Source of the DNA: a virus | Lineage: Duplodnaviria; Caudoviricetes | Strand: one strand, 5' to 3' | DNA length: 40,534 bases | Virus record (IMG/VR): IMGVR_UViG_3300014208_001117 | Location: 1 to 40,534 of that record | In this document: piece after piece, positions 1 to 40,534 of the stretch | Position numbering within the stretch: the stretch's first letter is position 1 | Layout of the letters: every line of letters starts with the position of its first letter | Translations under genes and position numbers: made by a program | Notes under the pieces: model-generated | Seen by the model: only the letters and a program-made list of their open reading frames with translations | Databases searched by the model: none | What the model was told of the DNA's origin: nothing

Positions 1-60
1 GACAAAAATCTCAAAAAGCATTTTGAATTGCAGTAATCTTTTTCATCTCCAATATCGCTC

Positions 61-114
61 TTTTTTGCATACGGTAAAACTTCGCATATGCGAAGTTTTA
101 CCGTATGCAAAAAA
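61..114. repeat. Perfect 54-bp palindrome
   Basis: ttttttgcatacggtaaaacttcgcat (61-87) is followed directly by its exact reverse complement (88-114). Confidence 0.95.
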
Positions 115-209
115 ATAAAAAAAATAAAAAAAGGGAAAATTGAAGGAGAGGAAGAAGGAAATCGTGGATTGGAGTATCCACTTTTGTTTTTCGCTTTTAA
201 ACCGGTTTT

Positions 210-218
210 TGGTATAAT
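210..218 (+). promoter_or_regulatory. Extended -10 promoter for gap
   Basis: TGgTATAAT 36 nt upstream of the gap ATG. Confidence 0.65.
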
Positions 219-254
219 AAGAACACGCATTATTCAATAATTTTTTGTATTTTT

Positions 255-1292
255 ATGGCAACAAAAATCGCTATTAACGGCATGGGGCGCATCGGTCGGG
301 CATTTATCAATCTTGCCTTGGAACGACCGGAGTTTGATATCGTCGCGGTAAATGATCTTGGCGACATCGTCAATATCGCTTATCTGATGAAGTATGATAC
401 GGCTTACGGAAGAAGCGCTTTTACAATAGAAATAAAAGAGTCCGACGGAAAGAAATATCTTATTGTGAACGGAAAAGAAATTCAGGTGTTCAGTGAAAAA
501 GACCCGGCGAAGTTGCCGTGGGGAGAACTCGGTATCGGATTGGTTATTGAGGCAACGGGATTTTTTGAATCTTATGAAAAAGCGAAATTCCATCTTGATG
601 CCGGCGCAAAACGAGTAGTGGTCACTTCTCCCGTAAAAGGAACTCCGCCGGAAGGAATTGTCGGCGCTTCCATTCTCGCCGGCATCAATGAAGACAAATT
701 TGCAAATTGTCAGATATCGTCCAATGCTTCCTGTACGACGAATTCCGTTAGCCCCGTCATTCAAATTCTCCACGAAACAATCGGCATTGAAAAAGCGATG
801 CTTTCAACCATCCACGCCTATACTGGAACACAAAAACTCGTTGATTCTCCCGATGCGAAAGATTTTCGCCGAGGACGCGCCGGTGCGCAGAATATCGTTC
901 CCTCTACGACAGGCGCCGCGATTGCCGTTACCGAAGTCATCACCGACCTCAAAGGAAAATTTGACGGTCTCGCTTTCCGCATTCCCGTTATCACCGGTTC
1001 CATGTCGGACGTAACTTTCCTCGCAAAAAGAAACACGACGGTGGCGGAAATAAATTCCATTTTGAAAGAAGCGGCAAAGAGCGAACGGTGGAACAAAGTA
1101 TTCGCCGTAACCGAAGACCAGCTTGTTTCTTCCGATATCATCGGACAGCGCATCGCTTCCATCGTTGACCTCGGACTCACGAAAGTCGTTGACGGAAATC
1201 TGGTAAAGGTATGCGCATGGTATGATAATGAAATGGGGTATACGTCGGCGCTCGTGGAGCATGTGGCGAAGATGGTATCGTTTATAAAATAA
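255..1292 (+). CDS. gap: Type I glyceraldehyde-3-phosphate dehydrogenase (host; last codons supplied by the prophage)
   Basis: INGMGRIGR Rossmann motif, catalytic SNASCTTN, C-terminal WYDNEMGY. Confidence 0.98.
   Translation: MATKIAINGMGRIGRAFINLALERPEFDIVAVNDLGDIVNIAYLMKYDTAYGRSAFTIEIKESDGKKYLIVNGKEIQVFSEKDPAKLPWGELGIGLVIEATGFFESYEKAKFHLDAGAKRVVVTSPVKGTPPEGIVGASILAGINEDKFANCQISSNASCTTNSVSPVIQILHETIGIEKAMLSTIHAYTGTQKLVDSPDAKDFRRGRAGAQNIVPSTTGAAIAVTEVITDLKGKFDGLAFRIPVITGSMSDVTFLAKRNTTVAEINSILKEAAKSERWNKVFAVTEDQLVSSDIIGQRIASIVDLGLTKVVDGNLVKVCAWYDNEMGYTSALVEHVAKMVSFIK
1216..1275 (+). repeat. attL (60-bp direct repeat in gap 3' end)
   Basis: catggtatgataatgaaatggggtatacgtcggcgctcgtggagcatgtggcgaagatgg matches 39587-39646 at 59/60 (T1229 vs C39600). 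Confidence 0.95.
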
Positions 1293-1317
1293 GCAAAAAT
1301 TAAAAAGTTTTTTAGAG

Positions 1318-1343
1318 ACTCCGCATTATTTGCGGAGTTTTTT
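1318..1343 (+). terminator. Phage-supplied intrinsic terminator after gap
   Basis: actccgca-ttatt-tgcggagt hairpin followed by a T run. Confidence 0.85.
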
Positions 1344-1347
1344 GTTG

Positions 1348-1401
1348 CGTACTGAACCTTTGTACGACCCAGAGGTTCAGTACGGAGCGCGAAATTGCGC
1401 T
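1348..1401 (+). other. Tandem RNA hairpins at the prophage left end
   Basis: 15-bp stem 1348-1362/1370-1384 with loop tacgacc, then agcgcg-aaat-tgcgct at 1386-1401. Confidence 0.7.
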
Positions 1402-1453
1402 TGGTCGAAAATTTAATAACCAAAAAAAAGCACCATCATGACGAGATTATGTT

Positions 1454-1669
1454 TTGGCACTGATTGTGACGATGATCATTGCCGGTGCTATGACGATGAT
1501 AAACCCATACAACGAAGTCATCAAATCGGAACTTTATCCGGAACTCAAAATGAGAATCCGGTCAAAGAGAGAAGAGAAAATATGGAATAATACTTTTATC
1601 ATTTTTTTGATTCTCTACGTATCGTATTTCGCCGGTCAATACTTGTCGTACTTGACCACAACTTATTAA
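1454..1669 (+). CDS. Small membrane protein, hypothetical (start uncertain)
   Basis: ORF with a C-terminal hydrophobic helix; a competing 50-codon Cys-rich ORF starts at 1438 in another frame. Confidence 0.5.
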   Translation: MALIVTMIIAGAMTMINPYNEVIKSELYPELKMRIRSKREEKIWNNTFIIFLILYVSYFAGQYLSYLTTTY

Positions 1670-1755
1670 GGCTTGTCTTCCCTGAACCGTTCTTGTTCGT
1701 TGCACCCCTGACAAGCCGGTGCAATCCGCAAGGAGACGAACAATAGCGGTTCAGG
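1670..1755 (+). ncRNA. Candidate cis-acting structured RNA (three-way junction with pseudoknot)
   Basis: Stem 1681-1700/1736-1755, inner hairpins tgcacc/ggtgca and tcc-GCAA-gga; loop gacaagcc (1710-1717) complements ggcttgtc (1670-1677). Confidence 0.65.
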
Positions 1756-1769
1756 CAATAAATTTAAAA

Positions 1770-2720
1770 ATGAAAATAGTAAACACTCTTGACCCCTCGC
1801 TTCGCCCGGCAATCGTGATGTTGCTCGCGGGAAACGGAGGCGTCGGAAAAACCACGTTCGGAGCCACTGCTCCAAAACCCATACTCGCCGACTGCGAGAA
1901 CGGGACAAAATATCTCGGACTTCGCGGCATCAAGATGGACATCGCAAAAATAGAAAACTGGGCGGATGCAAAAGAATTTCTTGAGTTTGTAAAAGGGGGA
2001 GATTACGAAACCGTTATCATTGATCCCCTCGATGAAATGATGAGCAAGCTCAAAGGAGCAATCATCGCATCCAATGATCCGAAACTCGTCCAGCGAGACG
2101 GAAGCCCGACGATGGCGGGATGGGGGAAAATGAAACAGGACTTGAAGGACTATCTCAAAGTTCTCCGCGACTGCGGGAAGCACGTCCTCATCATCGCTCA
2201 CGTTGAAGAAAAAGATAATGACGGCGTTCTTGTGAAGCGCCCAAAGGTGGAAACCAAACTCTCGGCCGACATCGTGGACATGGTGGACATCGTCGGATAC
2301 ATGGAAGTCGTTGAGTCCGATGGAATCACCAAACGCATCATCCGGGTGGAAGAGAAAAACGATCGGTATGTCGCCAAGGATCGCACCGGACAGCTCGGCT
2401 CTGTCGTTGAACCGGACTTCGCGAAGATTATCAATGCCTGCCAAGGAACTGAAAAATATTCATGGAGCAGGAGCGAAGAAGTGAAACGCGGCGTTAAAAA
2501 TTCTCTGGCTCCGATTGAGACTGGAGAGAAAAAAGAGGAGACGAAGAAAGCTCCGGAGAAGAAATCGGCGAAAAAGGAAAATGTTTTTGCAGACGAGATC
2601 GAAAAGGTTTTGGATGAAGATCTCGCTCCGATCAAGGAAGACAAAGTGGCCGATAAAAAAGATGCTTTAAAAGAAAAACTTTCCAAAGCGAAATCGCGAG
2701 TGAAAGTATCACTGGAATAA
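1770..2720 (+). CDS. Sak4-like phage recombination ATPase (AAA_24 type)
   Basis: Walker A GNGGVGKTT, ILADCENG, VIIDPLD, LIIAH and AKDR motifs; ATG at 1770 preferred over the ORF-track start, which lies inside an RNA structure. Confidence 0.85.
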   Translation: MKIVNTLDPSLRPAIVMLLAGNGGVGKTTFGATAPKPILADCENGTKYLGLRGIKMDIAKIENWADAKEFLEFVKGGDYETVIIDPLDEMMSKLKGAIIASNDPKLVQRDGSPTMAGWGKMKQDLKDYLKVLRDCGKHVLIIAHVEEKDNDGVLVKRPKVETKLSADIVDMVDIVGYMEVVESDGITKRIIRVEEKNDRYVAKDRTGQLGSVVEPDFAKIINACQGTEKYSWSRSEEVKRGVKNSLAPIETGEKKEETKKAPEKKSAKKENVFADEIEKVLDEDLAPIKEDKVADKKDALKEKLSKAKSRVKVSLE

Positions 2721-2722
2721 TC

Positions 2723-3571
2723 ATGTCAAAAATCGCCAACAAAAGAACGGAAGTCCTCTACAACGGAGATGTTGAGATTGACTTCTATCCGGACAGCCAC
2801 CGGTACAAAATGGCTGGAGAGAAGACCTACCTTATCAGCGCGACCGCCTGCACAGGGATCATAGATAAAAGCATGTTTCTCATTCCTTGGGCGGTCCGGC
2901 TTGTGGGATCGTTCATCACGGAATACTTGGAGCGATCCAAAGAGAATCGCTTCACGAAAGAGGAATTGCGACCGGTTATTGAGGAAGCGCTAATCCAACA
3001 TACGGTCAAAAAGGAAACGGCGGCCGACATTGGAACCGCGATCCATAATTGGTGCGAGCAATTCGCAAAGGCGCAAATGAACGGTACGGAATTTCCGGAA
3101 ATCCCGGAAGAAATTGAGGGAATGAAGCCGGAGGATGTGGGCAAGGTTCATAACGGCATCAATGGGTTTCTTGATTGGTTCAATTCCCGCGATGTGAAGT
3201 TTGAACATTCCGAACGGCTGATCTATTCGCGGATCCATGGCTTCGTCGGGATCACCGACTTCATCGCCCGGATCAACGGATTCCGCGTTCTCGGAGACTT
3301 CAAGAGTTCCAAAGGGGTATACGATGAGCAATTCTTCCAACTCGCCGGATACATGGGGGCGGTGGAAGAAGAGGAAGAGTATTCCAATGAGAACGCCGAG
3401 AAGTTTGAGAACGGTTTGATCCTTCATTTTGACAAAGAGACGGGCGCATTCGGACATTACGAAATGTCGCGCGAGGAGTACGAGAAGAATTACGAAACGT
3501 TTCTTCACGCCTACGGCATCAAGAAGCGTTTGAAAGAATTGGCGGCGAAGAAAGGATACAGCCGCGAATAG
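2723..3571 (+). CDS. PD-(D/E)XK (Cas4/RecB-like) exonuclease
   Basis: AADIGTAIH, E...GITD...LGDFKSS and QLAGY motifs; recombination-module context. Confidence 0.85.
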   Translation: MSKIANKRTEVLYNGDVEIDFYPDSHRYKMAGEKTYLISATACTGIIDKSMFLIPWAVRLVGSFITEYLERSKENRFTKEELRPVIEEALIQHTVKKETAADIGTAIHNWCEQFAKAQMNGTEFPEIPEEIEGMKPEDVGKVHNGINGFLDWFNSRDVKFEHSERLIYSRIHGFVGITDFIARINGFRVLGDFKSSKGVYDEQFFQLAGYMGAVEEEEEYSNENAEKFENGLILHFDKETGAFGHYEMSREEYEKNYETFLHAYGIKKRLKELAAKKGYSRE

Positions 3572-3616
3572 AAAGAAAATAGAAAATTAAAAAAAATCGC
3601 TAAATTTATAAAAAAC

Positions 3617-4447
3617 ATGGTAGATATAAAAAAATTGGCTGAAATAAGCGGCGGGAACGAATACAGCGAGCGCACCAGCATAATGGCCGATGAACTCAAA
3701 CTTACAAACGGGCGCTTCGTTCAAAAACTTATTTCGCAAGGGAAAGGTGCCGACGATCGGTATGAGGAAGTTACGCTTGATGATCCCCTCAAGGTAATTA
3801 TCCTGAAGATCCGCAGACAGATGGTGAAGTACAAAGAAAAAATTACCCGCGATGAAAAGCCGGAGATTGCTTACAAGAGCGCAGAGTACGATAGCCCGAC
3901 CGAACCGGTGATGGTGTACAGTGCAACTTCTTCAGGAGCGAAAAGCATGACGGAAAAGGAGGCGAAAAAATCAACGACATTGGCGGGGGTAAAAGTAAAT
4001 GTAATTCTCTACATGCTTCTCGCTAAAACCGGAGATCTCGTGAGGCTCACCGTTACCGGATCATCGCTTTACATGGGGGACGACGAAACGGCGGAGCGTA
4101 AAGTTCTCCGTCTCTACAACTACCTTCAGACATTCAAGAAAGACGAATACATCTTCGCTTTCAGGACGAATATCGGAGTTACGCAAGAATCATTCGCTAA
4201 AGATGACGGATCAGAAAACGAGTATTTCGCGATGTCGTTTGAGAAATCGGACGCTCTCAATGAGAAACAGCTTGACGCTGTCGGAGATCAGATGATGGAG
4301 CTTGCGGACCATCTCGTGAAGCAGGACGAAAAGGTCGCAAAGAATGGAATAAGGTTCTATACCCCCGGCGGGACGAATACTTTATCAGCAGATGGGCGGG
4401 CAGAGTATCCGAAGGATGAGATTAACTTGGATGATATTCCTTTCTAA
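3617..4447 (+). CDS. Putative single-stranded DNA-binding protein
   Basis: Ends in the SSB-type acidic tail LDDIPF; adjacent to the Sak4-like ATPase and nuclease. Confidence 0.65.
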   Translation: MVDIKKLAEISGGNEYSERTSIMADELKLTNGRFVQKLISQGKGADDRYEEVTLDDPLKVIILKIRRQMVKYKEKITRDEKPEIAYKSAEYDSPTEPVMVYSATSSGAKSMTEKEAKKSTTLAGVKVNVILYMLLAKTGDLVRLTVTGSSLYMGDDETAERKVLRLYNYLQTFKKDEYIFAFRTNIGVTQESFAKDDGSENEYFAMSFEKSDALNEKQLDAVGDQMMELADHLVKQDEKVAKNGIRFYTPGGTNTLSADGRAEYPKDEINLDDIPF

Positions 4448-4451
4448 ATTT

Positions 4452-4706
4452 ATGTCTGAAAAATTGGATTTGATGGACGATGATTGCGACATTGAAGGTT
4501 TTCCTAAAGATTTCCTCCATGAAGACAACGACCGCGATTACTGGACGAGGAAGGCGATGAGGCAGTTCGGGGGAGGATTCGTCCAGCAACTCGCCCATCT
4601 CGCCGAACAAGCAGATTCCAACAATCTCGCCAGAATTAAAGCCGCATGGCCGGAATATTGGAAGCAGTACGAGGAGATGGGGCGATCTCTTAAAGATAAA
4701 AAATAA
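4452..4706 (+). CDS. Hypothetical phage protein
   Basis: ATG 4 nt after the upstream stop; operon packing. Confidence 0.7.
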   Translation: MSEKLDLMDDDCDIEGFPKDFLHEDNDRDYWTRKAMRQFGGGFVQQLAHLAEQADSNNLARIKAAWPEYWKQYEEMGRSLKDKK

Positions 4707-4749
4707 AAAAGTAGAAATTTATAAACCAAGTTAATTAAAATCGTTCTTT

Positions 4750-5226
4750 ATGACAAAAAAAACAAAACAGCCGATGCTTGACGAGGAACCGAAATTCGGT
4801 CTCGTTGAAGCAAGTTTGGAGCTTTTGGCTCTTTCCCTTAAAAACGGATTGTGGAATTTGAAGCTCGGCGTGAATACTGCGCTTGATTCCTCGTATCACC
4901 AGTACAGCTCTTCCATAGAGTTTGATGAACGTCCTTTTGAAGCGGAAATTGAGGAATACGAAAACGAATTGAAGGGGTCGCTTTTTGAGGACGATCCGGG
5001 GCAAAAGCAACAGATTCGGCGGAACATTGACAAGACAAAGGCACGGATGGAGGAGCGACGCAAGGCGTGCGAGAAGATAGAATTTTCCGGAACGGTGAGC
5101 GAGGTGAAATACATGGACGGCAAGACAGTCCTCGCACTCAACATTCCGGACGCTGTGGTCGAACCGATCAGTCGGCAGAGGTTCAATCTCAAGCATTACA
5201 AGATCGCGCTTGTTCCGGTTTTCTAA
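4750..5226 (+). CDS. Hypothetical phage protein
   Basis: 158-aa ORF in the + strand operon. Confidence 0.75.
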   Translation: MTKKTKQPMLDEEPKFGLVEASLELLALSLKNGLWNLKLGVNTALDSSYHQYSSSIEFDERPFEAEIEEYENELKGSLFEDDPGQKQQIRRNIDKTKARMEERRKACEKIEFSGTVSEVKYMDGKTVLALNIPDAVVEPISRQRFNLKHYKIALVPVF

Positions 5227-5253
5227 CACGATATGCCCTCATTATAAAAATTT

Positions 5254-5961
5254 ATGGAAAATGGATGGGTCAAAATCAATCGGTCACTCAAAAAAAAGGG
5301 TTACTACACCCAAAGCGAATATGTGCACCTTTGGGTCCATCTTCTTCTTAGCGCGAATCATGAGGAATCTGAATTTATGTGGAACGGGAAAATTCTGAAA
5401 ATCAAGCGCGGGCAGTTCATCACAGGAAGGCTCAAGTTAGCCAAGGAAACGGGAATCAATCAACATAAGGTAGATAGAATTCTAAACCTCTTCAAAAGTG
5501 AGCAACAGATTGAGCAACAAACTACATCAAAATATCGGCTAATTACGGTCATAAATTACGATAGATATCAGCAATATGAGCAACAGATTGAGCAACAAGT
5601 GAGCAACAAGTGCGCAACAAGTGAGCAACAAGTGAGCACAAACAATAAATATAAAAAGGAAAAGAAGGATAAGAAGGAAAAGAAAGAGAAAAAAAGTTTT
5701 GAACTTCCGGAATGGCTTGATGTTAAGATTTGGAACGAGTGGATGATTTACCGGAAGGAAAAAAAATCACCACTCACGGATTCAACGATTACGAAACAAA
5801 TTGCATTGCTCGAGGAAAATAAATCGTATTACAAAGAAATTATTAATCAAAGCATTACAAACGGGTGGATGGGACTTTTCCCGCTCAATGGAAAAATTAC
5901 AAGACAACCTAAAGCCGAAACCGGAAAATATACCGGTATTGGCACCAAAGTCAATGTATGA
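5254..5961 (+). CDS. Phage replication initiator (replisome organiser, lambda O-like)
   Basis: N-terminal GWVKINR...LLLSANH...RGQFITG winged-helix pattern, internal iterons, C-terminal W..W..YRK...NGW.GLF domain; overlaps the DnaC-like gene. Confidence 0.85.
   Translation: MENGWVKINRSLKKKGYYTQSEYVHLWVHLLLSANHEESEFMWNGKILKIKRGQFITGRLKLAKETGINQHKVDRILNLFKSEQQIEQQTTSKYRLITVINYDRYQQYEQQIEQQVSNKCATSEQQVSTNNKYKKEKKDKKEKKEKKSFELPEWLDVKIWNEWMIYRKEKKSPLTDSTITKQIALLEENKSYYKEIINQSITNGWMGLFPLNGKITRQPKAETGKYTGIGTKVNV
5499..5700 (+). repeat. Iteron array / putative phage origin
   Basis: Eight TGAGCAACA-like units (5499, 5511, 5577, 5589, 5600, 5611, 5622, 5633) at 11-12 bp period, followed by an A-rich tract. 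Confidence 0.8.
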
Positions 5962-6485
5962 TGCAAATTCCAAAAAGATTTGAAAACGTGAAGTTTGAGG
6001 ATATTCCGGCGAGCGTCCGGAAGAATCTGGAAACCATCAAACAAAGCCGGAGGGGGTTATATCTCCACGGCGGATGCGGTACAGGAAAAACGCATGTCGC
6101 GTATGCTATCGCCAAGCATTTCGGGTTTGAAAAAAACTTCAATACAAAAATCTTCGGCGTCGCTGAAATATTACGTTTGATTCGTTCGGATTTTGATCGG
6201 ATAAATAGTTACAAGGAAGAGGAAAACACGAATTTCTACACGATTATAAATTACCGCGGACTTCTCATCCTTGACGATCTCGGAGCCGAGAAAATTACCG
6301 AATGGGCGGAGGAAACGCTGTATGCGATTGTGAACAAGAGATACGAGGAAATGTTGCCGACCATCTTCACAAGCAATCTCAATCTTGAGGAATTGGCGGG
6401 GAGACTTGGGGATCGTATCGTGTCAAGGATTGCCGGGAGTTGCGATGTTGTGGAACTTCAAGGGAAAGATAAAAGATTATCATGA
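5958..6485 (+). CDS. DnaC/IstB-like helicase loader ATPase
   Basis: GGCGTGKTH, LLILDDLGAE, PTIFTSN, GDRIVSRI, GKDKR. Confidence 0.92.
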   Translation: MMQIPKRFENVKFEDIPASVRKNLETIKQSRRGLYLHGGCGTGKTHVAYAIAKHFGFEKNFNTKIFGVAEILRLIRSDFDRINSYKEEENTNFYTIINYRGLLILDDLGAEKITEWAEETLYAIVNKRYEEMLPTIFTSNLNLEELAGRLGDRIVSRIAGSCDVVELQGKDKRLS

Positions 6486-7111
6486 AACACAAAAATTTTT
6501 CCAATCAAAAAAAAATAATTCTTGACCTTTGCGGCGGTACTGGTTCATGGAGCAAGCCGTATAAAGACGCAGGATACGATGTTCGCGTCATAACTCTCCC
6601 AGAGTTTGATATACACGATAAAAAAGTTCAATACATGTGCGTTGCTCTTAAACCATATGGCATTCTTGCTGCCCCCCCCTGCACGATGTTTTCAATGGCT
6701 CGTACTATCGCAAAAACTCCACGAGATATGGAAGGAGCAATGAAAACAGTTATCGCATGTTTGGAAATTATTTGGCGTTGTCAGTATGAAGGAAAGCGTT
6801 TGCAATTCTGGGCATTGGAAAACCCAAAAGCAAGGTTGCGTTGGTTTCTAGGAGTTCCGCAGATGTCGATGAATCCGTTTGAGTTCGGCGACAGGGTGAG
6901 AAAACCGACGGATATTTGGGGAAACTATAATCTTCCAAAGAAAAATCCGGTTGAACTTACGCCAGAAGAAAAAACAAAGTTCGGAGTACACCAAGAGAAA
7001 TTGCCAAAATTGCCGGAAGGATACAAATTCGGAGACAGCAACAAACGCGCGGCGAGAAGGGCGATTACACCTCCGATGTGGGCTATGGCGTTTTATAAAG
7101 CAAATAAGTAA
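6482..7111 (+). CDS. DNA (cytosine-5) methyltransferase, short orphan type
   Basis: Motif I LDLCGGTG, motif IV APPC, motif VI ENP. Confidence 0.8.
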   Translation: MKHKNFSNQKKIILDLCGGTGSWSKPYKDAGYDVRVITLPEFDIHDKKVQYMCVALKPYGILAAPPCTMFSMARTIAKTPRDMEGAMKTVIACLEIIWRCQYEGKRLQFWALENPKARLRWFLGVPQMSMNPFEFGDRVRKPTDIWGNYNLPKKNPVELTPEEKTKFGVHQEKLPKLPEGYKFGDSNKRAARRAITPPMWAMAFYKANK

Positions 7112-7116
7112 AAATT

Positions 7117-7485
7117 ATGCAAGAAGCAATTAAACGAGCGATAGAGGGAGGGTGGAAACCAAAACAACTCAATGACCGTTCTCTTCAAGGATACCAGTTT
7201 CATCGTTACCGTAAAAATTACTCAACTTGGTACAAGAAATACAGCAAAGATAACGAGCCAACGTACTGCTATCTTCCCCATGAAGTTTCACTTTTAGACC
7301 CCGAATTTTGGAAGTGTTTAGGAAAGAGTGAGGGGTGGGAGAGTGGTTGTGGATTACCGCGAAGTGAGTTGTGCGCATGTCGCTCATGTTGGATGGCGTG
7401 GAAATATTACTGGCTCGACTTCATCGACCACCTCGCCCAAGGAGGAACGATAGACGAATTTTTTGAGAAGATATTAAAACCATAA
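7117..7485 (+). CDS. Hypothetical phage protein
   Basis: ORF in operon. Confidence 0.7.
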   Translation: MQEAIKRAIEGGWKPKQLNDRSLQGYQFHRYRKNYSTWYKKYSKDNEPTYCYLPHEVSLLDPEFWKCLGKSEGWESGCGLPRSELCACRSCWMAWKYYWLDFIDHLAQGGTIDEFFEKILKP

Positions 7486-7489
7486 AACC

Positions 7490-7852
7490 ATGAATAAATT
7501 AGTACTAAATTTAGAAGCCTCACAAGCAATAGCCAAGTTTCTTGAAGAGAATACGACGGAGAGTTATTTTTATCACGCTTTATGGGAAACCAACGAATGG
7601 ATAATTTCCGAAAAAAAAATTATTGACAGGACGGACGAGATTGTTTCTCGCGGCGGAAACAAAAAAGCAATAATAGTTCCCGCCTTCACCTTCTCCGAAT
7701 TCATAACGAATGTTTTGCCGAAGATAACTCAAAAGAAATACGGACTTGGTATTTGGAATGCAAGTATTGCGAACGATTGTTTTAAAGACCTTTTACGGGG
7801 TGGAGGTATGGTGGGAGTTAGTAGGAGGATTATCAAGTTATTGGAAGAATAA
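7490..7852 (+). CDS. Hypothetical phage protein
   Basis: ORF in operon. Confidence 0.7.
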   Translation: MNKLVLNLEASQAIAKFLEENTTESYFYHALWETNEWIISEKKIIDRTDEIVSRGGNKKAIIVPAFTFSEFITNVLPKITQKKYGLGIWNASIANDCFKDLLRGGGMVGVSRRIIKLLEE

Positions 7853-7859
7853 CACGTAA

Positions 7860-8243
7860 ATGGCAAAAAAATTCACAATCAAATGCGAGCTCTGCGATCT
7901 GAACACCTACATGAATGCGGAGCGGAGAAATCGTTTTCTTGCGGCGAAAATAAAAAAGGAGGAAACGGAAAGGGTCGCGTGGTCGGCTCGCGCGGCACGC
8001 TTACTTTCCCTCTTTGGGGATGAGTATCCGGTCCGGATAAAGTATCGGTGGTATTCCAAAGACATGCGAAAGGATACCGACAATGTTGCGTTTGCAAAGA
8101 AGTTCGTGAACGACGGGCTGGTCATGGCGGGGATACTGGAAAACGATTCGCGCAAATTTGTTTCCGGGTTTTCCGATGAGTTCTTTGTTGATAAAGAAAA
8201 CCCGAGAGTGGAGGTCGAAATTATCAGCGTTTTAACCACATAG
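7860..8243 (+). CDS. rusA: RusA-like Holliday junction resolvase
   Basis: D-x-D-N...K...DGL...G.L.ND motif and C-terminal NPRVEVEI. Confidence 0.8.
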   Translation: MAKKFTIKCELCDLNTYMNAERRNRFLAAKIKKEETERVAWSARAARLLSLFGDEYPVRIKYRWYSKDMRKDTDNVAFAKKFVNDGLVMAGILENDSRKFVSGFSDEFFVDKENPRVEVEIISVLTT

Positions 8244-8267
8244 AGCTATGCCGGAACACGAGATAAT
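8230..8267 (+). promoter_or_regulatory. Putative phage late promoter, copy 1 (packaging operon)
   Basis: TTTTAACCACAT (8230-8241), 20 nt, GATAAT (8262-8267). Confidence 0.55.
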
Positions 8268-8502
8268 AAGTATGAAAACAACCCGATGCCGAAAATGCGG
8301 CGCACGGATTGAACGTTCAAATCATCTTGTGAAATCCAAAAAGGTTCTATTCCTCTGCTCCCCGTGCGAGGACGAATATCACCGGAAATACAGTTTGCGT
8401 TCTTATTATCAGAAAAAAGCACTTAGGGAAGACGTGGAGAACATGCGAGTAACAGAAGTTCGGTGGGGTTCCGGCGTTCGCGCAATCGCGACGTGGCAAT
8501 AA
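8248..8502 (+). CDS. Small zinc-finger protein (start 8248 or 8272)
   Basis: CRKC...CSPC; basic composition. Confidence 0.65.
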   Translation: MPEHEIISMKTTRCRKCGARIERSNHLVKSKKVLFLCSPCEDEYHRKYSLRSYYQKKALREDVENMRVTEVRWGSGVRAIATWQ

Positions 8503-8508
8503 AAAAGT

Positions 8509-8772
8509 ATGTTGCGAATTAACAACATCAACATTGAAAAAATAAAACTCGGGGCGGTGGTGATTGGCGTCGGGGTTATGGTTGAAGAAAAGGGAATTGT
8601 TGTAACGCATCGGTTCAACGTAGAGCTTCCGGGTTACGTGTCGCAAGAAATTCAAGATGTTCTTATAAAACACTTTGGTTCGGTCAACTCGCTCCTGAAA
8701 CTCCAAGCCGATACGCCGATCGGGAAAGCTCCCAAAAATGTAAATCATAAAGAGTTGGAGGGGCTTAAATAA
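8509..8772 (+). CDS. Hypothetical phage protein
   Basis: ORF in operon. Confidence 0.65.
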   Translation: MLRINNINIEKIKLGAVVIGVGVMVEEKGIVVTHRFNVELPGYVSQEIQDVLIKHFGSVNSLLKLQADTPIGKAPKNVNHKELEGLK

Positions 8773-8776
8773 TATC

Positions 8777-9325
8777 ATGAAAAAAAAGGAACAATCGGAA
8801 AAAAAGAAACTCAAACCGCTGAAGGAAAGGGTGAATGATGCAATAAAGGGGACGGGGGGAAAGAGGGGGAGCAGCAAGGTGAATGAGGATGGGATGAATG
8901 CGCAACAGGAGAAATTTTGCGAATTGTATGCGAGTAATGCGGAATTTTTTGGCAATGGAACGCAGTCATACATAACAGCTTACGATGTGAAAGTCGGACA
9001 AGGGAAAGGGTTTACGAGCTATGATACGTGCCGGTATCGGGCGCATGAGCTTCTCACTAATCATAACGTCTTGAAACGCATTGACCAACTTCTTGAAGCG
9101 GCGGAACTCAACGATACATTCGTAGATAAACAGCTTGGATTTCTCGTCGCACAAAATGCAGAGTTCCGCCCGAAGCTTGGCGCCATCCAAGAATACAACA
9201 AGCTCAAGAAACGCACCGTTGACACTATGCATCATATTCACGCATTCTCTGATATTAAGAATTTGAGTGACAAGGAGCTTGAAAAGGAAAAAGAGAAACT
9301 GAACAATTTTTTTAAGAAAAAATGA
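8777..9325 (+). CDS. terS: Terminase small subunit
   Basis: QQEKFCELY...GNGTQSYITAY...AHELL.N..V..RI pattern of TerS HTH domains. Confidence 0.8.
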   Translation: MKKKEQSEKKKLKPLKERVNDAIKGTGGKRGSSKVNEDGMNAQQEKFCELYASNAEFFGNGTQSYITAYDVKVGQGKGFTSYDTCRYRAHELLTNHNVLKRIDQLLEAAELNDTFVDKQLGFLVAQNAEFRPKLGAIQEYNKLKKRTVDTMHHIHAFSDIKNLSDKELEKEKEKLNNFFKKK

Positions 9326-9513
9326 AAAATTTTACTACGTATTCCGATGATCCGCAGAGTTTAACGCTTCAAAACGAAGATGTGCAAAACGTTGTGGACA
9401 ACCTTAAAAGGCAGTTGGAAGAAAACGCCCGCACGCCATATCGCCCGATGTACGGAATTGAGCTCATGAAAGAGCTTCCCTTGCTTCGAAATACGGGTGG
9501 TGTAACTGTTTAA
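9322..9513 (+). CDS. Hypothetical protein
   Basis: ATGA overlap with the terS stop. Confidence 0.6.
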   Translation: MKNFTTYSDDPQSLTLQNEDVQNVVDNLKRQLEENARTPYRPMYGIELMKELPLLRNTGGVTV

Positions 9514-9517
9514 AACC

Positions 9518-9637
9518 ATGCTGTTTAAAAAGATACATTTCGGCAAGAACAAAGGAAAGTATCTCTCATCTGGAAAAATTTTAACGCGAGGGCAGGTTCA
9601 TTTTCTCCAATCAACGAATTTTAAAATCAAAAAATAA
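9518..9637 (+). CDS. Small basic protein, 39 aa (not in ORF track)
   Basis: MLFKKIHFGKNKGKYLSSGKILTRGQVHFLQSTNFKIKK fills the gap between its neighbours. Confidence 0.5.
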   Translation: MLFKKIHFGKNKGKYLSSGKILTRGQVHFLQSTNFKIKK

Positions 9638-9646
9638 ATCGCTATT

Positions 9647-9958
9647 ATGGAACAAAAAAATATCGCCAAAAAAGATTGCCCGGAGTGTCGGAATTTACCG
9701 GAAGGTAAGGTCATAATCGGACACGACCACCGGCAAGACATAGTACATGTTCACGTCATTGTTATTCACAAACCGACGGCTCAATCCACATCCTACGATA
9801 TGCCTTTGTCGCGGGTAAGGGAATACGTAAAGTTCTCAGTGAAGCAGTTTTGCGAATTTCACACAACCAATGAATCCGTCAACGACGATGATTTCCTCGT
9901 TGTGGAGGTTCATCACGGGTCAATGCTTACAAGAGTATCTTCTTTGACAAATTTATGA
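9647..9958 (+). CDS. Hypothetical protein, His/Cys-rich
   Basis: CPEC and HDH motifs; ATGA overlap with the next gene. Confidence 0.65.
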   Translation: MEQKNIAKKDCPECRNLPEGKVIIGHDHRQDIVHVHVIVIHKPTAQSTSYDMPLSRVREYVKFSVKQFCEFHTTNESVNDDDFLVVEVHHGSMLTRVSSLTNL

Positions 9959-10641
9959 ACGAAAAAACGAGAGATGAAGTGTGCGCCAATACTATCCAAT
10001 CGGGTACTGTCCCGATTTATGTTGTTGATAGCGACGTATATCAAAAACGCTACGTCGCTCATCAAGAGCGCAAGCGTCGTGAGATCACGGAAGGAGAAGG
10101 GGAGATGGTTGCCTATGACCCTTTCACTGAGACAGAATTGACCGCATTCAACCGGCGGAGAAGCCAGCGTATATTCAACAAGGAAGCGATCACCGAAACG
10201 CAGATGAGGTACATCCTCAAAGCGGCGACGATGAGCCCTTCAAGCTGTAATCGGCATGGAATAAAGATAAAGTTCGTTACTGAACGATCGGAGAAAGAAT
10301 TGCTCGGCGGGCTTCTTGTCGGCGGTGTCGGATGGATACACCGGGCGTACACGATCGCGCTGTTCTTTGCCGATCCGAAAGCATACGCATCGCCGAGAGA
10401 GAAGGACTTTATGCACTATTGCGATGTCGGATTTCTTGCGATGACAATGTGGCTTGCGGCGGAAACGCAAAGAGTGGGCGTTTGCTATGTGAACCCGAAT
10501 GTATCGCATCCGGATGTATTTCGGGATTTATTCGCACCGGCTGAGCACATATTTTGCGGGGCGCTTGCGCTTGGACATTATGACCGCGACAAGCGCGCAA
10601 AGCAGGCGGAGAGACCGGAGATTAACGAAATGCTTATATGA
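9955..10641 (+). CDS. Nitroreductase-family FMN oxidoreductase
   Basis: RRSQRIF, SPSSCNRH, D.GF.AM...LAAE...VG.C, ALGH. Confidence 0.85.
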   Translation: MNEKTRDEVCANTIQSGTVPIYVVDSDVYQKRYVAHQERKRREITEGEGEMVAYDPFTETELTAFNRRRSQRIFNKEAITETQMRYILKAATMSPSSCNRHGIKIKFVTERSEKELLGGLLVGGVGWIHRAYTIALFFADPKAYASPREKDFMHYCDVGFLAMTMWLAAETQRVGVCYVNPNVSHPDVFRDLFAPAEHIFCGALALGHYDRDKRAKQAERPEINEMLI

Positions 10642-11282
10642 CCATGACGATACCTAAAATTCATCATACCATTTGGGTCGGAGATCGGCCGGCACCGATG
10701 GAGTGGATCAATACATGGAAAGAGAAGCACCCGGATTGGGAGCACATCCTTTGGGATAATGAGAAAGTGTTTGAGCGTGTTCCGTGGATCAATCAGAGGC
10801 ACGTTGATTTTTTCCGTGAACGAAAGATGTGGCCGGGCGTCGCGGATGTCATCCGTTACGAGATACTTTGCTACGGCGGCGGCTTTGCTCCGGGCGCGGA
10901 TAGCGTCTGCTTTGAGAATGTGGACGAGTTGTTCACTGATCCGGCGTTCGACGCCTACACGCAGTATGAGAATGAGAAGGTTACCGGAGAGCTTGTTTCT
11001 CCCCTCATTGCTTGCTCAAAAAACAATCTGCTCGCGCACCATCTCATCCAAATGCTTGGAATGAAGGAAGTAGTAGGAGAGCCATGGAAGACGACCGGCA
11101 ATCTCTTCATGCAACACGCGATTGGGGCGCTTGAATATCCACGGTTGAAGATATGGCCGTCGCACTTCTTCCTTCCGGAACATCATACGGGGGTGAAGTA
11201 TGAGGGGACAGGGAAGATATACGGATCTCATATGTGGGGGACGGGGAAGGGGGCTTATAACTTATTAAATCAACATGAATAA
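10638..11282 (+). CDS. Glycosyltransferase, GT32/OCH1-like
   Basis: IPKIHHTIWVG, W...HPDWEHILW, ADVIRYEIL.YGG; the expected DxD reads GAD. Confidence 0.85.
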   Translation: MTMTIPKIHHTIWVGDRPAPMEWINTWKEKHPDWEHILWDNEKVFERVPWINQRHVDFFRERKMWPGVADVIRYEILCYGGGFAPGADSVCFENVDELFTDPAFDAYTQYENEKVTGELVSPLIACSKNNLLAHHLIQMLGMKEVVGEPWKTTGNLFMQHAIGALEYPRLKIWPSHFFLPEHHTGVKYEGTGKIYGSHMWGTGKGAYNLLNQHE

Positions 11283-11511
11283 ATTAATTCCGCCAATTTA
11301 TAACTTTGAGGAAATTATTGACGATGAGAAAGTTACTTTTTTGAGAGTGGCGAATTGTTTTGGGTGGTGGATGCTTTTTGAAGGTGATTTTTATGGAGAT
11401 TGGATAGATGGGAATAAAAACGATGGGCTAAAAGCTTCTGAAATCTTGCACAAACTTTTGAGAAATCAAGCCGCCGATACCATTACGGAACTTAAAAAAT
11501 TATCAAAATAA
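11275..11511 (+). CDS. Hypothetical protein
   Basis: Overlapping ORF in operon. Confidence 0.6.
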   Translation: MNKLIPPIYNFEEIIDDEKVTFLRVANCFGWWMLFEGDFYGDWIDGNKNDGLKASEILHKLLRNQAADTITELKKLSK

Positions 11512-11521
11512 GAAAAAATTT

Positions 11522-11704
11522 ATGGTGGAATATATCGCAGAACATCTTGTTGGAATTACTATTTTCGTTTTCTTGTTAGTACTTGGTTTAAATTTCGTGC
11601 AACCCTTTTTAGAAGCCAGTGCTTTCAATCATTGTACCGGAGGGAATGCGGGATACTGGGACGCGGCGTTTACGGAGTTAAGAGTAACTGAGTGTAAAAA
11701 ATAA
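11522..11704 (+). CDS. Small membrane protein
   Basis: N-terminal hydrophobic helix, two Cys. Confidence 0.6.
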   Translation: MVEYIAEHLVGITIFVFLLVLGLNFVQPFLEASAFNHCTGGNAGYWDAAFTELRVTECKK

Positions 11705-11705
11705 G

Positions 11706-12137
11706 ATGAAAAAAATCACGATAACAAACGCGGGTGAATGTATTAATACTGGAGAAAACGAAGACCTGCATTTTCAGAAATTTGAAATTGACGGTCCCGA
11801 AGAAATGGACGCCTCCGACGGCTACCACACCTTCACGGAGCTGTACGATCATCGGATAACGCTGTTTATTGCGTTGTGCTCCGTTTATAAGCTAATGGAC
11901 ATGTCGCCTACATTCGTAAATCCTCCACAACCATGGCGCTCAAAGAAACATAGTGATGGCTCGGAATTTGACGGCTGGTTCATCCTCGGACTTGATAAAA
12001 AGCCCGGAGAACAGAAAACCTACCACCTCCCGATCTCTCGCTGGGAAGAAACCGACTTCGCCGAAACTCTTGACCAAGCGCCGGAATGGGACGGGCACAC
12101 GAGCGCGGATGTGTTGGATAGGTTAAAGAAACTTTAA
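11706..12137 (+). CDS. WDGH-motif phage protein
   Basis: SDGYHTFTELYDHR...WRSKKHSDG...TYHLP...WDGHT. Confidence 0.75.
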   Translation: MKKITITNAGECINTGENEDLHFQKFEIDGPEEMDASDGYHTFTELYDHRITLFIALCSVYKLMDMSPTFVNPPQPWRSKKHSDGSEFDGWFILGLDKKPGEQKTYHLPISRWEETDFAETLDQAPEWDGHTSADVLDRLKKL

Positions 12138-12144
12138 TATCATC

Positions 12145-12354
12145 ATGGAACGAATCAAAAAACACACGTGCATAAATATTACCGCCGCGCTGAATATGGC
12201 GAAAAGGGGCGTCAATGTTTTGTCCGGGACTACGCTTGCTCATACAGTGAAGTTGTTGACTGATGCCGAGAATGAAGGGAAAACCTATTACTGCCATCTC
12301 GGGTGTAACAATATAACGAAAGAGGGAATGTGCGCCGGGCATGGCATGTCGTAG
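12145..12354 (+). CDS. Hypothetical protein, Cys/His-containing
   Basis: ORF in operon; GCNN...G.CAGH. Confidence 0.6.
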   Translation: MERIKKHTCINITAALNMAKRGVNVLSGTTLAHTVKLLTDAENEGKTYYCHLGCNNITKEGMCAGHGMS

Positions 12355-12384
12355 AATAATAACTTTAAAAACATAAAAATTTAC

Positions 12385-12555
12385 ATGGCATTCTACGAAA
12401 TTTTGTGGGGAGATTCTACCTCTGATCTATGCGAAAAAGTGCAAAATGGCATGAACTTCGGCTGGGTTCCTCTCGGTGGTGTGTGCAATGGTACCGCAAC
12501 AACTATGGGGCAAAAAAGAGATATTTTATTACAAGCGATGATTAAAGATAATTAG
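12385..12555 (+). CDS. DUF1737-like small protein, 56 aa (not in ORF track)
   Basis: YEIL...L.EKV......GW.P.GGV...QAMIK pattern. Confidence 0.65.
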   Translation: MAFYEILWGDSTSDLCEKVQNGMNFGWVPLGGVCNGTATTMGQKRDILLQAMIKDN

Positions 12556-12556
12556 C

Positions 12557-13207
12557 ATGAAAAAAGAAACAAAAAAGGAGGCGGAAGTAAAGGTGATGAT
12601 TGCAATACCGAACCTTGGGAGCATTCATCCAAAGCTCGACACGTGCAAGTTGCAATGGGCGATTCATCCTCCGGCGAATTGTGCACAGTTATCATTTATT
12701 CAACCGCAGAATATTTATCCGCATGACGCGGCGCGGAATTTCTGCGTCAAAGAGTTTCTAAAAAGCGATAGCACTCATCTTTTCTTTTTGGATAGTGATG
12801 TTATCCCGCCACTCCACGCCCTAGAAAAGCTCATTGCGGCTGATAAAGACGTGGTAACGGGCTTTTATCCGAGCATGAGGATAGACCCGAACAAAAAGCA
12901 ATTCAAAATACTCAATGTTTTTTCGTACGGCGTTGATGAACGTGGAAAGCACGGGCTTATTCCGATCGTCAAAGCGGAAGGGGACGGACTTATCAAGGTT
13001 GACCGCGCCGGTGGCGGATGTTTGTTTATCGCACGCGAAGTATTGGAGAAGATCGGCGCGCCGTATTTCAAATTTCAATATGACGACGAGGGGCTTCTTA
13101 AGTATGGCGAGGATATTGATTTCTGTAAGAAGGCGGCAGATGCCGGTTATCAACTTTATGCTCACACGGGAGTCGTGTGCGGGCATGTTAAGGAAATTCT
13201 TTTATGA
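12557..13207 (+). CDS. Glycosyltransferase family 2-like (GT-A fold)
   Basis: VMIAIP, ARN, HLFFLDSD, GGGCLFI.REV, GEDIDFC, CGH. Confidence 0.88.
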   Translation: MKKETKKEAEVKVMIAIPNLGSIHPKLDTCKLQWAIHPPANCAQLSFIQPQNIYPHDAARNFCVKEFLKSDSTHLFFLDSDVIPPLHALEKLIAADKDVVTGFYPSMRIDPNKKQFKILNVFSYGVDERGKHGLIPIVKAEGDGLIKVDRAGGGCLFIAREVLEKIGAPYFKFQYDDEGLLKYGEDIDFCKKAADAGYQLYAHTGVVCGHVKEILL

Positions 13208-13419
13208 AAGAAGTAACTGAAATGCCGAAAGCTCAATATTGCGGAAAATGCGGATTGCGAATGAAAACTATTCCTTTTGTCTCGTCTTATGATAAGGAAA
13301 CAGGAGAAAAGATATTTCGCTGGAAATACGTTTGTCCGCGTCCTTACTTGTTCCGACACCTTGGGGAGACAAGAATTTTTAATAGCGCGGGCGAAGAGCT
13401 CATTAATTATTCATACTAA
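13204..13419 (+). CDS. Small zinc-ribbon protein
   Basis: CGKCG...CP...H. Confidence 0.6.
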   Translation: MKEVTEMPKAQYCGKCGLRMKTIPFVSSYDKETGEKIFRWKYVCPRPYLFRHLGETRIFNSAGEELINYSY

Positions 13420-13420
13420 T

Positions 13421-14077
13421 ATGCAAATCACATATCCACATCACACGAGCGGGCTTGGGATATTCGCCAAGTCCAAACAGGCGGCAACCAAAAGCGATTG
13501 GAAAGAAGCCGAGAAAATCGCTTTGGAAATGTGCCAATGGCTTGATGAAACCAATGGCAATTTTAATGGGCAACATTCTCGTGCGTTTGCCATGGCTCAT
13601 GCGCAGGTATGTGAAAAAAAAGAACCGTGGCAATTGTTCGTCGTTGAGAAAGACCTGATCGCGCCGAAAGAGATTGACCCGAAATCAAAGCAGACGCTCA
13701 AAAATTGTTTCTTTGAAGCGCAGGCGATATTCAACTGCGAAGTGCTTGAAGCTCCCGCGAAAGTGAAAAAACAAACGCCGCAACGAAAGGTTGGAAAACC
13801 GGTGGACGGAAAGGTTGAAGTATCGGTGGAAATGGTTGAAAGGGAGATAGACAACGTGCTTGACGTTCCGGAAGGTTGCATGAGCTTCCCGCATCGCTCG
13901 GCAAAGACGATGAAGCGCTGCCATACCGTCAAAGTGCGGTATCAATACGTCCGAAAGGTGATGGGGTTCATAAATAAGATAGAAACGTTTGAGGGATGGG
14001 TAGAGGGACTTAAGGCGCACATCATACAGCACGAGTGCGACCACTTTAACGGTAAGAATATTTTTTACAACAAATGA
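13421..14077 (+). CDS. def: Phage-encoded peptide deformylase
   Basis: EGCMS and QHECDHFNG motifs; motif 1 divergent (AFAMAHAQV). Confidence 0.85.
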   Translation: MQITYPHHTSGLGIFAKSKQAATKSDWKEAEKIALEMCQWLDETNGNFNGQHSRAFAMAHAQVCEKKEPWQLFVVEKDLIAPKEIDPKSKQTLKNCFFEAQAIFNCEVLEAPAKVKKQTPQRKVGKPVDGKVEVSVEMVEREIDNVLDVPEGCMSFPHRSAKTMKRCHTVKVRYQYVRKVMGFINKIETFEGWVEGLKAHIIQHECDHFNGKNIFYNK

Positions 14078-14116
14078 TACGCCTATAAAGTGTTGGGGAA
14101 AACGTGCACCAAAATT

Positions 14117-15634
14117 ATGAAAGAAGAACAAAAACAGGAAGAGGTAAAAAAGCGTTTGCGCGCGCTTGAAGAGGAGGAACTCCGGCGGCTTCGGTATGAG
14201 AAATATCGCTATTATGAACCGAACGGCGTGGTGGAGGATTACATCAATGCAATCGGGAGCGGGGATTATTTCATTGTGTTTTTGTCTGCGGCGAATGGTG
14301 TCGGTAAAACGGCGGCAACGGCAAACCTGCTCGCCAATCTCATGTTTGAAACGGAAAACCCGTGGTTCCGGGCAAAACTTTTTCGTGATTTTCCGTATCT
14401 GCATCGGGGTCGTATCGTAACCGACAGTGCGTTGGTGGAAAAGAATGTCGTCAACGAACTTAAATTCTGGTTCCCGGAGGGGAAATATAAGGCGACGAAA
14501 GGGGGAAAGCATTACGACAGCGTTTGGGAAGTCAACGGCGGAAAGAAAGGGAGGTGGGACTTTGACGTAATGACCTACGAGCAAGACCCGAAAGAATTTG
14601 AAGGTGTTACTCTCGGCTGGGCTTGGTTTGATGAACCGCCACCGGATGCAATACTCAAAGCGACAATTGCCCGTATGAGGAGAGGAGGCGTTATTTTTAT
14701 TTCGGCAACGCCGATCTCCGGTTCCGCGCATTTGTATGACATGTTCGCAAGCGGAGAACTTGAGGTGGAAGTTGTTTTGCGCGAGGGAGAAGAGCCGGTC
14801 AAGGTCAAGCGAAGCGTGTATCACGTTACGGCAGACGTGGAGAGCGCCTGCAAGACGCATGGAGTACGCGGGCATCTTGCACATGAGGACATCTTGCGAA
14901 TGATCGCCGAATACCCGGAAGACGAAATGCAGGCGCGCGCGTACGGAAAATTCGCTCATCTTGTCGGTTTAATATTCAAGCGCTTTGACCGAAAAATTCA
15001 CGTTATAAAACCATTCAACATAACCGAAAGGGACTTCACAGTGTACGAATATCTTGACCCGCACCCGCGCAACCCCGATGCTGTTCTATGGCTGGCTGTG
15101 GACCGGAAAGGAACAAAATATGTTGTGGATGAATTGTGGTATAAGCCGGACGACACGCCCGACCTTGCCGTTCGCATTAAAAACAAGGCAAGCATGTACC
15201 GTGTAGAGGGGAGATGGGCGGATCCGTGGATATTCAACAAAGACCAGCACAAGGGAGACGACAAAAATTTGGATGAGAAACTGTCGGAAAACGATTTGGT
15301 GTATTTGCCGGCGCCAAAACAACGAACGGCATCGGACAAACGCATCAAAGATGCTCTCAATTACACGGAGGCAAACGGATTTATGATACGACCGCCGGAA
15401 TTGTTCATTTTTGATAGTTGCAAACGAACGATATTTGAAATTGAGCATTATCGGTGGGACGAGTGGACGGGGAAAAATGCGGACAAACACAACAGCAAAG
15501 AAAAGCCCGTGGACAAGGATGATCACATGATAGAAAACCTCGGGCGTGCGCTCATTCAGGAACATATGTTTGTTGAACCTCCGAGGAGAACCCAAAGTAC
15601 CATGGAAAACAAAGACTTTGACCCATACGATTGA
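14117..15634 (+). CDS. terL: Terminase large subunit
   Basis: AANGVGKT Walker A, WAWFDEPP Walker B, ISATP, nuclease YLDPH and KDDH. Confidence 0.93.
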   Translation: MKEEQKQEEVKKRLRALEEEELRRLRYEKYRYYEPNGVVEDYINAIGSGDYFIVFLSAANGVGKTAATANLLANLMFETENPWFRAKLFRDFPYLHRGRIVTDSALVEKNVVNELKFWFPEGKYKATKGGKHYDSVWEVNGGKKGRWDFDVMTYEQDPKEFEGVTLGWAWFDEPPPDAILKATIARMRRGGVIFISATPISGSAHLYDMFASGELEVEVVLREGEEPVKVKRSVYHVTADVESACKTHGVRGHLAHEDILRMIAEYPEDEMQARAYGKFAHLVGLIFKRFDRKIHVIKPFNITERDFTVYEYLDPHPRNPDAVLWLAVDRKGTKYVVDELWYKPDDTPDLAVRIKNKASMYRVEGRWADPWIFNKDQHKGDDKNLDEKLSENDLVYLPAPKQRTASDKRIKDALNYTEANGFMIRPPELFIFDSCKRTIFEIEHYRWDEWTGKNADKHNSKEKPVDKDDHMIENLGRALIQEHMFVEPPRRTQSTMENKDFDPYD

Positions 15635-15641
15635 CCTAAAA

Positions 15642-15679
15642 TTTTAACCACATACCCCCGTGTGTGGTTTTTCTATAAT
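15642..15679 (+). promoter_or_regulatory. Putative phage late promoter, copy 2 (head operon), overlapping a terminator-like hairpin
   Basis: TTTTAACCACAT (15642-15653), 20 nt, TATAAT (15674-15679); aaccacatac-cccc-gtgtgtggtt plus a T run. Confidence 0.65.
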
Positions 15680-15686
15680 GAAAGCA

Positions 15687-15941
15687 ATGATGTACTCTAT
15701 CCGAACTCTCAAAATTTATGAATATAAAGGATGCCGCGCGTATCTTCGCAATTTCGGCGCAACGTTTGAATATCTCGTGTTTTTCAAAGGGGAGTTGTAC
15801 ACCTCTCATATCGTAATCAAAAAAAGTTTTTTGCAAAAAATATTTTTTATTGATTACAAGGAACAGCAATTGTCCGAAGCATCAGCCCTCCTCATGAAGC
15901 TCGCCGAAACGACGATTGATTTGGTACTGGAAAAAAAATAG
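15687..15941 (+). CDS. Hypothetical protein (possibly leaderless)
   Basis: In-frame ATG 7 nt after TATAAT; start uncertain (15678 or 15687). Confidence 0.6.
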   Translation: MMYSIRTLKIYEYKGCRAYLRNFGATFEYLVFFKGELYTSHIVIKKSFLQKIFFIDYKEQQLSEASALLMKLAETTIDLVLEKK

Positions 15942-15988
15942 AAAACCCGAGAGCAAAAATATCGCCATTATTTTAACAAATCTTGGGT

Positions 15989-16234
15989 ATGGCAATAAAA
16001 ATAGACAAAGTCATTCACGGTTTCGGTTCGGTTCTTGAGAAGATCAAGAGCGCGCCTCGCAATCTCGGAAATGCAATTGTTCAAAATAACAAAAACTTTT
16101 ACAACCATCAGGCGAAAAAGGAGCTTGAGGATATCGCCCGCGGTTTCGGAAGCGTGGAGCAGTACGAAAAACTTTATCCGGAAACAAAAAAAAGAAACGA
16201 CAAACTCCGCACATACGCCGCTCAAATTAAATAA
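15989..16234 (+). CDS. Hypothetical protein
   Basis: ORF directly before the portal gene. Confidence 0.6.
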   Translation: MAIKIDKVIHGFGSVLEKIKSAPRNLGNAIVQNNKNFYNHQAKKELEDIARGFGSVEQYEKLYPETKKRNDKLRTYAAQIK

Positions 16235-16242
16235 AAAAAAAT

Positions 16243-18249
16243 ATGGCTGACGTTAAAAGCACATCCAAACGCAAAGAGAAAATCGTCAAAAAGGTTGTTG
16301 CTAAAAAGCCAACCGTTAAAAAAACTGCGTCAAAAAAGAAGAAAGAAGAGATTGCCTCGTCCGAGTCGGACGATCCAGACGATCTATCGGAGAGGGATTT
16401 TACCAAACTGATAGAACAAGTGAAATCCGAATATACTCAGTCTTCTCAATTCATTAAACCCAAATGGGACGAGTGGGCGCTTCGTCTCAAACTCTACAAT
16501 AACCAAAAGCGCGACAAAGAAGCTGTTGGAGACAACACTCTTTTTACCATTTTCCAAACAGTGCTCGCATCGCTCTATTCCGATAATCTTTCGGCCTCGT
16601 TCATTCCTCGCGAAATCGGAGATGAAGAAGTTGCGGAGAACCTAGACATCACGGCCGAATACGACCATGAGGCGATGGAGAAAGACATGTTGGATTATGA
16701 ATGGGATTTTGAAGCAATGTTTTTTGGACGTTCTCTTTGTTCCTTCATGGAATTTGATCGTGATAGCAATAGCATGACCCCCGTTCCGGAAATTTGGAAC
16801 GTCATGACCGTCTTGCGCGATCCGTATGCCACAAGCGTTAACGGAAGCGGCAAAAAAAGAAAAGGCGCCGCGCGATTTCTCGGCAGGGAAGTGCGAATGA
16901 CAAGAAACGAGATGGACGACATCGGAGAATATTTCAATTATGCGAATCTCAAAACCAGTAAAACATCCGCGCAATCTCTCGTTGATGAAAACATGCGCAT
17001 CACGGCGGAAGCGGCGGGCCTTTCGGATATATCAAAGTTTTCGTCGCTCAAAGGTGAAAATGATTCATACCGGCTTTTGGAGTGGTTCACTATACACAAC
17101 AATAAACGCGTATTTGTTACTCTGGCGAACGATATGACGAAAGTGGTGCGATACCGAGAGCTTGAGGATATTGCCATCCCGATCATAGACCGAACCATTT
17201 ACCCTATCCCGAACAGTTGGGATGGCGTATCTATTCCCGACCTTATTGAGGATAAACAGCGGGCGCGCGCAGTGCTTCAAAATCTCGGGCTCAAAGGGGC
17301 GAAGGCAAACCTTCATCCGATGTATCTGTACAATTCAACCTTGATCAAGAATCGTTCCGATCTTAATTTTGATTTCAATAAATTTATCAGCGTATCGGGA
17401 AATCCTTCCGGAGCGGTCGCGGTGATGCCGAAAGACAACATCAAGCAGGACGTGCAATATATTTTGGATACGCTTAACTCCGGGGCGGAACGTTCCACAG
17501 CTACGCCGGATTTTCAACAAGGAGTACGTCCGGCAAATGGGGGAACCGCAACGCGCGACGCATTGCTCAATCAAAAAGTTGATACGCGATATTCTCTCTC
17601 GGCAAAGATTTTCGGTTGGAGCGAGAAACGTTTTTGGAAGCAGTGGTACCAACTTTATAAAGAATATTTTGCCGACGGAATTGATGAAAAAAGCATCCGC
17701 ATTGCGGGCGCTCTCGGAGCCAAGTGGCGGCCATTCACCCGGGAAAATCTTATTGCGAGTACCGACCCTGACGTAAAAATTGAAAGCCGAATTCTGGCGG
17801 AGGAAAAGCAATTCAACGAATTGCAAAAATTTCGTTCATACATGCAATACATCGCCGCCGCTCCGAATGCGAATCTTCTCTTTGCTTTGCGCTACATGGG
17901 TAAACTCTCCGGACTTAAGAAAGACATCATTGGCCGGCTTCTGCCTCCGACCATAGAGGAACTTCGCGCCGAGGATGAAAATAAACTCCTTTCCGAAAAT
18001 AAAAAAGTTGAGGTTCTTCCGACTGACGACAATCAAACACATATAGATATTCATAACAAAATGGAGGATAGCCCGGCGAAATTCGCGCACATGAACGCGC
18101 ACAAACGCGCAATGACGCTTCGCCAAGCGCGCCCGGATATGTTCCCAACGACACAAGAAAACTCCGGAGTAGCGGATGAAAAAGTGCAAAACGCAAAATC
18201 TGAACGTCCTATGGCGGCGTCGTTTATTGGAAGAAGTTTACCTGCATAA
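16243..18249 (+). CDS. Portal protein
   Basis: 668 aa, helical, between terL and scaffold/capsid; QQG...TAT motif typical of P22-like portals. Confidence 0.85.
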   Translation: MADVKSTSKRKEKIVKKVVAKKPTVKKTASKKKKEEIASSESDDPDDLSERDFTKLIEQVKSEYTQSSQFIKPKWDEWALRLKLYNNQKRDKEAVGDNTLFTIFQTVLASLYSDNLSASFIPREIGDEEVAENLDITAEYDHEAMEKDMLDYEWDFEAMFFGRSLCSFMEFDRDSNSMTPVPEIWNVMTVLRDPYATSVNGSGKKRKGAARFLGREVRMTRNEMDDIGEYFNYANLKTSKTSAQSLVDENMRITAEAAGLSDISKFSSLKGENDSYRLLEWFTIHNNKRVFVTLANDMTKVVRYRELEDIAIPIIDRTIYPIPNSWDGVSIPDLIEDKQRARAVLQNLGLKGAKANLHPMYLYNSTLIKNRSDLNFDFNKFISVSGNPSGAVAVMPKDNIKQDVQYILDTLNSGAERSTATPDFQQGVRPANGGTATRDALLNQKVDTRYSLSAKIFGWSEKRFWKQWYQLYKEYFADGIDEKSIRIAGALGAKWRPFTRENLIASTDPDVKIESRILAEEKQFNELQKFRSYMQYIAAAPNANLLFALRYMGKLSGLKKDIIGRLLPPTIEELRAEDENKLLSENKKVEVLPTDDNQTHIDIHNKMEDSPAKFAHMNAHKRAMTLRQARPDMFPTTQENSGVADEKVQNAKSERPMAASFIGRSLPA

Positions 18250-18253
18250 AAAT

Positions 18254-18676
18254 ATGGCAAAGAAAAAAATTAAAACAACCGGATACGAACCGCACACGGC
18301 TTTTGATCTTGAAATAAAGACCAAAGCGCAAGGCGAAGAACTCGCGGAACATCTTAAAAATCTCAAGGTTTCTTCCGGTTGGATGATCATGAAGCAAATA
18401 CTTGAAGGTAATTTATCTTTGCTTGAAAGGCAGATCGTAACGAAGAAGAACCTTAACGGAGAAATATTGACCGATGCGGATGTTGATGATTTAAGAAAGA
18501 CGCATTTCGTCATGGAGGAATTGGTCAACAAACCGGACTTTCTCATTGCTCAGCTCACAAAAGAAGACGGCGCGGGAATACCGACTTACGACCCGTACGC
18601 ATCTGACGCAAGGCAGTTGAGAGGCGACCCTGAACGTATCGGATCTCCAATGGCGAGAACTTTGATAACCGAATAA
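18254..18676 (+). CDS. Hypothetical head-module protein
   Basis: ATG 4 nt after the portal stop; L..SSGW..MK pattern common in post-portal genes. Confidence 0.7.
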   Translation: MAKKKIKTTGYEPHTAFDLEIKTKAQGEELAEHLKNLKVSSGWMIMKQILEGNLSLLERQIVTKKNLNGEILTDADVDDLRKTHFVMEELVNKPDFLIAQLTKEDGAGIPTYDPYASDARQLRGDPERIGSPMARTLITE

Positions 18677-18697
18677 ATAGTTTTTGGCCGCGATGTC

Positions 18698-18812
18698 GGC
18701 TCAAACGTGATGAGGAAAGGTGTCATGGGATTGGCGATTTCCTTTGCTTCGCTTTTCTTCATCACATTTGAGCCCGTGTCGGGCTCTCCTCCCGACCAGT
18801 CATCGGGAGAGC
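18698..18812 (+). other. Intergenic structured RNA upstream of scaffold/capsid genes
   Basis: ~21-bp stem 18698-18719/18753-18774 plus downstream hairpins. Confidence 0.6.
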
Positions 18813-18871
18813 ACCGCTGTTTTAAGTTTTTCCCCATTTCTTAATTCAGCGAGCATAACAAAAAACTTCTC

Positions 18872-19654
18872 ATGGGAGAAAACAACACTGCCGACGACCG
18901 AGACGACGACACCACTGACAATGGCGCCGACGATAAGGACGACGGCACGACAGAGGACGAGGAGGATACCTCTCAAAACAACGACTCCGACGATGCGGAC
19001 GATGCCGATGGCGACGACGCAGAGGACGGTAACGGCGATAACGGCAAGGGCGGCTCCGGTAAAAAGGGCTCCGACACGGCCGACGACGATACCGAGGACG
19101 ACGACGGGAAAGACCCGGAAGATCGTCGTCCCAAAACAAACGGCGAATGGGCTGCACGTCGTATCGCCTCCAAAAAAGGCGAAAAAAAAGAAGCAGACAA
19201 GAAGTCGGATAAAAAAGATTCTGACGACAACGGCGAGACCGAGGATGATCTTGACGGTTTGTCGGAAGAAGACGCCAAGGCGTTTGATCGGCGCATAGAG
19301 AAGCACCTCGAGCCCATCTTAAGCAAAACGGCGGAGCAGGAAGTAGACGGTGCGATTGCTTCCTTCCTGCATGACAATCCCGACTTCAAACCTTACGAGG
19401 CAAAAGTCAAACGATGGGCGATGCACGAATCTCGCAAGAATGTTCCGGTCAATTCCATCTTTTACGAGGTGGCGGGACCAAAACTTCTCGCGATTGGCGC
19501 CAAGCGCAGAGCCGAGGCAGACGCCAAAGCTCGGAAAGCCAAGACCGGCGGCGGAAATTCCAATGCCGGAGAGGGAGGCAATAAGTCTTACAAAGATATG
19601 CCTCTTTTGGAATTTGGAAAGGAGCTTGACACCATCAAGACACAGCGTCGTTAA
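18872..19654 (+). CDS. Capsid scaffolding protein
   Basis: Very acidic low-complexity N-terminus; directly upstream of the major capsid gene. Confidence 0.75.
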   Translation: MGENNTADDRDDDTTDNGADDKDDGTTEDEEDTSQNNDSDDADDADGDDAEDGNGDNGKGGSGKKGSDTADDDTEDDDGKDPEDRRPKTNGEWAARRIASKKGEKKEADKKSDKKDSDDNGETEDDLDGLSEEDAKAFDRRIEKHLEPILSKTAEQEVDGAIASFLHDNPDFKPYEAKVKRWAMHESRKNVPVNSIFYEVAGPKLLAIGAKRRAEADAKARKAKTGGGNSNAGEGGNKSYKDMPLLEFGKELDTIKTQRR

Positions 19655-19698
19655 GAAAAATATCATCCTCAATTTTATTCATTTATTCATATAAAAAA

Positions 19699-20667
19699 AT
19701 GGCTAACACAAGCAGATCGGTCATATCTCGGGAAAACACGGAGTTCTACGACAGAACTCTTTTGTTCCGAGCCGTTCCGTTCTTGGTTCACACCAAGTTC
19801 GCGCAGGTTCGGGACATCCCGCGAAACGGCGGCACGAACGTTATTAAGTTCCGCCGCTATGGTAACCTCTCCGCCGCGACCACGGCGCTCGTAGAGGGGG
19901 TTACTCCCGCAGGCAGTTCATTGTCCGTTACGGACGTTACCGCCACTGTCGCACAGTACGGCGATTATATCACGATAACCGACGTGATTGATTACGAAAG
20001 CAAAGATCCGGTTCTCATTGAAACCGCCGAAATTCTCGGCGATCAGATGGGGGATACGCTTGACCAACTTACGAGGGACGTAATAGCGGCAGGTTCCGTT
20101 GTTCAATACGCGGGCGCCTCGTCAAACTCCCGCGATACGGTTGGTTCAACCGACCTTATTGACGTGGACGACATCAAGATTGCCGTCCGCACCCTTAAGA
20201 ACGCCAAGGCGCGCAAGATTACTCGCATGATCAATGCTTCAACAGGCATTGCCACCGAGCCGGTCAACGCGTCTTACATCGGATTGTGCCATCCGAACAC
20301 CACGTACACCCTCAAAGGTCTTACCGGATTTACTTCCGTTGAGAAGTACGCCTCAACCGTAAGTGTCATGGAAGGCGAAATCGGGAAAATTGACGAAGTT
20401 CGTTTCATTGAAAGCACGAACTGCAAGACCTTCACCGGCGGAGAGGGAAGCATTACCGTTTACGCGACAATCATTCTCGGAATGGACGCGTACGGAATTA
20501 CCCGCATCAGCGGAGAAGCGGTGAAAAATATCGTGAAGCCGCTCGGTTCTGCCGGTACGGCTGATCCTTTGGAACAGCGCGCAACGTCGGGATGGAAAGC
20601 AACGTTTGTGGCGAAGATCCTCAACGACGCTTTCATGGTGAGAATTGAGCACGCGGTGGCGGCTTGA
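19699..20667 (+). CDS. Major capsid protein, N4-gp56 family
   Basis: IKFRRY, EGVTP, QYG, GEIG, KPLGSAGTADPLEQR...GWK. Confidence 0.92.
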   Translation: MANTSRSVISRENTEFYDRTLLFRAVPFLVHTKFAQVRDIPRNGGTNVIKFRRYGNLSAATTALVEGVTPAGSSLSVTDVTATVAQYGDYITITDVIDYESKDPVLIETAEILGDQMGDTLDQLTRDVIAAGSVVQYAGASSNSRDTVGSTDLIDVDDIKIAVRTLKNAKARKITRMINASTGIATEPVNASYIGLCHPNTTYTLKGLTGFTSVEKYASTVSVMEGEIGKIDEVRFIESTNCKTFTGGEGSITVYATIILGMDAYGITRISGEAVKNIVKPLGSAGTADPLEQRATSGWKATFVAKILNDAFMVRIEHAVAA

Positions 20668-20725
20668 TGACACCGAAAGAGCGCGAAAGCGCCGCCAATC
20701 CTATTATAAATAAGCAAAGGAAAAC

Positions 20726-21214
20726 ATGACGCAAACATACGAAGATATGAAGTACAACGAGCTTAAAGCCTTGTGTGCGACGAACGGGCTGAATGCTTCG
20801 GGTACTAAAGAAGATTTGATCGCTCGTCTTTCCGACGGTACTCATCTGTCGGAAAAGAACGATCAACCGCAACAGGAAACGCCAGTTGCCGACGACGACG
20901 ATAGACCGGCAGTGAAACTCACCGCCGAACAGCTTCATATGACAAAAGCAATGAAGCAAAAAGCCTATCTTGATAAACAAAAAAAGGTTTCGGTAATGAT
21001 TCCGTTTGAGCAGGGTGAAAACCCGGAACAGGCGAAAAAAATACCGTTCCATGTCGGCATTAACGGTTACTCCATAGAAATCCCCAGAGGGGTCTTTACG
21101 GAAGTACCGGAAGACGTGGCGAAGATTGTTCGCGAAAGGTTGGAAAGCGAGGGGCGCATTGGGCGCGATCACTTGATTGATAGCGACCCGAAACGACAAG
21201 AAGCGCTTTCCTAA
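20726..21214 (+). CDS. Capsid-linked protein with N-terminal SAP/HeH-like motif
   Basis: MKYNELKALCATNGLNASGTKEDLIARL. Confidence 0.7.
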   Translation: MTQTYEDMKYNELKALCATNGLNASGTKEDLIARLSDGTHLSEKNDQPQQETPVADDDDRPAVKLTAEQLHMTKAMKQKAYLDKQKKVSVMIPFEQGENPEQAKKIPFHVGINGYSIEIPRGVFTEVPEDVAKIVRERLESEGRIGRDHLIDSDPKRQEALS

Positions 21215-21246
21215 ATTATCAACCACTTTTAATTTTTTCCCAAAAA

Positions 21247-21564
21247 ATGTCTGTAACAAAAAAAGGTGAAATCTACGACGGAGTGCGCGGCGCAAAGGTG
21301 GAGTTCGGAACGTTCACGTTGAACCCGGATACCATCAACGCGGCGACCGAAGCGGAAACCACGATTGAATTTGACGGTGTTGCCTCCGGCGACCTCGTCT
21401 TCGTCAATCCTCGCTCGCTCACTGCGGGACTTCTCCCGAAAGGAGCGCGCGTAACGGCTGCCGATGTCGTAGGCGTAATACTCAGAAATGAGCTTACCAC
21501 TAACGTGGACGGTGCGTCTATCACGTACGATTACGTTGTTATTAAGTTCGCAGGGGACGCTTAA
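21247..21564 (+). CDS. Putative capsid decoration protein
   Basis: 105 aa, beta-rich, follows the capsid genes. Confidence 0.55.
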   Translation: MSVTKKGEIYDGVRGAKVEFGTFTLNPDTINAATEAETTIEFDGVASGDLVFVNPRSLTAGLLPKGARVTAADVVGVILRNELTTNVDGASITYDYVVIKFAGDA

Positions 21565-21574
21565 ACGTTCCAAA

Positions 21575-21613
21575 CTCTGCTCTCCTCATCTTAACCGGTG
21601 AGGAGGAACAGGG
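21575..21613 (+). other. Stem-loop closing the head gene block
   Basis: ctcctcatc-ttaacc-ggtgaggag with an outer ctctg/caggg pair; no U tract. Confidence 0.5.
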
Positions 21614-21638
21614 TAAGGAGCTAATTTTTAAAACACAT

Positions 21639-22358
21639 ATGAATGGAACAACTTTTGCGGCGTATGTTCGCAAACAAACACACACAAACAGTTCAACATT
21701 CCCGGACGCTGATATTGTTACATATGCGAATGTCGTTAAAGATGATATTGCCGCAACAATCGCATCGGAAGTTGATGAGGGATATTTTGACATGGAGGAT
21801 ACGCGTCATTTGGAGGCGGGGATACGCGACTACACATTTCCCGACGATATTTTGAAACATGTGAAATATGTTTCGGCAAAACTTGATGGTACGAATTGGT
21901 TGTATTTGACCGAAACAGACATGTCGGCTTTTGATACGCCGATGGCGGAAAATAGTTTTATCAAGGATGAGTACGCTGATAAAAAAGATCAATTTTATAT
22001 ATCGGGAAGGTCATTAAAAATTCTCTCCGGTGACGACATCATTGATGTGGTGGACGGATTAAAGATCGTATGCGAAATATACCCGGAAGATATTAGCGCG
22101 TCAAATCTTACCGCTTCAACGGATCTCTCCATTCCGTCTGCGGACACTACGCACGCGCTTCCTCGGCAGGTTCATAAGTATTGGGCGGACAGGGTGATCG
22201 TCATGTATAAAGAGTCGCGTGATAAACCGCTTCCTCTCACGAAGTCGGAGCAAGTTCTTGATATAGCCTTGCAAGGCATTCTTTCCAAACTTGAAAAAAG
22301 AAACTCTGTTCGTTCATTTCAGGCGAGCGTGCCGAAAGATGACGGACAGGATTATTAA
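21639..22358 (+). CDS. Putative head-tail adaptor
   Basis: Position and G.RDYTFP.D motif typical of podovirus adaptor proteins. Confidence 0.6.
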   Translation: MNGTTFAAYVRKQTHTNSSTFPDADIVTYANVVKDDIAATIASEVDEGYFDMEDTRHLEAGIRDYTFPDDILKHVKYVSAKLDGTNWLYLTETDMSAFDTPMAENSFIKDEYADKKDQFYISGRSLKILSGDDIIDVVDGLKIVCEIYPEDISASNLTASTDLSIPSADTTHALPRQVHKYWADRVIVMYKESRDKPLPLTKSEQVLDIALQGILSKLEKRNSVRSFQASVPKDDGQDY

Positions 22359-22444
22359 GAAATATGTCCACATTATCCTCATTTTTCCCAAAGGTCGGAA
22401 ACGAAATACACACCTCGGATAAGGGGGGTGTGTTAAATAATTAT

Positions 22445-22561
22445 ATGAAAAACTTTGATATAGAATATGTAGGACTCGCTATCATTTTGGTAATTTCTGT
22501 TTTGTTATTACCGATAGCATGTTTTATTCCTGAAAGCAAAATTAACAGACCATTCAATTAA
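22445..22561 (+). CDS. Small membrane peptide (start 22445 or 22364)
   Basis: Single hydrophobic helix, AT-rich. Confidence 0.4.
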   Translation: MKNFDIEYVGLAIILVISVLLLPIACFIPESKINRPFN

Positions 22562-22565
22562 ATTT

Positions 22566-24431
22566 ATGGCCTTGGAAGACAATTTAGTCGGATACTGGAA
22601 ACTTGATGAGGCGAGTGGAAATGCGGCTGATTCCACCGCTAGTGGTTTTACTTTGACGAATGTTGGAACGACCACTTTTACCACTGGAAAAATAGGCAAT
22701 GCTTGTGATTTTGGTTCTGCTAACTCAACAAAAAGATTCTATATTAACAATGATTTAGGCATACGGGGCGGAACAATGACAATCGGGGGCTGGTTCAAAA
22801 TCACGACCTCTCCTGCAACTGGTGTAACTTATACGTTATTTAAACAAAAAGATGCGACAAATAAAGTCGGCTTCGCTCTTTTTTATCAAAATAGCGGGGG
22901 CACACTACAATTGAGGATGGAACGGTGCAAAGAAGGAATTGCCTGCGTTAACACAACTTACAACGCCCCACTATCTGTAGACACTTGGTATTTTATTGCA
23001 ATAACATACGACGGAACAAATCTTCACCTATATCTTGACGACGGTAAGGTTGCTGATTCTGCCTCCGCCACGGGTAATGGTTCTGCGTCATCGGCGGCTT
23101 TTATTATTGGCTCAATTGCGACCGACGGCGGAGTTGATTTTTCTGGTCTTGCTGACGAAATTTTTGCTTTTACGATAAATCTTTCTGATGCAGAACTTTC
23201 AACTCTCTACAACTCAGGGACAGGAATGACCTTCAACGGGACGATTTTTGTTGAACCATCTACCCCGTCCGCTTCCACTTCTCCGAGCTTATCACCAAGT
23301 GCGAGTTTAAGTCCCAGTGCTTCTTCCTCTCCTTCACCCTCACCTTCGTCTTCCGTCAGTCCCTCCCTCTCTCCCTCCGCTTCCGCTTCCCCCTCTCTCT
23401 CACCAAGCACAAGTGTATCACCGAGTTTATCGCCCTCCGCTTCTTTAAGTCCTTCCTCTTCCGAATCTCCGAGCTTGTCGCCAAGTACCTCCGAAAGCCC
23501 TTCTCTCTCGCCCTCTACAAGCGAAAGCCCGTCATTAAGTCCGAGTGCGAGTTTGAGTCCAAGCTCTTCGGCTTCGCCATCGCTTAGTCCTTCTACGTCT
23601 GAATCACCATCACTCTCACCGTCTACTTCGCAATCTCCGTCACTTAGTCCGTCCGCGAGTTTGTCGCCGTCCTCTTCGCAAAGTCCGTCGCTTTCGCCGT
23701 CTTCCTCTTTAAGCCCGTCACCGAGTGCAGGCAGTTCAAGTCTTTCGCCGAGTTCGTCGGAAAGTCCTTCACTTTCTCCTTCAACTTCTCAATCGCCAAG
23801 TTTGAGTCCAAGCGCGTCACAGAGTCCGAGCTTATCTCCAAGCGCAAGTCTTTCACCATCGCCCAGCGAATCGCCAAGTTTGTCACCAAGTGCAAGTCTA
23901 AGCCCCTCAAGCTCTGAATCGCCCTCTCTTTCCCCATCAGCGAGTCTTTCGCCGTCCGCTTCGGAGTCGCCGTCTTTGTCGCCATCCGCAAGTTTAAGTC
24001 CGAGCTCTTCGGAATCGCCAAGTCTTTCGCCAAGCGCGAGTTTGAGTCCGTCATCTTCGGAGAGTCCATCCCTGTCACCGAGCGCGAGTTTATCACCTTC
24101 AAGTTCTGAATCACCCTCACTCAGTCCTTCCGCTTCGCTTTCGCCGAGTTCATCCATTTCTCCATCGCTCTCTCCATCGGCAAGTCTTTCTCCTTCATCT
24201 TCCGAATCTCCTTCTCTCAGCCCTTCTAGCTCGCAAAGTCCCAGTTTATCCCCATCGGCTTCACTTTCTCCGTCAAGTTCCATATCTCCCTCTTTGTCGC
24301 CTTCAAGCTCAATGTCACCATCGCCCTCTCCCCCATGGCACCCTGTCAATCGAAACAGTACCGGAAGTTTTACCCGGACGGCGCGCAACAGTTCGGGAAC
24401 TTGGACAAAAACATCTAGAAATAGCATGTAA
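22566..24431 (+). CDS. LamG/ConA-like lectin domain protein with long Ser/Pro-rich stalk
   Basis: LVGYWKLDE...W.FIAITYDG...LYLD...FSGLADE...LYN, then about 360 aa of SPSLSPSASL-type repeats. Confidence 0.85.
   Translation: MALEDNLVGYWKLDEASGNAADSTASGFTLTNVGTTTFTTGKIGNACDFGSANSTKRFYINNDLGIRGGTMTIGGWFKITTSPATGVTYTLFKQKDATNKVGFALFYQNSGGTLQLRMERCKEGIACVNTTYNAPLSVDTWYFIAITYDGTNLHLYLDDGKVADSASATGNGSASSAAFIIGSIATDGGVDFSGLADEIFAFTINLSDAELSTLYNSGTGMTFNGTIFVEPSTPSASTSPSLSPSASLSPSASSSPSPSPSSSVSPSLSPSASASPSLSPSTSVSPSLSPSASLSPSSSESPSLSPSTSESPSLSPSTSESPSLSPSASLSPSSSASPSLSPSTSESPSLSPSTSQSPSLSPSASLSPSSSQSPSLSPSSSLSPSPSAGSSSLSPSSSESPSLSPSTSQSPSLSPSASQSPSLSPSASLSPSPSESPSLSPSASLSPSSSESPSLSPSASLSPSASESPSLSPSASLSPSSSESPSLSPSASLSPSSSESPSLSPSASLSPSSSESPSLSPSASLSPSSSISPSLSPSASLSPSSSESPSLSPSSSQSPSLSPSASLSPSSSISPSLSPSSSMSPSPSPPWHPVNRNSTGSFTRTARNSSGTWTKTSRNSM
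23254..24335 (+). repeat. Coding tandem repeat (SPSLSPSASLSPSSSE-like units)
   Basis: Amino-acid repeat is strong while synonymous codons are scrambled. Confidence 0.9.
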
Positions 24432-24435
24432 ATAT

Positions 24436-24708
24436 ATGGGAAACGAAAACACCTTGTTAACAATAATTATGGTTTTGATCGCTCTACTTTTTGTGCGAGA
24501 TGTGGCGGTTCAATATCTTAAAAAAATCTTTGGAGTAAAGACGACGGAAGAACCGGAAGAAAAAACACCGATATGGGCCCAAAAACTGGTTAACCATTTC
24601 AACCATCAGACTACAGATCTACTCTCCGAGATCGCCAAGGGACAAAGAGAGGCGAACATGAAACTTGACGAAATTATCAAATACGGCGTAATAAACCGAG
24701 AAAAATAA
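24436..24708 (+). CDS. Small membrane protein (N-terminal TM plus coiled coil)
   Basis: Hydrophobic residues 7-20; may be holin/antiholin-like. Confidence 0.6.
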   Translation: MGNENTLLTIIMVLIALLFVRDVAVQYLKKIFGVKTTEEPEEKTPIWAQKLVNHFNHQTTDLLSEIAKGQREANMKLDEIIKYGVINREK

Positions 24709-24712
24709 ATTT

Positions 24713-26119
24713 ATGGCTCAAATAGAAATCAAAAATCTAAATCTCGGTGGATTGTCGGATAGCGATTACATGGGCGCGGAAGGTTCCGTCGCAGAAATGG
24801 TAAATTGCGATATCCATAGTGAGCCGGGTATCATCAAAGCCAACCAAGCCCTCACGAAAGACAGCGGGGCGACCGTTACCGAACTTATTCTTGCCCCTGT
24901 GTCGTGTTCCAACGGCTCTACCTATCATTTTGGCGACGCAGGGGGCATCTATGAACGCGAGGCGGACGGAACTTGGACGAAACGCGCGACTGCGGCACCT
25001 GCGGCCGGAGCGGCAAAGATTCTGTCCGCCGCCGAATATCAGGGATATCTATATTATTCCATGCAATCCCGTCTTGGAAGAATTGCCGTGCCTTCCGCAG
25101 GCGGTTCTTGGGACGGAAGAAATGACAGTTGGGCAACTTTTACAAACACGGACGCGGATTTTCATCCCATGAAAGAAGTGAGTATGGTGCTGTACATTGG
25201 AGACAAAAACTATATCGCGCAGGTTGACGGTGTAACCTTTTCCGCAAACGCACTTGACATCAAAAACCCGTTGCGCATTTCGTCATTGTGGAACCTTGAT
25301 ACCGATCTTCTTATCGGAACGTATGTTGCGGCAAACGTTCTTCGTACAGAAATCATCCGATGGAATACGTGGAGCGTTTCTTATTCGGTGAGCGATCCTA
25401 TCCCCGAAGCAGGGATCAATGCGTTCCTTGACGCGGACAATCAAATTATTGTGAACGCCGGGCAAAAAGGAAATCTCTATATTTACGACGGGGCGCAATT
25501 GGATATTTATAAAAAAATAAAAGGGACATGGAACTCAACGAACAAAGCCGTCATTAAAACGAACTGCGCTTACAACTTCGGAGGAATGCCTCTTTTTGGT
25601 CTTTCTCAGGTTACCGGAACGGGCGTAAATCTCGGCATCTATTCGCTTGCCCGGACAAACAGAAACTATCCGTTTGTGCTTAATCTTGAGTATAAAATAT
25701 CAGCAAACAAACTGACGGGGATAGAGATTGGCACTATCTGCCCGGTGTCGTCGGATCAGTTCCTTGTTTCGTGGAAAGACGGCGCGACGTATGGCGTTGA
25801 TATTCTCAATCTGACAATCAAAGCGACCGCCTATTTTATTTCCCGCAACATGATGGTTGATCGGGTGAACGGGGACAATTACGGCTTTGTTCACGTCCCG
25901 TATCGCTCATTGCCCGCGAACACTTCCATAGATATTTTTACGTCGGTCAACCATGCCGCATTTGATGCGGAAGCGACAAGCACTGTTGATACGGAACATC
26001 TGATCGTTTCAACCGATGCTCATCTCGGAAATGCAGCAGTCGCGAAAGTGAAAATAGTTCTTAACCCGAACGCGAATAATGCGCCGGAGGTTGAAATGGC
26101 AATTATTCCCATCAATTAA
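24713..26119 (+). CDS. Putative tail nozzle/stabilisation protein
   Basis: 468 aa, beta-rich; N-terminal GGL...N.D pattern; position in the tail module. Confidence 0.6.
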   Translation: MAQIEIKNLNLGGLSDSDYMGAEGSVAEMVNCDIHSEPGIIKANQALTKDSGATVTELILAPVSCSNGSTYHFGDAGGIYEREADGTWTKRATAAPAAGAAKILSAAEYQGYLYYSMQSRLGRIAVPSAGGSWDGRNDSWATFTNTDADFHPMKEVSMVLYIGDKNYIAQVDGVTFSANALDIKNPLRISSLWNLDTDLLIGTYVAANVLRTEIIRWNTWSVSYSVSDPIPEAGINAFLDADNQIIVNAGQKGNLYIYDGAQLDIYKKIKGTWNSTNKAVIKTNCAYNFGGMPLFGLSQVTGTGVNLGIYSLARTNRNYPFVLNLEYKISANKLTGIEIGTICPVSSDQFLVSWKDGATYGVDILNLTIKATAYFISRNMMVDRVNGDNYGFVHVPYRSLPANTSIDIFTSVNHAAFDAEATSTVDTEHLIVSTDAHLGNAAVAKVKIVLNPNANNAPEVEMAIIPIN

Positions 26120-26124
26120 AAAAT

Positions 26125-27696
26125 ATGGCGGAAAAAATAATACAACCCTATACGAACATTCCGTACATTCCTTTTCAAAACGGGGATGGCACTTCGCGGA
26201 ACGGCGGGCAATATTTTACGAACGTAAAACAATTGCAGGTCGGGTACGGCAGTTCGGTGTTTCGCATTGACCGCGATGGTATGTGGGCGGGTGCGGAGAA
26301 GTATGCCGATGCGCCGTGGAAGGTGGATTGGAACGGAAATATGGTGGCATCAAGTATCGTTTTGAGCGGATACATTCCGACGGGAGGAGCGGCGGGAGAT
26401 GTGAACAGCGGTTCGGTTACGATCAGTGGCGGGAAGATCACGGCAAATTCCATCGCGGCAGATCGGATGGTTACCGGATCTCTTATCGTCGGAACAAATG
26501 TCGGGCTCGGGACCGCGCAAGATTCTGCGGGGGTAACGACTATCATCGGAAATACGGTTACGACCGGATACGTCAACGCGCTCAATGTTACGGCGCAATA
26601 TGTCGCCGCATCCATCGCGATTTCTTCGCCGACAATAACGGGCGGGACTATTTCCATCGGTTCCGGAAACAATATTTTTAAGGCGGACAGCAATGGAATT
26701 TATCTCGGAAATGCGACCTACGCCTCCGCTCCGTTTCGGGTTTCTATGGCTGGGGCGGTTACCGCTTCGAGTTTGACGCTTACGAACGCTTCCATTGGGT
26801 CAGGGTCTAGCTATACTGGAAATTCTATTGATGCGGCGTATATCGGGAACCTTACGGCGGCGAAGATCACTTCGGGGACGATTACGATCGGAGGAGCTAA
26901 CCAACCGTCAAATATCATTATCGTCGAAAGCAGTTCAGGAAGCGCGGGGGCGACCACTTCATTGCTGCGGTGGGAAAGTACCGGCGGAACTCTCCGCGGG
27001 AAAATATGGTCGGACTCAAGCGGATACATGGGGTACAACGCGATAGGTGGGAAGCACTATTTTTACACGAATGGAAATGAAAATGTCGTCATTTTGGACG
27101 GGGCGCAAACCGTATTTCAGGAAGGAATTTCTTGCCGCGGTTCATTTAATGTCGGTGTGCCAAACAGCACGACAGAGGATGCACGGTTTACGAATAATGT
27201 TTATTTTGATGCGACGAATTCGACTGCTCAGTATATTTGGGGAGGAAGCGGGCAGATTGTGATCGGCTCGGTTTCAAGTGGAGGAAGTATCGCATTGACT
27301 ACTGGAACGAACGGTTATGTTTCACTCAATTGGTTAAAAGCATCGGGAACAAGTCCACAGATCGGAACATCTGACGGAAGATTTTATTTTTATGGAAGTA
27401 CCGTACGCTATACAACATTAACCAATGATTCCGATAGAAACGTAAAAAAGAATATTTCTCCAACTCTGTATGGGCTTAAAGAAATTGAAGCTCTTTCTCC
27501 AGTTAATTTTGAATATCTTGAAAATGACAAAAATAAACACATCGGCTTTATAGCTCAAGATGTTGAAAAAATAATGCCTGAGATTGTTTCCGACGATGAG
27601 GGAAAAAAGTGCATGTCTACGATTGAAATTATTCCTGTTCTTGTTCGAGCTGTTCAGGAACTTTCTGAAGAAATTAAAAAGCTTAAAAACAAATAG
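26125..27696 (+). CDS. Tail spike/fibre with C-terminal intramolecular chaperone (peptidase S74)
   Basis: G/S/T-rich beta repeats; SDRNVKKNI...GFIAQDVEKIMPEIV...AVQEL. Confidence 0.88.
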   Translation: MAEKIIQPYTNIPYIPFQNGDGTSRNGGQYFTNVKQLQVGYGSSVFRIDRDGMWAGAEKYADAPWKVDWNGNMVASSIVLSGYIPTGGAAGDVNSGSVTISGGKITANSIAADRMVTGSLIVGTNVGLGTAQDSAGVTTIIGNTVTTGYVNALNVTAQYVAASIAISSPTITGGTISIGSGNNIFKADSNGIYLGNATYASAPFRVSMAGAVTASSLTLTNASIGSGSSYTGNSIDAAYIGNLTAAKITSGTITIGGANQPSNIIIVESSSGSAGATTSLLRWESTGGTLRGKIWSDSSGYMGYNAIGGKHYFYTNGNENVVILDGAQTVFQEGISCRGSFNVGVPNSTTEDARFTNNVYFDATNSTAQYIWGGSGQIVIGSVSSGGSIALTTGTNGYVSLNWLKASGTSPQIGTSDGRFYFYGSTVRYTTLTNDSDRNVKKNISPTLYGLKEIEALSPVNFEYLENDKNKHIGFIAQDVEKIMPEIVSDDEGKKCMSTIEIIPVLVRAVQELSEEIKKLKNK

Positions 27697-27710
27697 GAAA
27701 AATGTCTACC

Positions 27711-28166
27711 TTACTCCCAACATCGTTTTTCAGCACTATCCCACTTGGTAATTTCAGGCCATTTGCCGTTATTTTCTTCAAGCTGTTTTATTGCTGCGTT
27801 TCGTCTTTCATCTCTTTGTTTAATGTCAGGAGTGGAGAGCTCAACGATTTGACACGCTTTTTCTTTGGAAAGAGTGGAAAGATACGCATCCCATTCTTCA
27901 GATGTTTTGCTATCAATTTTTATTCCCGTTACGGTCTCAATAGGATTTGGAATATTTGCCCCCGCCGCCTTAGCATCCAATTCATTCACTCTGTTCTCAA
28001 GATTATCGACTCTTCCCGTCAAAGAATCCACCTGCTCGGCGACTATTTGCACGGCTTCTCCGGGAGTTTTTCCGGCGATGAGAGAAGTGGTAAACGATCC
28101 GCCCGCAACCAGAGTAGGGACTCCGAGTATTACCGCGGCGGTATAAATGGCGATTTTGTTTTTCAT
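27711..28166 (-). CDS. Moron-like exported/membrane protein
   Basis: Only credible minus-strand phage gene; signal-like N-terminus, coiled coil, own promoters. Confidence 0.75.
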   Translation of the reverse strand: MKNKIAIYTAAVILGVPTLVAGGSFTTSLIAGKTPGEAVQIVAEQVDSLTGRVDNLENRVNELDAKAAGANIPNPIETVTGIKIDSKTSEEWDAYLSTLSKEKACQIVELSTPDIKQRDERRNAAIKQLEENNGKWPEITKWDSAEKRCWE

Positions 28167-28175
28167 AATAGAATG

Positions 28176-28332
28176 GTTATAACATAAAGTTATTAATATG
28201 TAAATATCTTACCAACAGATAATTAAAAAGTCAAATGAGTCCTCCACAAAAAGAAAACTCCCCGGGAAGGGAGTCCTCAAAAATCAATATCAATGTTGCT
28301 TTAATATTAGCAAAAGCACTTAGCTTTGTCAA
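28176..28332 (-). promoter_or_regulatory. Three stacked sigma70-type promoters on the minus strand
   Basis: TTGACA-17-TAATAT (28332-28304), TTGACT-17-TAAGAT (28234-28206), TTTACA-17-TATAAC (28204-28176); all have a TGn extension. Confidence 0.75.
28248..28297 (-). ncRNA. Candidate ~50-nt small RNA
   Basis: Consensus promoter followed by the terminator actccc-ttcccg-gggagt-tttcttttt on the minus strand; no ORF. Confidence 0.5.
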
Positions 28333-28339
28333 ACATTTT

Positions 28340-28474
28340 ATGTACGAAGCAAAAACACTTACGCCCACGCAAGAACAACGTTACAAAAGAATTTTGTGGC
28401 ACACTTTTTGCGCCCTTTCAATGCTCGTGTGTGTAACTTGCATGGGCATTGCTCTTATTATCCACGGATTTTAA
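28340..28474 (+). CDS. 44-aa hydrophobic peptide
   Basis: MYEAK...ILWHTFCALSMLVCVTCMGIALIIHGF; one TM helix. Confidence 0.55.
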   Translation: MYEAKTLTPTQEQRYKRILWHTFCALSMLVCVTCMGIALIIHGF

Positions 28475-28493
28475 TCATTAAAAATAACATCGT

Positions 28494-28697
28494 ATGAAAA
28501 AAGAAAAAACAATACAAGAGCGCGCGGAGGCATTCGTTAAGGAAGAAAATTCTCTTATAGAAAAGTACAATTTGGATCGCCAGATTCTATTCACTTTTCC
28601 GGGAAAGAAAAAGGTTCCTTTCTTCGGGAAAGTGTCGGTGCGATTCCTCAAGTGGTCGGGAGGAATTATAGAATTTCAATTTAACGATAAAAAATAA
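28494..28697 (+). CDS. Hypothetical protein
   Basis: ORF packed against the LysM gene. Confidence 0.6.
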   Translation: MKKEKTIQERAEAFVKEENSLIEKYNLDRQILFTFPGKKKVPFFGKVSVRFLKWSGGIIEFQFNDKK

Positions 28698-28704
28698 AAA
28701 TACT

Positions 28705-29997
28705 ATGCCACAAACATACACAGTGCAAAAAGGCGATACCGCCAATACTATCGCCCAAAAGTACGGCTTCAAAAATTACAAAGAAGCCAATATCTCGGGG
28801 TTCAAGTCGGGAAGTCCGGATCTCATTCAACCGGGTGAGGTTCTCAATATCAACAAGGCGCCGGATATTCCGGCAAGTCCCGCCAAGGTGGGGAACATGA
28901 ACGATGCATCTTCTTTTATCAACGCGAAACAGGATGAAGACATCGCCGACGCGACAAAGATGGACGAGCCGCCGGTCCGAAATTCCGCGCAGGAACTCGC
29001 TGATGCTTTCAAGGGAATGACCGGGAAAACAAGTTTGGTTCCTACAGTCGCGCCGACTTCTCCGAGTTTTGAGGACTCTTTCAAAACGCTCCGGTCGCAA
29101 TACGGCGTTGACGGGTTGGAAACAACCATCAACGACCTTGACGCGCAGGAAGCGGACTTGCAGGCGACAAGAAGACAGCAAACGGCGACGGAAATGGACA
29201 AGCCGGTTGCCATGAATGTCATATCCGGGCGTGTGAGCGAGGAAGAACGCGCTTTCAATGAACGTCTTGACGTTATTCAGCGGCAGAAGGCGAGGGCTGT
29301 TTCTCAGCTTCAAACAGCGAATACGGCGATAGAGAACGTAATGAATTTTAAGAAATTGGATTATGATGTTGCAAAAGCAAATTACGATACGGAGTTCAGT
29401 CAAAATATTCAACTTTTTAACACCATCAAGGGCGTTCAGGATACCGCAACATCGGAGAAAGAACATGATGAGGATGTCGCGCGATCAAACTTGCAGATCA
29501 TCTACAATGCATTCAAAGACGGAGACGCCGACCCGTCTCTTTTGGATGATTCACTGAAATCAAAAATCGGGAAAATGGAACTTCAAGCTGGGTTGCCTCT
29601 CGGGTTTTACGATACCATCAAGGTTCAAAACCCTGATGGAAAAATTCTCTCCACGACGACGAGGACGACCGGCGGAACAAAATATGCGGACATCATATAT
29701 CAAAACAAAGATGGTTCGCTTAAGACATCGCAGGTGCGTCTTGGCGCGACCACGGAAGGCGACGCCGCTAAACCAACCGAGGCTGATTTGGAACGCGACC
29801 AACGGTCAAAAACATTACAGTATTTCAAACAATCCGGTATCGGAGGAGACGGGTTCACTTCACCGGAGGCGTATATGGCGGCTCGCAAAGCATGGATTGC
29901 CGACGTAAAAGGCGCGACACCTTCCGAATTTGACGATATTTTTGCGAAAGATTATCTCAATCCGGAGAGCTATGAAAAGGCAGGCATTTCATACTAA
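28705..29997 (+). CDS. LysM-domain coiled-coil protein, putative ejection protein
   Basis: YTVQKGDTANTIAQKYG...PDLIQPGEVLNI. Confidence 0.8.
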   Translation: MPQTYTVQKGDTANTIAQKYGFKNYKEANISGFKSGSPDLIQPGEVLNINKAPDIPASPAKVGNMNDASSFINAKQDEDIADATKMDEPPVRNSAQELADAFKGMTGKTSLVPTVAPTSPSFEDSFKTLRSQYGVDGLETTINDLDAQEADLQATRRQQTATEMDKPVAMNVISGRVSEEERAFNERLDVIQRQKARAVSQLQTANTAIENVMNFKKLDYDVAKANYDTEFSQNIQLFNTIKGVQDTATSEKEHDEDVARSNLQIIYNAFKDGDADPSLLDDSLKSKIGKMELQAGLPLGFYDTIKVQNPDGKILSTTTRTTGGTKYADIIYQNKDGSLKTSQVRLGATTEGDAAKPTEADLERDQRSKTLQYFKQSGIGGDGFTSPEAYMAARKAWIADVKGATPSEFDDIFAKDYLNPESYEKAGISY

Positions 29998-30022
29998 TTT
30001 TTATTTTTAACAAAGCATTATC

Positions 30023-33000
30023 ATGGGAGCAATAGACGAACTTCTCACGAGCACAAAAAAAGAGGGGGTGAGTATCAAGTCCTCACGAACAGAGCAAGCA
30101 ACGCCGCGGGGTAGCGGTGGTGCTATCGACGAACTTCTATCGCAAACGAAACAAAAAACGCGAACGTCGCAAGTCCAGTCGACCGTTGGAATAAAACCGG
30201 TTGCGGAACCAAAGAAAGGGTTTTTTGCTCTCGCGGTTGACGCCGGTGCAAACGTTATCAAATTCGGACTTGATGCTTTCAATGCTTCACAGCAAAAAAT
30301 TGCCGTCCGCTCGTTTGGACTCAATGAACTTACGCGAGGAAATATCATTAAAAAAACGGATCCGCTGACAGGGAAAAGTACACTTACCACTGACCGTCTT
30401 CTGAAATATAAGGCGGCAAAAACCCCCGAGGAAAAAGCGATGATACTTTCGGAATCGCAGGCGGAGGCGCCTCTTGTGAAAATTCTCAATTCTTCGGGAG
30501 GAAAGGCGGTCATAAAAGGAGTTTCCGGCGCGACTTCTAACCTACCGCTCAAAACCATGGCAGCGTTTCAAGCGATCGGCGACAAGACGTACGATCAAGC
30601 ATACAGCGCATGGCTTTCTGAGAGAAACGATCCAGCGAACCCGACATGGAAAAAATTTCTGTATGAATTGCAAGACAGCGCTCCGCAAAGCGCTATTGGT
30701 GTTTTGCTTGCGCTTGGCACTTCCGCTGCGACGAGATCGCCCAATGCGGGATTTGCCGTATCGGGTGCGTATTATTCCGCCCTATCTGCCGATGAACAGC
30801 TGCAAGAACGAGGAAAAGTGGACAGTCTCGGAAATATTGCCATTGATACGATCGGCGACGAAATGCTCGGGAAACTTCTCATTGGCGTGCTCGGAAAAGG
30901 GAAGGGTGCGATCTCTACGACGCTCAAAGGTATGGGGGTAGAGGGATCAACCGAAGTAACTCAATCACTGTTGAAGTACGCGAACGATTATGGAAATGCC
31001 GGTACAGAAAAGCAAAAACAAACGGTGCTTGATAGCGCTAAAAAATATATTACATCAGGCGAAATGCTCATGGAATTCGGAGTGGGTGCCGTGTCGGGAG
31101 GTATTATCGGAGGAGCGACAAGCGCCATTGACGCACTTTTAAACCCCTCCATTCAGCCGAAAAAGAAAACCGCCACTCCGCCGGAAAAAGATGATAGCAA
31201 TGATGGGATACTTAAAGAGCCGAGCACAATCCCCATATCGGCCGAAGTCACGACCGACATCACCAAGGCGCGGAATGAACTCACCGCACTTGAACGAACG
31301 GCAGATGTAAACGACGATCAGACTGCCGGCATCGTAGCAAACCTACGCGATACATTGAACGACTATACTACGGCATTCAACGATAAGACGGTTTATGTTC
31401 CGAGCGAGAAAACGAATGCGCCGCTTATCGAGATCACCACGTCAACTTTTCCGGATGGAAAGGTCGCGGTGAAATTCTCCGCGAATACGGAAACGAACGG
31501 TTTTTCTTCCGCTTATGACTTTACTCAGCTTTTTGACTCCAAGGAATCCGCCACAAAAAATGCAAAGCGTGCAATCATTGCGTGGGCGCAATCTCAGGAG
31601 ACTACGGATCCGCAGGAAAAAGCGCAGTATGAGAAAATCGTTGACTACACCCAAAATCCGAGGGCGCCGATCGCGAAAGAAGCAAAAGCTCAAAGCGGTC
31701 TCGAGACAAAGAAAAAGGGAACAAAAAAATATCCTACAATTCACGAAGGCGGAGTTATCAAAATGGTAGAGGGCGAACCGGTAAAAATTGTTGACGGCAT
31801 AGAAACATTTTTACACGAAGGAGACGGGGGATGGGTTATCAGCGAGGCGACAACGGGAAGAGTCGTTGCCGAAAGCAGAAGCCGGGAAGGTGTTATCGCA
31901 AAAGCCGGTTTTACAATAGATGATGTCGGGGTAGAAAAGTACAAGAAACTTATTACGGATAATAAATTAAGAAAAAATGAGACGGCGAAAAAAGAAAAAA
32001 GCGGTTCTAAAGCACTTGAATATCGTTCGGCAAACTCGGATCTGATCGCCGGAAAAATGACCGACGCGCAGGCAAAAGAAATTTTTGCAAAAAACAAAAA
32101 AGACCTTGAGCCGATCACCGGGAAATACGATTTTTCAACAGTCGAAGAAGCGGAAGCATTTTTGAGATCAAAGATCGGAGAAAAACTTTACAGCAAGGTT
32201 TTGGACTCCGATTTTTATGTGAACGAATTGACTATTGAACATTTCTTTGGAGAAAGACGGAAAGAATCGGACAAACTTCGCCGCGCAAAATTACTTGGAC
32301 CGGGTCTTGAAATTATAGAAGATAAAGGAATACTCGCCGCTATTGATGACGTAACTGATAAAGAAAAAGGTATCGTGTATTACGATATTCTCGGAAAATC
32401 TCCCGAAGGAGAAAATATCATCATCCGTGCAAAGCTTTCTGAGGCAAACAAAAACGGCAAAGTCTACTTTACCGTTTCTGATATTTCCGGCGGGGCTCCC
32501 GTTCCCGCAACGCCATCGAGTGGCCGCCGACCGGGGAGACTTACGGCATCGGAAATTGATAAAAGCAGTATACCACAAGCCACAAAAGAAAGCAAATTAC
32601 CGTCAAAAATGCCTGAAAAATCAAACGGTGGCAGAAAGTTCGGACAAGTGCATCCGCGCACGCCAGAAGGCGAAATCTGGGGTCCGGCACCGGAAAAAGA
32701 AGGTGCTCCGCTGCCGAAAGTTATGGGAAATATCGACCAGATCAATCCGATAGAACTTCCCGAACTGGTGGATATTGCCCGGGAGATAATGGGAAGGGTG
32801 CCGGAGGTTTCAAAACGAACGGGGAAGGCGCTTGGTTTCTTTAAGCCGAATCCGTTGGAACCGAAAATCACGATACTCGCATCGCTCTTTGAGGAGGATA
32901 AACTCCCGATGGTAACCAAAGTGCTCGCGCATGAAGTCGGACATCTCACTGATTTTCTTCCCGAGAAAACCATGAAGCGCGGAAATCTTCTCGGGCGTTT

Positions 33001-36000
33001 GTTCACGTTGCGGTCGTTCATGTCGGAGACGTTTAATCCCGATACTGAAAAAAGTTTTACTGCAAAAGATCGGGCAAAAGTTCGGCAAGAAGTGGAGGAG
33101 GAAGTGATGGACGAACTTGGATTTTTAACCAAAAAAGAAATGCTTGCCGATGAGAAAGCGAAAGCGCTCATTAAAGAACGAAATAAAGAAGCGGTTAAAG
33201 TTGCCCTTGAAAAAGGAGGTTTTATCAAGGACGAAACGATCAGAAAAGAACTGCTTGCGGTTACCCGCTATTGGAGTCCTTACGATCCGGCGAAAGTAAA
33301 AGCATCATACCGCACCTATCGTGAAAGTTCCGTTGAGCTTTATGCGGAAGCCATATCAATGCTGTTTAATGCACCGAACCGCTTGCGCGACATGGCGCCA
33401 ACCTTTTACGAAAGATATTTTGCAGCGCTTGACGCGAAACCGAGCGTGCGTAACGTCTACTTTGAAATTCAGGCGCTGCTTTCCGGCGACCGGGAACTTA
33501 TCACGAAACGCCGCAGAGAAGGGGTGCGCACGATGTTTAAAGAAGGGGACTACAAAGCTATTGATCTGCATAATCGTCGCGCGGCGGAAAAAGAAGAACG
33601 CCGAAAAAATTATTGGGAGCACTTCAAGCACACGATGATCGACAAGAATTTCCAGATAATTGATCGCGTGAAAGCGGCAAAACGAGCGGGGAAAACAATC
33701 AATCCCGACGAAGACCCGACGTATTTTTTGGAAGAGAGAAATTATATCGGAGGCAAGATCAAAGCAGTATTTGATCGAGAGTTCGGAAAAATATATGACA
33801 CGGTAAACAAAAACGGCATTGCATGGGAAGACTTCGGTGAAATGCTGTTTTATATGCGCATTGCCGCCGGGGACAGATCTGATGTAGCAAATCCGAGGGG
33901 GATTACACCGGAAGCCGCCAAAGAACTCGCTGAAAAAGTAACGGAAATATACGACGCAAAACAGCGGGAAATTTTCGCCGCACAGATCGAGAAATTCCAC
34001 AAAGCCGTTCAAAAGATAAATGAGGAAGCGTTTGAAGCGGGGTTATACAAACCCGAGCTATATAAGAACATGATGGAAAATCCGGCATACGTTTCTTTTC
34101 AAGTTCTCGATCATCTTGAGGACGGTATGACCTCACGCGTTTACAAATCTCTCGGAACGCTGAAAGATATTGCCAATCCGGCCGATGCAACGATGCTCAA
34201 AGTGATCTCGACGATCAGAGCGGCCGAAAGAAATAAGACATCGAAAGCAACAGTAGATTTTTTGCTCAAAGAATTTAGGGGAGAGATCGAAGAAGCCAAA
34301 TACACCGGAAGCAAAAAAGGACGTTTCCCCGTCCCCTCGCGTGATCCGAACAAAAAACTCATTACGTATTTTGAGAAGGGCACGATCAAAGGATATTACG
34401 TTGATCCGTATATTGCCGACAGTATCAACAATGAAAGCATCGGACATAACGCTCCGATCGTTCCGGTGATTCGTTTTATGAACAAGGTGTGGTTTCGCCC
34501 GGTGTTCATATCATTTAATCTAGGATTTCAAAGTTTCAACCTGATTCGCGACTTCGTGCGCTTCTACAAAAATGTGCCGGACATGACATTTTTGCGCGCG
34601 ATGAAAAGATACGGACAAGCCGGCCGTATTGCAAAAATCAGAGCTTTTGGCTTGCCGGAAAATCCGACAGGAAAAGACCTTGAAGCGGCCAATCTGTTAA
34701 ACCGACTTGAAGAAGAAAAGGTACTCTCTGTAACCTTTAACGATCTCATTAATGGGGAAACAGACTTTGACAAACAGGTGGAGAAAATATTGGCGGATAC
34801 GGGAATAAAGGATTTTCAGCCGAAACCTTTGGTTGAAAGAAGTGTAGAAAAAATACGACCAAAATTTGTCCGGCCTGTCATCACAGGAGCACACACTGCT
34901 CTTGAGAAAACAGGAGTATTAAAAGCAACAGGTTCAATTCTCGGAACAATTGAAAAGCTCGGCAATCTCATCGAAACGTTGCCGAAAGCTGCCGGGGTGT
35001 TTGAATATACGTCAAAAAATGAAAATGGGTGGCTGTCTAAAGACCAAAAAAGTTTCATCCGGCGCAAGATCGGATCGCCGGATTTCCTCGCGGGAGGAAC
35101 CTACAAACCTATCACTAATGAAGTATTCTTGTTTTCAAACGCGATCATTCAGGGCATTCGTTCTGATGTCGAAGTTGCAAGCGATCCAGTAACTCGTTCG
35201 GGATTTTGGTGGAAAACTACTCGCGTTGTGTTCTTGCCAAAAATACTCATGATGGCTGTTCTTCTAGGATTTTTCGGCGATGAATACAAGGAGCTTATGG
35301 AAGGAGCAAGCGAATACGATAAGACGAATTACACAATCGTTCCACTCGGAAAAGATACCAACGGAAAGCCGATCTATACGCGCGTACCCGTTGATGAAAC
35401 TTCCCGTTTTTTGGGAGGTATCTTTTGGAAACTTCTGACTCTTTCGTCTGGGGATAGGAACGTCGCGCAGGACGTAATGGACATTGCGAGCTACACAGGA
35501 GGACAAATTCCGAGCATTTCTCCTGCCATTGAGAGTTTCTCGGCCGCCTCTCAGTTTTTGTCCGGGCAAAACCCTTACGATTATTTCCGTGGTAAAAACG
35601 TCATATCAGATACGACTTTTAAGGCGGGCGGATTGCCTGCTGCCCAATCTTATCTCGGCTGGCAATTTCAACAATTGGGCGGGGGTATCTTTTATAAGTT
35701 CTATCATGAACCAACCATACCCAAAGAGCAGGGTGTTGCGGAGCGCGTGTTTAACCTCCCCGTTTTTGGCAACATTGCCGGTCGGTTTGTGCGCGTTTCA
35801 GACTACGGACAAGTCGAAAAGCTTAATGCCGTTGAGAAAAAAGCGGAGCAGAAAAAAGCGCGAGAAACATTGCTTGAACGCGAACTCATTAGCAAATATG
35901 TGAAGGAGGCGCAGGATAAAAAAATACGCTTCAACACTTCTTCACTTGAAAATTCTATGGTGAAAGAGCGTTACAATGGAATGCCAAAAAACAAAACGGA

Positions 36001-36232
36001 TGCCGAGGATGCCCGCCGTCTCGTTAAAAAATTCCGCATTTCTCTCAGACGCGGATCCGCCGATGCAAACACGATCTCTCTTATTGACGCCAGCTCAAAC
36101 GCTGCCAAACTTGAAATCCTTAAAACTATTCGTTTGGAAATGGACGCAAAAGAATTTTCGAGTTTGCGAAACGAGCTTTTAAGGGGTAAGATTGTATCAC
36201 AAGACGTTTTTAACAAACTGAGAAATGAATAA
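30023..36232 (+). CDS. Large polyvalent / DNA-ejection protein (2069 aa)
   Basis: Gly/Ala-rich hydrophobic N-terminal region, zincin-like AHEVGH...ELYAE, LPD38-like C-terminal region; podovirus internal-protein position. Confidence 0.8.
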   Translation: MGAIDELLTSTKKEGVSIKSSRTEQATPRGSGGAIDELLSQTKQKTRTSQVQSTVGIKPVAEPKKGFFALAVDAGANVIKFGLDAFNASQQKIAVRSFGLNELTRGNIIKKTDPLTGKSTLTTDRLLKYKAAKTPEEKAMILSESQAEAPLVKILNSSGGKAVIKGVSGATSNLPLKTMAAFQAIGDKTYDQAYSAWLSERNDPANPTWKKFLYELQDSAPQSAIGVLLALGTSAATRSPNAGFAVSGAYYSALSADEQLQERGKVDSLGNIAIDTIGDEMLGKLLIGVLGKGKGAISTTLKGMGVEGSTEVTQSLLKYANDYGNAGTEKQKQTVLDSAKKYITSGEMLMEFGVGAVSGGIIGGATSAIDALLNPSIQPKKKTATPPEKDDSNDGILKEPSTIPISAEVTTDITKARNELTALERTADVNDDQTAGIVANLRDTLNDYTTAFNDKTVYVPSEKTNAPLIEITTSTFPDGKVAVKFSANTETNGFSSAYDFTQLFDSKESATKNAKRAIIAWAQSQETTDPQEKAQYEKIVDYTQNPRAPIAKEAKAQSGLETKKKGTKKYPTIHEGGVIKMVEGEPVKIVDGIETFLHEGDGGWVISEATTGRVVAESRSREGVIAKAGFTIDDVGVEKYKKLITDNKLRKNETAKKEKSGSKALEYRSANSDLIAGKMTDAQAKEIFAKNKKDLEPITGKYDFSTVEEAEAFLRSKIGEKLYSKVLDSDFYVNELTIEHFFGERRKESDKLRRAKLLGPGLEIIEDKGILAAIDDVTDKEKGIVYYDILGKSPEGENIIIRAKLSEANKNGKVYFTVSDISGGAPVPATPSSGRRPGRLTASEIDKSSIPQATKESKLPSKMPEKSNGGRKFGQVHPRTPEGEIWGPAPEKEGAPLPKVMGNIDQINPIELPELVDIAREIMGRVPEVSKRTGKALGFFKPNPLEPKITILASLFEEDKLPMVTKVLAHEVGHLTDFLPEKTMKRGNLLGRLFTLRSFMSETFNPDTEKSFTAKDRAKVRQEVEEEVMDELGFLTKKEMLADEKAKALIKERNKEAVKVALEKGGFIKDETIRKELLAVTRYWSPYDPAKVKASYRTYRESSVELYAEAISMLFNAPNRLRDMAPTFYERYFAALDAKPSVRNVYFEIQALLSGDRELITKRRREGVRTMFKEGDYKAIDLHNRRAAEKEERRKNYWEHFKHTMIDKNFQIIDRVKAAKRAGKTINPDEDPTYFLEERNYIGGKIKAVFDREFGKIYDTVNKNGIAWEDFGEMLFYMRIAAGDRSDVANPRGITPEAAKELAEKVTEIYDAKQREIFAAQIEKFHKAVQKINEEAFEAGLYKPELYKNMMENPAYVSFQVLDHLEDGMTSRVYKSLGTLKDIANPADATMLKVISTIRAAERNKTSKATVDFLLKEFRGEIEEAKYTGSKKGRFPVPSRDPNKKLITYFEKGTIKGYYVDPYIADSINNESIGHNAPIVPVIRFMNKVWFRPVFISFNLGFQSFNLIRDFVRFYKNVPDMTFLRAMKRYGQAGRIAKIRAFGLPENPTGKDLEAANLLNRLEEEKVLSVTFNDLINGETDFDKQVEKILADTGIKDFQPKPLVERSVEKIRPKFVRPVITGAHTALEKTGVLKATGSILGTIEKLGNLIETLPKAAGVFEYTSKNENGWLSKDQKSFIRRKIGSPDFLAGGTYKPITNEVFLFSNAIIQGIRSDVEVASDPVTRSGFWWKTTRVVFLPKILMMAVLLGFFGDEYKELMEGASEYDKTNYTIVPLGKDTNGKPIYTRVPVDETSRFLGGIFWKLLTLSSGDRNVAQDVMDIASYTGGQIPSISPAIESFSAASQFLSGQNPYDYFRGKNVISDTTFKAGGLPAAQSYLGWQFQQLGGGIFYKFYHEPTIPKEQGVAERVFNLPVFGNIAGRFVRVSDYGQVEKLNAVEKKAEQKKARETLLERELISKYVKEAQDKKIRFNTSSLENSMVKERYNGMPKNKTDAEDARRLVKKFRISLRRGSADANTISLIDASSNAAKLEILKTIRLEMDAKEFSSLRNELLRGKIVSQDVFNKLRNE

Positions 36233-36395
36233 GGAAAAAATCAAAGAATATCTCATTGGTTTCGGAGAATTATTGAAATTTCTTCTTATTGTATTTTTTT
36301 GGGTTGCAATTTTTTTGAGTATATTTTTACCAAATCACTGGCTTTATCCGAACCTGTACCCCGAAGAACAAGGGCAGAGGGAGTATGAACAATAA
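36225..36395 (+). CDS. 56-aa membrane protein (not in ORF track)
   Basis: MNKEKIKEYLIGFGELLKFLLIVFFWVAIFLSIFLP...; overlaps the previous stop. Confidence 0.55.
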   Translation: MNKEKIKEYLIGFGELLKFLLIVFFWVAIFLSIFLPNHWLYPNLYPEEQGQREYEQ

Positions 36396-36426
36396 AAGGA
36401 AAACCGCCAAGTGCGGTTTTTCTTTT
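36394..36426 (+). terminator. Intrinsic terminator (possibly bidirectional)
   Basis: aaaaccgc-caagt-gcggtttt flanked by A and T runs. Confidence 0.8.
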
Positions 36427-36460
36427 AACCACATCGGTAAAAAAACAAAAAGTCTATACT
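36423..36460 (+). promoter_or_regulatory. Putative phage late promoter, copy 3 (lysis operon)
   Basis: TTTTAACCACAT (36423-36434), 20 nt, TATACT (36455-36460). Confidence 0.65.
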
Positions 36461-36502
36461 GAGGATATTAAGGGGCATTACTAATAAATTAAAAAAAATT
36501 GT

Positions 36503-36751
36503 ATGAATATAAATGATTTTCTCGGTATCGCCATCGTCGGCGCGGCACTCTCTCTTGTAATAGAATGGATGCAAGAAAAATATGGAATGGACGCGAAAAA
36601 GACGCGGGCGCTTTCCATCGTTCTTTCTTTCGTTGTCGGAGGTTTTTATTGGTTGCTCTCAAATACGGAGATTTGGCAGTCTATTCTCGGTGTTCTTGCG
36701 GCGGCATCAACCGTGTACGCCCTCTTTTTTAATTCTAAAATTCGCGGATAA
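36503..36751 (+). CDS. Holin
   Basis: 82 aa, three hydrophobic segments, directly upstream of the endolysin. Confidence 0.75.
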   Translation: MNINDFLGIAIVGAALSLVIEWMQEKYGMDAKKTRALSIVLSFVVGGFYWLLSNTEIWQSILGVLAAASTVYALFFNSKIRG

Positions 36752-36753
36752 AT

Positions 36754-37863
36754 ATGGAAGACCAAATCTATCAAGGTGCCATTCTTGATCCGCGCAGCGA
36801 GGCGGAAAAACAAAAAGACTGGAGCGTGCGGGAGGCGTTTGCTTCTGCCTCTCCCGTCAACTGGAAGGAAATGCGCCCGGAAGATGTACGGCAATTTGGA
36901 GTGCAAAACCAAAGCAACCAACTTTCGTGCGTTGCGCAGACCCGACGGAAACTTCGCCGGATCACGTTCAAGGTGAACAAAGGACTGGACGTTGATTTTT
37001 CCGCATTGCATCTCTATCGGAAGCGCTCGAACTATCCGGACGGCGGGATGGCGGCAATGGATGCGATCAATCTTGACCGTAAAATCGGAATGACACTCGC
37101 GCCTTTGATGCCTTCCGATGGAATGGGTGAAACGGACGCAAACGCTGTTAAGATTGAGCCGTATATGGATGAAGTCGCAAAGATTTTCACTATTGAAAAT
37201 GAACTCACTTTTACGGCAGGCGATCTTGAGACGGTCGCCTCAACCATTCAGACAACGAGAAAGGGCGCAATGACGTGGTTTTATTTTACGGGTGCTGAAT
37301 GGAGCCGCGAGGTTCCGGTAATTCTTGATCCGACACTTGATCTGTACGGAACTGCCGCAAGCCGACACTCTGTAGCATCGGTAGAACCGGCGATCTATCA
37401 AGGAAAGAAAGGTCTATGGATCGATGACAGCGCGCATTTCGGAGGACTTTCTCGGCGTTTCATTACCGAAGAATTTTACAAAGCGCGCAATTTTTGGGCG
37501 TCGTATCCGATCTCTCTCAAATACGGATCGACCGCAGTGAATGACGCCAATAAACCGAGCTATCGCTTCACAAAACCGCTCGTATTCATTCCGCTTGATA
37601 TTTGGGGCAACATCAACAATAAAACGCTCCACGAGGCGCAGGAGGGCGACGTAATGGCATTGCAGGACATTCTGCGCTACGAGGGGTTCTTTCCTTCAAA
37701 TTTCGAAAAGAGTACCGGCTATTACGGCAACATGACTTGCAAGGCGGTAGACGCTTTTCAGAGGAAATATGCCGTCGCTTCTGTCTCGGAACTTGACGCT
37801 TTGAAAGGAAAAAGGGTCGGAGAAAAGACGATTGCCAAACTCAATGAGCTTTATGGTGCTTAA
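36754..37863 (+). CDS. Putative endolysin: papain-like Cys peptidase plus peptidoglycan-binding domain
   Basis: QNQSNQLSCVAQ, RHSV, IDDSAHFG; DV.ALQ..L...TGYYG..T.KAV..FQ...VG.KT..KLN. Confidence 0.8.
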   Translation: MEDQIYQGAILDPRSEAEKQKDWSVREAFASASPVNWKEMRPEDVRQFGVQNQSNQLSCVAQTRRKLRRITFKVNKGLDVDFSALHLYRKRSNYPDGGMAAMDAINLDRKIGMTLAPLMPSDGMGETDANAVKIEPYMDEVAKIFTIENELTFTAGDLETVASTIQTTRKGAMTWFYFTGAEWSREVPVILDPTLDLYGTAASRHSVASVEPAIYQGKKGLWIDDSAHFGGLSRRFITEEFYKARNFWASYPISLKYGSTAVNDANKPSYRFTKPLVFIPLDIWGNINNKTLHEAQEGDVMALQDILRYEGFFPSNFEKSTGYYGNMTCKAVDAFQRKYAVASVSELDALKGKRVGEKTIAKLNELYGA

Positions 37864-37872
37864 ACCATACAT

Positions 37873-37899
37873 TTGACTTTTTTGCAAAGGTGGTATAAT
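37873..37899 (+). promoter_or_regulatory. Integrase promoter
   Basis: Extended -10 TGgTATAAT (37891-37899); TTGACT at 37873 gives only a 15-nt spacer. Confidence 0.65.
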
Positions 37900-37919
37900 G
37901 TGCAAAACATAATTTAATA

Positions 37920-38131
37920 TTTACTCACTGAAGTCCGCGAGGACTTGTACGACCAGTGAAGCATTTACACCACATATTCTTTTGGTGTAAACTGTATATG
38001 TGCCAGAAATGGCACGTATAGGGTCTCTGATCAGAGACTTTCTATGCCCTTTACTCCTGCCGGTTCGCCGGATCGTGGAGGCAAAGGAACAGCACATGCC
38101 TCACTCGGTCGTACGGGTGGGGCCTCTGTGC
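37920..38131 (+). ncRNA. Candidate structured 5' leader of the integrase mRNA
   Basis: Six consecutive hairpins and a long-range gtacgac/gtcgtac pairing. Confidence 0.65.
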
Positions 38132-38133
38132 AT

Positions 38134-39216
38134 ATGAAAACAAGTCAAGCAATTGAAGAATTTAAAAACTGGCGAGGGTTCAAGGTATCAGGTCAAACCG
38201 TTGTGCGTTATGATAACGTGCTCCGAATTTTTTGTTTGTGCATGGGAGACCCGGATATTGAGCGAATTCAAATTCAGCATGTTCTCCAGTATATGCAAGG
38301 TATGGAAAAACTCGGATGGAAAAGAAACGGAATTACTATCGTGGCACTCGCCCTACGAAAATTTTTTGAGTTTTACAATTTGCGAGGATACAAATGTCTC
38401 AATGAATATCTTATCCCATTACCTCGTAAAGAGTTTAATCTGCCGCGTGTCGCCAACGAGAAAGATTATAAAAAACTGCTCAAGGCAATTCCGAGAGACA
38501 GAGATCCGAACAACATTCGCAATCGTGCGCTCATCACTCTGATATGGGATACGTGGGCACGGAGCGGGGAAATAATTTCACTCAACGAAGATCACTTGGT
38601 TTTCCAAAAAGACTTGTCCGGGACGGCTATCATAAAGACCGAGAAATCAAGAGGGAGAAGACCCATCCGGGAAATTTTCTGGACAAAAGAGACTGGCCGA
38701 AATCTTAAAAAATGGCTGAATAAAAAACATGAATTGCAAAAGGATCATATCTATGAAGACAGTGATGCCGTCTTCGTATCCATTCGGAAATGCGGCGCTT
38801 ATGACTCTCGCGGAAAACGAATGACGAACCGCGGCGTATGCGAGGTTCTTCGGACAATATCTAATCGTGCAGATTTACCGACTGTGTTTAACGCGCATTC
38901 CGCCCGGCATTACGGTGGGAGAGAAATCATAAAACAAGGAGGAAGCAATGCAGACGTTTCAAATATTTTAGGTCATTCTAGTTTGGATAGTTCAATGATC
39001 TATACGATGATGTGGGGAGAAGAATTGCGCGAGAGGTATGATCAATTCCGCAACGGGAAAAAGGTTGATCTCAAACATCTTACAGGGGAACAGGCACTCA
39101 ACGCTTTTCTTTCGTTTATACAAAAGGGAGGAATACAGAGAAGTCCGTTTATCGGACACATCGGACGAAAAACAGAAATAAGAACAAAAGGAGGAGGGAA
39201 GTTTACAAAATTTTAG
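38134..39216 (+). CDS. int: Tyrosine recombinase / integrase
   Basis: TWARSGE (R), KTEK (K), HSARH (HxxR), LGH, IY; ATG 38134 preferred because 38044-38133 is hairpin-rich. Confidence 0.93.
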   Translation: MKTSQAIEEFKNWRGFKVSGQTVVRYDNVLRIFCLCMGDPDIERIQIQHVLQYMQGMEKLGWKRNGITIVALALRKFFEFYNLRGYKCLNEYLIPLPRKEFNLPRVANEKDYKKLLKAIPRDRDPNNIRNRALITLIWDTWARSGEIISLNEDHLVFQKDLSGTAIIKTEKSRGRRPIREIFWTKETGRNLKKWLNKKHELQKDHIYEDSDAVFVSIRKCGAYDSRGKRMTNRGVCEVLRTISNRADLPTVFNAHSARHYGGREIIKQGGSNADVSNILGHSSLDSSMIYTMMWGEELRERYDQFRNGKKVDLKHLTGEQALNAFLSFIQKGGIQRSPFIGHIGRKTEIRTKGGGKFTKF

Positions 39217-39263
39217 TTATTCACACTCCGAGACTTGCATTGTTGGCAAGTTAAGAGTATAGT
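39217..39263 (+). promoter_or_regulatory. Promoter P1 with DnaA-type box and operator
   Basis: TTATTCACA (39217-39225), TTGCAT-17-TATAGT, inverted repeat ACTTGC-N7-GCAAGT. Confidence 0.7.
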
Positions 39264-39269
39264 ATTGAT

Positions 39270-39458
39270 ATGCCACTACCAACACCTAATATAGCAAAAA
39301 TTAAAGAAGTAAAGAGCTTGAGAGAAAAAAGACTGTCATACAGGCAGATTGCAAAGCTCTTAGACAGCGATGTAAAAACCGTTTATAGATGGGATTCCTA
39401 TGACGTTGGCAAGTTATCCACAGGCAAACTTGCACAAGTTGGCAAGCGTAATGTATAA
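39270..39458 (+). CDS. Small helix-turn-helix protein (repressor/Cro or excisionase), probably leaderless
   Basis: LREKRLSYRQIAKLLDSDVKTVYRW; ATG 6 nt after the -10 box. Confidence 0.8.
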   Translation: MPLPTPNIAKIKEVKSLREKRLSYRQIAKLLDSDVKTVYRWDSYDVGKLSTGKLAQVGKRNV

Positions 39459-39459
39459 T
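39414..39459 (+). promoter_or_regulatory. Promoter P2 pointing at the att site
   Basis: TTATCCACA (39414-39422), TTGCAC-18-TATAAT, GTTGGCAAG in the spacer. Confidence 0.7.
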
Positions 39460-39485
39460 CAATATAGTTCGTTGAAAATCAAATA

Positions 39486-39573
39486 GACTTCCTCTCGCTT
39501 CTTGAGCATCGGTATGATAAAATTGGTTATGAAAACCATTTTACGGATATTCAAGAAGCGCGAGGGCGGAGTC
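39486..39573 (+). other. Long imperfect RNA hairpin before attR
   Basis: ctcgcttcttga/tcaagaagcgcgag and taaaattggtt/aaccatttta arms. Confidence 0.7.
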
Positions 39574-39586
39574 TCTAAAAACTTTA

Positions 39587-39646
39587 CATGGTATGATAAC
39601 GAAATGGGGTATACGTCGGCGCTCGTGGAGCATGTGGCGAAGATGG
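39587..39646 (+). repeat. attR; displaced native gap 3' end (continues to TAA at 39665)
   Basis: Encodes WYDNEMGYTSALVEHVAKMASFITH*. Confidence 0.95.
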
Positions 39647-39718
39647 CGAGTTTTATAACACATAACTAATCACTGATAACACACGACAATGATGAAGATG
39701 TTTTATTGCTAATATCAA

Positions 39719-40108
39719 ATGATTATGCCAGACACGGTCAAATACAAAAATAATTTTCGATTTCTTGATTGGACGGTGTATAAAGACAGTCGGACCGTAT
39801 ACGAGGACATACTGAAAATCGCGCATGCCTTGCCGAAAGAATACCGTTTTGAGATTGGGAGTCAAATGATAAGAAGTGCATTATCTATCAGCTTAAACAT
39901 TGCGGAAGGAAGCGGAAAACACGGAGATGCGGAGTTAAATCGTTTTATGAGTATCGCCATGGGGTCGCTATACGAAACGATAGCAGCCATAGATATCTTA
40001 AGAAATGGAAAACAAATATCAGAAAAACAATTTCAGGAGGTATTCATTAAGTTGAAAAATGTTGCCTATCAACTGGGATGTTTCAAGAAAACCTTAAAAA
40101 CAAAATAG
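39719..40108 (+). CDS. Four-helix-bundle protein (23S rRNA intervening-sequence protein family)
   Basis: F....VY...LPKE.RF...SQ..RSA.SI..NIAEGSG...RF..IA.GS..E. Confidence 0.9.
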   Translation: MIMPDTVKYKNNFRFLDWTVYKDSRTVYEDILKIAHALPKEYRFEIGSQMIRSALSISLNIAEGSGKHGDAELNRFMSIAMGSLYETIAAIDILRNGKQISEKQFQEVFIKLKNVAYQLGCFKKTLKTK

Positions 40109-40162
40109 TTGCATCGTAGTTCCTTCGTTATTGTTATCAGTTATTAGTCATTAGTTATCATC

Positions 40163-40534
40163 ATGAAAATCTTTATTGCCACAGACCACGCCGGATTTCC
40201 GCTCAAGGAAAAGCTTGTGCCTTTTTTGCGCGAGCTCGGGCATGAGGTGATTGATAAGGGGGCGTTTGCCCTTGATGATAATGATGATTATCCCGATTTT
40301 ATCGCGGAAGCGGCGCGGGAAGTTTCGGCAGTGAATAATTCCGATGTTCGCGGTATTGTGCTCGGCGGGTCCGGACAGGGCGAGGCGATTGTCGCCAACA
40401 AATTCCCTCATATTCGCGCGGTTGTTTTTAATGGACAGTATGAACCGAAAGACGGGTCCGAAGTTCCCGACGAGATTTTTCTCACACGCAGTCACAATGA
40501 TTCAAACATTCTTTCTCTCGGCGCACGATTCATC
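40163..40534 (+). CDS. rpiB: Ribose-5-phosphate isomerase B (host; runs off the window end)
   Basis: MKIFIATDHAGF...DDYPD...GIVLGGSGQGEAIVANK...HNDSNILSLGARF. Confidence 0.93.
   Translation, partial: MKIFIATDHAGFPLKEKLVPFLRELGHEVIDKGAFALDDNDDYPDFIAEAAREVSAVNNSDVRGIVLGGSGQGEAIVANKFPHIRAVVFNGQYEPKDGSEVPDEIFLTRSHNDSNILSLGARFI

Follow-up and report, generated by a model that had tools for sequence, protein, structure and literature searches.

In Tn916, the left-end terminator T1 insulates the genes of the element from host promoters, and a right-end promoter together with the RNA antiterminator canT comes to lie upstream of T1 only after excision (PMC11658703). canT is about 450 nt long, acts processively, is active on heterologous terminators and probably works through RNA polymerase (PMC11658703). 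In mycobacteriophage BPs, attP lies inside the repressor gene, and recombination removes a degradation tag (PMC3694055). The locus considered here belongs to a viral record of 40,534 nt (IMG/VR record IMGVR_UViG_3300014208_001117; the whole stretch is hereafter called the window), which consists of a host gap gene, a 38.4-kb prophage, a repeat of the gap 3′ end and then host genes. The comparison with the described systems involves the following features:

255–1292, + strand: host gap gene (GAPDH; Pfam PF02800/PF00044), its last codons supplied by the phage, as the duplicated 3′ end indicates
1216–1275, + strand: attL core, 60 nt, with one mismatch to the attR core (1228/39599)
1304–1324, + strand: b*, the putative target of the antiterminator segment, comprising the terminator 5′ arm plus 13 nt upstream (complementarity, fold, covariation)
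1314–1343, + strand: predicted intrinsic terminator shielding the early genes from the gap transcript (fold; P = 1.0 in attL context)
1438–8243, + strand: early recombination and replication genes (Sak4-like, exonuclease, DnaD-like, DnaC-like, RusA-like; PHROGs)
38134–39216, + strand: Xer-like tyrosine integrase (profile and homologue alignment; the longest ORF starts at 38044, and homologues align from about residue 30)
39430–39459, + strand: candidate promoter P2, with a third operator copy at 39438 (score 10/12; operator word)
39566–39585, + strand: b, the candidate antiterminator segment (complementarity, fold)
39587–39646, + strand: attR core, 60 nt, identical to 1216–1275 save for the mismatch

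As in Tn916, a predicted terminator lies at the left end, downstream of a host promoter, at 28 attL sites including that of the window, and P2 and b precede the attR core and are joined to the terminator by excision. The joined attP junction is carried by four complete circular virus records that contain neither gap nor secA (G028, G056, G058 and G061). Unlike canT, compared here by its description, the segment in question is only 15–30 nt long, matches the terminator of its own element by complementarity and covaries with it; unlike Tn916, the elements are tailed phages and islands whose hosts are Patescibacteria and whose insertion site, in gap or secA, is fixed. This covariation argues for terminator-specific pairing over canT-like processive action. 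The original prediction had named no described case of such logic, but the T1/canT pair of Tn916 already constitutes excision-gated RNA antitermination (PMC11658703); what differs here is the proposed base-pairing, terminator-specific action. As in BPs, whose integrase also seems to lack an arm-binding domain, the recombination state would set a small switch of few genes, whereas here attP lies within a predicted RNA structure and the helix–turn–helix (HTH) gene is intact and co-directional (PMC3694055).

The terminator and antiterminator helices are mutually exclusive in the folds, with compensatory changes among relatives, as in RNA attenuators. In attenuators of the trp type and of plasmid pT181, one arm of the terminator is captured by RNA from further upstream; here, site-specific recombination would set the switch instead of ribosome stalling, a ligand or an antisense RNA. 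The P4 CI RNA and the P1/P7 C4 antisense RNA act in phage RNA circuits whose target word is present twice, and an 8-nt word (J) likewise occurs twice in this prophage, once each in the int and early leaders, though unlike in those circuits there was no Rfam match and no separate antisense RNA was identified. A base-pairing antiterminator split by an att site was not found in the literature covered, which was main text with few subscription papers among it, nor does such a motif appear in main-text passages of PMC5737381.

The reverse complement of b equals positions 1304–1324 except for one extra T, giving 20 nt with one bulge, of which 16 nt are exact (39566–39581/1309–1324), and b ends one base short of the attR core. 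This exact match, re-computed as originally predicted, is the longest between the 200-nt phage ends, the maximum in 3000 dinucleotide shuffles being 14 nt. An unrelated 17-nt inverted pair is also present in the window, and length alone is therefore not unique; position and conservation, not length, carry the case. The predicted hairpin has an extendable stem (1318–1325/1331–1338; −14.9 to −17.2 kcal/mol) and a T run up to 1343, lies 20 nt past the gap stop codon, and agrees with the claim that the left copy spans the 5′ arm of a terminator; a simple terminator scan did not list it. In every attL transcript folded, the terminator formed with P = 0.99–1.0. In the simulated attP transcript from P2, in which 89 nt separate the two arms (about 90 had been predicted), the b/b* helix (duplex energy −27.4 kcal/mol) displaced the terminator, with a terminator P of about 0.01 at most and 4.4 kcal/mol in favour of the alternative fold. 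Since the crossover probably falls past the first codons of the core, attP would inherit the phage-derived core allele (39599), and refolding with that allele left the outcome unchanged. The difference between attP and attL folds on which the original prediction depended was thus obtained.

The prophage encodes Sak4-like, exonuclease, helicase-loader, terminase, portal, capsid, tail-fibre and endolysin proteins, followed by the tyrosine integrase and a 62-aa HTH ORF. All annotated genes lie on the + strand, the phage genes keeping this single orientation over 38 kb, and a sequence scan found no promoter-like site on the + strand within 1300–4711. The host is likely a member of the Patescibacteria, a group of ultra-small bacteria, because the closest integrase relatives sit mostly in Patescibacteria genomes. 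The window also contains a 54-nt perfect palindrome ahead of the gap promoter (61–114), iteron-like 11-nt tandem repeats within the replication initiator gene (5589–5643), a long Ser/Pro-rich repeat in a virion protein (23265–24332) and a 27-nt inverted repeat (85%; 39655–39681/40132–40158) around a host four-helix-bundle (IVP/Avd-like) gene.

Scans with the integrase and its alignment gathered 192 loci, of which 65 had the gap 3′ end after the integrase, 52 had the secA 3′ end, 65 had neither and 10 had no scripted forward integrase match. The attL sites were sought in 26 genomes and two virus records for gap and in 25 genomes for secA. A terminator was detected in 46 of 107 distinct elements, namely 28 integrated pairs (window included) and 18 contiguous junctions, the remaining 61 being mostly attR loci missing their attL. 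The permutation test omits L176 (a wrong pair) and the host-terminator controls L048 and L179; the gap ends taken for L130 and L131 were wrong picks and not used, and the 65 loci with neither gap nor secA lie outside all pairing statistics. In the integrase tree, the gap and secA targets correspond to separate clades, and the pairing is present in both. Some relatives are phage-like and others resemble cargo islands; a search with the window capsid protein gave no match in 10 related genomes or records and was uninformative.

Several further observations concern these relatives. The sister integrase clade at the secA 3′ end comprises 52 loci (e.g., L163, L186 and L023), and further loci use other sites. 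In L015 and L016, which have neither gap nor secA, pairing of the b/b* type was seen by eye, as was a dif-like core in L015. In L036, L047, L128, L131, L132 and L183 the gap or secA end is present in several tandem copies, which suggests repeated insertion at the same site, and in L001 (4635–4740) a provirus attR is followed by the left end of another element with a non-matching terminator. A reverse transcriptase gene lies upstream of the integrase in L135 (1587–2651).

Among the gap and secA relatives, right-end sequences differ, yet each fits the terminator of its own element, with poor fits at L172/L219 (no match), L014, L007 and L136. Ranked among 46 partners, the right end of the element itself came first in 15 of the 28 integrated pairs and within the top three in 20, the corresponding counts at contiguous junctions being 2 and 9 of 18. 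Over 30 non-redundant clusters, the mean duplex energy was −24.9 kcal/mol, compared to −15.8 ± 0.63 kcal/mol after permutation (0/100,000 permutations); the covariation in related prophages that the original prediction had proposed looking for was thus found. The signal appeared separately in the arm alone, in the 25 nt preceding the arm and in the post-terminator segment (each 0/20,000), and since the match extends upstream of the arm, b is more than a duplicate of the 3′ arm. No signal came from a downstream control 100–130 nt beyond (8073/20,000) and a weak one from an upstream control segment (core; 50/20,000), while two attR loci followed by host terminators showed no match (ranks 18 and 41 of 46). 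Inspection by eye of the L176 junction suggests pairing of the right-end segment with the terminator 3′ arm in place of the 5′ arm.

When RNAs were folded only as far as the U run, the terminator was lost in 8/46 cognate RNAs, 3/368 chimeras and 0/28 attL RNAs. The terminator thus prevails at equilibrium in 38/46 elements, and an antiterminator model therefore needs kinetic control. Natural attenuators likewise depend on kinetic control. With the 3′ arm not yet made, the 5′ arm was captured in 45/46 cognate RNAs, compared to 48/138 chimeric and 9/28 host-fused RNAs. With 35 nt more of RNA, the terminator was lost in 14/30 cognate, 3/90 chimeric and 0/19 host-fused RNAs because, as seen in the folds, the 3′ arm gains a downstream partner.

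Upstream of the attR core lie a candidate regulatory gene and further putative promoters:

39235–39263, + strand: candidate promoter P1, with a candidate operator at 39242 (operator word)
39270–39458, + strand: 62-aa HTH protein, candidate repressor (weak HTH matches; operator word in common with L171)
39405–39422, + strand: second operator copy with an adjoining DnaA-box-like 9-mer at 39414–39422 (word search)
39515–39531, + strand: putative extended −10 promoter P3 and a leaderless ATG in frame with the gap end (by eye)

The 9-nt word GTTGGCAAG occurs three times in the window, at P1, beside the DnaA-box-like site and at P2, and the L171 HTH protein, 50% identical to that of the window, has the same operator word. 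Element-specific words of at least 6 nt were common to both promoter spacers in 15/39 loci compared to 139/1482 non-cognate comparisons, related loci not being independent. The HTH protein is thus likely a repressor or other regulator of P2. The 9-mer just upstream of P2 is one that we take to be DnaA-box-like from the consensus, and such a 9-mer is seen just upstream of P2 in many relatives too. The int, HTH and early genes are co-directional, with no divergent rep/cro promoters of the BPs kind, and the HTH ORF ends at 39458, 128 nt ahead of the core, so that attP is not within the candidate repressor gene. The original prediction saw no divergent cI/cro pair or S24 repressor and proposed the antiterminator as a possible lysis/lysogeny switch; a candidate repressor has now been found in the HTH ORF, with its operator word at P1 and P2, and given this candidate the antiterminator is more likely one lock than the whole switch.

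An extended −10 lies at most 90 nt from the core in 44/54 gap loci, with an in-frame ATG in 42/54, and P3 likely restores the expression of host genes beyond attR. P3 follows b in most relatives and precedes it in the window, where the P3 transcript also folds the antiterminator; translation across b may block pairing on this transcript.

Considering these results, we propose the following scenario, in which b probably serves as a cis-acting, terminator-specific RNA antiterminator able to reach its target only on the circular attP form. In the integrated state, the strong gap transcript would stop at the phage-supplied terminator, the promoter-less replication operon would stay silent, and P3 would re-supply the host genes past attR. 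In the excised or incoming state, the transcript from P2, predicted from a motif score of 10/12 at essentially the position originally given (39431–39459), would bring b across the att core; b would capture the 5′ arm of the terminator before the 3′ arm is synthesized, and RNA polymerase would then enter the early genes. The small HTH protein likely gates P2 and a separate RNA switch in the int leader likely gates excision, and induction would therefore be excision-first. Of the original interpretation, which is partly supported, the core idea that a right-end segment would be able to pair with the left-end terminator only once excision has occurred has strong support from folding and from covariation in relatives.

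Simple antitermination leaves unaccounted for some conserved pairings past the terminator (a′ and d), which involve two further features:

1395–1409, + strand: a′, the complement of the 3′ arm of the right-end hairpin, then a conserved GGTCG motif (motif count in elements)
39491–39565, + strand: a–a* hairpin, stacked on the predicted antiterminator helix, its position kept in many relatives (repeat search, folds)

A hairpin precedes b in many elements, and its 3′ arm complements a segment beyond the terminator. These parts, together with b–b*, could belong to a larger RNA that acts past the terminator as a processive antiterminator like canT or put, or as a processing signal, the block at the first terminator being only its first step. 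That the post-terminator segment covaries with the right end, that GGTCG occurs after the terminator in 30/46 elements compared to 6.6% in shuffles, that the annotated phage genes share one strand over 38 kb, and that canT is processive (PMC11658703) all fit such an RNA. However, b tracks its own terminator, which would be needless for a polymerase-binding RNA, and no Rfam family reached its gathering score, either in the window or in the five loci searched, the E-value matches being weak and chance-like. We consider a larger RNA of this kind an unlikely explanation of the helix.

It is also conceivable, at a low probability, that P2 RNA transcribed at attR reaches the gap transcript at attL in trans; derepression of P2, and not excision, would then open the early genes. 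The duplex energy in the window would allow this, and b is single-stranded beside a stable hairpin. However, the duplexes of many relatives are weaker and interrupted, better suited to pairing in cis, and in every case b sits immediately before the core, on the strand which becomes continuous with the terminator upon excision.

The repeat might instead act as DNA, either as inverted sites for Int or an accessory factor, which the original prediction gave as its alternative, or in a folded single-stranded attP. In attP of the CTXphi type, folded single-stranded DNA builds the duplex bound by the recombinase. The arms of the repeat flank the core in attP and the integrase is Xer-like, both of which fit a DNA role. 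Wobble pairs showed no strand bias: G·U was not above A·C (31 versus 33; 23 versus 29 in a second test) and duplex energies of the plus and minus strands were equal, so wobble does not separate RNA from single-stranded DNA. However, the profile alignment of the integrase to XerA, XerC-like and XerD proteins starts at positions 6–16, that is, from the N terminus and with no N-terminal arm-binding domain, the arms differ between integrases 74%–87% identical, and well-matched elements have b anywhere between 2 and about 75 nt away from the core. Int of the lambda type has an arm-binding domain and conserved arm sequence and spacing, neither of which is seen here. Moreover, the target is always the 5′ arm of the terminator, and in folds with DNA parameters the core stays within the loop enclosed by the b/b* helix, not in the stem as the CTXphi comparison would imply. 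A DNA-level role, arm sites included, is thus disfavoured and appears improbable. Chance or a common terminator consensus, suggested by the likeness of terminator arms and by the 17-nt pair elsewhere in the window, is refuted for practical purposes by the permutation result, which was obtained among relatives having the same consensus.

Cis-acting, terminator-specific pairing by b therefore remains the preferred reading, and a second RNA pairing was seen in the int leader, with the following features:

1348–1384, + strand: 15-bp hairpin with the J word in its loop (fold, motif positions)
37891–38136, + strand: putative extended −10 promoter (by eye) and structured int leader (fold, motif positions; analogous covarying leader in relatives)

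A conserved multi-stem RNA lies upstream of int in the window (37905–38136), in L003 (4775–5003) and in 25 further loci (alignment A3), and the pattern is present in 73/235 loci; Rfam gave no match for this int-leader RNA. In relatives, the final hairpin ahead of the start codon has its loop and 5′ arm paired to a segment lying further upstream, with compensatory changes in 8/18 pairs across 26 sequences (0/500 shuffles; slid controls 0–1), although the structure was derived from the same alignment and the shuffle ignores kinship. The window leader has a sequence of its own in the same layout: the J word at 37947–37954 can pair, in the fold, with the loop of the last pre-start hairpin (38107–38114), and it recurs at 1362–1369 in the early-leader hairpin. 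The pairing word or the whole motif is seen again in the early leader of L195, L197, L200, L201, L204, L206, L209, L210 and L215. The recurrence of the J word suggests that read-through RNA feeds back on int. A tentative extension, which we regard as possible but doubtful, is that interlocking RNA helices mainly run the life cycle of these Patescibacteria phages and islands, from the int-leader switch through excision and antitermination across attP to feedback of the read-through RNA on int.

Very little has been described of lysogeny control in temperate Patescibacteria phages, and a term search of the text available from two papers on CPR phages (PMC12911398 and PMC13059738) did not return the word "terminator". 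If the tentative extension is true, these elements would use an excision-first RNA circuit with a single small protein regulator. The module could be tested with any sigma-70 polymerase, host culture being unneeded, and the many natural cognate pairs would provide transcription switches that are gated by recombination and possibly orthogonal to one another. With such a module, insertion downstream of a strongly expressed housekeeping gene such as gap or secA could leave an element silent until a 20-nt RNA segment switches it on, without an antiterminator protein.

Follow-up and report, generated by a model that had tools for sequence, protein, structure and literature searches.

A covarying long-range pseudoknot in the integrase leader of CPR-associated temperate phages and a possible RNA link to their early genes

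A prophage in gap and its integrase

The window analysed here is the whole 40,534-nt Caudoviricetes virus record IMG/VR IMGVR_UViG_3300014208_001117 (positions 1 to 40,534), and it contains a 38.4-kb prophage inserted in the 3' end of a gap gene (255-1292). The prophage is bounded by a 72-nt direct repeat, D6, in which a repeat search found the gap 3' end doubled; the copy at 1216..1287 (+ strand), within the gap 3' end, is the attL core and that at 39587..39658 (+ strand; 60 nt at 98%) the attR core. A PHROG scan of the window ORFs placed replication, head, tail and lysis genes in the prophage, and no CI-like repressor was found among the 52 ORFs compared with PHROGs, an absence that PHROG coverage may explain. 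Named homologs of the integrase (Int) come mainly from Patescibacteria records, so that the host is inferred to be an ultra-small (CPR) bacterium. The window also encodes a virion-type protein that contains an extended run of Ser-Pro repeats (22566-24431), prophage genes resembling those for nitroreductase, glycosyltransferase and peptide deformylase (9955-14077) and, in host DNA to the right of attR, a four-helix-bundle (23S_rRNA_IVP) gene (39719-40108). A long multibranch stem (1680-1750) lies immediately upstream of the start of a Sak4-like gene.

Int is a tyrosine integrase of 360 aa (38134..39216, + strand) recognised by Pfam PF00589 (E 4e-21), by PHROG integrase assignment and by alignment. 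Its N-terminus is short, the catalytic domain is the only Pfam domain found, with no arm-binding domain detected by Pfam, and a basic C-terminal tail is present in a subset of homologs. The initial annotation had named a translation start at 38044 with a conserved peptide as one finding that would speak against a leader RNA. This start is ruled out: ATG 38044 is ACG in the three closest leaders, aligned Int homologs have a common Met at the 38134 position, and their alignment contains no conserved peptide ahead of it. A conserved leader peptide is likewise ruled out by uORF lengths that scatter from 1 to 407 codons in 58 leaders. No SD-like 4-mer precedes int in any of 96 leaders.

Downstream of int, a 62-aa HTH-like ORF (39270..39458, + strand) with weak Pfam HTH matches below the curated cut-offs is a possible directionality factor or regulator. 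One or more predicted early promoters follow at 39431..39468 (+ strand; 10/12 matches, with the geometry taken from the direct-repeat map); only once the prophage has been excised as a circle would transcription from them cross attP and enter the left-end leader. The early promoter is separated from attR by a long, imperfect inverted repeat with CTCGC..GCGAG arms (39488-39572), which is kept in relatives and is possibly an Int site, a directionality-factor site or an RNA hairpin. A terminator-like hairpin (1314..1346, + strand) lies just inside attL.

Structure of the integrase leader

The leader upstream of int (37926-38131) has a predicted minimum free energy of -91.8 kcal/mol (z -7.0), a stability reached by none of 200 shuffles, and every hairpin motif quoted in the initial annotation is present there. 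At its 5' end a docking domain (37926..37958, + strand) is formed by an outer helix, CACUG/CAGUG, that encloses one GCGA-capped hairpin and an unpaired key, GUACGACC (37947..37954, + strand), which is the 5' side of the predicted pseudoknot. A second hairpin (37964..37993, + strand; arms at 37964 and 37983) is, as DNA, a predicted internal promoter (P2), and is followed by three middle hairpins (37995..38087, + strand) that vary in the family: one GAAA-capped (arms at 37995 and 38010), one described by GUCUCUGAUCAGAGAC (38023-38038) and one UUCG-capped (stem 38060-38071). The last hairpin (38092..38131, + strand) ends 2 nt before ATG 38134 and carries in its loop the 3' side of the pseudoknot, GGUCGUAC (38107-38114, + strand). 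The bulge, GUACGAC(C), and this loop, (G)GUCGUAC, are complementary over 8 bp (-11.9 kcal/mol), and the nested fold leaves most of both strands free: 7 of 8 positions in the bulge and 6 of 8 in the loop have a predicted unpaired probability of p >= 0.96. In the window the last hairpin is followed by no real U-tract (3 U of 8).

The docking domain of the window is a reduced form, with one inner hairpin against two in relatives, and it gave no match from either full-domain covariance model, R1 or R2. The window is nevertheless a member of the int-leader family described below, to which it is tied by its Int and by the sequence of the 3' half of its leader. This half matches those of L126, L127 and L130, all of which carry the full domain, at E values from 4e-16 to 6e-7, with 85-87% identity over 69 nt of the 3' part to L126 and L127. 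Between them, these three leaders and the window use four keys, and every key is matched by the loop of the leader it belongs to. Scanning viral contigs with the leader as a single sequence returned no match, and a pattern search for the window P2 hairpin returned 4 unrelated loci.

Rfam 15 yielded 0 window matches at the gathering threshold and a best E of 7.2 over 37800-38200 in a permissive scan. Neither did Rfam match the leaders of 18 related loci, where LOOT and tRNA matches lie 1.7-2.4 kb upstream, and no tRNA or tmRNA was found for the leader. One Rfam LOOT RNA match lies inside a related prophage (L122 1485-1602, - strand).

Conservation of the pseudoknot across the family

The comparison was based on 170 loci of Int relatives (the window being L091), of which 157 had a mappable start and 121 were non-redundant; 118 of the latter extend 230 nt or more upstream. 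The last loop forms at least 7 Watson-Crick pairs with an upstream segment in 90 of the 118 leaders, against 8.7% of shuffles, a few of the 90 probably being due to chance, and in about 25 of the 118 there is no clear pseudoknot. In its full form the 5' domain consists of an outer helix around two hairpins and an unpaired 8-nt key. Two-sided changes occur in 13 of its 16 pairs (52 chosen sequences), a number reached in 0 of 500 shuffles, so that the conservation with compensatory changes expected of homologous integrase leaders is borne out. The outer helix of model R1 was one column out of register, and the rebuilt model, R2, gave the same 34 matches on the same regions.

The key could be read from the model alignment blind to the loop, with R1 alignments anchored on the consensus CAAUG column. 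Read in this way, it has an 8/8 pairing partner 8-70 nt ahead of the AUG in 74 of 96 leaders and scores at least 7.5 in 78, while only 1.1% of 5298 non-cognate key-loop comparisons score at least 7.5. The complementarity between first bulge and last loop that had been noticed in the window alone thus covaries in its relatives. There are 35 distinct keys, a few of which are register variants. All key positions vary and no column of the 5' domain is invariant. These counts are not independent events, because the leaders share descent. The linker between the key domain and the last hairpin spans ~50-150 nt. Four more distant recombinase-like genes (L285, L286, L287, L297), 35-38% identical where aligned, have the same leader with further matched keys, and the leader family is therefore wider than sampled.

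Features of the last hairpin and of transcription were scored in a test set of 88 leaders with a key of at least 7, at least 100 nt upstream and a hairpin no more than 40 nt from the AUG, by which 27 of 115 were dropped. The last stem ends 0-7 nt upstream of the AUG in 78/88, at least 5 U of 8 follow it in 67/88, and it extends beyond the U-tract in 73 of 84. Since the U-tract is accompanied by a stem continued to the AUG, the last hairpin appears in most leaders to be terminator-like and also to act in read-through mRNA; and since the pseudoknot covaries and the stem extends beyond the U-tract to the AUG, the structure is selected in that mRNA. A GA precedes the loop strand on its 5' side in 75/88 leaders and is missing in the window.

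A predicted promoter, P1 (37873..37899, + strand; TTGACT, a 15-nt spacer and an extended -10 TGn-TATAAT), would start transcription near 37906; it was missed by a promoter scan demanding a 16-18 spacer. At the corresponding place a sigma-70-type promoter is found at p<=0.05 against shuffles in 68/88 leaders. Predicted P2 (TTTACA-18-TAAACT, start near 38000) has both hexamer positions kept in L126, L127 and L130, and an internal promoter 3' of the 5' domain reaches p<=0.05 against shuffles in 39/88, under half of the leaders. On these predictions a second promoter inside the leader likely yields transcripts that do not contain the 5' domain. In the large GAUGCUA clade (L011-L036 and many others) a palindrome, CACTAY..RTAGTG, overlaps the P1 -10 element ~55-60 nt before the key and is likely an operator; it does not occur in the window.

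A second copy of the key at the early end

A copy of the key lies at the opposite end of the prophage. In the window, UUGUACGACC (1360-1369) is identical to 37945-37954, the key copy itself being 1362-1369, and such a 10-mer repeat is expected by chance in 0.3% of cases (shuffling). It lies in a 15-bp early-leader hairpin (1348..1384, + strand) with the 7-nt loop UACGACC, the predicted trans target, as a bare 10-mer in a hairpin loop without the full domain. An exact-key hairpin-loop search had made this attL copy appear unique to the window; that reading was rejected, because the search missed junction-held copies that the covariance model found. With the model, 12 of the 23 relatives that were read over a wide range proved to have a full second domain, 21-45 kb upstream of int; it was missing in the other 11, so that the trans arm is not universal. 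Whole-genome scans added 2 further copies on the int contig and 5 on another contig of the same genome. Matches number at most 2 per genome, and the inspected ones are int leaders or early-leader copies.

In 18/19 pairs the early copy has the variable letter that matches the loop of its own phage, the remaining one being a G-U wobble, and on the Int tree this letter has changed no fewer than 5 times. The hairpin next to the key is not the same in the two copies of one phage, yet phages with different keys have it in common, a pattern that speaks against recent duplication. In G012 it is the early copy that fits the loop, the cis key having a mismatch. L051, which belongs to another clade, has a copy with its own key at the position of the window copy, in a long hairpin flanked by the post-att terminator and a GGUCGAAA element.

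Of 14 copies read, 12 have the start codon (AUG) of a conserved early gene of 90-106 aa inside the helix beside the key. The copy is not at the start of this gene in the window, L051, G011 and G044. The gene occurs without the domain at 5 of 16 viral loci, and among these the complete phages G063 (minus 650 nt), G072 and G073 have it with neither the domain nor an Int of the family. An AbrB-like fold is a weak lead for its product: the Atlas gave 0.84 to a cluster in which 62% of members have MazE_antitoxin; AbrB-fold chains came top of a fold search at E>=0.64 for a first model and not for a second, and there was neither a Pfam match to the AbrB, MazE or SymE families nor a significant fold match.

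No second copy was found in G002, G003, G006, G009 and G022, whose records contain both ends or are near-complete. In G003 and G009 the end of an early gene contains an 18-bp complement to the hairpin instead. Among four copies just past att downstream of an int, two (G001b and L142) mismatch the nearest int leader. The early region of a second, tandem prophage follows attR directly in G001 (G001b, L171 6790-6847), and its key differs from the resident's, which is what immunity groups defined by keys would predict. Ranked by raw duplex energy, the early site falls outside the best 5 targets for the window as well as for 11 of 12 relatives with a copy.

Further elements surround the attL copy. 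After the post-att terminator of the window, a short hairpin and then GGUCG(A/G)AA with an A/U-rich run occupy 1385-1412; this element is found in many relatives with or without the key copy, recurs inside early operons, is also seen at L174 ~150-190, the end of L179, and L176 ~270-300 and 2030-2045, and may be a separate antitermination or initiation element. About 280 nt past the attL copy, within ORF 1454-1669, a small hairpin (1634-1660) has in its loop GUCGUA(C), complementary to the key, which could pair in cis; it was not seen in relatives.

A proposed lock-and-key model for integrase output

Comparison across these phages establishes the pseudoknot, the hairpin abutting the int start and the matching of keys between prophage ends. 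The reading we favour, and hold to be rather probable on this comparative evidence, is that the pseudoknot acts as a lock-and-key switch on integrase output and that, in part of the family including the window phage, it also pairs in trans with an early RNA. With a copy of the key at the other prophage end, the RNA likely ties integrase production to the early lytic genes. A long P1 transcript would dock its own key on the last loop, and this would be the ON state, through terminator read-through in most relatives and through relief of a start-codon block in the U-less window. We lean slightly towards this ON polarity of self-docking because of the analogy to guanidine-IV and repZ. P2 transcripts, which would not contain the key, would keep the hairpin closed, Int low and the loop free. 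The free loop could then dock on the early-leader key copy, and as the outer helix of that copy contains the AUG in most copies read, docking would lock the early AUG away and damp lytic entry, the early RNA in turn titrating the loop. Differing keys would insulate co-resident relatives from one another.

The initial annotation had offered two functions for the leader. The first, a riboregulator of Int translation, is supported but incomplete: the covarying pseudoknot and the stem adjoining the AUG agree with it, and the U-tract of most relatives, the likely internal promoter and, in part of the family, the second key copy extend beyond it. The second was an RNA cofactor of the recombinase; in a guide-like form it lacks support, since keys do not track att sites and leaders match att no better than shuffles do.

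The main rival explanation reverses the direction of control. The early-leader copy would be the effector: it would supply the key in trans to int mRNA made from P2 and so turn Int on in infection and induction, with the early gene unregulated. The int-side pseudoknot is indeed the family-wide part, the copy lies away from the conserved early gene start in four phages including the window's, and the extended stem is selected in read-through mRNA, as this direction would have it. However, it does not need the early AUG beside the key, which most copies nevertheless show, and we regard it as unlikely. It is compatible with the lock-and-key reading, and the two may coexist.

Still less probable, in our estimation, is a purely cis function, in which the leader is a pseudoknotted attenuator, an IRES-like element or an Int-autoregulated leader and the second copy a duplicated protein-binding module whose key match was inherited or converted. 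Such a function would suit hosts with weak Shine-Dalgarno use: the int leaders contain no SD-like motif, and an anti-SD is detected in only 48% of Parcubacteria according to PMC9297842. The 5 near-complete relatives without an early copy also agree with it. Yet single-letter key changes have been tracked across 21-45 kb repeatedly while the adjacent hairpin differs, the early copy of G012 fits the loop better than the cis key does, and the window retains the key without the domain.

That the RNA is a cofactor of the recombinase seems very improbable. A terminated, self-closed ~215 nt RNA would bind Int, or nascent attL and attR RNAs would kiss to join the sites, replacing the missing arm-binding domain; the RNA has its own promoter and a terminator-like end, Int has only its catalytic Pfam domain with a basic tail in a subset, and two key copies flank attP. 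Against this, two att classes have the same keys and the gap site has many, the stem continues beyond the U-tract to the AUG, and directionality has a protein candidate in the HTH ORF after int. The mean leader-att match is 6.96 nt, compared with 7.19 in shuffled sequences (48 loci), by which, together with keys common to the att classes, a guide for att DNA was rejected. One group of these integrases (L036, L040, L041, L044, L050, L052, L054, L142, L152, L156 and L168) has the same leader and keys and uses the second attachment motif, which is not that of gap. A ligand-sensing riboswitch or self-cleaving ribozyme is the least probable reading of all: the leader is a compact multi-helix junction with conserved letters, the GA among them, and terminator-loop kissing occurs in guanidine-IV, but the 5' domain has no invariant column, the key positions all vary, one of the hairpins and the GA are missing in the window, and Rfam gives no match.

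Relation to known RNA systems

The lock-and-key reading has its closest parallels in temperate-phage control by short RNAs acting on complementary early-leader sites, as in the P4 CI, P1/P7 c4 and N15 RNAs described in PMC4825925 and PMC3632133, where P4 CI RNA pairs with seqA and seqC and terminates early transcription and one target lies inside the RNA's own primary transcript. Unlike P4 CI and c4, the leader has its effector loop in the hairpin that precedes int and its target beyond att, at the opposite end of the prophage, and the loop would be freed by two promoters rather than by processing. A complementary early-leader target in the same phage, which characterises the P4 CI/c4 systems, is exact in 18 of the 19 pairs and present in the window, and missing in the 5 near-complete relatives. 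C4/IsrK-type RNA models are in Rfam, and the leader matches no Rfam model of P4 CI or P1 c4.

In the ZTP (pfl) riboswitch a 5' junction strand pairs with a distant 3' hairpin loop over a variable linker. The key-to-distant-loop architecture is shared with our leader, which differs in having no Rfam sequence match and no conserved pairing letters. In the repZ system, loop letters give specificity groups. The IncI1 and IncB/O repZ leaders have a pseudoknot needed for translation and blocked by an antisense RNA, as set out in PMC8053102, and so share with the phage leader a long-range pseudoknot and a competing trans RNA; the phage leaders, by contrast, showed neither an antisense gene encoded in cis nor a conserved leader peptide, and the gene is a phage integrase, not a plasmid Rep. 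Guanidine-IV (GGAM-1) is an ON switch by antitermination whose pseudoknotted structure includes the intrinsic terminator stem (PMC7736828 and PMC11611296). A pseudoknot to a terminator-like hairpin loop is common to it and the family, whereas the window hairpin has no U-tract. The nucleotides of guanidine-IV are highly conserved and ligand-bound, while here the pairing letters vary, there is a trans copy, the linker is long and variable, and the downstream gene is int rather than transporter-type. Nor do the loops match att DNA as in a bridge-RNA-like guided recombinase. The passages of PMC5737381 that were read mention no such motif, and no description of the leader RNA was found in literature whose coverage is thin for subscription journals.

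The leader is a real RNA family absent from Rfam 15, and a reading as RNA-based lysogeny control is likely on comparative grounds. The window contributes a member that is reduced, lacks a U-tract and has a key of its own, and an attL key that persists without the surrounding domain. The covariation is unusually clean and comes from temperate phages that live in CPR bacteria and about whose gene control very little has been learned. With ~35 natural keys on one scaffold compensatory tests are easy, and if the mechanism holds, the keys could yield insulated RNA switches. More tentatively, at somewhat less than even probability, CPR phages may decide lysis-lysogeny and superinfection by an RNA key code without a CI protein, promoter choice freeing or docking the int loop, the free loop silencing the early operon and single-letter changes making immunity groups. 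Such a code offers a testable answer to how a prophage without a recognisable CI repressor may coordinate its integrase with its early genes.
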